NCBI GenBank assembly: GCA_963805975.1
Contig: CAWDVR010000004.1
Location: 384,001 to 448,000 of the forward strand
DNA from: an uncultured Acidobacteriota bacterium
GTDB lineage: Bacteria > Acidobacteriota > Thermoanaerobaculia > Multivoradales > SZUA-115
DNA: 64,000 bases
Reading direction: 5' to 3'
The notes under the pieces were generated by a model. The model ran no database searches, was not told where the DNA came from, and saw only the letters and a program-made list of their open reading frames with translations. How positions within the stretch are numbered: the stretch's first letter is position 1; each line of letters opens with the position of its first letter. Of this stretch, positions 1 through 64,000 are shown piece by piece. The position numbers were made by a program, and so were the translations under genes.

Positions 1-764
<764 letters not shown>

Positions 765-765
<1 letters not shown>

Positions 766-1949
766 TGGCGCGGCGCCGGCCGCACCTCCCGGCCGTCTAT
801 GCCGTCGTGGACGCCGGCGCGCTCGCCCCGCTGCCCGTCCCCGAGGCCGTGGAGGTGATCGCCGCCGCCGGCGTTCGCGCCCTCCAGCTCCGCCTCAAGG
901 ACGGCCGGCCCGACGGCGAGCTCTATCGCACCGTCGAGGAATCTCGCCGCCGCCTCGAAGGCTCGGGGGCCGAGCTGTGGATCGACGACCGCGCCGACCT
1001 CGCGGCGCTCTTCGAGCTGCCGGGCCTCCACCTCGGGCAGACCGACCTGCCGCCCGCGGCGGCGCGCCAGGTGATAGGAACAGGCACCTGGATCGGCCTC
1101 TCGACCCACGGCGGCGGCGAGGCCGCGGCGGCCGAGGCCGACCTCGAGGTGGACGTGGTGGCGATCGGCCCGGTGTTCCCGACCGCGAGCAAGGAGCGGC
1201 CGGACCCGACCGTGGGGCTCGCCGGGGTGGCCGAGGCCCGGCAGCGGGTAGCCAAGCCCCTGGTGGCGATCGGCGGCATCGACGCCGGCAACGTGGCCCA
1301 GGTGCTCGCGGCGGGCGCCGACAGCGCGGCGGTGATCGGCGCCCTCTTCCGCGGCGCCACGAGCCTCGCGGGGATCGGTCAGAATTGCTCGCGGCTCCTC
1401 GCCGCGGCCGGTGGGAGCCGCCGCCTCGGGACGATGCGCATCTTCCTCACCGGTTTCATGGGCGCGGGCAAGAGCGAGGTCGGCCGCCTCCTCGCCCGGC
1501 GGCTGGGGCTCGCCTTCGTCGATCTCGACGGCGAGATCGAGGCCCGGGCGGGCGAGAGCATCGGTGCCCTCTTCCGCCGCGAGGGCGAGGAAGGTTTCCG
1601 GCGGCGCGAGCGGCTCGCCCTCGAGGCCACGGCCCGGTGCGAAGGCGTGGTGGTCGCGACCGGCGGCGGGGTGGTCACCTCCGCGGCCAACCGGGACTGG
1701 ATGAAGGAGCACGGGACGACGGTGTGGCTCAACCCGTCGTTCGAGACCCTGGCGGCCCGCCTGCCGCCCGAGGCGCGTGCCGTGCGCCCGCTCTTTGCCG
1801 GCCAGGCCCAGGCCCTGGAGCTCTGGCACGGGCGGCTGCCGCTCTACGGCACGGCCGATCTGGAGGTGGCGGTCACCGCGCACGAGACCGCCGAGACCAC
1901 GGCCGAGCGCGTCGCAGCGCTCGTCGCGGAGAGGCCGTGCGCTACCTGA
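765..1949 (+). CDS. In-frame fusion of thiamine-phosphate synthase (ThiE-like) and shikimate kinase (AroK)
   Basis: ATG overlaps the accC TGA. ThiE motifs QLRLK, DDRADLA, GLHLGQTD, GLSTH, GPVFPTASK, VAIGGI continue without a stop into MRIFLTGFMGAGKS...DLD...ATGGG (internal ATG at 1434). Confidence 0.85.
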
Positions 1950-2674
1950 TCCTCTCGGACATGCACGCCAACTGGGAGGCGTTCGAGACCGTGCTCCAGG
2001 CGACGCGGGGCCAGTCCTTCGACCGCAACCTCGTCCTGGGCGACCTCGTGGGCTACGGCGCCTCGCCCAACGAGGTGGTCGAGGCCGTGCGCGGCCTCCC
2101 GGAGCTCTTGGTGGTGCGCGGCAACCACGACAAGGTGGTCACCGGCATCGACGCCGGCGAGAACTTCAACCACGTGGCCCTGGCGGCGGCGCGTTGGGCG
2201 GCGTCCACGTTGACCGCGGAGTGCCTGCGCTACGTGCGCGAGCTGCCGCGCGGCCCGCGGGAGGTCGCTCCCGGCCTCGCCATCTGCCACGGCTCCCCGC
2301 TCGACGAGGACGCCTACGTCTTCACCGACTACGACGCCTACGAGATCTTCTCCACCCACGGGGCGGAGGTCACTTTCTTCGGCCACACGCACGTGCCCTC
2401 GGTGTTCTCGGTGGGGAGGAGAGGGGTGGAGGTGAGGGCCTTGAAGGGCGAAGGCAGCATGGTCCTCGACCCCAAGGTCCGCTATCTGCTGAACCCCGGC
2501 TCGATCGGCCAGCCGCGCGACCGCGACCCGCGCGCCGCCTACATGACCTACGACGATGCGACCCGGACCGTCACCTGGCACCGGCTGGAGTACCCGGTCG
2601 CGGCGGCCCAGCGCCGCATCGTTGACGCCGGCCTGCCGGCAGTGCTGGCGGACCGGCTGGCGGTGGGGATCTAG
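1937..2674 (+). CDS. Calcineurin-like metallophosphoesterase
   Basis: SDMHAN, LGDLVGYG, RGNHD, HGSP, GHTH, NPGSIGQPRD motifs; GTG start overlaps the aroK end. Confidence 0.9.
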   Translation: MRYLILSDMHANWEAFETVLQATRGQSFDRNLVLGDLVGYGASPNEVVEAVRGLPELLVVRGNHDKVVTGIDAGENFNHVALAAARWAASTLTAECLRYVRELPRGPREVAPGLAICHGSPLDEDAYVFTDYDAYEIFSTHGAEVTFFGHTHVPSVFSVGRRGVEVRALKGEGSMVLDPKVRYLLNPGSIGQPRDRDPRAAYMTYDDATRTVTWHRLEYPVAAAQRRIVDAGLPAVLADRLAVGI

Positions 2675-2698
2675 GGGGCGAGAACGGCCGTCCGGGGC

Positions 2699-2723
2699 TA
2701 GGGCGACCGCCGGTCGCCCCTAC
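2699..2723. repeat. Short GTAG-type REP-like palindrome
   Basis: TAGGGCGACCG-C-CGGTCGCCCCTAC hairpin between convergent genes. Confidence 0.55.
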
Positions 2724-2731
2724 GTTCTGGT

Positions 2732-2768
2732 CCCCTCTCCCGCTGGCGGGAGAGGGCTAGGGTGAGGG
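2732..2768. repeat. REP-like element (CCCTCACCC...CCCTCTCCC family) overlapping the ccmF stop
   Basis: CCCCTCTCCCGCTGGCGGGAGAGGGCTAGGGTGAGGG; related copies at 22549-22670 and 24175-24313. Confidence 0.75.
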
Positions 2769-5021
2769 CCCCGCCGAGTCCAGCCGCAGTGCCTGCTTGA
2801 GCCGCTGGATCGTCGCCAGCACACCGCCGAGGAGCACCACGTAGAGCCCGCCCCAGACCAGGTTGATGAGCGGCTTCCGGGTCACGTCGAGAGCGATCCG
2901 CGCCGGGATCGCCTCGGTGTTGCTGGCCAGGCCGGAGAGGGCGAGCACCACCGAGCCCTCGGCCGGGGTGAGCGAGGTGAGGGTGACGCTGCCGCCGCCG
3001 GGCACCGCGCTCGGCGTGGCATCCCAGCGCTGGCCGGGCGTGAGCCGCAAGACCGGCCGCACGAGCTCGGTCTTGCCGCCGCGCGTCACCTCCACCGCCG
3101 CCGCCACGGTCACCGCACCGGTCGAGGCCAGGATCGCCTGGTCGGCGCCTCCCAGGTCGAGGCTCACGAAGCGCACCGTGGCGTCGCCGATCTCCACCTT
3201 CTCACCCTGCGCCAGGCGCACCCGCGTGTCGCCGCCGGGAGGCACGGCGGGCTCGAACTCGAGCGGCGAGATGTAGAGATCCATCGCCAGGTAGTTCTTG
3301 ATGTCGGGGTTCTGCATCGCCTGCCGGGTGCGCTCGTTGATGAAGATCTTGGGATAGGCCATGAAGCGCTTGCCGTCGCGCTCGATGGCGACCTCCATGC
3401 ACTCCTTCCGGCCGCAGGCCTCCGGCAGCTCGCCCCGGGCGACGAAGCGCTCGAAGGTCATCGTCAGGTCGCCGACCGTGGTCGGCTTGCCCTGCTCGAG
3501 GGTCACCTTGGTGCTCTCGTCGTAGCCGGTCGACGCCAGGACGCCGAGCAGGATCACTCCCACTCCCACGTGCGCCAGGTACCCGCCCGCCGCCCGCAGG
3601 CCCCCGGAGCGGGTGAGCGCGACCGCCTTCGTGAGATTGGTCGAGAGCGCCAGCGCGGCGAGGAACACGAACACCAGGTGCGAGGCGTCGCGCACTGCGG
3701 CGACCGCGGCGAAGAGGGTGACCGCCAGCGCGGCCACCGCGGGCCAGCGCAGCTTGCGCGCCAGCTCGCGCGGGTCGTTCTCGCGCCAGGTCAGGTACGG
3801 CACGGCGGCCATCAAGACGGCGATCAGCACCGCGAGCGGGAAGTTGACCGTGTTGTAGAAGGTCGGTCCCACCTGGCTGGGGCTCGAGGCGAAGCGGGTG
3901 AGGAGCGGCGCCGAGGTGCCGACGGCGACCAGGATCGCCAGCAGCAGCACGACCAGGGTCGACATCACCATGAAGCTGCCGCGGGAGAGGATCGGGTCCT
4001 CGTTCCGGACCGTGGGCACGCCGCGCCAGCGCGTTCCCAGAAGCAGCAGGGAGAGAAGGCCGAAGAAGACCATCAGCGCGACCAGCCAGCCGGAGATGCC
4101 GAGGTCGACGAAGCTGTGCACCGAGAAGTCGGCGAGCACGCCGGAGCGGGTGAGGAAGGTGCCGTAGAGCACCGACATGTAGAGCAGGCAGGCGACCAGC
4201 AGGTTGGCGCGGCGATAGCGCCCCTGCGCTTTTTCCATGTGCAGCCCGTGGATGAGCACCGTTCCCAGGAGCCAGGGGATCAGCGAGGCGTTCTCCACCG
4301 GGTCCCAACCCCAGAAGCCGCCCCAGCCGAGCGTCTTGTAGGCCCAGTAGCCGCCCATCAGGATGGCGGTGCCCAGCACCAGGAAGCCGCCGAGCGCCCA
4401 CGGGAAGGCGCGCGCCGCCCAGCGGCTGTAGTCGCGCCGCCACATGGCGGCGACCGCGAAGGCGAAGGGGATGGCGGCAGCCGCGTAGCCCACGAACATG
4501 ATCGGCGGGTGGATCACCATCCAGTTGTCCTGCAGCAGCGGGTTTAGGCCCTTGCCGTCGGCCGCCGCCTGGGGCAGCATCACGAACGGGTTCTCCCGCA
4601 CCAGGATGAAGAGCAGGCCGAGCGCGGTCAGGGTGTAGACGGCCATCACCGGCGCCTCGTCCTTGCCGGCGCTCTTGGCGAGCGGCAGGCCCAGGAGCGC
4701 CGCCCACAGCAGCCAGATCAGGAAGCTCCCCTTCTGCCCGGCCCAGAAGGCCGCGGTCTGGAAGTAGATCGGCAGGTCGAGCCCCGAGTACTGCTCCACG
4801 TACTCGATGCGGAAGTCGCGGCGCAGCAGGCAGATGAAGAGCACCAGCGAGGCGAGCGCGATCGACAGGGCGAAGAACTTGTAGGCGCGGCGGGCGAAGA
4901 CGCGGGCCGACTCGTCGCCCCACAGCACCTGCGCATAGCCCCAGAGCGCGGCCAGCGCGAAGAGCAGGGCGCACCAGATGGTGAGGGCGCCGGGCAGGTA
5001 GAGCTTGGACAGTGCTTCCAT
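2757..5021 (-). CDS. ccmF: Cytochrome c maturation heme lyase CcmF
   Basis: FWAGQKGS, GLNPLLQ, IHPP, WAYKTLGWGGFWGWDPVENASLIPWL, GTFLTRSG, SVHSF; multiple TM segments. Confidence 0.93.
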   Translation of the reverse strand: MEALSKLYLPGALTIWCALLFALAALWGYAQVLWGDESARVFARRAYKFFALSIALASLVLFICLLRRDFRIEYVEQYSGLDLPIYFQTAAFWAGQKGSFLIWLLWAALLGLPLAKSAGKDEAPVMAVYTLTALGLLFILVRENPFVMLPQAAADGKGLNPLLQDNWMVIHPPIMFVGYAAAAIPFAFAVAAMWRRDYSRWAARAFPWALGGFLVLGTAILMGGYWAYKTLGWGGFWGWDPVENASLIPWLLGTVLIHGLHMEKAQGRYRRANLLVACLLYMSVLYGTFLTRSGVLADFSVHSFVDLGISGWLVALMVFFGLLSLLLLGTRWRGVPTVRNEDPILSRGSFMVMSTLVVLLLAILVAVGTSAPLLTRFASSPSQVGPTFYNTVNFPLAVLIAVLMAAVPYLTWRENDPRELARKLRWPAVAALAVTLFAAVAAVRDASHLVFVFLAALALSTNLTKAVALTRSGGLRAAGGYLAHVGVGVILLGVLASTGYDESTKVTLEQGKPTTVGDLTMTFERFVARGELPEACGRKECMEVAIERDGKRFMAYPKIFINERTRQAMQNPDIKNYLAMDLYISPLEFEPAVPPGGDTRVRLAQGEKVEIGDATVRFVSLDLGGADQAILASTGAVTVAAAVEVTRGGKTELVRPVLRLTPGQRWDATPSAVPGGGSVTLTSLTPAEGSVVLALSGLASNTEAIPARIALDVTRKPLINLVWGGLYVVLLGGVLATIQRLKQALRLDSAGPSP

Positions 5022-5041
5022 GGGCAAGCTGCCTTTCCCGG

Positions 5042-5443
5042 CTAGCTGTAGCGCTTCTCTTCCACTTCGGCTCCCTGGTACTTGCTGGGGCACTTCACCA
5101 GGAGCTGGTCGGCGGCGAACTCGTCCGTCGCGGCGTCGAAGCGGCCGATGGCGACGATCGAGATCGCGTCCTCGAAGTTGGCCGGCTTGAGGCCGCTGTA
5201 GCGCACGCGGATGGTTTCGCCGGTCTCGGGCTCGGCCAGGGTGAAGAGCAGCGTCCCGGCCGCGTTGTCGTAGCGCGAGCTGCCCTTGTCGAGGCCGCCG
5301 GCCACCTGCACGGTGCGGGTCATGGACCGGGCCTCGCGGTACGAGACGTACTGCGTGAGGCTGGTGCGGAAAGAAGCCAGGGCGAAGCCACCGAAGCCGA
5401 GGAGCAGGAGGCCGCCCACGAGGTAGGTCGCGCGCTTGTTCAT
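5042..5443 (-). CDS. ccmE: Heme chaperone CcmE, CxxxY variant
   Basis: N-terminal anchor, YSGLKPANFED, C-terminal LVKCPSKY; position in the ccm operon. Confidence 0.9.
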   Translation of the reverse strand: MNKRATYLVGGLLLLGFGGFALASFRTSLTQYVSYREARSMTRTVQVAGGLDKGSSRYDNAAGTLLFTLAEPETGETIRVRYSGLKPANFEDAISIVAIGRFDAATDEFAADQLLVKCPSKYQGAEVEEKRYS

Positions 5444-5556
5444 GAGTCCTTCTCCAGGCGCTCGAGCCGCCGGCTCAGGCGCAGCAGGTAGACGAAGATC
5501 CCGGTCCAGATCACCAGGTTCACTCCCACCACCCAGAGCGTGGTTCCTTCGGTCAT
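5440..5556 (-). CDS. ccmD: CcmD-family small membrane protein (38 aa; absent from the ORF track)
   Basis: MTEGTTLWVVGVNLVIWTGIFVYLLRLSRRLERLEKDS: one TM helix plus a charged tail; GGAGG upstream; its stop overlaps the ccmE start; lies between ccmC and ccmE. Confidence 0.85.
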   Translation of the reverse strand: MTEGTTLWVVGVNLVIWTGIFVYLLRLSRRLERLEKDS

Positions 5557-5580
5557 CGATCGGACCTCCGAACGGCCATC

Positions 5581-6267
5581 TTACATCCCCTCCTCGCGGC
5601 TCCCGCCCCAGGCGGCAAACCTTTTGTCGGCGAGCGCGCTCGCCCGCCGGGCGAGATTCAGCAGCCAGAAGAACAGTGCGGTGAAGCTCGCCGCCGAGAC
5701 CAGCAGCACGGTGAGCATGCGCGCGTTCATCTCCACCTTGCCCGCTGCGTTGATCACCGGCTCCGGGTGGAGCGAGTAGACCAGCCGCGGCGCGACGAAG
5801 AACAGGAACGGGGCCACCACCAGGCCGAGGGCGGCGTAGGCGGCCGAGATCCGCCGCCGGGTCTCGAGGTCCTGGATCGCCCCGCGCAGCGCGAGGTAGG
5901 CGGCATAGAACAAGAGGGCGAAAGCGATCGAGATCTGGCGCGGGTCCCAGTTCCAGAAGGCGCCCCACATGGTCCGCGCCCACATCGCCCCGGTCACCGT
6001 GGCCAGCACGCAGAAGAGAAGACCCAGCTCCACCGCCGCCTCGGCCGCACGGTCGTGGTCCGGCCGCCGTCCGGCCGCGAGGTAGCGCACGCTGTAGGCC
6101 CCGGCCGTGACGAAGGCCACGAACGCCACCCATGCCATGGGCACGTGAAAGAACAGGATGCGGCTCGACTGGCCGAGGAAGCCCTCCGCCAGCGGCGCCC
6201 AGTAGAAAGCACCCACGATCACGGCGCAGATCGCGAGCCAGAGCACCCAGGGGAGAACCTTGCGCAT
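5581..6267 (-). CDS. ccmC: Heme exporter protein CcmC
   Basis: RILFFHVP, WWD-type motif TGAMWARTMWGAFWNWDPR, SLHP. Confidence 0.93.
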   Translation of the reverse strand: MRKVLPWVLWLAICAVIVGAFYWAPLAEGFLGQSSRILFFHVPMAWVAFVAFVTAGAYSVRYLAAGRRPDHDRAAEAAVELGLLFCVLATVTGAMWARTMWGAFWNWDPRQISIAFALLFYAAYLALRGAIQDLETRRRISAAYAALGLVVAPFLFFVAPRLVYSLHPEPVINAAGKVEMNARMLTVLLVSAASFTALFFWLLNLARRASALADKRFAAWGGSREEGM

Positions 6268-6274
6268 CGGCGGT

Positions 6275-6976
6275 CTACGGATTCCAGATGACCGGGAACA
6301 GCATCAGCGAGGCCACGGTGAGGCTCCCATCATACAGAAGCAGGACCATGAGAGCGTCGCCCGGCGGCTCGCCGGAGACCGCGGCGCGGGAGAGCTGCAC
6401 GGCGAAGATCAGCAGCGGCAACAGCACCGGAAACGAGAGCACGGCGAAGAGCGTGCCCTTCGATTGCGCCTGGCCGATCATGGCGGCGATCAGGGTGCTG
6501 CCGGCCGCCAGGCCGTAGCCGCCGGCGGCGAGGGTCGCGAGCAGCAGGCCGGGAGAGGCCACGCCGAGCTGCATCAGGACCAGGAAGAGCGGAGTGACGA
6601 GAACCTCCAGCGCCAGCACCAGGGCGAGGCTGTAGGCCAGCTTGCCGCAGAAGAGCGCCGACGGCCGGGCCGCGAGCCGCAGCGCGGTCGCGGTGTGGGT
6701 CTCCTCCTCGTGCACGAAGCCCCGCGGCAGGCCGGCGGTGGCGGCGAAGAGCAGGATCAGCCACAGCAGCACGGGGAGCACCGCGGCGCGCTCCGAGGAC
6801 CGGGCGCCCATCGGCCCCAGCGCCACGCTCACCACCACCAGCGTGGTGAGGGCGAAGAGCGCCAGCGTGTTGAGCGCCGAGCGGGTGCGGAGCTCGCACC
6901 GCCACTCCTTGACGAACACCGCCGCGGCCTGGCCCAGCCAGAGGCTCGCCGCGGAGCGCGGGGGCTCAGAGCGCAA
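6275..6976 (-). CDS. ccmB: Heme exporter permease CcmB (TTG start uncertain)
   Basis: FVKEWRCELRTR, FVHEEE, LFAVLSFPVLLPLLI; hydrophobic; lies between ccmA and ccmC. Confidence 0.88.
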   Translation of the reverse strand: MRSEPPRSAASLWLGQAAAVFVKEWRCELRTRSALNTLALFALTTLVVVSVALGPMGARSSERAAVLPVLLWLILLFAATAGLPRGFVHEEETHTATALRLAARPSALFCGKLAYSLALVLALEVLVTPLFLVLMQLGVASPGLLLATLAAGGYGLAAGSTLIAAMIGQAQSKGTLFAVLSFPVLLPLLIFAVQLSRAAVSGEPPGDALMVLLLYDGSLTVASLMLFPVIWNP

Positions 6977-7569
6977 GCGCGTGCTCCACGCGGGGCAGGT
7001 CGAGGGCGGTGGGCGAGGCGACCACCGCGAAGCCGTGCTCGAGCTGCTCGGCGAGCAGCTCCCGCGCCAGGGCCTCGCCCTCGGCGTCGAGGTTCTGGAA
7101 CGGCTCGTCCGCGAGCAGCAGGGCGGGCTCGCCCAGCAGGCCGAAGGCCCAGCGCAGGCGCTGGCGCATGCCGGAGGAGAGCGCCCCGGCGAGCCGCGCG
7201 GGAGGCAGGCCCACGCGCGCCACCAGCCGGTCGGCATGCTCGCGCGGCAGGCCGCGCAGGCGGGCGAAGAAGGCGAGGTTCTCGGCCACGGACAGCTCTT
7301 CGTAGAAGGCGAGGTCCGGCGCCACGTAGCCGACCCGCTGGCGCCGGCCGGCGATGTCGAAGCGGGCCTCGCCCTCGCGGTACTCGATCCGGCCGGCCTC
7401 GGGCGCCAGCAGGCCCGCGAGACAGCGCAGCAGCGTGCTCTTGCCCGAGCCGTTCCGGCCCGTCACCAGCAGCAGGCCGCCGCTCTCGACCGTTGCCGGA
7501 GACGCCCTGCAAGACACGGAGCGGGCCGAAGCCGCGCGCCAGGCCGGTGAACGACAGCGAGGCGTGCAT
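6966..7569 (-). CDS. ccmA: Heme exporter ATPase CcmA, with an apparent +1 frameshift near 7494
   Basis: MHASLSFTGLARGFG...GVSG in one frame continues as TVESGGLLLVTGRNGSGKST in another; LSSGMRQR signature, LLADEP. Confidence 0.85.
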
Positions 7570-8276
7570 TAGCGCAGGCGGAAGAGGAGGGTCACCGCCG
7601 TGCCGTCCGCCGGCAGCACGCCGGGGCGGACGCGGAAGGCCGTCGAGCCCTTGACGTAGTCGCGCACCGTGTAGCGGGCGTTGCCCACCTTGCTGCCGGG
7701 GCAGGAGTAGAGGCAGACCAGGCAGCCCGAGTGCCAGGCGTGGATGTTGGCGCGGTGGCCGCCCAGGCGCATGTCGAAGCCGCGCCCGCCGGGGTCGTCG
7801 AGGATCTCGGGCAGCGTCAGCGGCTCGCCGCGGCCGGGCACGCGGACCAGCACCTCGACGGCCGGGCCGGCGATCTCCCGGTCGGGCGCGCTCGAGCCGG
7901 GGCTCTCGCGCTCGTCCCAGGTGTCCATGCCGAGGGCGTTTCCGGGCCGGGCGCCGAGCTCCTCGAAGGCGTCCAGCACCGCGGTGTCGCTGACCGGGGT
8001 GGTGAAGAGGGCCGCGGACGCCGACTTGCCCTCGCCCCACACGATGAGGTGGTAGCCCGGCATGCCGCGCAGGCGGCGCTCGAAGTCCGCGGCGTGCACG
8101 GTGGCGGGGATCTCGATGCCGCCGGCGACGACGCGGAGGGCGGTGGGCTCGGCGGAGGCGGTGGTCGATGCCGAGCCGCCGCAGGCGGCGAGGGCCAACG
8201 GCCAGAGCGTGAGGAAGGAGGCGAGAACCACACCGAGCCGCGCGGCCGGCCTTCCGAGGTCTGACATCTGGGCCAT
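7569..8276 (-). CDS. Putative lipoprotein with a Cys cluster, YdjY-like
   Basis: Lipobox LAAC; GCLVCLYSCPGSKVGN; its TAA overlaps the ccmA ATG. Confidence 0.6.
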   Translation of the reverse strand: MAQMSDLGRPAARLGVVLASFLTLWPLALAACGGSASTTASAEPTALRVVAGGIEIPATVHAADFERRLRGMPGYHLIVWGEGKSASAALFTTPVSDTAVLDAFEELGARPGNALGMDTWDERESPGSSAPDREIAGPAVEVLVRVPGRGEPLTLPEILDDPGGRGFDMRLGGHRANIHAWHSGCLVCLYSCPGSKVGNARYTVRDYVKGSTAFRVRPGVLPADGTAVTLLFRLR

Positions 8277-8314
8277 TGTACGCGCCTCCCATCCTCGATC
8301 CTGGAGAAGCAATG

Positions 8315-8421
8315 GGATGGATTCCCGCTTTCGCGGGAATGACGGAATCGAGGCGACCGAGCTGGTTCTCCCGACCTCGCCTCAGCCTGGCTGTCATTCC
8401 CGCGAAAGCGGGAATCCATCC
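8315..8421. repeat. Inverted REP dimer (ATTCCC-N8-GGGAAT type)
   Basis: Perfect 29-bp inverted arms GGATGGATTCCCGCTTTCGCGGGAATGAC (8315-8343) and 8393-8421; each arm is itself palindromic. Confidence 0.9.
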
Positions 8422-8476
8422 GGCGCTGGAGGTGGCCACGGCTGACTCTCAGCGCTGGCCGAAGTAGCATGCCTTC

Positions 8477-10522
8477 GTGTCTTCGCCGCCACCTTCGTGC
8501 CTGCTGGTCCTCCTGCTACTCGCCGCCTGCGCGCCGGTGGCCTCCCCGCGCACCGCGCCCGACCTCCCGGTGGTCGATCTCCCGCACTTGAGCGAGCGTG
8601 CGCTCCTGCTGCTGGTCGCCGATCGCAAGGAGCACGAGCCGTTCACCGTCGAGAAGGCGCTCGGCGGCCCGCCGGAGCTGCGGCGCGCCCTGGCCGTGGC
8701 GCTGGGGCGCTCCGGTCACCCGGCCGGCCTGCCGGTGCTCCGCGGCCTCGCGGCCGACGAGAACGGCAGCGTGCGGCAGGCCGCGATCTTCGCCCTCGGG
8801 CTGGCCCGCGACCCGGAGGCTGCGGCGCTCCTCCTTGGCCGCGCCGCGGACCCGGAGCGCGCGGAGGCCGCGCTGGCGGTCGAGGCCCTGGGCAAGCTCG
8901 GCGAGCCGCTGGTCGAGGTGCTCCGCGTGCTGACGCCGCTCCCGGAAGGCGAGCGCTGGGCGCGGCTCCTGCCCCACCTCTGGCGCTTCTCGGGCGACAC
9001 CGTCGTGCCGCTGGCGCTCACCGGCCTCGGGCAGGAGGATCGCGAGCTCCGCGCCCGCGCGGCTTTTGCCCTCGCCTCGCGCGCCGCCTCCGCCCCGCGG
9101 CCCGAGGTGGTTCGGGCGCTGCGCGCATTGCTCGCGGACCCGGGCGCTCCCCACCCGAACCTGCAAACCCGTGGCTGGGCGGCGCTGGCGCTGGGCTCGG
9201 TCGGCGGCGAGGAAGACCTCTCGCGCCTCGAGCTCCTGCTGGCGGACCACGAGGCCGGCCTCGTGGCGGACGCCTTGCGTGCCGCCCGGGCGCTGGTTCT
9301 CGCGGGGCGCGCCGCGGCTCCCGCGAGCTGGCGGGAGCGCCTCGCGGGACTGTTCGACGACCCGCGGCCCGCGGTGCGGCTCGTGGCGCTCGAAGCGGCC
9401 GCGGCCTGGCTGCCGGACGCCGCGCTGGGTGAGCGCCTGCGGAATCGTTTCGCGAGCGGCCGAGGCCGGGAGCGGGAGGTGGCGCTCGTGGCCCTCGCCG
9501 AAGGGCAGGACCCGCAGGCCGCCGCGCTCGCCGCGAGTGCCGCGGCGGCACCCGAGCCGTCTCTGCGGCGGGCTGCGGTCGAGGCGGCGGCGCTCCTCGA
9601 CCTCGACGCGCTCCTCGCCACCCTGGCGCGCGACCCAGTGCCCGCGGTGCGGGCTCCGGCTCTCACCGCGCGGCTCGGTCTGTCGACCGGTGACCCGACC
9701 GATCTGCTCGCGGACGGCCTCGGCGACGACGATCCCGGCGTACGCGCCGCGGTGCTCACCTGGCTCGCGAGCCACCCGGTGCTGCCCTACGAGGGGATCT
9801 CGGCTTCGATTCGCCTCGCCCGGCGCGATCCCGATCCCGCGGCCCGGCTGGCCGGGGTCGCGGCGCTGGTTGCCCGCGGCAAGGCACAGCCGCTCGAGCG
9901 CGGCTCGGTGGTGCGCGGTCTCGAGACCCTGGCCGCCGAGCGGGACTATCTCCTGCGCCGCGCGGCGATCTCGGGGCTGGCTGCGCTCGGCCGCCCGGGG
10001 CCGCCGCTGGGGAGCGTCGCGACCGGCCGGGGAGGCGACGTCTACCGCGACATCGTGCAGCGCACGTCCCGCCCGCGGTCGATCGAGGTTCGAACCGCCC
10101 GCGGCACCATCCAGGTGCGCCTCGCCTGCCCGGAGGCGCCGCTCACCTGCCTCTCCTTCCTGCAGCTCATGGCCCAGGGCTTCTACGACGGCCTCGCCTT
10201 CCACCGCGTCGAGCCCGGCCGCTTCGTCGAGACCGGCGACCCGCGCAGCCGTGACGGGTTTGATGATGGGTTGGGCGACGGCTGGGGTGGGCCCGGCTAC
10301 ACGCTGCGCGACGAGCTCAACTCCCTCCCGGCGCGGCGCGGCGCCCTCGCCATGTCCGCCGCCGAGCCCGACACCGCCGGCAGCCGGTTCCTCCTCTTCC
10401 TCGCCGATCAACCCCAGCTCGACGGCAAGCTCACGGTCTTCGGCGAGGTGGTGGGCGGGTGGGAGGTGCTGGACTCGATCGAGCAGGGGGAGCGGATCGA
10501 GGCCGTCCGCGAGGTGCCCTGA
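8477..10522 (+). CDS. Lipoprotein with HEAT repeats and a C-terminal cyclophilin-like domain
   Basis: LLLAAC lipobox; repeated VRxAAxxALG; APLTC..F..L...GFYDGLAFHRV, DTAGS, LDGKLTVFGEVVGGWEVLDSI. Confidence 0.85.
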   Translation: MSSPPPSCLLVLLLLAACAPVASPRTAPDLPVVDLPHLSERALLLLVADRKEHEPFTVEKALGGPPELRRALAVALGRSGHPAGLPVLRGLAADENGSVRQAAIFALGLARDPEAAALLLGRAADPERAEAALAVEALGKLGEPLVEVLRVLTPLPEGERWARLLPHLWRFSGDTVVPLALTGLGQEDRELRARAAFALASRAASAPRPEVVRALRALLADPGAPHPNLQTRGWAALALGSVGGEEDLSRLELLLADHEAGLVADALRAARALVLAGRAAAPASWRERLAGLFDDPRPAVRLVALEAAAAWLPDAALGERLRNRFASGRGREREVALVALAEGQDPQAAALAASAAAAPEPSLRRAAVEAAALLDLDALLATLARDPVPAVRAPALTARLGLSTGDPTDLLADGLGDDDPGVRAAVLTWLASHPVLPYEGISASIRLARRDPDPAARLAGVAALVARGKAQPLERGSVVRGLETLAAERDYLLRRAAISGLAALGRPGPPLGSVATGRGGDVYRDIVQRTSRPRSIEVRTARGTIQVRLACPEAPLTCLSFLQLMAQGFYDGLAFHRVEPGRFVETGDPRSRDGFDDGLGDGWGGPGYTLRDELNSLPARRGALAMSAAEPDTAGSRFLLFLADQPQLDGKLTVFGEVVGGWEVLDSIEQGERIEAVREVP

Positions 10523-10550
10523 CCCGCGCTGACGGCCCCTCCATCGACGC

Positions 10551-11966
10551 TCAGAGATGGCAGCGGATCGTGCCCTGCCGCAGGGCATGACCGCCCGTGT
10601 CGTCGTCGTCGACCCAGAAGAAGGCCTTGAGACCGTTGGCGCCGCACTCGGTCGCCATCGTGATCCCTTCGTTGTTCAGGGTCTGAATCGCCTCGTTCGC
10701 CGGGTCGACGATCTGGCGCTGCCGGAAGGTGACGAGCTTGGGGTTGGCCGGGTCGGCGGCGATCTCGAGGATCACGGCGTGGTTGTCGCAGCCGTTGTCG
10801 CAGTAGGCCCAGAGGAGCCCGGTGTCGCGGTCGAAATCGAGGGCCATCACTTCCGGCAGACCGGAGGGGAAGCTCGCCACCAGCGTATGGGTGCCGTTCT
10901 TGTGGTCCAGCGCGAAGGCGTAGAGCCTGCCGTTGTCTTCGAGACCGACGACGAAGAGGCCCGTTCCGTGGTTGGGGAAGTCCTTCGGTGCGTAGGCTTT
11001 CTCCCCGAAGGTGAGCCCGCGCTCGACCAGGTGCGTGTCCGGCACCCAGGCGATGGCCTCCAGGCCCTTGTTGGCGCCCACTTTGGGGAGGGACGAGGAG
11101 AGGTTCCACTCGTGAGAGGCAGTGAGCAGGTTGCCCTTCCCTTCGGTGTCGAAGCGCAGCACGCCCACCTTCTCGCCCTCGAAGGAAATGTAGACCACCG
11201 GCGAGTCCAGCTCCGCCTTGGTCAGCCCTTCCGTGTCCGGCGTGCCTCCGGTGGGGGTTCGCAGCACGCTGCCGTTCCTCCAGCTTTCGGGGGCCGGGCC
11301 CCAAGTCGCCCCGTTCCACTCGAGGCGATAGAGGTTCGGGGGGTCGTTCTTGACCGCCCAGAGGACGGCGGGCGTCGTGACCTGACCGCTGGGCGCGGTC
11401 TTGGCGGGTTGATAGGCCACGCCGCTCATGTTCTTGCCCATCTGTTTCTGCTCATCGGCCGTCGCCACGTCGGTGCCGCCTGGCCACGCTTCCCCACATC
11501 GGTTGGGCTTTTCCCGGGTGGGCGCGAGCGTCCGGGTCCAGCGGAAGGTCGCGTCGCCGTTGGGACAGCGGCCGTAGGAAGTCTTCGCGGCAGACGTCCA
11601 GGTGTAGGAGTCGACGAGCGCGCCCGCCTTGTCGAAGAGTCGGGCGGAATCGGCCTCGCCCAGCCCGAACTTCATCTTGGACTCTTCGAGCACCAGGAAG
11701 CCGCCCGGCGGCAGAGTGGTTCCGGCGCCGATCTCGTAGGGGCTTCGGTCCTCGCTGTCCCGGAAACTCCATCCGGAGACGTCCACGGCCGCCGCCGTCG
11801 AATTGTGCAGCTCGACCCAGTCGTCAGCCCCCGAGGTCGTCCGGACCTCGTTGAGCCTGACGCCGGAAGTCTGCGCCAGCGACGGCGTCGCCGGCCAACC
11901 CAGCAGTCCAGAGGCCCAGAGAAAAGAGAGAGCTGCCAAGGAGCCACGACGAGCTCTTGCTTCCAT
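10551..11966 (-). CDS. Secreted lamin-tail-domain protein with a C-terminal beta-propeller-like region
   Basis: Signal peptide; VRLNEV..DDWVELHN...VDVSGWSFRD (LTD); DTEGLT, KGLEAIAW, NNEGI motifs. Confidence 0.7.
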   Translation of the reverse strand: MEARARRGSLAALSFLWASGLLGWPATPSLAQTSGVRLNEVRTTSGADDWVELHNSTAAAVDVSGWSFRDSEDRSPYEIGAGTTLPPGGFLVLEESKMKFGLGEADSARLFDKAGALVDSYTWTSAAKTSYGRCPNGDATFRWTRTLAPTREKPNRCGEAWPGGTDVATADEQKQMGKNMSGVAYQPAKTAPSGQVTTPAVLWAVKNDPPNLYRLEWNGATWGPAPESWRNGSVLRTPTGGTPDTEGLTKAELDSPVVYISFEGEKVGVLRFDTEGKGNLLTASHEWNLSSSLPKVGANKGLEAIAWVPDTHLVERGLTFGEKAYAPKDFPNHGTGLFVVGLEDNGRLYAFALDHKNGTHTLVASFPSGLPEVMALDFDRDTGLLWAYCDNGCDNHAVILEIAADPANPKLVTFRQRQIVDPANEAIQTLNNEGITMATECGANGLKAFFWVDDDDTGGHALRQGTIRCHL

Positions 11967-12083
11967 GATCTGTACACCTCCGCGCGCTTCAGAGATCTGA
12001 AGTCCGCCGGTAGAGAAGGAAAAATGACCTCGATGGGATCGAGGGAAGGATATCTCGCGCGCCAGACCGGGGTCCAGACATTG

Positions 12084-12156
12084 CCCCGCCTCGACGGCAA
12101 GTTGACGGTCTTCGGCGAGGTGGTGGGAGGGGTGGAGAGGTGCTGCTGCGATCGAG
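12084..12156 (+). repeat. Degenerate direct copy of the 3' end of the cyclophilin gene (10412-10483)
   Basis: CTCGACGGCAAGTTGACGGTCTTCGGCGAGGTGGTGGG versus CTCGACGGCAAGCTCACGGTCTTCGGCGAGGTGGTGGG. Confidence 0.85.
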
Positions 12157-12195
12157 GTCAACAATTTCAGTGACGCTGCAAGGGTCGATATTTGC

Positions 12196-12224
12196 TTGAC
12201 TTCAGATAAGCGCTTCTCCAGAAT
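12196..12224 (+). promoter_or_regulatory. Sigma70-type promoter
   Basis: TTGACT-N17-CAGAAT upstream of the 12382 ORF. Confidence 0.55.
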
Positions 12225-12381
12225 AAGGATCCTCGGAATCTCATCGGATTGAGCAGTTCCTGGGCGTGAAGCCGCCCCTACGCAGCGGTAGTGGTGGCTG
12301 GGTTCGGGCGGTCTAACTCGGAGGCTCCGTAGGCAATAGGAGTCTGCAGATCAAGTCGATCAGCCATAGGAGGATTTGGCG

Positions 12382-13794
12382 ATGCCTGATCAAAGAGGAA
12401 TCTCTCGACTAGCTGCCTTGAGCCTCGCCGTCTTGAGTGTGCCTGTCCTCTTTTGCGCACTGTCCGTCGAAGGCGCCGATAACACCGAGGAGAAAGTCTA
12501 CGGTGAGCTCAAGGAAGACAAGGCGCTGGTGTATCTGATCCGCAAAGGGCGTTTTCAAGGGAGCGCCCGCACGATGTTCGTGTATGCCGACGAGGAATTT
12601 CTCGGGACACTGGACAGCGGGACGTACACGTTTGCTTATGTCGACCCGGGCACGCATCTTCTCTGGACGAATGTGACCCGGCTCCGGCGAGAGGTGGACC
12701 TGGTTCCTAACCGCGTGTACTACATCGAAGTCTGGAGTGCGTTCAATCTTCTTGATCCTGAAGAGGGGAAGGCTCTCGTCGAGAAGGTAGACGCCTATGC
12801 GATTCCGAAAGCCAGAGAGGTGCAGACGGCTGACGATCAGATCCGTAAACGGTATCGAAGAGCTCTGAGGCGCGAGAAAGAGATGGAAAAAGCAGAAGTA
12901 CAAGTCGCGCAGGCCAGCTCGCGTCCGGCTGACACCGCTGGCTACGTGGAGGTTCCGGCCTATACAGAGATCCCCTTGGAGCTCATGGAGAACGTAACCT
13001 CTTACCTGAACCCAACCGGGGACGCTGTCTGGTTTCGCGTAGCCTCGGACGTTGTCCTGGGTGAGCAGCGGGTGGTCAGAGCAGGCACCTTGGTCAGGGC
13101 GACCCTCCGGCATTCCGCGCAGGGGAAGATGGGCGGTGTGGGTGGGAACTTCGACATGGTCGTCCCAACCTTGCCGGCAGCCGATGGCTCTCTCGTACCC
13201 TTGCTTGGGAGGATTGACGCCACAGGTAAGCGGCGAACGGCTGCGGCAGCAGCCGTGGCAACGGGAACCGCGGTAGTAACTGGGCTCGCGACCGGCGGCT
13301 TGTTGGCGATTGCGGTTGCCTTCCCGCGCGGCAAGGAAGCCTTCCTCCTAGTCGGCGAGGAGTTCACGGTCTGGACAAGGGACAACCATTGGGTCGACGC
13401 GGCCAGGGAGCACGCTGCTGCGACCGAGGCTGGTGTCCTTCCGGTCCCTGAGCACCGCCTAGCGGCGCGACCGGCAGAGGATGTCGTGTTCGTGCCCAAG
13501 AAGCGTCGAGCGCCCCCGGACCTGCAAGTTTTTCTCGAGTCGCCCGAAGAGGTCCGGAGCGCTTCGATTCAACAGGTCGGCGACTGGCCGCTCCCAGCGC
13601 CACTCAAGGCGAGCACCATAGTCTCCCGAGATGGTACGTGGGTGGCGATATTCCCCGGGTGGGACGTAGTCCGCTATGCCCGGCTCACCGGGGAGGATAC
13701 GACTGTGCCTCTGAGAGTCGTAGGCACCCTGGCCGATGGGAGTTCGTTTCAGGCTGAACCAACGATGACGATCGTAGTCAAGGGTACCGACTAG
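12382..13794 (+). CDS. Secreted hypothetical protein with a DUF2846-like N-terminal domain
   Basis: Signal peptide; ALVYLIR...VYADEEFLGTLDSGTYTFAYVDPGTH; lower GC than the flanks. Confidence 0.6.
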   Translation: MPDQRGISRLAALSLAVLSVPVLFCALSVEGADNTEEKVYGELKEDKALVYLIRKGRFQGSARTMFVYADEEFLGTLDSGTYTFAYVDPGTHLLWTNVTRLRREVDLVPNRVYYIEVWSAFNLLDPEEGKALVEKVDAYAIPKAREVQTADDQIRKRYRRALRREKEMEKAEVQVAQASSRPADTAGYVEVPAYTEIPLELMENVTSYLNPTGDAVWFRVASDVVLGEQRVVRAGTLVRATLRHSAQGKMGGVGGNFDMVVPTLPAADGSLVPLLGRIDATGKRRTAAAAAVATGTAVVTGLATGGLLAIAVAFPRGKEAFLLVGEEFTVWTRDNHWVDAAREHAAATEAGVLPVPEHRLAARPAEDVVFVPKKRRAPPDLQVFLESPEEVRSASIQQVGDWPLPAPLKASTIVSRDGTWVAIFPGWDVVRYARLTGEDTTVPLRVVGTLADGSSFQAEPTMTIVVKGTD

Positions 13795-13965
13795 CGCGAG
13801 CGTTGCGCGGTCCTTCTCATGGACCCAGGTTGCCGAGGCCGGCCTGTGGCACTGGTCAGGGAACCGGCGCCAAGCCTTAAAGCCAGGCCACGATCCGAAA
13901 GTAGGGTGGTCTCGGTGACGGCTCGGGCAGCTCGGTCGTCGTGAGCCTGGCTGGGCAGTGACTGT

Positions 13966-13995
13966 AGACTCAAGGTCATCAGACTCAAGGTCATC
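13966..13995 (+). repeat. 15-bp perfect tandem duplication
   Basis: AGACTCAAGGTCATC x2, ending 10 bp before the ATG at 14006. Confidence 0.85.
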
Positions 13996-14005
13996 TCGTC
14001 GACCC

Positions 14006-14338
14006 ATGACCCAGGAAGAAGCGCGTCTCTTCGCCCTCTCGCTTCCCGAAGCGCACGAGCACGCGCACTTCGGCCGGCCCGATCTTCGAGTGCGCAACAA
14101 GATCTTCGCGACGCTGCCGGAGGACGGGCGCAGCGTGAACCTGAAGACCACGCCCGCGAGCCTCGACGAACTGGTGTCGATAGCTCCGGAGACCTTTCGC
14201 GACGTGTGGGGCGGCCGGTGGGTGGGGGTCGACCTGGCGACCGTGGACCCTGCTTTCCTGCGCGAGCTGATCACCGAGGCCTGGCGTCTGGCAGCTCCAA
14301 AGCGTTTGGCCGCGAAGCTCGAGGTCGGAAAGGCCTGA
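14006..14338 (+). CDS. MmcQ/YjbR family protein
   Basis: ALSLPEA..HFGRPDLRVRNKIFATL, WVGVDL, ELITEAWRLAAPKRL. Confidence 0.85.
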   Translation: MTQEEARLFALSLPEAHEHAHFGRPDLRVRNKIFATLPEDGRSVNLKTTPASLDELVSIAPETFRDVWGGRWVGVDLATVDPAFLRELITEAWRLAAPKRLAAKLEVGKA

Positions 14339-14369
14339 GCCCAGTTGCCACGCCCCTCCGCGCCGCTAC

Positions 14370-14771
14370 TCAGGCGAAGAGCGCGGCGACAGGCACCCCG
14401 AGACCCGGTGCCCGCGCCAACCGCCGATCCGTCGTGAGCAGCGTGGCTTTCAGCCGCCGGGCCAGCACGACGTAGAGGGCGTCGCGCTGGGCGACGTTGG
14501 CGCGTAGCGACCAAGCCTCGGCGAGGAGAGGCGCGATAGGTGACCGGCGGATCGGCGCGCGGGCGAGCGCTGCTAAGGCCGGGGCAACGGCAGCCTCCTC
14601 GATTGAGCCATCGCGCACCATGCGCCCGAGGGCGGAGAAGACCTCGGCGTCGAAATGCGCCGGCGCAGCGGTCGCGACACCGGCGGCAAGGAAGCGGCTC
14701 ACCTGCAAGCCAGCCGGTGTCCTCAGCAGCAGCTCGACGGCCGCCGAGGCGTCAACGACGACGGCCGGCAC
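14370..14771 (-). CDS. VapC/PIN-domain toxin
   Basis: VVVDASAAVELL, APAHFDAEV, DALYVVLA, LLTTDRRL. Confidence 0.88.
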   Translation of the reverse strand: MPAVVVDASAAVELLLRTPAGLQVSRFLAAGVATAAPAHFDAEVFSALGRMVRDGSIEEAAVAPALAALARAPIRRSPIAPLLAEAWSLRANVAQRDALYVVLARRLKATLLTTDRRLARAPGLGVPVAALFA

Positions 14772-15014
14772 GCGCGAGCTTCCGGTCGTCGGCGTCGCGG
14801 GCTCGTGCGACGGCTTGGGCACCCGAGATCTTGGGGCCCGCGGGGATCAGCTCCTCCACTTCGGCCAGCCACTCCTCCATCGTCGGCAGCTCGCAGTGCT
14901 CGGCCAGCACCTGGATGGTGTACTGGCGCAGGCTCATCCCCCGGTGCGAGCCCTTTGGGTGAGCTTGCGGTGAACAGCGGTCGGCAGCTCTCGAATATGG
15001 AGGCTCACGGACAT
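14752..15014 (-). CDS. FitA-like ribbon-helix-helix antitoxin, frameshifted near 14942
   Basis: MSVSLHIRELPTAVHRKLTQRAR then, in another frame, GMSLRQY...TMEEWL; directly upstream of and overlapping the PIN gene. Confidence 0.75.
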
Positions 15015-15138
15015 GGCGAGATGGTAGCAGAATGCAGCCATGCGCGCGCCAGGAATGGGTCCCACTTCCGCGGGAATGCGGAAGCCGAGAGCGCTCCGGC
15101 TCGACCTCCTCGCATGCTCTGCGATAGACTCCCCTGCC

Positions 15139-15708
15139 ATGCGTACGCCGTTTGTTTATTTGCTCGCGTGCCTGTTTCTCGGCGTCCTCGCCGGCTGTGC
15201 CACGGGTGGGGCGAAGCCGGCTGCGAAGCCGGAGAAGCCGGTGTTGACCGGCGAGGTGACGCGCGAGCAGGTGGAGGCGGCGGTGCCGGACTGGGTGGAG
15301 GTCGAGGTGGCCTCGGAGATCGACTCCGAGGCGGCACAGGCCCTGGCGACGGTCGAGCCCGGAGCCCAGGTGACCGTCTACCTCGGCACCTGGTGCCCGG
15401 ACAGCCGGCGCGAGATGGCGCGGCTGTGGCGCGCGTTCGACGAGATCGGTGGCGAGGTGCCGTTCGAGCTCCACCTGATCGGTGTCGACCGCGACAAGAA
15501 GGAGCCGGCGGACCGCCTGGCCGGAGCCGACCTGCGCTACGTGCCGACCGTCATCGTCCGGCGTGAGGGCCGCGAGCTGGGTCGCATCGTCGAGACCTCG
15601 CCGCACGGCATCGAGAAAGACCTTCTGGCGCTCCTGTCCGGCCAGGCGAGCGGCGTGCTGTCCGAGAGCCGGCCGGAGCTTGCGGCAGGCGCCCAGGAGC
15701 AGCGCTAA
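15139..15708 (+). CDS. Thioredoxin-fold lipoprotein (CxxS)
   Basis: LAGC lipobox; YLGTWCPDS, YVPTVIV, ELGRIVE. Confidence 0.8.
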   Translation: MRTPFVYLLACLFLGVLAGCATGGAKPAAKPEKPVLTGEVTREQVEAAVPDWVEVEVASEIDSEAAQALATVEPGAQVTVYLGTWCPDSRREMARLWRAFDEIGGEVPFELHLIGVDRDKKEPADRLAGADLRYVPTVIVRREGRELGRIVETSPHGIEKDLLALLSGQASGVLSESRPELAAGAQEQR

Positions 15709-15760
15709 AAGCCCTCCCGATCCGGCTGTTTGGGGCGCCGTTTCACCCTCCCGACAGCGC

Positions 15761-15786
15761 TGAAACCTTGCTCCGCACGACCCGTA
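15761..15786 (+). promoter_or_regulatory. SigW-type ECF autoregulatory promoter
   Basis: TGAAAC-N16-CGTA, ending 7 nt before the sigma ATG. Confidence 0.75.
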
Positions 15787-15793
15787 TCAAGCC

Positions 15794-16381
15794 ATGACGC
15801 AGGGAGCCGAGCAGCTATCCGACGAGCAGTTGGTGGCGGCGGTTCTGGCGGGCGACCGGGATCGTTTCGGCGATCTGGTCGAACGGTACCAAGGACGCCT
15901 GGTCAACTATCTGTTCCGGCTCCTGCGCAACCTGGACGAAGCACACGAGCTGGCACAGGAGGTCTTCCTCAAGGTGTACCAGGCGCTGGATCGCTACGAT
16001 CCGAGCTACCGCTTTTCCACCTGGGTGTTTCGGGTGGCGCAGAACGCGGCGATCGATCAGATCCGCAAGCGACGCCTCAAGCTGGTGCCGATCCACCGCC
16101 AGGACGAGGGCGAGAGCGACGGACCGGAGCGCGAGCTGCCGAGCGACGACCGCGGCCCCTACGGCGACTTGCGCAACCGGGAGCGCGGCGAAGCGATCCA
16201 GACGGCGATCGACGGCCTGCCGTGGGAGTACCGGGAGCTGATCGTGCTGCGGCACTTCGGCGAGCTGTCCTACGAGGACATCGCCCGGCTGAAGAAGATG
16301 CCGCTGGGGACGGTCAAGAACAAGCTGTTCCGCGGCCGGCAGGCGCTCAAGGAGAAGCTGGGATCGTTCCTGGCCGACTGA
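15794..16381 (+). CDS. ECF RNA polymerase sigma factor
   Basis: DEQLV, ELAQEVFLK, FSTWVFRVAQN, LSYEDIA, PLGTVKNKLFRGR. Confidence 0.95.
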   Translation: MTQGAEQLSDEQLVAAVLAGDRDRFGDLVERYQGRLVNYLFRLLRNLDEAHELAQEVFLKVYQALDRYDPSYRFSTWVFRVAQNAAIDQIRKRRLKLVPIHRQDEGESDGPERELPSDDRGPYGDLRNRERGEAIQTAIDGLPWEYRELIVLRHFGELSYEDIARLKKMPLGTVKNKLFRGRQALKEKLGSFLAD

Positions 16382-16415
16382 CCGGGGGAGAAGGCGAGGC
16401 AGGAAGGGAGAGACG

Positions 16416-17012
16416 ATGAGCGGCAACGACCCAGATACCGTGCACCAGTGGCTCGACCAGGAGCTCGAAGGCGAGCTCGCCGAGCCCGAGCGCGCGGCAC
16501 TTGCCCAGGCGCTGGCCGCCGATCCGACTCTGGAGCGCGAGCGCCAGGACTTGGCCGCGCTCAACCGTCTGCTCGCCACGAGCCACGTCCCGGTGCGCCA
16601 CGATTTCGCGCAGCAGGTGGTCAAATCGCTGCCCGCGGCGGGCTGGGAGGCCCAGCACCCGAAGAGCTGGCGGCTGGCGGTCGCCCTGCTCCTGCTCCTC
16701 GGCGGCGCCTCCGCCGCGCTGGTGGGCACGGGCTCGGCCCGTTTCGCGCCCGCTTCGTCGTTCCTGGGCGCGGTGGGAGCGGTGGGCGACCTGTTCAAGA
16801 CCACGGCGCTGGCCGGCGCCAGCATGCTGGCCGCCTCGTGGAAGGGCATGGGCCTGGCGATGCAGGAGCTCACCAGCGGTTCGTGGCTCTCGATCGCCGC
16901 CCTCGGCCTGCTGGTGGTGGCTTGCAACGTGTGTCTCTTCCTCCAGGTCCGCTCGTCACGACGACAGGCGGCGATCTTGGTGGCGAGCAGCAACCCCGAC
17001 GAAGGTCCTTGA
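16416..17012 (+). CDS. Putative membrane anti-sigma factor
   Basis: N-terminal LDQELEGEL..ERAAL motif followed by TM segments; directly after the ECF sigma. Confidence 0.65.
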   Translation: MSGNDPDTVHQWLDQELEGELAEPERAALAQALAADPTLERERQDLAALNRLLATSHVPVRHDFAQQVVKSLPAAGWEAQHPKSWRLAVALLLLLGGASAALVGTGSARFAPASSFLGAVGAVGDLFKTTALAGASMLAASWKGMGLAMQELTSGSWLSIAALGLLVVACNVCLFLQVRSSRRQAAILVASSNPDEGP

Positions 17013-17974
17013 CCCCGGTGTCTCTTTCGCGCCCGGCGCGCTCTGCCGCCCTCTGGGCCCTCCTCCTTGCCGCTGCGCCGCTCGCGGCGAGGGGTGGGGA
17101 AGCGCGGCCACCGGCCCTCACCATCGAGCGTGGCAGCGTCGCCAGCCGGCAGGTGGTGGCCCTGGGCCGCGACCTCACGATCGCCGGCCGGGTGGAGAGC
17201 GACGTCGCGGCCCTCAACGGCAAGGTGACGGTGTCGGGCGAGGTCGCTGGCGACGTCATCGTGCTCGGCGGCAACGTCGAGCTCGGTCCCGCGGCGCGGG
17301 TGGGGGGGGATGTCTTCGTGCTCGGCGGCACCATCGCCGCCGCACCGGGCGCCGCCATCGCCGGCCGCTCCGTGGCCTATCCGGACGCCTCCTCGGCCTG
17401 GGTCGCCCTGCTCGAGGCGCCGACGCTCGGCCAGTCGGGGGTCTCGCCGATCGTGATCGGCGCCAAGCTGGCGCTCCTGACCGCCTGGCTGGCCCTGGTG
17501 CTGCTGTTTTTCGCCACCAGCGGTCGGCAGGTGCTCGCCACCTCGGAGACCGCGGCGCGCGAGCCCTTCCGCTGTTTCGCCGTGGGGCTCACCGGGGTCG
17601 TCACGATGGTGCTCACGGCGCTCTTCTTCAGCCTCTTCGCCGCCGCGCTGGTCGGCGTGCCGCTCCTGGCGCTGGTGGTGCTCCTGGGCGTGGTGCTCAA
17701 GCTCTGGGGCATGGTGGCGGTGTTCCACGCCTTCGGCGGCTGGGTGCTGTCGTTCGCCCGCTCTCGCCGCGGCCTGGCGCCGCGGCTCTCGCCGCTCAAC
17801 GTCGCGGCTCTCGGCCTGCTGGTGCTGGGCGCGATCAAGCTCCTGCCCTGGGTGGGCCTCCTCGCCTGGCACGTCGCCACCTTCATCGGCGTCGGTGCCG
17901 CGCTCACCACCAAGCTCGGCCGCCGCGAGCCGTGGTTCGACTTCTCGCCGCAGGCGCTGCGGCACCCCGGTTAG
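17009..17974 (+). CDS. Membrane protein with bactofilin-like beta-helix repeats (start uncertain)
   Basis: IAGRVESDV..GKVTVSGEVAGDVIVLGGNVEL..ARVGGDV repeats followed by several TM helices; TTG overlaps the upstream TGA. Confidence 0.7.
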   Translation: MTPVSLSRPARSAALWALLLAAAPLAARGGEARPPALTIERGSVASRQVVALGRDLTIAGRVESDVAALNGKVTVSGEVAGDVIVLGGNVELGPAARVGGDVFVLGGTIAAAPGAAIAGRSVAYPDASSAWVALLEAPTLGQSGVSPIVIGAKLALLTAWLALVLLFFATSGRQVLATSETAAREPFRCFAVGLTGVVTMVLTALFFSLFAAALVGVPLLALVVLLGVVLKLWGMVAVFHAFGGWVLSFARSRRGLAPRLSPLNVAALGLLVLGAIKLLPWVGLLAWHVATFIGVGAALTTKLGRREPWFDFSPQALRHPG

Positions 17975-17999
17975 CCGCGATAGGGGGCACCGGCTCGCC

Positions 18000-18028
18000 T
18001 TGACCCTCGTTTCCCGATCCCCTACTCT
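18000..18028 (+). promoter_or_regulatory. Sigma70-type promoter for hbd
   Basis: TTGACC-N17-TACTCT. Confidence 0.5.
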
Positions 18029-18082
18029 TGCCGCACTGCGGCCGGCGGATCGGCGGCCCAGCCTCGACAGGGAGCTTCGTGC

Positions 18083-18941
<859 letters not shown>

Positions 18942-18957
18942 GGCCAAGAAGCACCCG

Positions 18958-20809
18958 ATGTCCGTCTTCTGCCAGGTCTGCGGCGCCCCCAACCCCGACG
19001 ACGAAGACTTCTGCCGGCGCTGCCACCAGAAGCTCCTGGTGGTCTCGGGCGCCACCGCCGAGGAGGAGGGGACCTTCGAGGAGTCGCTCGAAGAGAGCTT
19101 CTCCTTCGACGAGCACCTCCTCGAGCGCATCTCGATCCTCGAGGAGGCGGTCAAGCGCACCACCGAGACGCAGCGCACTCTGCTCGGCGCGCTGCGCAAG
19201 CAGGAGCGGAGCATCCTGATCAATCACGCGGGGATCTCCACGCTCCAGGAGCTGCTCGGAAGAGAAGAGCCTGGTGGCGCGCGAGGAGTGGAGCGACCTC
19301 TGGGAGTCCAAGATGGACTACCAGCTCCACGCGCTCGAGAAGCGCGAGCGCTTCGTGTCGATCAAGGAACGCGTGCTGGCCCTCCACCGCGGCGAGCGGC
19401 GCCAGGCGTTCGTCGCGCACCTGGACGACGCCGAGGTGGCGCTCTTCGCCTTCGACATCCGCCGCGCCGTGGCGGCGCTCGAAGAGGCCTTCGCGCTCGA
19501 TCGCGACAACTACGAGCTCGCCTACTTCCTGGGCGAGGTGTTCTTCAACGAGGCCGAGCCGGAGAAGGCCCTCACCTACTTCGCGCGCGTGCTCGCCGCC
19601 AAGCCGGACCACTACGAGGGGCTGGTCTTCTCCGGCGTCATCCGCCACGAGCAGGGGGACAACGCCGGCGCCGAGGAGTACCTGAAGCGGGCGGTCAGCC
19701 ACTACCCGGAGAGCTTTCTCGCCAACTTCAGCCTGGGCGCGGTCTACGCCGGGCTCGGCAACCTGTCGCGTGCCGTGGCCTATCTCGAGCGGGCGGTGGT
19801 CATCGACCCGCTGCCGCAGGCGCAGTTCCTCCTCGGCCGCTGCCGCTACGAGATGGGCCAGCTCACCGGCGCCATCGCGGCGCTCAAGGCGGCGGTGGCG
19901 CGCGACCCGGCCTTCGAGGAGGCGCACCACCTGCTGGGCCTCGCCTACCTCGACCGCCACTGGCACAAGAAGGCGCTCGACTCGTTCCGCTCCGCGCAGC
20001 GCCTCAACCCCCGGAAGATGCGCTACCACGACCTGGTGCGCTACCTCTCGGGGCATCTCGGGGCGCCGCTGCCGGAGGTCACGGGCGAGGCCGCCAAGTG
20101 GCTGGCCGAGGGCGAGCGCTTCCTCGAGTCCGACAACCTGAAGCGGGCGGTGTCGTTCTACCGCCGGGCGCTCTCGCTCGAGCCCGAGAACCCGACGCTC
20201 CTTATGTCCTACGCCATGCTCTGCCTGCACCTCGACCGCGGCAAGGAGATCGAGGCCATCACCCAGAAGGTGCTGGCCGGCAACCCCGGCGAGATGCTCG
20301 AGGCCACCGCCTACGCGACGCTGATCGCGGCGCTGCGCAACCAGGGCAAGTACCGCGAGGGCAATCGCATCGGCCACCGGCTGCTCGAACAGGGCCGCTC
20401 CGCCTTCACCCGCACCATCGCCTACTACGAGATGGCCTACAACCTGGCGGAGATGGAAGAGGATCTCGACAGCGCGCTCGACTACGCCAGGGCGTCGCTC
20501 GACCTGGCGCCCGAGGAGCTCAAGCAGTTCCCTCTGGCCGCCCTGGGCTGGGTGCACTACAAGCGCCGCGAGTACGAGCAGGCGGTCGACTTCCTCGCCA
20601 AGTCGACGGAGCTAGGGCCCTCGACCACTACGCTCACCCACCTCGGCATGGCCTTCCTCGCCAAGGGCGAGGAGGACAAGGCGCGTCACTACCTGACGCG
20701 CGCCCGCGGCCTCTCGGTCCGCGGCGAGGCCCTGGAGGAGCGCATGATGAGCTGGATGAAAGACTCGGGCCAGCTCTTCGAGCGCGTCCGCCGCCAGCAG
20801 AAGAAGTAA
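18958..20809 (+). CDS. Zinc-ribbon/coiled-coil/TPR protein, with a +1 frameshift near 19259
   Basis: CQVC...CRRC N-terminus; LQELL/EEKSLVAREEW joins the two frames; multiple TPRs. Confidence 0.75.
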
Positions 20810-20826
20810 AAGGAGCTTTCGACCCC

Positions 20827-22542
20827 ATGCGCTGGAGCCGCTACTTCCTCTACACCACCCGCGAAGTGCCCGCCGACGCCGAGGTGCCGAGCCACCGGCT
20901 GATGGTGCGCACCGGCATGATCAAGAAAGTGGCGGCCGGGATCTACACCTACCAGCCCTTCGGCTGGCGGAGCATGATGAAGATGATGGCGATCGTGCGC
21001 CGCGAGCTCGACCGGAGCGGCGCCATCGAGCTCTCGATGCCCGCCGTGCAGCCGGCCGAGCTGTGGCTCGAGTCCGGCCGCTGGCAGCGCTACGGCAAGG
21101 AGCTGCTGCGCCTCAAAGACCGCCACGAGCGCGAGTTCTGCATCGGCCCCACGCACGAGGAGGTGATCACCGACCTGGTGCGCCGCGAGCTCAAGAGCTA
21201 CCGGCAGTTGCCGATCAACCTCTACCAGATCCAGACCAAGTTCAGAGACGAGATCCGTCCCCGGTTCGGCCTGATGCGCGGCCGCGAGTTCCTGATGAAG
21301 GACGCCTACTCCTTCCACGCCAGCCGCGCGAGCCTCGACGAGGCCTACGAGGAGATGAACCGCGCCTACTGCCGCATCTTCGAGGCCTGCCACCTGGGCT
21401 ACGCGGTGGTGGAGGCGGACTCGGGCTCGATCGGCGGCTCGCACTCGCACGAGTTCATGGTGCTGGCCGAGACCGGCGAGAGCGAGGTGGTGCGCTCCGA
21501 GGCCGATGGTTACACGGCCAACATCGAGAAGGCGACGGCGGCCCCTCTGGCCGCGCCGCCGGCCGAGGAGCAGGCGGCCCTGGTCGAGGTCTCGACACCC
21601 GGTGTCACCTCGGTGCCCGACGTGGCGGCCTTCCTCGGCGTGCCGATCGAGCGGGTGGTGAAGACCCTGGTCTACGAGACGGACAAGGGCGCGGTGGCGG
21701 TCGCCATCCGCGGCGACCGCGAGGTCAACGAGGTCAAGCTCGGCAACCATCTCGACGCCGAGTTCGTGGTGCTGGCCAGCGAGGAGGTGGTGCGAAAGGC
21801 GACCGGGTCGCCCGTGGGCTTCGCCGGGCCGGTGGGCCTTCCTGCCGGCACACGCCTCCTGGCCGACGAGAGCGTGCGTGCGCTCACCAACTTCGTCTGC
21901 GGCGCCAACCGGGCGGACATGCACCTGACCGGCGCCAACTGGGGCCGCGACGCCGAGCCGGGCGAGTGGGTGGACGTGCTCAAGGTAGCGGCCGGGGACG
22001 CGAGCCCGCTCTCCGGCGCGCCGCTCACCGTGACCCGCGGCATCGAAGTGGGCCACATCTTCAAGCTGGGCACCAAGTACTCGGAGAAGATGGGCTGCAA
22101 CTACACGGACGAGAACGGCGCCGACCACCCGATGGAGATGGGCTGCTACGGCGTGGGCATCGGCCGCACGGTGGCGGCGGCCATCGAGCAGAACCACGAC
22201 GCCGACGGCATCATCTGGCCGCGGCCCCTGGCGCCCTTCGAGGTGCTGCTGATCGCCCTCAACACCAACGACCCGGCGGTCGCCGCCGCGGCCGAGGCGC
22301 TCTATGCCGAGCTCCAGGGCCAGGGGATCGACGTGCTCTACGACGACCGCGACGAGCGGCCCGGGGTCAAGTTCAAGGACGCGGACCTGATCGGCATCCC
22401 GGTGCGGGCGGTGGTGGGCGCCAAGTCCCTGGCCGAGGGCAAGCTCGAGGTCTCGCTGCGCCGCGACCGCCAGAAGATCGCGGTGACGCCGGCGGAGGCC
22501 GCGGGCAAGGTGGCGGAGCTGCTGGCGGGGTTGGGGGTATGA
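20827..22542 (+). CDS. proS: Proline--tRNA ligase with editing domain
   Basis: GPTHEE, QIQTKFRDEIRPRFGLMRGREF, GIEVGHIFKLG, GCYGVG, GVKFKDADLIG. Confidence 0.97.
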   Translation: MRWSRYFLYTTREVPADAEVPSHRLMVRTGMIKKVAAGIYTYQPFGWRSMMKMMAIVRRELDRSGAIELSMPAVQPAELWLESGRWQRYGKELLRLKDRHEREFCIGPTHEEVITDLVRRELKSYRQLPINLYQIQTKFRDEIRPRFGLMRGREFLMKDAYSFHASRASLDEAYEEMNRAYCRIFEACHLGYAVVEADSGSIGGSHSHEFMVLAETGESEVVRSEADGYTANIEKATAAPLAAPPAEEQAALVEVSTPGVTSVPDVAAFLGVPIERVVKTLVYETDKGAVAVAIRGDREVNEVKLGNHLDAEFVVLASEEVVRKATGSPVGFAGPVGLPAGTRLLADESVRALTNFVCGANRADMHLTGANWGRDAEPGEWVDVLKVAAGDASPLSGAPLTVTRGIEVGHIFKLGTKYSEKMGCNYTDENGADHPMEMGCYGVGIGRTVAAAIEQNHDADGIIWPRPLAPFEVLLIALNTNDPAVAAAAEALYAELQGQGIDVLYDDRDERPGVKFKDADLIGIPVRAVVGAKSLAEGKLEVSLRRDRQKIAVTPAEAAGKVAELLAGLGV

Positions 22543-22548
22543 CGACCG

Positions 22549-22670
22549 CCCCTCACCCCGACCCTCTCCCCGCTGACGCGGGGCGAGGGCGCCACCGCCC
22601 CGCCCCCCAAGTTCCGGCCCGCTCGCCCCGCTTGCGGGGAGAGGGCTGGGGTGAGGGGCTAGGGTGAGGG
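22549..22670. repeat. REP-like inverted dimer plus an extra half copy
   Basis: CCCCTCACCCCGACCCTCTCCCCGC...GCGGGGAGAGGGCTGGGGTGAGGGG then CTAGGGTGAGGG; between convergent genes. Confidence 0.85.
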
Positions 22671-24047
22671 TCCGGCCGAGGAAGGGCGTCGGGCCGCATC
22701 TTCGCCCGCGGGCCGCGTCACCGTGATCCGCAGCGCCTTCACGCGGTGGCCCACCACCTCGAGCACTTCCATCTCCAGCGGGCCGACGGTGACGCGGTCG
22801 CCCTCCATCGGCCGGCGGCCGATCTCCGAGAGCACCACGCCGCCCAGCGTGTCCTCGTCGCGCTCGGAAACCTCGAGCGCCAGCTCCTGCTCGAGGTCTA
22901 CCACCAGCATCGAGCCCGAGACCAGGTAGACGCCGTCGCCCTTGGCCACCAGCTCGGGCCGCTCGGCAGGGTCGAACTCGTCCTCGATCGAGCCCACGAT
23001 CTCCTCGATCACGTTCTCCAGCGTGACGATGCCGGAGACCCCGCCGTACTCGTCGAGCACCGCCGCCAGGTGGATCTTCTCGGCCCGCATGCGGCGCAGC
23101 AGGCGGTCGAGCTTCAGGGTCTCGGGCACCATGGGGATCTTGCGGCAGGCATCCTCGATCGAGCCCAGGTTGCCCTCGGCGCGGAACAGGTCCTTGATGT
23201 GGACCATGCCGATCACCTTGTCGAGGTCGTCGCCCCGCACGAGGGGAAAGCGCGTGTGCCGGCCCTCGCGGGCGATCCTCAGGTTCTCCTCCAGGGGCCG
23301 CTCGGTCGAGAGGTAGACCACATCGCCGCGGGGCACCATCACCTGGCGTGCGATGCGGTTCGAGAGCTCGAAGATGTTGCCCAGGAGCTGGCGCTTGCCG
23401 AGCGAGACCTGGGTCGCTGAGCTCGAGGAGAGCAGCAGGCGCAGCTCCGCCTCGTCGTGCGTGTGCTCGCCCTCGCCGATCGGTGCGATGCCGAACAGCT
23501 TGAGGATGGCGTTGGCAGCCTTGTTGAGCAGCCAGATCACCGGGTAGGTGGCTTTGTAAAAGGCGAAGAGCGGCCAGGCGACCCACAGCGTGGTCGGCTC
23601 TGGCTTGCGGATGGCGAGAGACTTCGGCGCCAGCTCTCCCAGCACGATGTGCAGCACGCTGATGGTGACGAAGGCGACCCACAGGCTCGTCGCGTGGGTG
23701 GCCTCGGGGCCGAAGCCGAGCCGCGTGGCCACCGGCTCGACGAGCCACGCGAAGGCGGGCTCGCCCACCCAGCCCAGGGCCAGGCTCGCGAGCGTGATGC
23801 CGAGCTGGGTCGCCGAGAGATAGGCGTCCAGGTGCTCGACCATGTGCCGCGCCACCTTCGCGCGCTTCGAGCCGCGGGAGACGTGGGGGTCGATCTGTGT
23901 CGGCCGCACCTTGACCAGCGCGAACTCGGCGGCGACGAAGAAGCCGTTCAGGCCCACCAGCAGCAGGCCCAGCAGGAGGCCTGCCCACGGCGGCAGGTTG
24001 ACGCTGGCCGGAAGGGTGCTGGCGACGGTCAGGAAGGGGAAGATCAC
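22659..24047 (-). CDS. HlyC/CorC-family CNNM-CBS protein
   Basis: NGFFVAAEFALV, TQLGITLASLALG, GELAPK, CBS pair, LDEYGG, TLGG. Confidence 0.92.
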   Translation of the reverse strand: MIFPFLTVASTLPASVNLPPWAGLLLGLLLVGLNGFFVAAEFALVKVRPTQIDPHVSRGSKRAKVARHMVEHLDAYLSATQLGITLASLALGWVGEPAFAWLVEPVATRLGFGPEATHATSLWVAFVTISVLHIVLGELAPKSLAIRKPEPTTLWVAWPLFAFYKATYPVIWLLNKAANAILKLFGIAPIGEGEHTHDEAELRLLLSSSSATQVSLGKRQLLGNIFELSNRIARQVMVPRGDVVYLSTERPLEENLRIAREGRHTRFPLVRGDDLDKVIGMVHIKDLFRAEGNLGSIEDACRKIPMVPETLKLDRLLRRMRAEKIHLAAVLDEYGGVSGIVTLENVIEEIVGSIEDEFDPAERPELVAKGDGVYLVSGSMLVVDLEQELALEVSERDEDTLGGVVLSEIGRRPMEGDRVTVGPLEMEVLEVVGHRVKALRITVTRPAGEDAARRPSSAGPSP

Positions 24048-24174
24048 GACAGTGTCTGGGTCAGGCCGACCGCGGAGGCCTCCGGCCCAGCTCGCCGGCG
24101 GTGGTGGAGCCTATTTCGGGGGGAGGGACGTTGTGGAGGTTCTGCGTTCACGCGCCGCGGAACTGTAGCACAGG

Positions 24175-24313
24175 CCCCTCACCCGGCCCTCGCGCCGCTT
24201 GCACGCCCCTCACCCCAGCCCTCTCCCCGCTGCCGTGGGGCGAGGGGGCCGGAGGGGTTGGCTCTCTCCTCTCCCCTCTCCCCGCGTGCGGGGAGAGGGT
24301 TAGGGTGAGGGGG
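24175..24313. repeat. REP-like cluster (CCCTCACCC family)
   Basis: CCCCTCACCCCAGCCCTCTCCCCGC...GCGGGGAGAGGGTTAGGGTGAGGGG plus a partial upstream copy. Confidence 0.85.
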
Positions 24314-24422
24314 CAACGGCACTACGGTCGCATGCTAAATTCGCAGCAAGCATGAAAGCCGGCCGACGCAGCGCGTCTCGCGCCCGAAAGAGAGGTGCGA
24401 GAGGTGAAGTTCGCGCCGGCCG

Positions 24423-26582
24423 ATGGCCCGGCTGCCGCAAGCGGGTCTCAGGCTCCCGGCCCTCGGCTGGGGCGCGGTGGCCGCGGTCTTCGCCACTGCC
24501 TTCCTCGCGCGGCTGGTCGTCGGCAGCGAGCTAGCCAGGACCGCCCTCTACCAGGCGCCGCAGCTCGACCAGCTCGAGTTCCTGCTCTGGACGCGCGGCC
24601 TCGTCGAGCGCGGCTTCTCCTGGCCGAGCATCCCCAGCAAGGGGCCCGGCTACGCCCTCTTCCTCGCTTTCTGGCTGAAGCTCACCGGCTCGCTCACCGC
24701 CGCGCGGGTGGTGCAGGCGGCGCTCGGCGCCGGCACTTGCGTCCTCGCGGCCGGCCTGTCGGCGAAGCTCTTCGATCGCCGCACGGCGATCGCGACCGGC
24801 CTCCTGCTCGCTCTCTACGGCCCGCTCGTCTACATCGACACCACCCTCCTGGCGGAGGGCCCGATGATCTTCCTGCTGGTCGGAGTGCTCGCCGTCTACG
24901 GCGCACCGTGGCGCGGCTGGGTGAGGGCGGTGATCATCGGGGCCCTCCTCGGCGTCGCCGCCGTGGTGCGCGCCACGGTGGTGCTGCTGGTGCCCGTCTT
25001 CGCGCTCCTGGTGCTCTTCGATCTGCGCTGGGACGCTGCGGCGAAGGGATTTCGCCAGCCGCGGCGGTGGCTCGCGGCGGCGCTCGTGGCCCTGGCCGCG
25101 TTCGCCATGATCCTGCCGATCACCTGGGAGATGGGCGCCGTCACCGGCAGCCGCTTCCTGACCCAGGCCTCGGGCGGCCTCAACTACTACATGGGCAATC
25201 TACCGGGCCGCGAGGGTGTGCCGTGGGCGCGGCTGGGCGGCGAATGGAATCGGCTGGAAGCCATGGCGACTACGGCGGGGGCGATCACGGCGGTGGAGCA
25301 GGACCGCTTCTACATGGCCGAGACCCGGAAGGCCATCGCCGCCGACGTTCCGGGCTACCTCACGACCCTCGGCCACAAGCTCCTCTGGCTCTTCCAGGCG
25401 GAAGAGATCCGCGAGAGCCACAGCTACCATTTCTTCCGCCAGCAGTCGAAGCTGCTGGCCTGGCTGCCGGGCTTCGGCCTGCTGCTGCCGCTCACCGGGC
25501 TCGGCCTCTGGGTCGCCTGGAAGCGGCGGGCGCTGCCGGCGAGCCTCGTGGTCTACCTCGCCGTGCTGGGCGCCACCTGCGTCCTGGTCATCATGGCCTC
25601 GCGCTACCGGCTGCCGCTGGTGCCGGTGCTGGGCATCTTCGCCGGCGCCGGAGTGATCGCGCTGGTGGATGCCGCGCGGCAGCGGCGGCTCCGTATGCTC
25701 GCGGCGCTGGCCGTCGCCGGCCTCGTGCTCTTCGCCCTCACCCAGGTCCGGCGCCACGCCCCGAGCCGAGACCTGTCGGAAGAGTGGGCGCTCTCAGGCG
25801 ACTCGTACCTCACGCTGGGCCGGCCGGCCGACGCCGAGGCCGCCTACGTTCGGGCGCTGCGGGAGAACCCAGGCTCGGCCCTGGCTCTCGCCGGACTAGG
25901 CCGCCTGGAGCTCGACCGCGGCAACTTGCCGGCGGCGCGGGAGCGGCTGGAGCAGGCCCTGGCCGCCAACCCCGACTACGTGGCCGCGCTCTTCGAGAAA
26001 GCCCGGCTGGAGGCGAGGCAGGGCCGGGCGCCGGCCGCGGAGCAGGCGCTCCGCGCCGCCCTGAAGCTCCAGCCGAAGGACGTGCCCTCGCTCGAGCTGT
26101 TGGGCGGCCTGCTGCTCGGCCGCGGCGCGGTGGAGGAAGCGGAGCAGGTGCTCAGCCGCGCCCTGGCGGCCAAACCGGGGAGCGCGGAGGCGCACCTGGG
26201 CCTCGCCCGTCTCCTGGGCGCGCGCGGCAGGCCCGCGGATGGGCTCGACCACGCGCGCGAGGCCACGAGACTAGCGCCCCAGCGTCTCGACGCCTGGACC
26301 GCGCTCGCCTTCCTCGCCCTCGACGCCGGAGACATCGCCACCGCCGAGCAAGCGCTGGCAAGAGCGGAAGCGCTCTCCAGCACCTCTCCCGAGGTGGCCT
26401 GGGCCAAGGCCCTGCTGCTCCGCGCCCAGGGCCGCCGCGAAGAGCTGGACGCCGCCCTCCGCGCCCTCCTCACCCAGCAGCCACGCTTCGAGCCGGCCGC
26501 GCGCTTGCTGCTGGCGAATGCTGCGGAGCTGGGAAGGGAGACGGAGGCGCGGGAGTTTCTGGGCGGGTTGCGAGAGAACTGA
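24423..26582 (+). CDS. GT-C (ArnT/PMT-like) membrane glycosyltransferase with C-terminal TPRs
   Basis: GPGY, LYGPLVY...LLAE, GGLNYYMGN, SRYRLP; multiple TMs followed by TPRs. Confidence 0.75.
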   Translation: MARLPQAGLRLPALGWGAVAAVFATAFLARLVVGSELARTALYQAPQLDQLEFLLWTRGLVERGFSWPSIPSKGPGYALFLAFWLKLTGSLTAARVVQAALGAGTCVLAAGLSAKLFDRRTAIATGLLLALYGPLVYIDTTLLAEGPMIFLLVGVLAVYGAPWRGWVRAVIIGALLGVAAVVRATVVLLVPVFALLVLFDLRWDAAAKGFRQPRRWLAAALVALAAFAMILPITWEMGAVTGSRFLTQASGGLNYYMGNLPGREGVPWARLGGEWNRLEAMATTAGAITAVEQDRFYMAETRKAIAADVPGYLTTLGHKLLWLFQAEEIRESHSYHFFRQQSKLLAWLPGFGLLLPLTGLGLWVAWKRRALPASLVVYLAVLGATCVLVIMASRYRLPLVPVLGIFAGAGVIALVDAARQRRLRMLAALAVAGLVLFALTQVRRHAPSRDLSEEWALSGDSYLTLGRPADAEAAYVRALRENPGSALALAGLGRLELDRGNLPAARERLEQALAANPDYVAALFEKARLEARQGRAPAAEQALRAALKLQPKDVPSLELLGGLLLGRGAVEEAEQVLSRALAAKPGSAEAHLGLARLLGARGRPADGLDHAREATRLAPQRLDAWTALAFLALDAGDIATAEQALARAEALSSTSPEVAWAKALLLRAQGRREELDAALRALLTQQPRFEPAARLLLANAAELGRETEAREFLGGLREN

Positions 26583-26658
26583 CTCAGTGGCCGTGGGCTC
26601 TTCTGCCAGGATTCGGTGAGGTTGCCTTGCGTGCCGGGCCTCCGCGACCCCTTCCCGC

Positions 26659-26696
26659 TGTCGTCCCGGGCGGGAGCGAGGGACCTGGGGGGAGGG
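26659..26696 (+). repeat. REP half-arm, direct repeat of 27578-27615
   Basis: TGTCGTCCCGGGCGGGAGCGAGGGACCTGGGGGGAGGG; 35/38 identical to the copy at 27578. Confidence 0.8.
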
Positions 26697-27185
26697 CTAT
26701 CCTTCCCGGTCCAACCACTGCCCGAAGGCTGCGCTGATCAGGCTTTCGTCGACATAAAAGGTTGTTTCTTGAAGGCGCCGCACTACGTCCGGGACATGGA
26801 CGAGACCTCGCTCTGCAGCCACGCGCAGAACGCCAAGGGTGCCGGTCACCCGGATTCCACGGCGGCGAGCCTCAGCTCGACCGGCCCGCTCGTCCATAAG
26901 CAGCAAATCGGCCGAGAGAGCGCCTGCAAGGGCGATCGCCTCGCGCTCACCCAGATCGAGGCTGTCGCTGACCAGATCGACTCGGCTTGGATCCACTGCG
27001 ATCACAGCCAGCCACGAGGGCACTTCGGACAGCCAAGCCCGCACGGCCTGGGGCGCCGCTGGTGAAGAAAGCTCCACCAGGACGGCTTCAGGGATGACAG
27101 CCTCTCCGTAGAGGGTCGCGAGGAGATCGGTTTGCTCGAGGAGGATCAGATAGTGAAGTGGCCCGCTGTCTGCTACGACGATCAT
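26697..27185 (-). CDS. PIN-domain (DUF3368-type) toxin
   Basis: MIVVADSGPL, LDLGEREAIALA, LLMDERAGR, GTLGVL. Confidence 0.88.
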   Translation of the reverse strand: MIVVADSGPLHYLILLEQTDLLATLYGEAVIPEAVLVELSSPAAPQAVRAWLSEVPSWLAVIAVDPSRVDLVSDSLDLGEREAIALAGALSADLLLMDERAGRAEARRRGIRVTGTLGVLRVAAERGLVHVPDVVRRLQETTFYVDESLISAAFGQWLDREG

Positions 27186-27457
27186 GGGCCGGGCAGGACA
27201 CCGAGCTCGCGTTGGGCGGCGAGGTCTTCTTCCAAGTCCTCCATCGAGTACCCCAACGGTACTCGGTGTTCCTTGAGCAGCGCACGAACCTCGAACCGGC
27301 TCGCGAGCCCCATCAGACGCATCACTTGCGCTTCGCTCAGAGCGCCGGTGCGGTAGCCCTCAACAGCGGTTGCCTCCAGCACGTGTCGAGATACGTCTTC
27401 CCAGTGCCCTTGGAGCGACGAGGAAATCTCCTCCGGCAGATTTATGGTGATTTGCAT
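27182..27457 (-). CDS. UPF0175-family antitoxin
   Basis: MQITINLP, EGYRTGALS, SRFEV..LLKEH, YSMEDLEED; overlaps the toxin start. Confidence 0.85.
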   Translation of the reverse strand: MQITINLPEEISSSLQGHWEDVSRHVLEATAVEGYRTGALSEAQVMRLMGLASRFEVRALLKEHRVPLGYSMEDLEEDLAAQRELGVLPGP

Positions 27458-27577
27458 GACCACCGCATTCTACCGCCGTTCATTCCTGCCCGCGTCCGTT
27501 CGACTCCTGTCATGAGGATCGCCAGCTAGCTGTAGTTCCGCATGGATGCGGTGCGAGGAAGGGGTTTCTTGGCGGCT

Positions 27578-27666
27578 TGTCCCCCCGAGCGGGAGCGAGG
27601 GACCTGGGGGGAGGGTGGTGGCCCTCCTCCTACCCTTCCAGATCCTTCGCTGCGCTCAGGATGACA
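27578..27666. repeat. REP dimer (GTCATCCTGAGCGCAGCGAAGGATCT family)
   Basis: The right arm CCAGATCCTTCGCTGCGCTCAGGATGACA is identical to 42508-42536. Confidence 0.85.
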
Positions 27667-27680
27667 GGCAGGGCTAAGCC

Positions 27681-28787
27681 TTACGGCCGCAGGACCAACC
27701 CCCGCGCCCGCTTTTCCAGCAGCCCCATCCGTCCCTGGTCTCGCAGCTCCAGCTCGCGGAGCTCGTAGGGCGGGGTGAGTCTCGAGGCTGCCAGCATTTC
27801 GCTGTCGAAGGCGAGGGCCAGGGTACCGCCGCCGTCTAGCCAGGCGGCGGTGTGAGCTGCGGCCATGGGCTTCAAGGCACCGTCGGTGCCGGTTCCGAAG
27901 AGCACGCCGCGCACCTCGTAGCGGCCGGGCGAGGCGGTTTCGACTCCCAGTCGGACTTCGAGCCTGCCGGCTTTGCCCGCCGCCAGCTCGCCCATGCCGG
28001 TGAGGCGGGCGGTGGGCAGCGCGCAGGCGAAGGCGGTGCGTGCGTTGCGCACGAAGTGTCGGCCGGTGACGAAGCCGGTGACCTCGTCCAGCCGCAGGCG
28101 GGTGCCGCCGCTCCCGGCTTCGATCTCCGCCACCAGGGTCTCGCCGTCGAGGTAGGCGGTGCGATCGCTCCCGAGCCGGAGCATAGTGGGGCTGCCGGCA
28201 TCCAGCACGTGGATCACGAAAGCCTCGTCCGCGCCCCGGTTCTCCAGCCGCAAAGTGAGCTTGCCGGAGCCGGCCTCGGGCGCCAGCCGGAAGGCGAGAG
28301 TGCCCTCCGGGAAGGGTGTGCCGGCCGCCGCGAGCTGCTCGGCCGAGGCGAGACGCTGGAGGCCCGCGCCGCGCGCCAGGGCGTTGCCCTTCTCGTTGAG
28401 GACCACCAGCGCGTCGGCCTGGATGGGCCGATCGGCCACCGTGGCTCCCGGAGCCGGGTTGATGCGTACCAGCGCCCCGGGCGCGAGCGTGTAGAGCGGC
28501 ACGCCCGCCGCGAGGTCGGCCCCGGTAGCGCGCAGCCAGTGCTCGCGGCTCTCGGCCACGAAGGGGCGGGGCTCGGTGAGGGCTGTCCGAGGATCGAGCG
28601 CCCAACTGAAGGTCACGGGCCCGGTGGAGGGGCGCGGAGCGTTGGGCGCCCCGGCGGCCGGCACGAGCCGCGAGGGTACGAGGTCGTTGGCGCCGAGGGT
28701 GATCCATTCGAGGGTGGTCTGGGCGCCTGCGGCCGAGGCCGCGAAGAGCAGGACGAGCATCGGGATGCGGAAGCGTGTCGTCGTCAT
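27681..28787 (-). CDS. Secreted DUF4785-like protein
   Basis: Signal peptide; VTFSWAL, AESREHW, GRYEVRGVLFGT, AHTAAWL, LELRDQGRMGLLE. Family assigned from recall. Confidence 0.6.
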   Translation of the reverse strand: MTTTRFRIPMLVLLFAASAAGAQTTLEWITLGANDLVPSRLVPAAGAPNAPRPSTGPVTFSWALDPRTALTEPRPFVAESREHWLRATGADLAAGVPLYTLAPGALVRINPAPGATVADRPIQADALVVLNEKGNALARGAGLQRLASAEQLAAAGTPFPEGTLAFRLAPEAGSGKLTLRLENRGADEAFVIHVLDAGSPTMLRLGSDRTAYLDGETLVAEIEAGSGGTRLRLDEVTGFVTGRHFVRNARTAFACALPTARLTGMGELAAGKAGRLEVRLGVETASPGRYEVRGVLFGTGTDGALKPMAAAHTAAWLDGGGTLALAFDSEMLAASRLTPPYELRELELRDQGRMGLLEKRARGLVLRP

Positions 28788-28796
28788 GGCCCGCTC

Positions 28797-29663
28797 CTAG
28801 AGGTCGTTGCGCAACACGACGTCGAGGCCGAAGCACTGACGCCGGCTCTGGTTGTGGGAGAGGGGCTCGGCGCCCGCGGTGACCGAGGTGTCGTAGAACC
28901 AGATGTAGCCGGCGCCCGCCTGGCTGCTGCAGTTGAGGAAGCCGTCCGAGCAGGAGGCGAGCCACGCCTGGGTGACCTCGAGCCCCACGTTCAGGCTGTA
29001 GCCGCCACAGTAGCTGTCGCCGTCCCAGACCGCGGAGTCCACGTCCGAGCCCACCACGTTCCAGAAGCCCTTGGGCAGGGCGGGGCGGCCGGCGGTGCCG
29101 AGGAGCCAGCTCGCGTTGTAGCTCGCCATCCAGCTCGTCTGCTGCATGCGGACGGCGTCGTTCTGGTAGCCCAGGAGCCAGCCCACCGCAGCCTCGAACA
29201 TGGTGCCGTTCATCACCGCGTCGGCGAGCGGTGTGCCCAGGCTCGAGGGCGCGAGCGCGTTCACCCAGCGGATGGCGTTGATGATCGTGGGGTAGCGGCT
29301 GTCCCAGGTGGGGTTCGAGAGGATCCAGCGCATCACGTTGCCGCCGTTCGAGTGGGTGATGACCACCAGGTCGTTGACGCCTTTGGTGGTGATGAAGCCG
29401 TGGAGCGCCCCGGCGAGACAGCCGGCGGCCTGCGAGGTCCACATGTACTGCTCGAAGTCACAGTTGATGACCACGTACTTGGTCTGGTCCGGCAGCCCCT
29501 GGCGGACCGAATTGACGAAGCCGGCCTGCCAGTAGTCGTTGAGCGCATCGGTCTGCCGACCGGTGCCGTGCACGAAGGCGACGCCGGTCACGGCGTGGGC
29601 CGGTACGGCGCCGGCCAAGACAGCCGCCAGCAGAGCGGCGGCGAGAGGTGCTCGCATCCTCAT
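28797..29663 (-). CDS. Secreted alpha/beta hydrolase (lipase-like)
   Basis: Signal peptide; VAFVHGTG, ITHSNGG nucleophile elbow, GTPLAD, SDG, LSHNQS. Confidence 0.75.
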   Translation of the reverse strand: MRMRAPLAAALLAAVLAGAVPAHAVTGVAFVHGTGRQTDALNDYWQAGFVNSVRQGLPDQTKYVVINCDFEQYMWTSQAAGCLAGALHGFITTKGVNDLVVITHSNGGNVMRWILSNPTWDSRYPTIINAIRWVNALAPSSLGTPLADAVMNGTMFEAAVGWLLGYQNDAVRMQQTSWMASYNASWLLGTAGRPALPKGFWNVVGSDVDSAVWDGDSYCGGYSLNVGLEVTQAWLASCSDGFLNCSSQAGAGYIWFYDTSVTAGAEPLSHNQSRRQCFGLDVVLRNDL

Positions 29664-29772
29664 GGTGTATCCCCCACGGAGTTGGAACTGCCTGGGTTCT
29701 CGGGTCTACAGGGTGGGGTGCCGGCGCCGGGTGGAGCGTGACGCCGGACTATCATTCGACCCGGAGGTGCGC

Positions 29773-30201
29773 ATGGGCGAGCATGAGGACTTGAAGCTGC
29801 CGGTCGAGGGCGGCGACGGCATCTGGGTGATCCGCGGCGGTGGCGGCAACCGCGGCTGGAACGGCATCAGCTACAAGACCGGTCTGTCGGCCAAGAACGT
29901 GGCGGCCACCAAGCTGTCGATGAACCTGGCGACCATCCCGCCGGGGGGCGTCGCCTTCGCCCACGTCCACGTGGATTTCGAAGTGATGCTCTACATCCTC
30001 GAGGGCCGGGTACGGCACGAGTACGGACCCGGCCTCTCCCAGTCGGTGGAGAACGGGGCCGGCGACTTCATCTTCATCGCGCCCGGCGTCCCGCACGAGG
30101 TGCTCAACCTCTCGGCCACCGAGCCCGTGGTCGCGGTGGTGGCGCGCTCCGACGCGGACGAGTGGGAGCACATTGTGGCCTACGAGCGGCCTAAGGGCTG
30201 A
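29773..30201 (+). CDS. Cupin-domain protein
   Basis: AHVHVDFE..LYILEG; GDFIFIAPGVPHE; GGAGG RBS. Confidence 0.88.
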   Translation: MGEHEDLKLPVEGGDGIWVIRGGGGNRGWNGISYKTGLSAKNVAATKLSMNLATIPPGGVAFAHVHVDFEVMLYILEGRVRHEYGPGLSQSVENGAGDFIFIAPGVPHEVLNLSATEPVVAVVARSDADEWEHIVAYERPKG

Positions 30202-31000
30202 CCGGCGCCGGCGGGAAGCCGCTCCGGTTGTGCCGGGCCGGCGGGCGCTGGACCGGGGGAGGCGTCGGCGCGGGCTGCTCGTGCCGGGGCGGCTGCTGGT
30301 GGCGCGGCGGCCGGTGGTGCGGGTAGCCGGGGATCGGCACCACGTAGCCGTACGGGTCGTAGCCGTAGAGCACGGGCTCGCGGGCCCGTTCCTGGGCCAG
30401 CACCAGGCGGGCCTCGGCGGCGGCCACCTCGGCGGCCCGGGCGTCGGCACGGCGCCGCTCGGCCTCGAGCACGGCCTGGGCCGTCTCCCAGGCGAGGACG
30501 CGCTCGCGCTCGGCCGCGCTCACCCAGGCGCCGCGGAACTTCACCTCGCCGCGCAGAGCGTGGTACTCCGGCTCGGTCAGCCAGCGGCCCGCGACGAACC
30601 GGTAGCCCAGGGCCTGCCGGGCGCCGGCGTGGCCGGGATCGATGGCGAGCGTGCCGACCAGGAGGCGGCGGGAGAGCGTGGAGGCGCCCTGGTCCCGGCA
30701 CCAGAGGGCGAGCTGGTACCGGCCTTCGGCGTCGCGCTCGTCCATGCGGGCGAGGGCCGCGCGGACGGCCTCATCGAGGCTGGTCTTGCGCTCGATGCGC
30801 GCCACCTTGTCGGCCGGGATCACCAGGGTGCCGAAGGCGGCGTGGATCTCCACGCGGCCGTCCTCGAGGAAGGTCGCCGTGCCCTCCAGCCGGCGGCCGT
30901 TGGCGAGGAAGATCTCGTCGGCGGCCAGGGGCGCCGACGCGGCGAGCGTGAGAGCGAGCAGGAGGGAGAGGCGGGGAGCGAAGGTCGACGTAGTGGTCAT
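30191..31000 (-). CDS. Secreted hypothetical protein with a Pro/His/Gln-rich tail
   Basis: RBS GAGGAGG; signal peptide; DEIFLANGRRLEG; LAIDPGHAGARQALGY. Confidence 0.65.
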   Translation of the reverse strand: MTTTSTFAPRLSLLLALTLAASAPLAADEIFLANGRRLEGTATFLEDGRVEIHAAFGTLVIPADKVARIERKTSLDEAVRAALARMDERDAEGRYQLALWCRDQGASTLSRRLLVGTLAIDPGHAGARQALGYRFVAGRWLTEPEYHALRGEVKFRGAWVSAAERERVLAWETAQAVLEAERRRADARAAEVAAAEARLVLAQERAREPVLYGYDPYGYVVPIPGYPHHRPPRHQQPPRHEQPAPTPPPVQRPPARHNRSGFPPAPVSP

Positions 31001-31120
31001 CAGAGCCTCCTCGAAACCCTAGGGTAGCAGGCGTGGCCGGTGTGGCGTCACCCCCGTGGGCGGTGAGCTCGGGGTCCGCAGAGCCTCGTGCTACCATCGG
31101 CACCTCCAGGAGGACGCTCG

Positions 31121-31657
31121 ATGCCCCACCGTTTCCCCATGCAGGTGGCGCTGCGCGATGGCCGGCGCCTGTTGGTCCGGCCCTTCGCCGAGCGCGACAC
31201 CGAAGGCCTCTACGAGTTCTTCCAGCACCTGCCGGCAGAGGTACGCCGCTTCGCGTGGGACAACATCGAGAACCGTGCCCTGGTCGAGGCCTGGGGAAAG
31301 AACCTGGACTACGGCAAGGTGCTGCCGCTGCTGGCCCTGGACGGCACCCGGATCGTGGCCGACGCCACTCTCCACCGCCGCGAGGGCGGCCCTCTACGCC
31401 GGGCCGGCCGCATCAAGTGGCTGATCGATCCCGACTACCGCGGCCAGGGCCTCGGCACCACGCTGGTCAACACCTTCATCACCATCGCCCGCGAGCAGGG
31501 CCTCAAGCACCTGGTCACTCTGCTGATCGCCGACGCCGAGGCCGACGCCGTCGCCACGCTACGCGACCTCGGCTTCTCCGAGTGGACCCTCCCCGGCTAC
31601 GGCACCGACCCGGACGGCAACCCGCACGACATGGTGATGATGGTGCTGAAGGTCTAG
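31121..31657 (+). CDS. GNAT-family acetyltransferase
   Basis: IDPDYRGQGLGTTL acetyl-CoA motif; AGGAGG RBS. Confidence 0.85.
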   Translation: MPHRFPMQVALRDGRRLLVRPFAERDTEGLYEFFQHLPAEVRRFAWDNIENRALVEAWGKNLDYGKVLPLLALDGTRIVADATLHRREGGPLRRAGRIKWLIDPDYRGQGLGTTLVNTFITIAREQGLKHLVTLLIADAEADAVATLRDLGFSEWTLPGYGTDPDGNPHDMVMMVLKV

Positions 31658-31740
31658 GCGCCGGGCGCCTCCCTCGTCATCCCGAGCGTTTCCTGTTGTC
31701 ACCTGACCTGGGCATCCTCAGCCCAGGAACCAAACCCCCA

Positions 31741-31772
31741 GAAACAAAACGGGCCCCCTCGCGGGAGCCCGG
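31741..31772 (-). terminator. Putative intrinsic terminator of the S8 gene
   Basis: On the minus strand, CGGGCTCCCGCGAGGGGGCCCG followed by TTTTGTTTC. Confidence 0.6.
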
Positions 31773-31797
31773 GAAACTGCCGTGGCCGGCGATGCGG

Positions 31798-34700
31798 CTA
31801 CATCCGCCGCCGGAGCACGAAGAGCGCCGCGCCGGCGAGGGCCGCCATCAGGAGCAGGAGGCCCAGAGTCGACTGCGTCGGGATGTCGATCGCGGCGCCG
31901 AGGCCGAAGACCGTCGCGTCGCCCACGGCACCCGTCGCCGGGTCGTCGGTCGGGAGCGTGGACTCGTTGCTGCCGTTGCCGTCGGAGTCGAAGTGGACGA
32001 AGCCCTGGTTGGAGATGGTGGCTCCGCCCAGGCCGCTGCCGATCACCGCCTCGATGGTGATGGTCACCGAGCCGCCGCCGGGGATCGGGCCGTTCCAGGT
32101 CACAGTGTTGGTCCCTACGTCCGCCAGCACCGTGCCGCTGGTGGCGCTGGCGGAGATCAGCGTCACCTCCGGCGGCAGCACGTCCTCGAACTCGTCGCCG
32201 GGGTTGTCGAGCTGCGCCAGGCCGGTGTTGTTGATCACCACGGTGTAGGTGATCGAGCCGCCTTCGATGAAGCTGCCGGAGACCGTCTTCGAGGCCCCGA
32301 GGGCGGCCGGCGAGCCCACCACGAAGGTGGTCGGGTCGGCGGCGCCGGGCTGGCCCGGATCGTCCGTCGAGCCGGAGGCCTCGTTGCTGCCGTTGCCGTC
32401 CACGTCGGAGCGTACGGTGCCCTGGTTGGAGACCGTCTGGAACTCGGTGCCGGCCTCGATGGTGGCGGTGATGGTGATGGTCACCGAGCCGCCGGCGGGC
32501 ACCGAGCCGTTCCAGGTCACGGTGTTGGTGCCGACGGTGGCGACCGCCGTGCCGCTGGTGGCGCTGGCCGACACCAGGGTGAGCTGCGAGGGCAGCACGT
32601 CGCTGAACTCGTCGCCGGTGTTGTTCTGCTGGTCGAAAGAGCTCGAGTTGTTGAGCGTCACGGTGTAGGTCACGGTGCCGCCGACGCTGAAGGTGCCGGC
32701 GACGGTCTTGGTCGAGGAAACGGTCGCCGGCGAGAGCACGGTGACGGTGGCGGACGCCGCGTTGTTGGCGTTGTCCGGGTCGGCGGTGGTGGAAGCGGCC
32801 GTGCCGTTGTTGGTCAGCGGTCCGGCCATGTTGGGCGCCGTGAAGGTGAGCGACAGCGTGGCGTCCTCACGGGTCTGGGCGCCGAGGCTGGGGATGCTCC
32901 ACACGCCGGTCGCCGGGTTGTAGACCCCGGAGGAAGGCGTGCTGGCGGTCGGCGCCAGGGGCTCGAAGCCGGGGAAGAGCTCGTTGACGGCGATCGAGAA
33001 GGCCGAGTCGTCGCCGGTGTTGGTGGCCGTCAGGTCGATGTCGAAGCTGCCACCGACCAGCACCGTCGGGGTGCTGGCGGTCATCGCGAGGTCGAGGTCC
33101 GCCGACTCCGGCGCGTTGACGATGACGCGCGAAGAGTTGTCGCTGGGGTCGGGGTCGATCGGGCTCGAGGCCGAGATCCGGGCCAGGTTCTCGAGCTCGG
33201 AGGTGGTGTCGAGAGTGGCCGTGATCTGCAGGCTGGCGGAGGCCGCCGCCGCCAGGGCGGGGATGGTCCAGGTGCCGGTCGCCGGCACATAGGCACCGGC
33301 GCCGTTGTCGGAGACGTAGGTCATGCCCACCGGCAGCACATCGACGACGCTGATCGCGGTGGCCGCGCCGGGCCCGTTGTTGGTCACCGTCAGGGTGAAG
33401 ACGACGTTGTCGCCGACGTTCGGGCTGGCCGGGCTCATGCCCTTGGTGAGCGAGAGGTCCGCGGTCTGCGCGGTGTCGAGCGGCACGATCTCGGTGCGGC
33501 TGCCCTCGGTGTTGTGATGGTGCAGCAGGAGGGCGCCCGGCGAGCCGTTGGCCGTCATGTTGGCGGTGTTCCAGGTCACCGGCACGGTGTCGCCGTTCAG
33601 GTCCTCGAACAGGAAGCCGCCGCCGAAGTCGAGGCCGCGGGCCGCGCGGCTCCAGGTGACGAAGCCGGCGCCCGAGTTGTCGAAGCCCGAGCCCGGAACG
33701 AAGGCCGGCAGCGCGCTACAGAGCGGCGAGAAGTACGGGCAGGTCTCGATGCGGTAGCGGAAGTTGTCGTTGCCGGCCGCGAGACCGATGGCCGTGGCCT
33801 GCACCGGGATCACCATCACGTTGTTGGCCATCAGGGCGCTGTCGATGGTGGCCGGCGTGGTGTTGATGAAGAACTGCGAGCCCACCGTGCCGGGCGGCGT
33901 GAAGACGAAGGAGACGTAGTTGTCCTGCGGGTTGTCGGCCGTCGAGCCGAAGAGGTGGCGTGACACCGCTCCCAGGCTCGAGTTGAAGACCACCCGGTCC
34001 CAGGTGCCGTCCTCGTTGTTGTCGATCCAGATGTTGAACACGGTCTCGTTGGCAGAGGACCAGTCGTTCCAGGAGGAGACGCCGAAGAAGATCGTGGCGC
34101 CGGTGGGGTCTGCCGCGACACCCGCGTACTGCAGGTCCGCGGCGCTCGCGGCGAGCGGGATGGCCGGGTTCACCGGGCTCTGGATCTGGAGCTCGAAGGG
34201 CGACACCAGGCCCACCTCGTCGGTGGGGAAGCTGCCGGTGCAGGCCGGGCCGGCGCCGAGGGTGCCGGTGCAGAAGTCCGTGCCGGTGAGGGCGATGGTG
34301 GTCGAGCCGGTGGGGGCACCACCGGTCACGATCGAGCCGGCGCCCATCTGGGTCGCCGGGCGCGGCGCAGAGTAGACGGGCACCCGCAAGCGCAGGGTCG
34401 CGGACTGGCTGAAGGTGATGTAGCCCGCCTCCTCGTTCAGCCGGTGGCGGGGGAGGGCGCCGAGACCGGCGAGGCCGGCCGGGGCGGTCACCGCCTGGGC
34501 CGTGGCCACGGTGCCTTCGTAGGCGTTGTCCATGGCGTTGGCGTTGGCGTCCATCTGCACGGTGAAGGTGGCGGTGCCGCCGGCCGGCACGGTGACGCTC
34601 GAGCCGCCGGGCAGCGAGAAGGCGACGCCCGGCGAGTCGACCACGGTGTCGACGGCGAGGTCGTAGGTCTGGGCCGTGGCGCCGTGGTTGACTACCCGCA

Positions 34701-36921
34701 CGGTCCGCGTGCGGGTCTGCAAGCCCACGATCTGAGTGCCGAAGGACACCGAGACCAGGCCCGGGTCGTCGGCGCTCATCGCGATCACCTGGCCGGTGGC
34801 GGCCCGCGAAACGTCTGCGCGGCCGGCGCCCACGCGGCCGGGGCCGAAGCGCGGCGGCGCGCCGTTGGCACCCAGGGTCGGGTCGTGGGTGGCGTAGTTC
34901 ATAGCCAGCGCCTTGAGCTCCTCGACCGTCCAGGTCGGGTGCTCCTGTCGCAGCAGCGCCATCATGCCCGCGATGTGCGGCGTCGCCATCGAGGTGCCGT
35001 TGTTGTTGAACGCGTTGTTGCCCGCGTTGGTGAAGCTGACGTTGCACTGCGGCGCGCAGCTGCCGCCGGCAAAGCCGACGCCGGTGAGCGACGAGGTGAT
35101 GGTCTGGCCGGGCGCCGCGATGTCCGGCTTGAGCTTGATCGGCGAGGCGATGCGGCGCGGGCCGCGGGCGGAGAAGGTGGCGATGGTGTCGCCGGCGTTG
35201 GCGCCGGCGAGGGTGGCGTTGACCGTACCTGCCGGCTGGGCCTTGATCGCGTTGCCGGTGGCGAGCGAGATCGAGATCGCCGGCACCGTCACATCGAAGC
35301 CGGCGGCGCCGCCCATGACGTTCGGTACCGGGTCGCCCGCGGCGTTGTTGGCCACGATGACACCGATGGCGCCCGCCGTCTGGGCGTTCTGGACCTTGAC
35401 CGTGAAGTTGCACGTGCCGCGGTCGACGAGCACGATGTTGCCGGCGATCGCCGCCGCGTTGGTGAAGGCACAGCAGCCGTCGGTGGCCGAGGCGCCGCAG
35501 GTGGCCGCCGGGGTCGTGGGGTCGATGCCCACCACCACGGTCGCGGTCTGGCCCGACGGCGCCGGGGTCGGTGGCACGGTGTCGCCCGTGAAGGCGTGGT
35601 TGGCAGCCGGGTAGTTGCCGGCGATGGCGCCCGGAGCGTTGACCGTCAGCAGGGCGCCCGGCAGCCCGCTGTCCTGGATCGCCGCGACGTTGATCGAGCG
35701 CCCGGAGGAGGCGGGGCTCGAGGTGATGAAGTAGCTGTCGCCGGCGTTGCCGGAGGCCGCGGCGACGATCACCCCGACCAGCGAGGCGTTCTCGGCCGCC
35801 AGCGCGCTGGTGTCGTTGGCGCTGCCGTAGTTCGAGCCCAGGGACATGTTGATCACGTCCAGGCGGTCGGTGAAGTCGCTGTCGTCGTTGGGGTCGGTCG
35901 CCCAGTCGATCGCCTGCACGGTGAGCACGGTCGAGCCCTGGCAGCCGAAGACGCGCAGGCCGTAGAGCGTCGCCTGGGGCGCCACGCCGGGGCCGATGCG
36001 CAGCGTGCCGAAGGGCGTCGCCGGGCCGTAGGGGCCGGTGTAGCTGGAACCGTCGGAGTTGACGCCGCCGCCCGCGGCCGAGCCCGCCACGTGGGTGCCG
36101 TGGCTGTTGCAGTCCATGGGGTCCGGATCGGGCGCCGGGACGGTGCTGCCGGTCGAGCCGCCGTTGCCGCCGGCGTTGTAGGTGTCGCCCGCGAAGTCCT
36201 GCCCGCCGGCCACCCTGGCGTTGGGGAAGAAGGCGTCCGGCGCCACCGTGCGGTCGTTGGCGGTGTAGTCGGCGAGCAGGCCGGTACCACCGAAGTTCGA
36301 ATGCTGGTAGTCGAGGCCGGTGTCGATGATGCCGATGGTGACCCCGGTGCCGGTCAGGTTCACGCCCAGGCCCAGGGTGTCGCCCCAGGCCGGCGGAGCG
36401 CCGAGGAACGGCACGCTGGTCGAGTTCGACGGCACGTCGGGGTAGAGGAGGCGCACCGCGTTCACTCCCGGCAGCCGGGCGATGGCCGCGAGCTTGCCCG
36501 GCTCGACGCGCACCGCGATGCCGTTGAGCACCCGCTGCACGCGGTAGACCTCCCGCGCCGCGATAGGCGCGGCGGCGAGCCGGCTCCACACCGCGTCCTG
36601 CGCCGCCCGGTTGGCCTCGCGCTGCTGCCGCGCGACGGCGTTGGCGGACGCCATGGCGGCGGGAGACGGGCCGCCGGCCTCGTCCAGAGCGTTGGCGTAG
36701 ACCACGGCGGACGGCAGGCCGGTGAGCTCGACGAAAGCGTGCAACCGCCCGTCCTCGCCGAGCAGCTCGGATTGGGTTGCCGGATCGAAGGTGTCCACCG
36801 CCACTGCCGGCGCGGCGGTCGGCGCGAAGCTCGCCGCCGACGAGGCCAGGGTGGCCAGACCCAACCCGCAGGCCGCGATCAGGAAGAGGGAGAGGAAGCG
36901 GCGGAACGGTCGTGCTTTCAT
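31798..36921 (-). CDS. Large secreted S8 subtilase with PA domain, DUF11-like repeats and an IPTL-CTERM-type tail
   Basis: Triad IIDTG / SHGTHVAG / NGTSMATPH; PA motif VDRGTCNF; ADLSLTK...TLTVTNNGP repeats; ends IPTQSTLGLLLLMAALAGAALFVLRRRM. Confidence 0.92.
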   Translation of the reverse strand: MKARPFRRFLSLFLIAACGLGLATLASSAASFAPTAAPAVAVDTFDPATQSELLGEDGRLHAFVELTGLPSAVVYANALDEAGGPSPAAMASANAVARQQREANRAAQDAVWSRLAAAPIAAREVYRVQRVLNGIAVRVEPGKLAAIARLPGVNAVRLLYPDVPSNSTSVPFLGAPPAWGDTLGLGVNLTGTGVTIGIIDTGLDYQHSNFGGTGLLADYTANDRTVAPDAFFPNARVAGGQDFAGDTYNAGGNGGSTGSTVPAPDPDPMDCNSHGTHVAGSAAGGGVNSDGSSYTGPYGPATPFGTLRIGPGVAPQATLYGLRVFGCQGSTVLTVQAIDWATDPNDDSDFTDRLDVINMSLGSNYGSANDTSALAAENASLVGVIVAAASGNAGDSYFITSSPASSGRSINVAAIQDSGLPGALLTVNAPGAIAGNYPAANHAFTGDTVPPTPAPSGQTATVVVGIDPTTPAATCGASATDGCCAFTNAAAIAGNIVLVDRGTCNFTVKVQNAQTAGAIGVIVANNAAGDPVPNVMGGAAGFDVTVPAISISLATGNAIKAQPAGTVNATLAGANAGDTIATFSARGPRRIASPIKLKPDIAAPGQTITSSLTGVGFAGGSCAPQCNVSFTNAGNNAFNNNGTSMATPHIAGMMALLRQEHPTWTVEELKALAMNYATHDPTLGANGAPPRFGPGRVGAGRADVSRAATGQVIAMSADDPGLVSVSFGTQIVGLQTRTRTVRVVNHGATAQTYDLAVDTVVDSPGVAFSLPGGSSVTVPAGGTATFTVQMDANANAMDNAYEGTVATAQAVTAPAGLAGLGALPRHRLNEEAGYITFSQSATLRLRVPVYSAPRPATQMGAGSIVTGGAPTGSTTIALTGTDFCTGTLGAGPACTGSFPTDEVGLVSPFELQIQSPVNPAIPLAASAADLQYAGVAADPTGATIFFGVSSWNDWSSANETVFNIWIDNNEDGTWDRVVFNSSLGAVSRHLFGSTADNPQDNYVSFVFTPPGTVGSQFFINTTPATIDSALMANNVMVIPVQATAIGLAAGNDNFRYRIETCPYFSPLCSALPAFVPGSGFDNSGAGFVTWSRAARGLDFGGGFLFEDLNGDTVPVTWNTANMTANGSPGALLLHHHNTEGSRTEIVPLDTAQTADLSLTKGMSPASPNVGDNVVFTLTVTNNGPGAATAISVVDVLPVGMTYVSDNGAGAYVPATGTWTIPALAAAASASLQITATLDTTSELENLARISASSPIDPDPSDNSSRVIVNAPESADLDLAMTASTPTVLVGGSFDIDLTATNTGDDSAFSIAVNELFPGFEPLAPTASTPSSGVYNPATGVWSIPSLGAQTREDATLSLTFTAPNMAGPLTNNGTAASTTADPDNANNAASATVTVLSPATVSSTKTVAGTFSVGGTVTYTVTLNNSSSFDQQNNTGDEFSDVLPSQLTLVSASATSGTAVATVGTNTVTWNGSVPAGGSVTITITATIEAGTEFQTVSNQGTVRSDVDGNGSNEASGSTDDPGQPGAADPTTFVVGSPAALGASKTVSGSFIEGGSITYTVVINNTGLAQLDNPGDEFEDVLPPEVTLISASATSGTVLADVGTNTVTWNGPIPGGGSVTITIEAVIGSGLGGATISNQGFVHFDSDGNGSNESTLPTDDPATGAVGDATVFGLGAAIDIPTQSTLGLLLLMAALAGAALFVLRRRM

Positions 36922-37020
36922 CGGCAATGCCTCCATCGCAAAGGACTCGAGCGGAGAGACGAACCCCGGGGTGACAGGCTCTTTTCTGTCGGGGGCAGAC
37001 GTATTGTTTTCGAGTGTCGA

Positions 37021-37049
37021 AATGTACCCGCGGCCTGTAGGGAAGTCAA
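37021..37049 (-). promoter_or_regulatory. Sigma70-type promoter for the S8 gene
   Basis: Minus strand TTGACT-N17-TACATT. Confidence 0.7.
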
Positions 37050-37240
37050 TGCTTTTCCCGCATTCGAGGCTTGCGCGAAGCAGTTTGGGGAGCGCTCGCG
37101 AGGTCCCGGTCGTCCAGAGCTGATCCAAGCCCCTGGATTGCACCGCGGAAATTTGAACAGGCCGCGCCCCCGGAGCCGGCCCTGCTGGCGCTTGAGCTAG
37201 AATTCGGCCAGTTTTTTCCAGTCTCCGAGATGCCCTGTCG

Positions 37241-37256
37241 TGGCATCTCGATTGCT
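37241..37256 (+). promoter_or_regulatory. Sigma54 (-24/-12) promoter for the TonB receptor
   Basis: TGGCAT-CTCGA-TTGCT, 44 bp before the ATG; AAGGAGG RBS. Confidence 0.75.
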
Positions 37257-37300
37257 CCTCTCGCGGTGGACGAACCACCGGCGAGAAGAAGGAGGACGCG

Positions 37301-40204
37301 ATGATCTCGAGCAGGTTCTTTCAACGAGCGCCCGCTGCCCTGGCGGCGATGCTCTTGCTCTTCGGCGCGCTGGCCGCGGCCGGGCCCGCCGTGGCGCAGT
37401 TGCAGTACGGCGACCTCTACGGCACGGTCACCGATCAGGACGGGCAGCCGCTCCCCGGCGTGACCGTGACCGTCACCGGGGTCGGCGCACCGCGGGTGCA
37501 GGCGACCGACGAGACCGGCGGCTTCCGGTTCCTGAACCTCTCCCCTGGCGTCTACGCCGTCAGCGCTCAGCTCGACGGCTTCTCGACGGTGGAGTACCCG
37601 GACATCGCGGTCGAGCTCGGCGGCAAGAAGAACCTCCAGATCCAGCTCAGCTCGTCGATCCGCGAAACCATCACCGTCACCGGCGACGCGCCGCTCCTCG
37701 ACGAGCGTCAGGTCAGCCGCGGTACCAGCGTGCCCGCGAGAGACCTCGACAGCGTGCCGACCGCCCGCGACCCGTGGGCGCTCCTCGCCCTCGCTCCCGG
37801 CGTGCAGGTCGACCGCGTCAACGTCGGCGGCAACGAGAGCGGCCAGCAGTCCGGCTTCCTGGGCCCCGGCGCCTCCGGCACCGAGAACACCTTCTCGGTC
37901 GACGGCGTGATCTTGAACGACATGGCCGCGGTCGGCGCCTCCGCCACCTACTTCGACTTCGGCGCCTTCGAGGAGGTGCAGTTCACGACCTCCTCGGCCG
38001 ACGTCACCGTGGCCACCGCCGGCGTGACCATCAACCAGGTCACCAAGCGCGGCACCAACAACTGGCGCGCCGAAGGCCGCTACCTGCGCACCGACGGCGA
38101 TCTGCAGTCCGAGCCGACGGTCGTCAACGGCAACAAGATCGACTCGGTGCAGGAGTACGGGGCCAATGTCGGCGGTCCGCTGGTCAAGGACCATCTCTGG
38201 ATCTGGGGCTCCTACGGCGAGAGCGACATCCGCAACCTGGCGCCGTCCCCGGTCGGCGATGGGCGCCTGAGCGACCACACCCAGCTCGAGGACTTCAACA
38301 GCAAGCTCAACTTCCAGCTCGGCCAGGAGACCTCGGGCGTCCTCCACTACTGGACGAACGACAAGCAGAAGTTCGGCCGCGTCTCCACCTTCCTCGGCAA
38401 CCCGCTGGTCGAATCGACGCACGACCAGACGACCCCGCAGGACATCTACAAGGTGGAGGCCACGCGCCTCTTCGGCACCAGCTTCGTGCTCACCGGGCTG
38501 TGGGGGAGAGACGACGGCATCTTCACCCTCGCCCCGAAGGGGGGCCGCGACGCCGACGTCTTCACCGACGGGGACAACGTCCTCCACGGCTCGAGCTTCG
38601 ACTTTTTCCAGGACGCGATCATCGACCAGGGGCGGCTCGACGGCAACTACTTCGTGGCGGCCGGCAAGGTCAGCCACGAGCTCAAGTTCGGCGTCGGCTT
38701 CCGCGAGCAGGAGAACCACTCGACCACGGTATGGCCGCGCGGCGTCAACGTCTTCTATCTCGACGGCGAGCTCGCCCTGGCGCGCTTCAACCGCAACCGG
38801 GTGCTGGGCGTCAAGAGCGAGTACGACTCGGCCTGGCTGCAGGACACCTTGAGCCTGGACCGCTGGACGATCGCGGCCGGCCTGCGCTACGACAAGCAGA
38901 GCGGCGAGAACCTGGCCAGCATCTCGCCCGCCAACCCGCGGGCGCCGGACGACATCATTCCCGAGCTGCGCTTCCAGGGCAACGACGCCGGTGGCTTCGA
39001 GTGGGAGACGGTGGTGCCCCGCGTCTCCGTCACCTACGCCGCCGGTGAGAATCGGCAGACTCTCGCCCGCGCCTCGTTCTCACAGTATGCCCAGCAGCTC
39101 AGCCAGGGCCGCATCAGCACCGTCAACCCGGCCGGCGGCTACTCCTACGCCTACTACTACTTCACCGACGCCAACGGCAACCTGGTGCTCGATCCCGGCG
39201 AGACCCCGAGCCTCTACTTCGGCTACACCTACAACATCAACGCCGACGATCCGGGATCGTTGATCTCCCCCAGCTTCAACGACCCCAACCTCGACCCGGC
39301 GATGACCGACGAGGTCACCCTCGGCCTCGAGCACGCCTTCGCGACCGACTTCGCCGGCGGCGTGAGCCTCATCTGGCGCCAGACCACGGACGTGATCGAG
39401 CAGTTCACGCTGGTGACCGACCCGGTGACCGGAGCGGTGCGGCGGTGGACCCGCAACGACTTCGAGTTCCAGGAGACGGTGACCGGGACCCTGCCCGACG
39501 GCTCGATCGGCTCGGGCGATGTCTATCGCCTGCGGGACGGCATCGAGCCTACCGGCGGCTCCTTCATCAGCAACGGCGACAGCAGCCACGAGTACCTGGG
39601 GATCACCGCCAACTTCACCAAGCGCCTGTCCAACCGCTGGTCGGCTCGGGGCCACCTGACCTGGAACGACTGGAAGTGGAACATCGGTCCGGAGTCCCTG
39701 CTCCACGACGATCCCACCAACACCACCGGCGACGGGTTGGACGATTCCGGAAACGACGACAACTACACCGAGGCGTCGGGAGGCGCCAAGGGAGACGTCT
39801 TCGTGGGCTCGCGCTGGGGCTACGGCCTCTCCGGCCTCTACCAGATCGCGCCCGACCAGCCCTGGGGCTTCAACGTCGCCGCCAGCCTGACCGGCCGCGA
39901 GGGCTACGCCTCGCCGCCGGTGTTCCGTGCCTCGCGGGGCAGCGCCGGAAGGGTGCTGGTGGAGATGTCGGACTCGATCGACGAGTTCAGCAACGACGAC
40001 ATCCTGTTGCTCGATGCCCGCGTCGAGAAGGAGTTCACGGTCGGCGACCTCACCATGCTGGTCGGTGTCGACGGCTTCAACCTGCTCAACGAGGACTACA
40101 TCCTGCAGCGCGACCGCCGGCTCGACCTGGGCAGCGCCAACGTGGTCCGCGAGCGACTCTCCCCGCGGGTCTTCCGCGTCGGCGTGACGCTGCGCTATCG
40201 CTAG
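37301..40204 (+). CDS. TonB-dependent receptor, Oar-like
   Basis: Signal peptide; GTVTDQDGQPLPGVTVT N-domain; ARDPWALL, INQVTKRGTN plug; beta-barrel end PRVFRVGVTLRY. Confidence 0.9.
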   Translation: MISSRFFQRAPAALAAMLLLFGALAAAGPAVAQLQYGDLYGTVTDQDGQPLPGVTVTVTGVGAPRVQATDETGGFRFLNLSPGVYAVSAQLDGFSTVEYPDIAVELGGKKNLQIQLSSSIRETITVTGDAPLLDERQVSRGTSVPARDLDSVPTARDPWALLALAPGVQVDRVNVGGNESGQQSGFLGPGASGTENTFSVDGVILNDMAAVGASATYFDFGAFEEVQFTTSSADVTVATAGVTINQVTKRGTNNWRAEGRYLRTDGDLQSEPTVVNGNKIDSVQEYGANVGGPLVKDHLWIWGSYGESDIRNLAPSPVGDGRLSDHTQLEDFNSKLNFQLGQETSGVLHYWTNDKQKFGRVSTFLGNPLVESTHDQTTPQDIYKVEATRLFGTSFVLTGLWGRDDGIFTLAPKGGRDADVFTDGDNVLHGSSFDFFQDAIIDQGRLDGNYFVAAGKVSHELKFGVGFREQENHSTTVWPRGVNVFYLDGELALARFNRNRVLGVKSEYDSAWLQDTLSLDRWTIAAGLRYDKQSGENLASISPANPRAPDDIIPELRFQGNDAGGFEWETVVPRVSVTYAAGENRQTLARASFSQYAQQLSQGRISTVNPAGGYSYAYYYFTDANGNLVLDPGETPSLYFGYTYNINADDPGSLISPSFNDPNLDPAMTDEVTLGLEHAFATDFAGGVSLIWRQTTDVIEQFTLVTDPVTGAVRRWTRNDFEFQETVTGTLPDGSIGSGDVYRLRDGIEPTGGSFISNGDSSHEYLGITANFTKRLSNRWSARGHLTWNDWKWNIGPESLLHDDPTNTTGDGLDDSGNDDNYTEASGGAKGDVFVGSRWGYGLSGLYQIAPDQPWGFNVAASLTGREGYASPPVFRASRGSAGRVLVEMSDSIDEFSNDDILLLDARVEKEFTVGDLTMLVGVDGFNLLNEDYILQRDRRLDLGSANVVRERLSPRVFRVGVTLRYR

Positions 40205-40235
40205 CCGCGGGGTCATCCTCACGAGGCTGGTGACG

Positions 40236-40265
40236 AGGGCGGTCCTGGGGACCGCCCTTTCGTTT
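40236..40265 (+). terminator. Intrinsic terminator after the TonB receptor
   Basis: AGGGCGGTCC-TGG-GGACCGCCCT hairpin followed by TTCGTTT. Confidence 0.75.
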
Positions 40266-40322
40266 GGGTGCGGCCGGCGTCGTGGCCGCTGCCCTTCGAC
40301 ACCGCTGCTAGACTGCCGCGCG

Positions 40323-42435
40323 ATGAGGGTCCGACACCTCCATCTCGGGCTCGCCGCCTGCCTCCTCGCTCCCGCGCTCGTCACCTGCGGTGCCGCGCCC
40401 GCCCCGGCCTCCGGACCGACGGCGGCCGGCGGCGACGTGGTGCTGGTGACGCTCGACACGGTCCGCGCCGACGCTCTGGGCTTCGCCGGCAACGTCAAGG
40501 CGAAGACGCCGGTGCTCGACCGCCTGGCCGCGGCCGGGCGCCACTTCCCCAACGCGCACGCCCACAACGTCATCACCCTGCCGTCGCACGCCAACATCCT
40601 GACCGGGCTCTACCCGTTCCAGCACGGCGTGCGCGAGAACAGCGGCTTCATCCTGCGAACCGAGGTGCCGACGCTCGCGACCCTGCTGAGCACGGCCGGC
40701 TATCAGACGGCAGCTTTCATCGGCGCCTTTCCGCTCGACTCGCAGTTCGGGCTCGACCGCGGCTTCGCCGTCTACGACGACCGCGTGCCCAAGGGCTCGC
40801 GGCCGGCGGAGCTGGTGCTCCCCGAACGGCGCGGGGACGAGGTGGTGACGGCGGCCCTCGCCTGGTGGAAGGCGCAGGCGGGCAAGAAGCGCTTTCTGTG
40901 GGTCCACCTCTTCGACGCCCACGCGCCGTACGCTCCGCCCGAGCCCTTCGCCTCGCGCTTCAGGGACGATCCCTATCTCGGCGAGGTGGCGGCGCTGGAC
41001 TCGTTCCTGGCGCCTCTCCTCGAGCCGTTCCTCGCCGGCCGCGAGGCACCGGCCCTGGTGGTGGTCACCGCGGACCACGGCGAGTCGCTGGGCGAGCACG
41101 GCGAGCTGACGCACGGCCTCTTCGCCTACGAGGCGACGCTCCGGGTGCCGCTCGTGGTGTGGACGAACGGCGTGACTCCCGGCCGCGACGAGCGGCCGGC
41201 GCGGCATGTGGACATCGTACCCACGGTGCTCGAGGCGGTGGGCGTGCCGCGCCCGCAGAACCGGGACTTCCCGCTGCCCGGCCGCTCGCTCCTCGCGCCC
41301 CCGCCCACCGGCCGTTCCGCCGACACCTACTTCGAGTCGCTGTCGGCGGCCCTCAACCGCGGCTGGGCGCCGCTCCGCGGCCTGATCCGCGACGGCAGGA
41401 AGGCGATCGACCTGCCACTCGCCCGAGCTCTACGACCTGCCGCAGGACCCCGGCGAAACGACCAACCTCGCCGAGCGGGAGCCCGCGCGTCTCTCCGAGC
41501 TGGTGACGGCCGTGCCCGCGGCCTCGGGCTGGCCTCTGCCGGCACGCACGGAGATCCCGCCCGAGACCGCGGCGCGCCTGCGCGCTCTGGGCTACGTCTC
41601 CTTCGCGGCGCCGGCCAGGTCGACCTTCGGACCGGAGGACGATCCGAAGCGGCTGATCGGCCTCGACCGGAAGATCCACCAGGTGGTGGAGCTCTACTCC
41701 CTGGGCAAGGCGAAGGAGGCCGTGGCGCTCGCCCGGGAGCTGGTGGCCGGGCGCCCCGACATGTCGATCGGCTACTCCTTTCTCGCCCAGGCGCTGCTCG
41801 AGGCCGGGGACACCCCCGGGGCCGTCGAGGTGATGAATGCCGCGCGCACCCGGGGCGTCGCTTCCGAGAGCCTGCTGCGCCAGCTCGCGCTGTCGCTCAC
41901 CGAGGTGGGCCGGGCCGGCGAGGGGGTGGCGCTGCTCGCGCCGCTCACCGAGACCCGTGACCCCGAGACGCTCGTCACCTACGGGCAGGTGCTCACCGAG
42001 GCCGGCCGGCAGCAGGAGGCGGCGCAAGTGCTCCAGCAGGTCCTGGCGCGCGACCCCGAGCACCCCAAGGCGCACGAGACCCTGGGATTGATCGCGCTGC
42101 GCGTCGGCCGCTTCGCGGAGGCACGCGATGCCTCCCGGAAGGCTCTCTCGCTCAACGCCGGCCTTCCCCTCGCCTGGAACAACCTCGGCGTGGCGCTCTA
42201 TCAGCTCGGGGACGTGCCCGCCGCGCTCGACGCCTGGGAGAAGGCCGTGACGCTCGACCCCAAGCTCTACGACGCGCTCTACAACCTGGGCTTCAAGGCC
42301 GCGGAGCACGGCCGCCCGCAGGTGGCGAGGAAGGCCCTCGAGCGCTTCGCCGCCACCGCGCCGCCGGCGCGCTACGGCCGGGACGTCGAGGAGGCGAAGC
42401 GGATGCTGGCGCGGCTGAAGGCGGCGGGTGGATGA
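40323..42435 (+). CDS. Sulfatase-fold/TPR protein, with a +1 frameshift near 41420
   Basis: LVTLDTVRAD, TLPSHANILTG, TADHGE; the frame switches at DLP/PELYDL..DPGE; TPRs follow. Confidence 0.85.
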
Positions 42436-44714
42436 GCGCCCTCACCGGGCCTTGTCATCCTGAGCGCAGCGAAGGATCTGGTGGCAGGGCCGATGGCTGC
42501 CGCCCGCCCAGATCCTTCGCTGCGCTCAGGATGACAGTTCGTCGTGCCCTCGCCGCGCTCGGCCTCTTTCTCCTCGCCGCCTGCACCCAGGATCGTCCCG
42601 GCGCCTCCTACCGCGCCCCGGCCGGCACGCCCGTCATGCTGATCTCGATCGACACCCTGCGCTCGGACCACCTGCCGGCCTACGGCTACCGCGGCGTCGA
42701 GACGCCGGCGATCGACGCGCTCCGGGCGGAGGGCATCCTCTTCCGCCATGCCTACAGCCACACGCCGCTCACCCTGCCCTCGCACGCCTCCGTCCTGACC
42801 GGCCTGCTGCCGGCGGAGCACGGCGTGCGCGACAACGTGGGCTATGCGCTCGACGCCAAGCGCATCGCCTCGGGCGAGCTGCCCTACCTGCCGCAGATCC
42901 TGAAGACCGCCGGCCATGCCACCGGGGGCGCGGTGTCGGCGTTCGTGCTGCGCGGCAAGACCGGCCTCGAAACGGGCTTCGACTTCTACGAGGACTCGAT
43001 CGAGTTCCAGACCTCGACCGGCCTCGGCGGCCTCCAGCGGGGCGGCGGCGAGACGCTGGCGCTGGCGCGCGACTGGCTGCGGTCGGTGGCAGGCAAGCCG
43101 TTCTTCTTTTTCTTCCATCTCTACGAGCCGCACACGCCCTACCAGCCGCCGGCCCCCTTCGCCGGGCGCTACGCTCACGCCTACGACGGCGAGATCGCCG
43201 CCGCCGACCAGGTGGTGGGCGCGCTGGTGGCCGAGCTGCGGGAGCTGGGCGTCTACGACGAGGCGCTCGTGGTGCTGTTCTCCGACCACGGCGAGGGCCT
43301 GGGCGAGCACGGCGAGGACGAGCACGGCCTGCTGCTCTACCGCGAGTCGTTAGAGGTGCCGCTCCTCGTGAAGCTGCCGGGCGGCGCGCGGGCAGGCGAG
43401 GCCGTGGAGGCCCCGGCCCAGCTCGTGGACGTGGTGCCCACCGTGCTCGGGATGCTCGGCCTGCCGCTGCCGCCGGCGCTCCCCGGCACCTCGCTCCTCG
43501 CCCTCGGCGCGGCCGGTGAGGCACCACGGCGCGTCTACTCGGAGACCTTCTACCCCCGCCTGCACTTCGGCTGGAGCGACCTCGCCTCGCTGATCGACGG
43601 CCGCCACCACTTCATCGAGGGGCCGGACCCGGAGCTCTACGATCTCGCCGCCGACCCGCGTGAGACCAGGAACGTGCTGCGTGAGCAGCGCCGGCCGGCG
43701 GTCGAGATGCGCCAGGCTCTGGCCGCCTTCGACCGCGAGCTCAGGGCCCCGGCCGAGGTGGACGAGGAAACGCGCCAGGCGCTGGCGGCGCTCGGCTATC
43801 TCGGCGGGACCGCGGCGGCCGAGGACGGCCCGCTCGCGGACCCCAAGAGCCGGATCGGCTCGCTGGCGGACTTCAAACTGGGGATCCTCCATCACTCGCG
43901 GCGCGAGTACCGGGAGGCGGTCGCCTCGTTCTCGAAGGTGCTCGCGGTCAACCCGCGCCTGGTCGACGCCTGGGAGTTCCTCGGCCGCACGTACGAAAAG
44001 CTGGACCAGCCCGACCAGGCGCTCGCAGCCTACAGGGAGGCGCTGTCGGTCTCCGGTGGTTCACCGGAGGTGGCGCTCAACGCCGCCTCCCTCTACTTCG
44101 ACCAGGGCCGCCTCGAAGAAGCGGAAGAGCACGCCCGCCTGGCGCTGGTGGCGCACCCTTCGTTCGCCCACGGTCTGCTGTCGCAGGTCGCGCTGGCGCG
44201 CCAGGACCTGGAGGGAGCCGAGCGCGAGGCCCGCGCCGCCATCAGCTCCGGCGAGAGCCGCGTCGGTCCGCTCGTCACGCTCGCCTCGGTGCTCCACGCC
44301 AAGGGCGCTTTCGAGGAGGCGCTCGCCACCGCCGCCCGGGCCGAGGAGGCCTACGGCGAGCGCCGGTCCAAGGACGAGGATCTCCTCCAGGGGCTCGAGC
44401 TGATCCGGGGAAAGGCCCTCGCGGACCTGGGGAAGGCCGCGGAGGCCGAGGCGGCGTTCAGGCGCGAGATCGAGCGCTTTCCAGCCACCTTTCGCGCCTA
44501 CTCCAACCTGGCCCTGCTCTACGCCTTGAGCGGCCGACCGGAGCTCGCCGGGCCGACGCTCAAGCGCATGGTGGAAGCGAGCCCGTCGCCCGCCGCCTAC
44601 GCCGAGGCGGTGAGGACGCTGCGGGTGCTCAAAGACGAAGCCGCCGCGCGCTCGCTTCTCGCGTACGCACGGCGGCTCTATCCGGCAAGTGAGGCGCTCC
44701 GCGCCCTCTCCTGA
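42432..44714 (+). CDS. Sulfatase-fold/TPR lipoprotein (alternative start at 42531)
   Basis: LLAAC lipobox; ISIDTLRSD, TLPSHASVLTG, FSDHGE, ELYDL..DP; C-terminal TPRs. Confidence 0.88.
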   Translation: MSALTGPCHPERSEGSGGRADGCRPPRSFAALRMTVRRALAALGLFLLAACTQDRPGASYRAPAGTPVMLISIDTLRSDHLPAYGYRGVETPAIDALRAEGILFRHAYSHTPLTLPSHASVLTGLLPAEHGVRDNVGYALDAKRIASGELPYLPQILKTAGHATGGAVSAFVLRGKTGLETGFDFYEDSIEFQTSTGLGGLQRGGGETLALARDWLRSVAGKPFFFFFHLYEPHTPYQPPAPFAGRYAHAYDGEIAAADQVVGALVAELRELGVYDEALVVLFSDHGEGLGEHGEDEHGLLLYRESLEVPLLVKLPGGARAGEAVEAPAQLVDVVPTVLGMLGLPLPPALPGTSLLALGAAGEAPRRVYSETFYPRLHFGWSDLASLIDGRHHFIEGPDPELYDLAADPRETRNVLREQRRPAVEMRQALAAFDRELRAPAEVDEETRQALAALGYLGGTAAAEDGPLADPKSRIGSLADFKLGILHHSRREYREAVASFSKVLAVNPRLVDAWEFLGRTYEKLDQPDQALAAYREALSVSGGSPEVALNAASLYFDQGRLEEAEEHARLALVAHPSFAHGLLSQVALARQDLEGAEREARAAISSGESRVGPLVTLASVLHAKGAFEEALATAARAEEAYGERRSKDEDLLQGLELIRGKALADLGKAAEAEAAFRREIERFPATFRAYSNLALLYALSGRPELAGPTLKRMVEASPSPAAYAEAVRTLRVLKDEAAARSLLAYARRLYPASEALRALS
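42453..42536. repeat. REP dimer lying in frame in the 5' end of the CDS
   Basis: Perfect 29-bp inverted arms at 42453-42481 and 42508-42536; 84 bp in total. Confidence 0.9.
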
Positions 44715-44724
44715 GCAGCCCGGC

Positions 44725-45144
44725 CTAGCAGCCGCCGTTCTGCAGCTTGCCGTCGCAGTTGCTGATGTTGCCCTGGAAGCCCTGGAAGTTGGCGAGCGAG
44801 GCCGGCACCCAGCTACCGTCTTTCTTCTGGCAGGTGGCCGTCAGCGTGTGACCCGCCACCTGGGCATCCTTGCAGGTCAGCGAGAAGGAGCCCACCGCGC
44901 CCGTGCAGACCAGGGTGCCGTTGACGTTGCCGATGTCGCCCACGCAGCCGCTCGCGTAGTCGAGCGAGGCGGCGATGCTCGCGCCCTGGAAGGTCTTGCA
45001 GCTCGCCTTGAGCGTGTTGTTGCTCACCGTGGCGCCGGTGCAGGTCTTCTGGTAGGAGCCCGGCGGCGGCGTCTGGGCGGCGGCCGGCTGCGCGAGGACG
45101 AGAGCCAGGGCGAGCAGGGTACAGGCGAACAGAGTCTTTTTCAT
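44725..45144 (-). CDS. Secreted cyanovirin-N-homology (CVNH-like) lectin
   Basis: Signal peptide; two half repeats GSYQKTC...TLKASC...IGNVNGTL and GSFSLTC...TLTATC...ISNCDGKL; GAGGAG RBS. Confidence 0.8.
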   Translation of the reverse strand: MKKTLFACTLLALALVLAQPAAAQTPPPGSYQKTCTGATVSNNTLKASCKTFQGASIAASLDYASGCVGDIGNVNGTLVCTGAVGSFSLTCKDAQVAGHTLTATCQKKDGSWVPASLANFQGFQGNISNCDGKLQNGGC

Positions 45145-45205
45145 GATCGGTCTCCTCGAGACCCTCAACTCGACATTGAATTGATGGGTTCCGAGAACCG
45201 TGAGG

Positions 45206-45221
45206 GGCAAGGCCGGTGCCA
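45206..45221 (-). promoter_or_regulatory. Sigma54 promoter for the CVNH gene
   Basis: Minus strand TGGCAC-CGGCC-TTGCC. Confidence 0.7.
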
Positions 45222-45295
45222 GCGGGCGGCTCGGCGAGTGAGTGGAGAAAGCACGGTAAATCCAGGCTCGAGCGGTCGCGGGGGCGTCGGCGGGA

Positions 45296-45332
45296 ACTGT
45301 CCGCGACTGTCCGGCGAACGTCGGCGGACAGT
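45296..45332. promoter_or_regulatory. Candidate upstream activating sequence
   Basis: ACTGTCCG at 45296 and 45306, inverted copy CGGACAGT at 45325; centred between two sigma54 promoters. Confidence 0.55.
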
Positions 45333-45395
45333 GCTGCTGGGCAGAGCTACCGGGAGCCGCGGGCCTGGCGCGCGCGGCCACGGCCAACGCACCCC

Positions 45396-45411
45396 TGGCA
45401 CTTCACTTGCT
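45396..45411 (+). promoter_or_regulatory. Sigma54 promoter for the DP-EP-like gene
   Basis: TGGCAC-TTCAC-TTGCT, a perfect consensus match. Confidence 0.8.
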
Positions 45412-45465
45412 GAAGCGCAGTCTCGATCCGCCCGCCAAAACCTTTCCATTGGAGGAGGTCGAGCC

Positions 45466-45924
45466 ATGAGCACGGAGCTGAACGCCCGCACCCTTTTCGT
45501 CACCGTCACCTTCGATCCGCAGGCTTCCCCGCACTTCACGTACTCCGGCGACATCAACGAGCAGCAGCAGATCGTGGTCGACGTCAAGCGGGCCTTCATC
45601 CGCTTCTCGCTCGAGACCAAGGGCGGAGGTGTGGAGCGTGCACGCTTCCTCGACGAGCTGCCGTTGGAATGGATGCAAGGGCCTACCCCCGATGGCATCA
45701 GCGTGTGGCTACCCATGCCAGGCAAGCCTCAGACCGAGATCCTGGTCGAGGATCTCAACCCGCTTGCGGTCACCACCGACCTCGTGCAGGAGCTGCCCTT
45801 CCGGATCAACGTGCTCTACGGCTCGAAGATCCACACCTCGAGCGATCCGGCGATCATCAACGTGGACATCCCGCCGATCGACGGCAAGGTGGGCCGCCAC
45901 CACCTGGAGCTGCCGGTCTTCTGA
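45466..45924 (+). CDS. DP-EP (DUF1888)-like small beta protein, putatively self-cleaving
   Basis: GGAGGAGG RBS; LFVTVTFD...PHFTY N-terminal strand and C-terminal SSDPAIIN motif; no signal peptide. Confidence 0.65.
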   Translation: MSTELNARTLFVTVTFDPQASPHFTYSGDINEQQQIVVDVKRAFIRFSLETKGGGVERARFLDELPLEWMQGPTPDGISVWLPMPGKPQTEILVEDLNPLAVTTDLVQELPFRINVLYGSKIHTSSDPAIINVDIPPIDGKVGRHHLELPVF

Positions 45925-45931
45925 GCTGGGG

Positions 45932-48594
45932 CTATGAGCGCGGCTCGCGCGTCAGCTCTGCGAGCTCCGGCGAGCCGCGCAGCGAGTCGAACCACGGCAG
46001 GCTGAACCAGCGCCTGGCGACGCCGTTGCTGCCCAGCGCCCGCCGCGCGGCGACCAGCGCCGAGGCGTCGTCGCCCACCAGGGCGAAGACCAGCGAGGCC
46101 TCGAAGGCGGCCTGGGGGTTGTCCCGCCCGGCGAGCACCGCAGGCTGGATCCGCTCGACCGCCTCCTCGCGGCGCCCGAGGTGGGCGAGGGCCTGGGCGG
46201 CGACCGAGGCGAGGGGCCAGCTTTCACGCGTCGGGTCGCGGGCGGTGAGCTCGAGGATCTGCTGGTAGAGAGTTTCGGCCGCGGGGCGGTCGCCGCCCAG
46301 GAGCGTTGCATCCGCCAGGCTGAGCGCGGCCCACGGGTTCTGCGGCTGGATCTCGAAAGCGAGCCGGGCGTGCTCCCGGGCCTCGCCGTAGCGGCCCAGG
46401 AGCACCTCGGCGATCGAGAGGTTGGACAGCTCGGCGGTGCGCGGGATCTCGGCGACGAGGGCCGAGTAGAGCGTCACGGCACGTTCGGCGTTGCCGGCCA
46501 GGAGCTCGATCTGCGCCAGCAGCGAGCGGCCGGCGAAGGAGCCCGGCAGGCGGGCCAGGAGCTCCTCGAGCGTCTCCCGCGCGGCGTCGCTCTCCCCGAG
46601 CCGGTACTCCATGTCGGCGAGCCGGAAGAGCTGGGGCCAGGAGGGCCGCCGCTCGACCGCCCGGCGCATGGCGGCCAGCGCCGCATCCGTCTCGCCTTCC
46701 CGCTCGAGGAGCCGGGCGCGCCCGGCGAGGAGAGCCGGGTCGCCCGGTTGCAGCCGCTCGAGCTCGCCCAGGGCGGCGCGGGCGGCCGCGAGGTCGTCAC
46801 CGGAGAGGGCCACCTCGAAACCGGCAGCGAGCGGCCGGGGATCCTGCGGCGCGAGCCGCCGGGCGAGCGCGATGCGGTCGCTCGCGGTCTCGAGATCGAA
46901 GGGGTCGCGCCCGAGGCCGAAGCGGTAGCGCAGCAACTGCGCTTCGAGGATCAGGGCTTCGAGGAAGCGGGGCGAGCTGCGCCGGATCGCCGCCAGGCGG
47001 GCCAGGAGGTCGTCCAGGCTGAGGGCCGCTTCGCTGCGGCGGTCGAACGCACGGGTGAGCGCCAGCAGCTCCTGGTAGTCCTCCGGGCGTGCGACCGGAG
47101 GCTCGATGCCGGGGCGCACCCGGCGCTCCGGGTAGGCGTTCTTGAGGTAGCCGCGCACCGCCTCGGCCAGGAGGAACGGCTGGCCGACGGACGCCGTGAA
47201 GCTCCGGGTCCACAGCAGGGCGCCGCGCCCGGCCTCGACGCGCTCGAGCGTCACCTCGCAGGCGAAGGGGTCGCAGCGCAGACGCGTGGCCAAGAGCTCG
47301 TCCGCAGCGAGCGCCCGCGCCAGCTCGGCAGCCGAGCCCCGAACCTCGTCGACCTGCTCCGGAGCCGGTGTCGAAACCCCTTCCAGCGCGAGGAGCGCTG
47401 AGAGCACGGCAGTGCGCAGGGCATAGGCCATGTCCTCGCCCACCGCCGCGTTGCTGTCCGGGCTGAGCTGCGGGGCCGGCACGGCGACGTAGGACGGCGG
47501 CGGCTCGCCGCCGCGCAGCAGCCAGGCGGTGACGAGCACGACGCCGGAAAGGAGAGCCGCGGCTCCCCAGAGCCAAGCCCTCCGGAACCAGATAGGGCGG
47601 CGCTCAGCTTTCCTGAGTGGGGCTTCCCTGAGCGGGGAGGATGGCTCGCCGGCTGGGGCGGGGGGCTCGTTGGCATGCGGGATCGGTGCGATGCGTGCCG
47701 CACGCCGCGGCCCTTCGACGAGCGTCTCGCCTCCCGAGGCCGCGGGCAGGGGCTCGACCGGGGTCGGTCGCCGGTCGCCGACCAGAGAGCCCAGGGTCGC
47801 CAGCACCTCGCCGGCGCTCGCCGGGCGCCGCGCCGGCTCCTTCTCGAGCAGCCGGTCGACCAGTGCCGCCAGGGGTGCCGGCGCCTCCGGCCGCAGGCCG
47901 GCGAGCGGCGGCGGCTGGCGAGTGCAGACGCGCTCCAGGATCTCGAGCGTGCCGCCGCCGCGGAACGGATGGCGGCCCGACACCGTCTCGTAGAGCAGCA
48001 CGCCCAAGGCGAAGAGGTCCGAGCGGTGGTCGACCGGCAGCCCGCGCGCCTGCTCCGGCGACATCGCCCACGGCGTGCCGACCAGGCCGCCGTCGGTCGA
48101 CAGCGCTCCCTCGCCGTCCTCGCCCAGCCGCTTGGCGATCCCGAAGTCGAGCACTTTGACGCCGCCGTCCGCGGTGAGCATCACGTTCGCGGCCTTGAGG
48201 TCGCGGTGCACGATGCCGCGAGCGTGGGCTGCGGCGAGAGCGCTCGCCACCTCCACCCCGAGGCGGAGCGCCTGGTCGATGGCCAGCGGCCCGCCGGCGA
48301 GCACCTGGTCGAGAGTCGAGCCTTCGACCAGCTCGAGCACCAGCGCATCGCCCTGCTGCCAGGTGACGATGTCGTAGATCTGCACGATGGCCGGGTGGTT
48401 GAGGGCCGCCACCGCCCTCGCCTCGTGGCGGAAGCGCGCGGAGGTGGCCGCGCCGGCATCGGCGCGGAGCAGCTTGATGGCGACCCGCCGCCCCAGCCGC
48501 TCGTCCCAGGCGGTGTAGACCTCGCCCATGCCGCCGCTGCCGAGCCGCGCCTCGAGGCGGTAGGGACCGATCCTCTCCGGCCGGCCGAGGAGCG

Positions 48595-48598
<4 letters not shown>
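45932..48598 (-). CDS. Membrane Ser/Thr protein kinase with extracytoplasmic TPRs
   Basis: LGSGGMGEV, VAIK, HRDLKAAN, DFG, GTPWAMSPEQ; TM segment WLWGAAALLSGVVLVTAWLL; TPRs; start overlaps the upstream stop. Confidence 0.92.
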
Positions 48599-50208
<1,610 letters not shown>

Positions 50209-50252
50209 CCCCGAAGTGTACCAGCGGCGCGGTTGCGCGCGCCCAGATGCTC

Positions 50253-50999
50253 CTACTGGCCGCTGCCGTCCTGCCCCTTCTTCTTGGGCGCCTTGGCGTA
50301 CCAGCGGCCGTCGATCTTGACCAGCTCCACGGTCTCGTCGCCGGCCTTCGCCGTGGCGTGGTCGCCCTGGACCTTGAGGTCCGTGATCTTGCCGCCGTCC
50401 GCGAGCGGGCCCGACTTGGAGACGCTCTTCTCGTCGCCGAGCTCGCGGAACAGGGCCCACAGGTCCGAGATCAGGCCAATGTCGTCCACACCGGCCATCA
50501 GCTTCGTGAGGGCCGCGGGGTCCTCGGCGCCGCCGGCGAGCGGCGAGTCGTCCTTCATCTTCTCCGTCAGGCCGTGCTTGTCGAGGATCTTGTCGTAGCG
50601 CTGCTGGAGGTCGGCGGCCTTTTTCGCTATCTCCTGCTTGCCCTTCTCGAGCTTGGCCTTGTCCTCCGCGGAGGCCTCCTCGCCGGACATGGCCTCGCCC
50701 ATGCCTTCCGCCATCGCGGCGCCCATGTCACCGCCCATGCCCATGAAACCGATCATCATGCCGGCGCCGAGCACCAGGCCGAGGGCCATCTCGGCACGGT
50801 CCTCGGGCGCCAGGCAGGCGGCGATCTCGGGCACGTCGCCTTTCTCGGCGGCCTTTTCGATGCGGGCGACCAGGGCTTCCGGGCTCTCCGCTCCCGCCTG
50901 GACCTTGGCCGCCGCGGTGAGCGGCGAGCCGGCGAGGACGAGGCACAGGCAGAGCGCCAGGGCAGAGGTGAAGCGGGGACTGCGGCGCAACAGAGTCAT
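50253..50999 (-). CDS. Secreted hypothetical protein
   Basis: AAGGGAG RBS; signal peptide; ends in VELVKIDGRWY. Confidence 0.7.
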   Translation of the reverse strand: MTLLRRSPRFTSALALCLCLVLAGSPLTAAAKVQAGAESPEALVARIEKAAEKGDVPEIAACLAPEDRAEMALGLVLGAGMMIGFMGMGGDMGAAMAEGMGEAMSGEEASAEDKAKLEKGKQEIAKKAADLQQRYDKILDKHGLTEKMKDDSPLAGGAEDPAALTKLMAGVDDIGLISDLWALFRELGDEKSVSKSGPLADGGKITDLKVQGDHATAKAGDETVELVKIDGRWYAKAPKKKGQDGSGQ

Positions 51000-51068
51000 G
51001 GATCGCTCCCTTCGTGGGCGTGGGGGTGGCTCTTCGGCGGCGAGGATGGCGCGCCGCGGCGAAGGCTG

Positions 51069-51989
51069 TCAAGCGCCGCCCACGACCAAGCTCCAGGCGG
51101 AGGCGTCCCCAGTCTCGAACCCGTCGGCGAACACGGCACAAGGGAGGCTTGGATTGGCGAAGGCCGTCAGGTCCCCTACGGCCGGCGAGGTGCCGAAGGG
51201 GTTGAAGTAGGTGTGCGTCACGTCGGTCGTCGTGTCGGTGACCGTCAAGGTGAGCTCGACGTTGGTCATGGCGCCGAAGTGGACCTGGAAGAAGTCGCAG
51301 GCCTCGACCACCTTGACCGCGAGGTCGAGCGCGGCGGAAGAGAAGAAGTAGAAGCCGCCCGAGTGGGTGGTCAGCGGCATCGTGATGCCCGGGCCGCTGG
51401 AGGGAGTGGGTGTCGCCCAGGTGACCTGGGTCTCGAAGCGCCCGCCGGCGAGGCAGTGGGTGGTCGAGTCGGGGGTGCAGGTGCCGGCCACGGCCGGTGG
51501 CGGAGAGTCCTCGACCGCCCGCGGGTCTTCGCTCGCGCCCGGGCCGACGAAGGCGTTGGTGTCGGCGATGTTCGCCCGCGTGCCCAGCGGGTTGAAGTAC
51601 TGCTTGACGGTGGCGGTGGCCGTGTCGGTGACCGTGACCGTGAACTCGGCGTCGGTCAGCGAGCCGAGGAAGAACCAGTAGTCGCCGTTGACCAAAGTGC
51701 CGTCGATGACGCGGACGTAGAGTTCGACATATCTCGAGTCCAAGACCGAGAAGTAGCCGATGTCGCCATTGACCGCCTGGGCCTGGCCGGCCGCGCTCTG
51801 CCCGAGGGCGTTCTCCCAGGTGAGGCTGACCTGGAAGCGCGAGCCCAGGAGGCAGAGCTGGGTGGCGGAGGGCGAGCAGGTGCCGGCTTCCGGCGAGGCG
51901 GCCGCGGGAGCCGGGCCGGCAAAGGTGAGCCAGGCGGCAAGGCCGGCCGAGCCGATCCACAGCGCGCGAGGAAAGGGGTGATGGCGCAT
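51069..51989 (-). CDS. Secreted protein with a duplicated Cys-led beta domain and a C-terminal FADGFE motif
   Basis: Two repeats (CSPSATQLCLLGSRFQV...VTVTDT; CTPDSTTHCLAGGRFET...LTVTDT); tail VFADGFETGDASAWS. Confidence 0.75.
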   Translation of the reverse strand: MRHHPFPRALWIGSAGLAAWLTFAGPAPAAASPEAGTCSPSATQLCLLGSRFQVSLTWENALGQSAAGQAQAVNGDIGYFSVLDSRYVELYVRVIDGTLVNGDYWFFLGSLTDAEFTVTVTDTATATVKQYFNPLGTRANIADTNAFVGPGASEDPRAVEDSPPPAVAGTCTPDSTTHCLAGGRFETQVTWATPTPSSGPGITMPLTTHSGGFYFFSSAALDLAVKVVEACDFFQVHFGAMTNVELTLTVTDTTTDVTHTYFNPFGTSPAVGDLTAFANPSLPCAVFADGFETGDASAWSLVVGGA

Positions 51990-52104
51990 GATCCTGTATC
52001 TCCTGGAATTTACCAGAACGTCTTCGAGAGCATACCCTTACTGTTTTATAGAACGGTCGTCGCACGTAACCCGTCGCCGGCCGCTCCTTGCGCGCCGAGA
52101 TCTG

Positions 52105-54552
<2,448 letters not shown>

Positions 54553-54557
54553 GAGAT

Positions 54558-55022
54558 CTAGACCTGGGAGGGCTCGTGGACGGTCGAGGTCGAGCCTTCC
54601 TCCACCAGCAGCACCTCGACCCGGAGGCTCTGGGCCGCGCGGGCGAGGGCGCGGTCGGCGGTGGCGAGAGTGCGCTCGTCCACCGCGGCCACGGCGAGGT
54701 GGAGGGCGTCGAGCGTGCGCAGCGGCGGCGCCGGCGCCGCCAGCCAGCGCCGGGCCAGCTCGTAGTGGGCGCGCGCCAGCGGCAGCCGCTCGTAGTAGCC
54801 CGCCGCCAGGTGGGTCGAGAAGTGCGAGCGGGCCCGGTCCGCGTCCTCGCCGGCCATCTCGCCCTGGCGCACCTTGCGCGCCAGGGCGGAGAAGAGCTCC
54901 ACCTCCACCAGGTCGCTCACCGCCGGCGAGGGAAAGAGGCGCAGGAGCCGCTCCGCGTCCTCGGAGAGTGGCTCGGGCGCGTAGTAGGCCACCACCACGC
55001 TGGTGTCGGCGTAGAGGTTCAA
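54558..55022 (-). CDS. VapC/PIN toxin
   Basis: LYADTSVVV, VEVELFSAL, LRTLDALHLA, ATADRAL; TTG start overlaps the antitoxin stop. Confidence 0.88.
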   Translation of the reverse strand: MNLYADTSVVVAYYAPEPLSEDAERLLRLFPSPAVSDLVEVELFSALARKVRQGEMAGEDADRARSHFSTHLAAGYYERLPLARAHYELARRWLAAPAPPLRTLDALHLAVAAVDERTLATADRALARAAQSLRVEVLLVEEGSTSTVHEPSQV

Positions 55023-55258
55023 TAGCGCTCCTCGCGGCGGGCCGCGGCGACCTCCTGGCTCAGCGCGCGGCCACGGACCTCGAGGGTGCTCCGGAAGTGG
55101 GCCAGCCGGGGCAGGGCCTTCGCCTTCGCGGCCCCGGGCGGGGAGAGGCGCGCCACCGCCTTGCCGCGGCGGGTGAGCACGACCTCTTCGCCCGCCGCGA
55201 CGCGGTCGAGAAGCTCCTTGAAGGAGCGCCGGGCGTCTCGTACGGTGATCTCTCTCAT
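55019..55258 (-). CDS. Phd/YefM antitoxin
   Basis: MREITVRDARRSFKELLDRVAAGEEVVLTRRGKAVARL. Confidence 0.9.
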   Translation of the reverse strand: MREITVRDARRSFKELLDRVAAGEEVVLTRRGKAVARLSPPGAAKAKALPRLAHFRSTLEVRGRALSQEVAAARREERY

Positions 55259-55272
55259 GACAGCTTCTCCAG

Positions 55273-55295
55273 GTGTACTCTTGGAGTGTACTCCA
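55273..55295. promoter_or_regulatory. Candidate TA operator
   Basis: GTGTACTC repeated at 55273 and 55286; near-palindrome TGGAGT-GT-ACTCCA just upstream of the antitoxin start. Confidence 0.5.
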
Positions 55296-55376
55296 GGATC
55301 CGTGGGTTCTGGGCAGGAGTCTCTCGCCAGCGCTCCGGTAAGATCCCGGCGCACTCCGGAGGGCTTCGCGCACACC

Positions 55377-57275
55377 ATGGTGGCTACCCCGTACGACGCT
55401 TCCGCTATCGAGGTCTTGACCGGCCTCGAGCCCGTCCGCCGCCGGCCGGGCATGTACACCCAGACCGAGCGGCCCAACCACCTGGCGCAGGAGGTGATCG
55501 ACAACTCCGTCGACGAGGCCATCGCCGGCCACTGCGACAAGATCGAGGTCACCCTCTACGAGGACGGTTCCCTCGCCGTGGCCGACAACGGCCGCGGCAT
55601 GCCGGTCGACAAGCACCGGGACGAGAAGGTCTCCGGCGTCGAGGTGATCCTCACCCGCCTGCACTCGGGCGCCAAGTTCTCGGACAAGAGCTACCGCTTC
55701 TCGGGCGGCCTGCACGGCGTCGGCGTGTCGGTGGTCAACGCCCTGTCGTCGAAGCTCGAGGTCCTCGTGCGGCGGGGTGGCAAGGAGCACCGCATGACCT
55801 TCGCCGGCGGCGAGAAGACCTCGGAGCTCAAGGTGGTGGGCGAGGTCGGGCAGAGAAACACCGGCACCACGATCCGCTTCTGGCCGGACCCCAAGTACTT
55901 CGACACCCCGAGGCTCGCCGTTCCTCGCCTCAAGCATTCGCTCCGTGCCAAGGCCGTGCTCTGCCCCGGCCTTCACGTGCGCTTCGTCCACGAGGGCACG
56001 CCGGAGGATGACGAGGAGTGGCGCTACGAGGCCGGCCTCACGGACTACCTGCTCGACGAGCTCGCCGGCAGCACGCTCCTGCCCACGGTGCCCTTCGTGG
56101 GCCATTTCAAAGGCAACGACGAAGAGGTGGACTGGGCTCTGGGCTGGCTCCCCGAGGAGGGCGAGCCGGTTGCCGAGAGCTACGTCAATCTGATTCCCAC
56201 GCCCCAGGGCGGCACGCACGTCAACGGCTTCCGCTCCGGGCTCACCGAGGCGATCCGCGAGTTCTGCGAGTTCCGCGGCCTCCTGCCCCGCGGCGTGAAG
56301 CTGGCGCCGGAGGACGTGTGGGGCCGCGTGACCTACGTGTTGTCGCTGCGCATGAAAGAGCCGCTCTTCACCGGCCAGACCAAGGATCGGCTCGCCTCCC
56401 GCGAGGCCGCTGCTTTCGTCTCCGGCGTGACCAAAGACTCCTTCAGCCTGTGGCTCAACCAGCACGTGGCCGACGCCGAGGCCATCGCGCGGCTCGCGAT
56501 CGAAAGCGCCCAGACCCGCACCAGGGCCGGCAAGGAGGTGCAGAGGAAGAAGATCACCAGCGGGCCGGCGCTCCCCGGCAAGCTCGCGGACTGCACCCTC
56601 CAGGCTCTCGAGCTCACCGAGCTCTTCCTGGTGGAGGGCGACTCGGCCGGCGGCTCGGCCAAGCAGGCGCGGAGCCGGGAGTTCCAGGCCATCCTGCCGT
56701 TGCGCGGGAAGATCCTCAACACCTGGGAGGTGGCCTCGAGCCAAGTGCTGGGCTCGCAGGAGGTGCACGACATCGCGGTAGCTTTGGGGGTGGACCCCGG
56801 CTCCGGCAACCTCCAGGGCCTGCGCTACGGCAAGGTCTGCATCCTGGCCGATGCGGACTCGGACGGCGCCCACATCGCCTCGCTGCTCTGTGCCTTGTTC
56901 CTGAAGCACTTCCGCGCTCTGGTGGAGGACGGCCGCGTCCACGTCGCCATGCCGCCGCTCTACCGCATCGACGTCGGCAAGCAGGTCTACTACGCGCTCG
57001 ACGACGAGGAAAAGAAGGGCTACCTCGACCGCATCGAGGCCGAGGGCCTGCGCGGCAAGGTCAACGTGCAGCGCTTCAAGGGCCTGGGCGAGATGAACCC
57101 CATCCAGCTCCGCGAGACCACCATGGCCCCCGAGACCCGCCGCCTGGTGCAGCTCACCCTCGACGGCGCCGCGGGGGCTTCCGCAGATGACATGCTGGAC
57201 ATGCTGCTCGCCAAGGCCAGGGTCGCCGATAGGAAGCAGTGGCTGACGGCCAAGGGGAACTTGGCGGAGGTGTAG
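55377..57275 (+). CDS. parE: DNA topoisomerase IV subunit B
   Basis: IEVLTGLEPVRRRPGMYT, EVIDNSVDE, EGDSAGG, PLRGKILNTWE, DADSDGAHI, QRFKGLGEMNP..LRETT; about 630 aa with no GyrB insert. Confidence 0.92.
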   Translation: MVATPYDASAIEVLTGLEPVRRRPGMYTQTERPNHLAQEVIDNSVDEAIAGHCDKIEVTLYEDGSLAVADNGRGMPVDKHRDEKVSGVEVILTRLHSGAKFSDKSYRFSGGLHGVGVSVVNALSSKLEVLVRRGGKEHRMTFAGGEKTSELKVVGEVGQRNTGTTIRFWPDPKYFDTPRLAVPRLKHSLRAKAVLCPGLHVRFVHEGTPEDDEEWRYEAGLTDYLLDELAGSTLLPTVPFVGHFKGNDEEVDWALGWLPEEGEPVAESYVNLIPTPQGGTHVNGFRSGLTEAIREFCEFRGLLPRGVKLAPEDVWGRVTYVLSLRMKEPLFTGQTKDRLASREAAAFVSGVTKDSFSLWLNQHVADAEAIARLAIESAQTRTRAGKEVQRKKITSGPALPGKLADCTLQALELTELFLVEGDSAGGSAKQARSREFQAILPLRGKILNTWEVASSQVLGSQEVHDIAVALGVDPGSGNLQGLRYGKVCILADADSDGAHIASLLCALFLKHFRALVEDGRVHVAMPPLYRIDVGKQVYYALDDEEKKGYLDRIEAEGLRGKVNVQRFKGLGEMNPIQLRETTMAPETRRLVQLTLDGAAGASADDMLDMLLAKARVADRKQWLTAKGNLAEV

Positions 57276-57367
57276 GAGCCAGCAGGCCGAACTTCAGGCG
57301 CTGATCAAGCGCCCTGCAGGGACGGCGCCTGACTCGGCTACACTCAGGCCGCTCGAGGAGGAACCCG

Positions 57368-57616
57368 ATGATGCCCGAACCGATGCGTGCCCCGCCCGGC
57401 TTCGACGAGCTCTCCACCGACGAGAAGGTCGACTATTTGCAGTCGCTCTGGAAGCGTATCGCTGCGCAGCCTGATGCCGTGCCCGTTCCCGACTGGCATC
57501 GCAGTGTTGTTCGGGAACGTGTGGAGGCGCATCGCAAGGAGCCTGCCAAAGGCGACACTTGGGATACCGTGCGAGCCCGCCTCCGCCGGAAGATCACAGA
57601 GCGTGCCGCTGAGTGA
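57368..57616 (+). CDS. Addiction-module antitoxin-like protein
   Basis: LSTDEKVDYLQSLW, VPDWH..VVRER, TWDTVRARL; GAGGAGG RBS. Confidence 0.8.
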   Translation: MMPEPMRAPPGFDELSTDEKVDYLQSLWKRIAAQPDAVPVPDWHRSVVRERVEAHRKEPAKGDTWDTVRARLRRKITERAAE

Positions 57617-57751
57617 AGAGCCGGCTTCTGATCATCCGCCCCGAGGCGGAGGCCGACAGCGAGGACGCTGCTCTTTGGTATGAGGCCCAGCGCGTTGGCC
57701 TGGGCCTCGACTTCGAGGAGGATCTCGATCACCTTCTGCAACGGATTCGCC
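57613..57751 (+). pseudogene. Truncated RelE/ParE toxin (N-terminal ~46 codons)
   Basis: IRPEAEADSEDAALWYEAQRVGLGLDF..I runs directly into the VOC gene start; the C-terminal half is missing. Confidence 0.7.
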
Positions 57752-58165
57752 ATGCCCACCATCCGCCGCGTTCTCGAAACTGCGCTCTACTGCGACGACC
57801 TCGACCGCGCCGTCGCTTTCTACCGCGACTTGCTGGGCCTGTCGGTGCTGGCGCCGGGTCCGCGGCTCACCGCCATGGATGCCGGCGAGGGTACCGTGCT
57901 GCTGCTCTTCAAGAGCGGCGCCTCGCGAGAGGGAGTGCAGCTTCCCGACCACTGGCTTCCGCCGCACGATGGCTCGGGGCCGGTGCACATGGCCTTCGCG
58001 GTGGCGGCCGAGGACCTGCCTGCCTGGGAGGAGCGGCTCGCTTCCCACGGCGTAGAGATCGAGAGCCGCATCCACTGGGAGCGCGGCGGCAGGAGCCTCT
58101 ACTTCCGCGACCCGGATGGCCACTCGGTCGAGCTGGCGACCCCGGGAACCTGGGCGACGTACTGA
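57752..58165 (+). CDS. VOC/glyoxalase family protein
   Basis: LETALYCDDLDRA..FY..LLGL, HMAF, GGRSLYFRDPDGHSVEL. Confidence 0.9.
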   Translation: MPTIRRVLETALYCDDLDRAVAFYRDLLGLSVLAPGPRLTAMDAGEGTVLLLFKSGASREGVQLPDHWLPPHDGSGPVHMAFAVAAEDLPAWEERLASHGVEIESRIHWERGGRSLYFRDPDGHSVELATPGTWATY

Positions 58166-58186
58166 AGAGGTACGAGCTCCACCCTC

Positions 58187-60130
58187 TCACTCCACCGCCA
58201 ACGCAATCTGGTTCGCAAAGGTCTCCAGCAGGTGGCGCTGGTCCGGGCTGTCCAGCCGCTCCGCCGCGCCCGAGAGGATGCCTAGCACGCCGGCCACTTT
58301 GCCCGGCACCGAGAGGGGCAGGAAGAGGCCCTCGGCGGCGGGGAGAGTGTTGGTGGTGCGGCCGGCGGGCTGGCCGTGGTTGAACACCCAGGCGGCGACG
58401 GCGTGCTCCATCAGGTCGAGGTCCTGGAGCGGCGGGCCGTCGGCCTGGCCGCCCACGGTCAGCCGGCCGCCCTCGCCCGGCACCAGGAGCACCGTGGGGC
58501 AGCCGAAGAAGCCGGCCACGTGCCGGGCGGCGGTGTCGAGGGTGGCGGCAAGGTCCGGTGCCACGACCAGGTCGCGGGAGAGGGCGTAGAGGGCGGCGGT
58601 GCGCTGCTCGCGCAGCCGCGCGGCCTCGGCCTGCTGCCGCAGCCGCACGGTCAGGGTGGAGATGAAGAGGGCCGTCCCCAGCATCACACCGAAGGTCACC
58701 AGGTACTCGCTGTCGGCGACCGCGAAGCTCAAGCGCGGTGAGACGAAGAAGAAGTCGAAGCAGACGACGGACAGCACCGAAGCGAGGCCCGCCGCGCCCC
58801 TGCCGCCGCGTGCCGCCACTGCCACCACGCCCAGCAGGTAGACCATCACCAGATTGGTGCGCTCGAAGCGGGGTAACATCCAGGCGCAGATCAGAGTGGC
58901 GAGCGCCGTCACCACGAGCGCCGCGGTGTACTCCTTCCACCTGGCTTCGAGGCGTGGGCCTTGCCGTGCCGGCTCCATGACACCGGATTCTTCCTCGCCG
59001 GAAATGACGTAGACGTCGAGGTCGCCGCTGCCGCGCTCCAGGTCGTCGCGCACCGAGCCGAAGAGGCGGTCCCAAAAGCGCGGGTGGATGGGCTTGCCGA
59101 CCACGATCTTGGTGACGTTTCTCCAGCGCGCGTGCTTGAGGATCTCCTCGGCGGCCCGCTGGCCAGAGAGCACCACGGTCTGGGCTCCCAGGGTCTCGGC
59201 GAGGCGTAGGGTCTCGCGCACACGGCCCTTCTCGGTCGCGGGTAGCCGCAGCTCTCCGGGCGTCTCGACGTAGACCACCCACCATTCCGCCCTGAGGCGG
59301 TCCGCCAGCCGCCGCGCGGCGCGCACCAGCTTCGGAGCCGAGGGGCCGGAGGAGACGGCCACCAGCAGGCGCTCGGCCACCGGCCAGGTGGCGGCGATGC
59401 CGTGCTGCTCGCGGTAGCGTCGCATCTGCTCGTCCACGCGGTCGGCGGTCTTGCGTAGCGCCAGCTCACGGAGCGCGATCAGATTGCCCGCGCGAAAGAA
59501 GCCGTCGATGGCCCGCGCCGCTTGCTCGGGCACGTAGACCTTGCCTTCTGCCAGGCGTTTCAGCAGGTCTTCGGCCGGCAGGTCGACCAGCTCGACCTGG
59601 TCCGCGCGCTCGAGGATCGAGTCGGGCACGGTCTCCCGCACCACGATGCCGGTGATCTGACCGACCACGTCGCGCAGGCTCTCGAGGTGCTGGATGTTGA
59701 CCGTGGTGTAGACGTCGATGCCGGCGGCGAGCAGCTCCAGGGTGTCCTGCCAGCGCTTGGCGTGCCGTGAGCCGGGCGCGTTGGTGTGGGCCAGCTCGTC
59801 GACCAGTAGGACGGTGGGGCGGCGGGCCAGCGCGGCGTCCAGGTCCATCTCGCTGCGGCTGAGGCCGCGGTGCTCCGCCGTGCGCGGCGGCAGGCGCTCG
59901 AGGCCGGCGACCAGGGCTTCGGTCTCCCTGCGGCCGTGGGTCTCCACCCAGCCGATCACCACGTCCACGCCGCGGCGTTTCATCTCGTGCGCCGCTTCCA
60001 GCATGGCGTAGGTCTTGCCCACGCCGGCCACGGCGCCGAGGAAGATCTTGAGCCGGCCGCGGCGCGCCTGCTCCTCCTCCGCCTTGGCGAGGGCGAGCAG
60101 GGCGTCGGGGTCGCGGCGGTCGGGGATCAC
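58187..60130 (-). CDS. kdpD: KdpD lacking the histidine-kinase domains (KdpD-USP-TM-GAF only)
   Basis: GAVAGVGKTY, VDELAH, NIQHLES, LRELALR, four TMs, GAF; stops at ANQIALAVE with no H-box. Confidence 0.85.
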   Translation of the reverse strand: MIPDRRDPDALLALAKAEEEQARRGRLKIFLGAVAGVGKTYAMLEAAHEMKRRGVDVVIGWVETHGRRETEALVAGLERLPPRTAEHRGLSRSEMDLDAALARRPTVLLVDELAHTNAPGSRHAKRWQDTLELLAAGIDVYTTVNIQHLESLRDVVGQITGIVVRETVPDSILERADQVELVDLPAEDLLKRLAEGKVYVPEQAARAIDGFFRAGNLIALRELALRKTADRVDEQMRRYREQHGIAATWPVAERLLVAVSSGPSAPKLVRAARRLADRLRAEWWVVYVETPGELRLPATEKGRVRETLRLAETLGAQTVVLSGQRAAEEILKHARWRNVTKIVVGKPIHPRFWDRLFGSVRDDLERGSGDLDVYVISGEEESGVMEPARQGPRLEARWKEYTAALVVTALATLICAWMLPRFERTNLVMVYLLGVVAVAARGGRGAAGLASVLSVVCFDFFFVSPRLSFAVADSEYLVTFGVMLGTALFISTLTVRLRQQAEAARLREQRTAALYALSRDLVVAPDLAATLDTAARHVAGFFGCPTVLLVPGEGGRLTVGGQADGPPLQDLDLMEHAVAAWVFNHGQPAGRTTNTLPAAEGLFLPLSVPGKVAGVLGILSGAAERLDSPDQRHLLETFANQIALAVE

Positions 60131-60708
60131 CGGGAGCCCACCTCCCCATCAAGCGACAGATTGAGTGCCAGAACGTTCACCCGCGGCTCGCCGAGGAAGC
60201 CCCACTGCCGGCCCTCGACGTGCTCCTCGACGAGGCGGCGCACGGTGGCCGGATCGAGGCCGCGGGCGGCGGCCACGCGACCCACCTGGTAGAACGCCGC
60301 CGCAGGGCTGAGGTGCGGATCGAGCCCGGAGGCCGAGGCAGTGGCGAGGTCGGCCGGCACCGGCCCGGTCTCTTGGGGATGGGCGGAGCGCAGGCTCGCG
60401 ACCCGCGCCGCCACCGCTTCGAGGAATGCCGGGTTGATGGGCCCGAGGTTGGAGCCCGAGGAAGCGCCACCGTTGTAGCTGGGCGCGGTGGCCGACGGGC
60501 GGCCCCAGAAATAGCGCTCGCCGGTGAAGATCTGGCCGACGAGCTCGGAGCCGATCCGCCGGCCTCCGCGCTCGATCAGGCTGCCGTGCGCCTGGCGCGG
60601 GAAGATCACCTGGGCGAGCCCGGTGACGAGGAGCGGGTAGGCGACGCCGGTGAGCGCCGTGAAGAGGACGAGGGCGAGGAAAGCGGTGCGCAACTCTTTT
60701 TTCATCAT
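60127..60708 (-). CDS. kdpC: K+-transporting ATPase subunit C
   Basis: [41 protein letters not shown]. Confidence 0.95.
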
Positions 60709-62775
60709 GTGAGCCTCAATGCAACGAGGGCGAGGTCGATCAGCTTGATCCCCACGAACGGCGCGATCAGCCCTCCGACGCCATACAGCAGCAGGTTGTC
60801 GCGCAGCAGGCGGGCGGCGGGAAGGCGGCGGTACGACACGCCCTTCAAGGCCAGCGGGATCAGCAGCACGATGACGAGCGCATTGAAGATCACCGCCGAG
60901 AGAATGGCGCTCTCCGGGGTCGCGAGGCCCATCACGTTGAGCCGGCCGAGCACCGGATAGGTGCTGACGAAGGCCGCCGGGATGATGGCGAAGTACTTGG
61001 CCACGTCGTTGGCGATCGAGAAGGTGGTGAGCGCGCCGCGGGTCATCAGGAGCTGCTTGCCGATCTCCACGGTCTCGAGAAGCTTGGTGGGGTTGGAGTC
61101 GAGGTCCACCATGTTGCTCGCTTCCTTGGCCGCCTGCGTGCCGCTGTTCATGGCCACCGCCACGTCGGCCTGGGCGAGCGCCGGCGCGTCGTTGGTGCCG
61201 TCGCCGGTCATCGCCACCAGCTTGCCGCCGGCCTGCAGCTCGCGGATCAGCTTGAGCTTGGCCTCGGGCGTGGCCTCGGCGAGGAAGTCGTCCAAGCCGG
61301 CCTCGGCGGCGATGGCAGCGGCGGTCAAGGGGTTGTCGCCGGTGATCATCACCGTCTTGATCCCCATCTGGCGCAGCGCCGCGAAGCGCTCGCGGATGCC
61401 GCCCTTGACGATGTCCTTGAGGTGGATCACGCCGAGCACCCGGTCGCCGTCCGCCACCACCAGCGGCGTGCCGCCCTGCTTGGCGATGGTCTCCACCTTG
61501 CCCGCCACGTCGGCCGGCAGCAAACCGCCCCGCGACTCGACGAAGGCGGCGATGGCGTCGCCCGCGCCCTTCCTGAGCTCGCGGCCGGGGAGGTCCACGC
61601 CGCTCATCCGGGTATGGGCGGAGAAGGGCACGAAACGGGCACCCAGGGGCTCGAGGTCGCGCTGGCGCAGGCCGAACCGCTCCTTGGCGAGGACCACGAT
61701 GCTCCGCCCCTCGGGCGTCTCGTCGGCGAGCGAGGCGAGCTGCGCGGCGTCGGCCAGCTCCTCCGGGGTCACCCCGAGGGCGGGCACGAAGTCCGTGGCC
61801 TGGCGGTTGCCGAGCGTGATGGTGCCGGTTTTGTCCAGCAGCAGCACGTCCACGTCGCCGGCCGCCTCCACGGCGCGGCCCGAGGTGGCGATCACGTTCG
61901 CCTGGATCATCCGGTCCATGCCGGCGATGCCGATCGCCGAGAGCAGGCCGCCGATGGTGGTCGGGATCAGGCAGACGAGGAGCGCGAGGAGCGCGGTGAG
62001 CGTGATCGGCGCGCCCTGGCCGGCCTCGCTCGTGCTGTAGAGCGAGAACGGCAGGAGCGTCGCGACGGCGAAGAGGAAGATCAGCGTCAGGGCCACGAGC
62101 AGGATGTGGAGCGCGATCTCGTTCGGTGTGCGCTGGCGCTTGGCGCCTTCGACCAGGGCGATCATGCGGTCGAGGAAGGTCTCGCCCTGGCTCGACGTGA
62201 CGCGCACCACCAGCCAGTCGGAGAGCACCCGCGTGCCGCCGGTGACGGCGTTCTTGTCGCCGCCGCTCTCGCGGATCACCGGCGCGCTCTCACCGGTGAC
62301 GGCGCTCTCGTCGACCGAGGCCGCGCCTTCCACCACCTCACCGTCGGCTGGGATCACGTCCCCGGCTTCGACCAGCACGAAGTCCCCGGGCTCGAGGTCG
62401 GTCGAGGCCACGGGCGTCGACGGTGCGTGGCGGTCGGCGTTCCACAGGCGCTTGGCCATGGTGGTGCGCCTGCGTGGCGCGGAGCGCCGCGGCCTGTGCC
62501 TTGCCGCGGCCCTCGGCCATGGCCTCGGCGAAGTTGGCGAACAGCAGCGTGAACCACAGCCAGAGGGCGATGCCGGTGACGAAGCCGGCCGGCGCCTCGC
62601 CACGGCCGGCGAAGGCCTGGACAGCGAGGAGCGTCGAGGCGACGCTCGCCACCAGCACCACGAACATCACCGGGTTCCTGATCTGGTGGCGCGGATCGAG
62701 CTTGGTGAAAGCCGCGATGGCGGCGCCGCGGACGATCGCGGGGTCGAACAGCGAGAGCTTTCTGCGCAGGGTCAT
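60705..62775 (-). CDS. kdpB: K+-transporting ATPase subunit B, with a +1 frameshift near 62472
   Basis: [26 protein letters not shown]; then [23 protein letters not shown] in a second frame. Confidence 0.93.
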
Positions 62776-62789
62776 CGATGTACCTCTGC

Positions 62790-64000
62790 CTAGCGGGCAG
62801 CCGTCATCTGCAGGTGCTCGACGATGGGGCCGAGCGCCAGCGCCGGGACGAAGGTCAGGGCGCCGACCACCAGCACCACGGCGACCAGCAGAACGACGAA
62901 GAGAGGAGTGTGGGTGGGCAGCGTGCCGGAGCCGGTAGGCACGATCTTCTTGGCTGCCAGCGAGCCGGCGATCGCCAGCACCGGCAGCGCCACCCAGTAG
63001 CGGGCGAAGAGCATGGCGAGGCCCAGCATCGTGTTGTAGAACGGCGTGTTCGCGGAGAGGCCCGCGAAAGCGCTGCCGTTGTTGTTGCCGGCCGAGGAGA
63101 AGGCGTAGAGGATCTCCGAGAAGCCGTGTACGCCGGGGTTGAGGCGGCCGGCGAGGCCCGCCGGCACAAGCATCGCGACGGCGGTGCCGAGAAGCACTAC
63201 GAAGCAGGGCACCAGGATGCCGAACGAGGCCATCTTCATCTCGTGGGCCTCGATCTTCTTGCCGAGGTACTCGGGCGTGCGGCCCACCATCAGCCCGGCG
63301 GTGAACACCGCCACGATCAGAAACAGCAGCATGCCGTAGAGCCCTGAGCCCACGCCGCCGAACACCACCTCGCCCAACTGCATGAGCCACATCGGCACCA
63401 GGCCGCCGAGCGGGGTGAACGAGCCGTGCATCGAGTTCACCGAGCCGTTCGAGGCCGCGGTCGTGGCCGTGGCCCAGAGCGCCGAGGCGCCGATACCGAA
63501 GCGCGTCTCCTTGCCTTCGACGTTTCCTCCCGGCGAGAGGTCGCTCGCCTCGGACGAGAGCCCCAACCCGGCGAAGGCCGGGTTGCCCGCCTGTTCCGCC
63601 CAGGTGCAGACCGCGAGCAAGGGCACGAAGATCACCAGCATGGCGGCGAGGAGCGCCCATCCCTGCCGCGTGTCGCCCACCATGCGGCCGAAGGTGTAGC
63701 AGAGCGCCGCCGGGATCAGGAGGATGGCCAGCAGCTCGAGGAAGTTCGAGAGCGGCGTCGGGTTCTCGAGCGGGTGCGCGGAGTTGGCGTTGAAGAAGCC
63801 GCCGCCGTTGGTGCCGAGCTGCTTGATGGCGATTTGCGAGGCGGCAGGCCCTACTGCGAGCTTTGGGGCCGCCAGCTTCGCCGGCACCGGCTCGCCATCC
63901 TCGGCCGGCGCCGCGGCCTCGAGCGGCTCTATCACCGGGTAGGCCGAGAGAGTCTGCACTACACCCTGGGACACCAGCGCCACGGCCAGGATCAGGGACA
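62790..64000 (-). CDS. kdpA: K+-transporting ATPase subunit A, 5'-partial
   Basis: [41 protein letters not shown]. Confidence 0.96.

Follow-up and report, generated by a model that had tools for sequence, protein, structure and literature searches.

A diverged DP-EP-fold protein as predicted sigma54-controlled partner of a transmembrane kinase-TPR receptor

What is a small protein of the DP-EP type doing beside a membrane receptor kinase? Nine structures of the DP-EP protein SO1698 from Shewanella oneidensis have been deposited, and the literature searched gives no cellular role for it. Bacterial membrane receptors of the kinase-TPR and STAND-TPR kinds likewise have, to our knowledge, few known ligands. 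The 64,000-nucleotide stretch of DNA analyzed here (the window) raises both problems at one locus, where the gene of a DP-EP-like protein, P0001, is convergent with a receptor kinase gene, with 7 nt between them. An earlier note on this DNA had proposed that P0001 cleaves itself at an Asp-Pro bond close to its C-terminus and thereby releases a peptide that could be a ligand for the TPR domain of the kinase. The features on which the argument draws are the following.

44725..45144, minus strand: CVNH lectin of 139 aa, a cyanovirin-N homologue of secreted type (PF08881, E 1.4e-10) and predicted co-target
45207..45221, minus strand: second perfect sigma54 match, before the CVNH gene
45285..45332, no strand assigned: candidate enhancer with five copies of a TGTC(C/G)G-type repeat about 10 nt apart, an inverted pair included, between the divergent promoters
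45396..45410, plus strand: TGGCAC-N5-TTGC, a perfect fit to the sigma54 (-24/-12) consensus, 70 nt ahead of the DP-EP start
45451..45458, plus strand: ribosome-binding site GGAGGAGG, 7 nt before the P0001 ATG
45466..45924, plus strand: DP-EP-like (SO1698-fold) protein P0001, 152 aa, without signal peptide (translation, model, profile)
45838..45861, plus strand: conserved S-x-D-P-x-I-I-N motif (S125-N132), residues 129-132 being the last core strand
45844-45849, plus strand: candidate scissile bond D127-P128 (from motif conservation)
45862..45921, plus strand: variable low-confidence tail V133-F152 with a non-polar LPVF end (model, alignment)
45932..48598, minus strand: 'type A' receptor, 888 aa, a Ser/Thr kinase followed by a TM helix, an alpha/beta domain and a TPR superhelix (model, profiles)
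about 47516-47572, minus strand: transmembrane helix of the type A kinase
48595..50208, minus strand: sigma54 activator with a degenerate FHA-like N-terminal domain, 537 aa, whose stop overlaps the kinase start (ATGA)

The gene of P0001 starts at 45466. The ORF finder places the protein inside a 411-aa ORF starting at 44689, which we rejected as the gene because GC3 drops to 0.58 in its upstream part from 0.89 in the P0001 gene, its extra part runs across the CVNH gene on the other strand, and relatives share the 45466 start. Two relatives carry the source label Thermoanaerobaculia and one carries Acidobacteriota. Sequence, GC3 and relatives thus bore out the ORF, the Asp-Pro motif, the strong ribosome-binding site and the hidden start that the earlier note had reported. 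Its claim that a signal peptide is missing also agreed with a hydropathy test, albeit a crude one and not SignalP: P0001 has no hydrophobic N-terminal stretch with a mean of 2.0 over 12 residues, a value reached near the start by only two of the 88 family members. The protein ends in TSSDPAIINVDIPPIDGKVGRHHLELPVF (translation of 45466-45924, plus strand).

The structural model of P0001, built from 38 sequences (pLDDT 88), is an all-beta sandwich for which the top seven Foldseek rows are all SO1698 entries (best E 1.8e-6). Comparison of a predicted structure with SO1698, as suggested in the earlier note, gave SO1698 as the best fold match also in a wide structure search (Z 12.1, rmsd 2.5, 113 residues aligned), followed by MakD (Z 10.9, rmsd 2.3, 107 aligned) and then PixA (Z 10.0, rmsd 3.5, 118 aligned). 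The profile of the 88-sequence family matches SO1698 at E 9.6e-5, PF08985 is matched by 44 of the 88 relatives at E up to 0.1, and the profile-profile comparison aligned the family end to end with 34 gammaproteobacterial and Gemmatimonadaceae DP-EP sequences (probability 98.4, E 3.7e-14). Single-sequence searches with P0001 found no Pfam, NCBIfam or PDB sequence match, and P0001 did not reach the Pfam gathering cut-off of PF08985. Another profile of the family and P0033 as query both missed SO1698, and PF08985 gave three weak matches, none above the cut-off, over 301 genomes of the phylum. The Atlas offered a pointer to DP-EP clusters, coming from a minority of cluster members, and PF20301 (pNTSase1) in 11-16% of the members of two clusters, a term absent from the literature searched. 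Judged by the predicted fold and the family profiles, the likeness to DP-EP claimed earlier is genuine: P0001 is a diverged DP-EP homologue outside the curated Pfam model, and no member by threshold.

According to the family alignment, conservation of the Asp-Pro motif exceeds chance, with D in 83, P in 87, S in 76 and N132 in 78 of the 88 sequences; members matching the DP-EP model have S in 33 and D and P each in 34 of 34. The second Asp-Pro of P0001, D17-P18, was discarded as a cleavage site, being kept in just 20 of 88. Glu-Pro replaces Asp-Pro in two partners, and the partners L079:6303-6677 and L088:737-1114, which end in STAQYPVMSCV, have lost the Asp-Pro yet keep perfect sigma54 matches.

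Whether the motif is cleaved can be approached through SO1698, for which the PDB titles name the mutants Y26F, D37A, K98A, S114A, P115A, D116A, P117A and Q118A. Chain lengths are 111-114 residues for the wild type, Y26F, K98A, P115A and Q118A and 119-122 residues for D37A, S114A, D116A and P117A, from which we infer that the latter four were uncut in the crystals. In the alignment, P0001 keeps Y26, S114, D116 and P117 of SO1698. Asp37 corresponds to Gln35 in a loop whose alignment is uncertain (Asp in 2/88 of the family), and Lys98 corresponds to Glu109 (Lys in 2/88). Asp37 and Lys98 do not define the DP-EP family because each is kept in only 6 of the 34 model-matching members, but both are absent from P0001, and the cleavage of SO1698 is therefore not transferable with confidence. 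We put the predicted Asp-Pro cleavage of P0001 at somewhat less than an even chance. The Asp-Pro may also be partly structural, because PixA proteins have the end W-D-P-x-I-x-V at the corresponding position, which in the structures 4q52 and 4pib is part of a single deposited chain.

In the scheme of the earlier note, cleavage would free PAIINVDIPPIDGKVGRHHLELPVF, and the free peptide would bind the TPR domain, or else the activated Asp would cross-link to targets. The conserved D-P, a TPR superhelix suited to extended peptides, and first 5-9 tail residues that are the most conserved part of the family all speak for this scheme. The 25 residues from P128 to the C-terminus of P0001 are, however, a variable length: tails counted from the Pro span 8-63 residues (median 14; 45 of 88 at most 14), and nothing is conserved beyond about P-x-I-I-N-x-x-P. 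The nearest relative, 84% identical, keeps 120 of 137 core residues versus 8 of 15 tail residues, and the paralogue in the same genome stops at DPTIINREPPP. The conserved part of the tail (129-132) belongs to the core sandwich in the model, and residues 141-146 are disordered (pLDDT under 50). Osipiuk's 2012 study of SO1698 reportedly found the cut strand retained in the sandwich, a Lys-Asp link and an oligomer. As far as the available part of PMC11655445 goes, low-pH cleavage is cited there and SO1698 used as a linker freed its cargo worse than an intein did; the available part of PMC10880436 describes a different Asp-Pro nick, after which the strand can remain attached. Lys-Asp cross-linking in P0001 was rejected for want of a Lys98 equivalent, and cross-linking of the activated Asp to targets found no support on the same grounds. 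Alignment and model together make a conserved free 25-mer unlikely as a signal, and we regard the scheme as a whole as very improbable.

Long tails tend to end in non-polar residues (VAA, AVAV, LVS, LPVF; 45907-45921 in the window, and relatives), resembling protease degradation tags. Of the long tails, 35 of 50 end in this way; the figure is 5 of 75 for short tails and 328 of 2065 for the proteins of the genome, by a rule chosen after inspecting the data and with related sequences included in the counts.

The kinase beside P0001 has intact VAIK, HRD and DFG motifs. Its helix is preceded by basic residues on the kinase side and has a hydropathy of at least 1.8 in 40 of 45 relatives and 1.48-1.71 in the others. 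The part beyond the helix was modelled with pLDDT 94.5 as the alpha/beta domain followed by an OGT-like TPR superhelix; it contains an invariant Cys pair, and its TPR helices keep polar residues (N360 in 44/44, Q436, H440, D397), which we count in favour of P0001 as its partner. Sequence and model predict that the TPR domain faces outward. P0001 and the TPR domain are accordingly placed in different compartments by the predictions, which counts against P0001 as a ligand: with the TPR domain behind a TM helix and no signal peptide on P0001, it could act as a ligand only after lysis or by way of an export route not yet described. The window encodes a second kinase-TM-TPR protein of another type (52105-54552), for which the strict convergent-ORF rule found no Asp-Pro partner.

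The coupling of the two genes extends well beyond the window. Genomes with a match to the DP-EP family profile number 43 of 251 in the order and 9 of 301 in the class. Among 59 distinct loci (window included), 56 contain the kinase or its TPR domain, 51 the type A domain and 37 an FHA-like activator; L074, L091 and L098 have neither kinase nor TPR domain, and in the last two the contig ends there. Within the order, 86 of the 251 genomes have the type A domain. A reverse test took 40 type A kinases with no partner found earlier (20 top-ranked and 20 lower, among the 150 matches listed), and by the strict rule a convergent ORF ending D-P-x-hydrophobic adjoined 35 of them, against a background of 10 in 1198 random ORFs and 1 in 34 kinases of the window's genome. 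Three of the five misses had a weaker profile match and two had none. The 34 kinases of this genome include two of type A, both near its two DP-EP genes. Each receptor copy has one diverged partner (median identity 24% versus 43%), which fits cognate pairs. The second pair of the genome (G000:C2:342257-347140, L024) has an alpha/beta-hydrolase-like gene in between, and is without activator and sigma54 match.

A motif scan of genome contigs gave 17 loci, seven of which were set aside as they had no match to the DP-EP profile. The ten DP-EP genes comprised five from Shewanella and one from Permianibacter that follow a wHTH-nSTAND1-TM-TPR gene (domains scanned in three, helix seen in all six), and four from Gemmatimonadaceae, where the preceding gene is a complete kinase-TM-TPR gene in two cases and, in the other two, a TPR gene truncated by the end of the contig. 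Within the Shewanella order, PF08985 had matches in 26 of 301 genomes; two were already known, and the other 24 loci all have a wHTH-nSTAND1-TM-TPR receptor directly upstream of the DP-EP gene (one repeats a seed contig). The post-helix domain of the gammaproteobacterial receptors scored 66-113 bits against those of the Gemmatimonadaceae and other kinases that precede DP-EP genes. This outer domain (type B) has no sequence similarity to that of type A (10 bits at most). Two families of receptor would therefore have to recognize a single type of ligand, a point against P0001 as ligand. DP-EP-family genes hence adjoin membrane receptor genes in three bacterial phyla. Across phyla, the DP-EP partner tracks the outer domain and not the inner one, which is a kinase at some type B loci and wHTH-STAND at others. 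The loci are kin, and the counts overstate independence and should be read as patterns, not statistics. With 56 of 59 loci, 35 of 40 in the reverse test and 24 of 24 gammaproteobacterial loci, the tie between P0001 and the neighbouring kinase asserted in the earlier note holds up well. We found no description of this pairing in the literature searched, mainly the main text of papers open without subscription; the available portions of PMC4756867, PMC2875238 and PMC12282931 contain nothing relevant to it. In the available part of PMC2262068, S. oneidensis so1699, whose number adjoins SO1698, is called a transcriptional regulator.

The domain comparison also bears on the proposal that DP-EP works inside the cytoplasm as a regulator in a feedback loop or as a substrate, its binding site being on the kinase, on the activator or on the receptor's inner face, with the long tails as degradation tags that a nick might remove. 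DP-EP and the kinase domain would share one compartment, the genes are coupled or overlapping in some lineages, and the non-polar tail ends counted above, by a post-hoc rule and with related sequences included, would suit such tags. The inner domains are, however, wholly different between lineages, whereas the outer type B domain is common to them, and we consider this proposal improbable.

Several partners depart from the usual layout. Gammaproteobacterial DP-EP paralogues with signal-peptide-like N-termini lie beside the usual gene (L108:5213-5977, L112:4304-4801, L172, L174), and longer partners of about 255-400 aa carry the same end motif (L120, L121, L123, L124, L131, L132, L148, L149), possibly as tandem or fused domains. 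Two or three partners stand in tandem at some loci (L055, L075, L081), and at L105:1918-2208 a small ORF with an ELEARIAP motif and no Pfam or NCBIfam match lies between the DP-EP and TPR genes.

Sigma54 promoters are defined by GG at -24 and GC at -12. The only two perfect matches in the window flank the gap at 45146-45465 and point at the DP-EP and lectin genes; with one mismatch allowed, there are five matches, no more than chance (mean 3.2). A match of at least 8 of 10 consensus bases is found in 33 of 63 partner upstream regions (one region was too short for scoring) versus 84 of 2209 genes of the genome, and in 1 of 63 on the reverse strand. These sites occur in 24 of 40 regions with an activator nearby and 9 of 23 without one. 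The other 30 of the 63, including that of the genome's second pair, have no good match and count against a circuit of this kind. At the 40 reverse-test loci, a 9/10 site lies on the partner strand in 25 and on the opposite strand in 8. TGTC(C/G)G repeats at 10-nt spacing lie upstream in 22 of 32 promoters versus 18% of shuffles, the motif having been drawn from the promoter set on which it was scored. Five repeats are present at 2 of 203 sigma54-like sites of the genome, the DP-EP and lectin sites alone. A strong sigma54 site with at least three repeats precedes 34 genes, of which 21 pass the Asp-Pro rule, two are partners missed by the rule and 11 are others, with Pfam matches in four (thaumatin, glycoside-hydrolase-like domain, tyrosine phosphatase, Vps62). 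Predicted targets other than DP-EP differ by locus, which we count in favour of DP-EP as the receptor's own partner. The genome has rpoN, and no sigma70-type promoter was found in 44600-50700. The predicted promoter of the DP-EP gene combines the -24/-12 consensus with upstream repeats, rpoN and an activator. A one-mismatch sigma54-like site at 37241-37255 lies before TonB-dependent receptor and sulfatase-TPR genes, and such genes flank the module in the relative G237 (L015) as well.

The activator has intact Walker A and B motifs. Its GAFTGA loop reads GAWSGA (1 of 37 relatives), and the protein may be weak owing to this change; AFTG is present in 19 of the 37, and the loop could not be parsed in seven. 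The FHA region is degenerate, keeping the Arg and Ser but not the His and Asn of the G-R, S-x-x-H and N-G motifs. It was recognized by hhalign with probability 77.6 (E 1.9e-5) and through 3gqs at E 0.041, and Pfam FHA had no match in the 37 family members. A Thr in the N-terminal extension, invariant in the alignment, is a candidate phosphorylation site. On these sequence features, we consider the regulatory arm of sigma54 promoter, repeats and activator to be probably real. The signalling loop of the earlier note is plausible in that the DP-EP gene carries a sigma54 promoter beside a sigma54 activator, but the 25-mer as its signal is unsupported.

DP-EP could also be imagined as the constant output of the receptor and nothing else. 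It would then be an induced cytoplasmic protein of oligomer or inclusion type, comparable to PixA or MakC/D, that makes no contact with the receptor and serves to protect the cell or to act on another organism, its Asp-Pro being structural or a maturation nick. P0001, PixA and MakD have a common fold, the W-D-P end of PixA stays in one chain, the co-targets (CVNH in the window, and at other loci thaumatin and a glycoside-hydrolase-like domain) resemble proteins of interaction or defence, and a cytoplasmic location demands no extra step. Gene order alone fits a ligand and a regulated output alike, which counts against our preferred reading. If the output were generic, however, there would be no need for every receptor copy to have its own fast-diverging DP-EP copy next to it, and the pair survives without activator and promoter at L024. 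We hold the output explanation to be possible but doubtful.

Instead, we favour a cognate partner of the TPR domain because DP-EP is constant beside the receptors, is present as one diverged copy for each, and tracks the outer domain in the Shewanella, Gemmatimonadaceae and related loci. P0001 would then be the induced partner, and likely the ligand, of the receptor's outer TPR domain, acting as a folded and possibly nicked protein; we assign this reading a probability of roughly 0.45, and direct binding of P0001 to the receptor, taken by itself, is predicted at close to but below even odds. Observed here are the gene and its pairing, the fold and motif of the protein, the topology pattern around the helix, and the promoter and repeat matches; beyond these, we infer four steps. 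The DP-EP protein would get out of the cell, for which lysis of neighbouring kin is the simplest route. The TPR groove would read the conserved S-x-D-P-x-I-I-N end, either intact or after the Asp-Pro nick. The kinase would phosphorylate or dock the FHA-like sigma54 activator, which would bind the TGTC(C/G)G repeats and switch on DP-EP, as positive feedback, together with the divergent lectin gene.

A bolder generalization, which we think unlikely to hold in full, is that DP-EP proteins are danger signals: polymorphic cytoplasmic ligands, each with a dedicated single-pass TPR receptor (a kinase or a STAND-transcription factor) that reads it after kin-cell bursting. Self-cleavage at Asp-Pro would arm or time the signal, and sigma54 feedback would amplify a defence response of lectin type. 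Through the receptor context, the DP-EP family gains a testable job and a model host, and the whole predicted circuit of receptor kinase, activator, enhancer, two promoters and two targets spans 5.5 kb of the window.

Among known systems, SO1698 (PF08985, formerly DUF1888; PDB 3N55, 3NJF-3NJN), the top fold match, is the closest to P0001. Both have a cupredoxin-like beta-sandwich with Y26, S114, D116, P117 and the IIN sequence kept, and close Shewanella homologues of SO1698 also lie beside a TM-TPR receptor gene, which they follow. The two proteins differ in that identity is only 13-17%, P0001 has no Pfam match and a longer tail, and D37, K98, P115 and Q118 of SO1698 are Q35, E109, S126 and A129 in P0001. 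Unlike SO1698, P0001 has a type A-domain kinase as partner, encoded convergently, and a sigma54 promoter of its own.

The PixA/AidA inclusion-body proteins (PF12306; 4LZK, 4PIB, 4Q52) and Vibrio MakC/MakD have a sandwich as in P0001, and PixA likewise ends in D-P and then the final strand. We know of no cleavage in either group. The available text of PMC11484084 leaves functions undescribed, and that of PMC9038741 has DP-EP and PixA in Pfam clan CL0026. They differ from P0001 by an identity of 5-13% and, in PixA, by W-D-P in place of S-x-D-P; PF12306 had no match in the window's genome, and the P0001 motif is S-S-D-P, not W-D-P. At G322:C35:8446-9252 (L159), PixA-family matches, in pieces, come directly after a type A kinase (10069-11607).

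FHA-domain sigma54 activators pair with Ser/Thr kinases in Myxococcus, and FHA switches of the GarA/OdhI type are known. The window resembles these systems in having a kinase and an FHA-like activator in one operon, in the kept FHA Arg and Ser and in a conserved Thr of the N-terminal extension. It departs from them in the degenerate FHA domain, the outer TPR superhelix of the receptor and the DP-EP gene as target. RRNPP proteins are TPR receptors for peptide pheromones. As in the window, the TPR sensor adjoins a small gene likely under its control in a feedback layout, whereas the receptor of the window spans the membrane and is paired with a folded domain that lacks a signal peptide.
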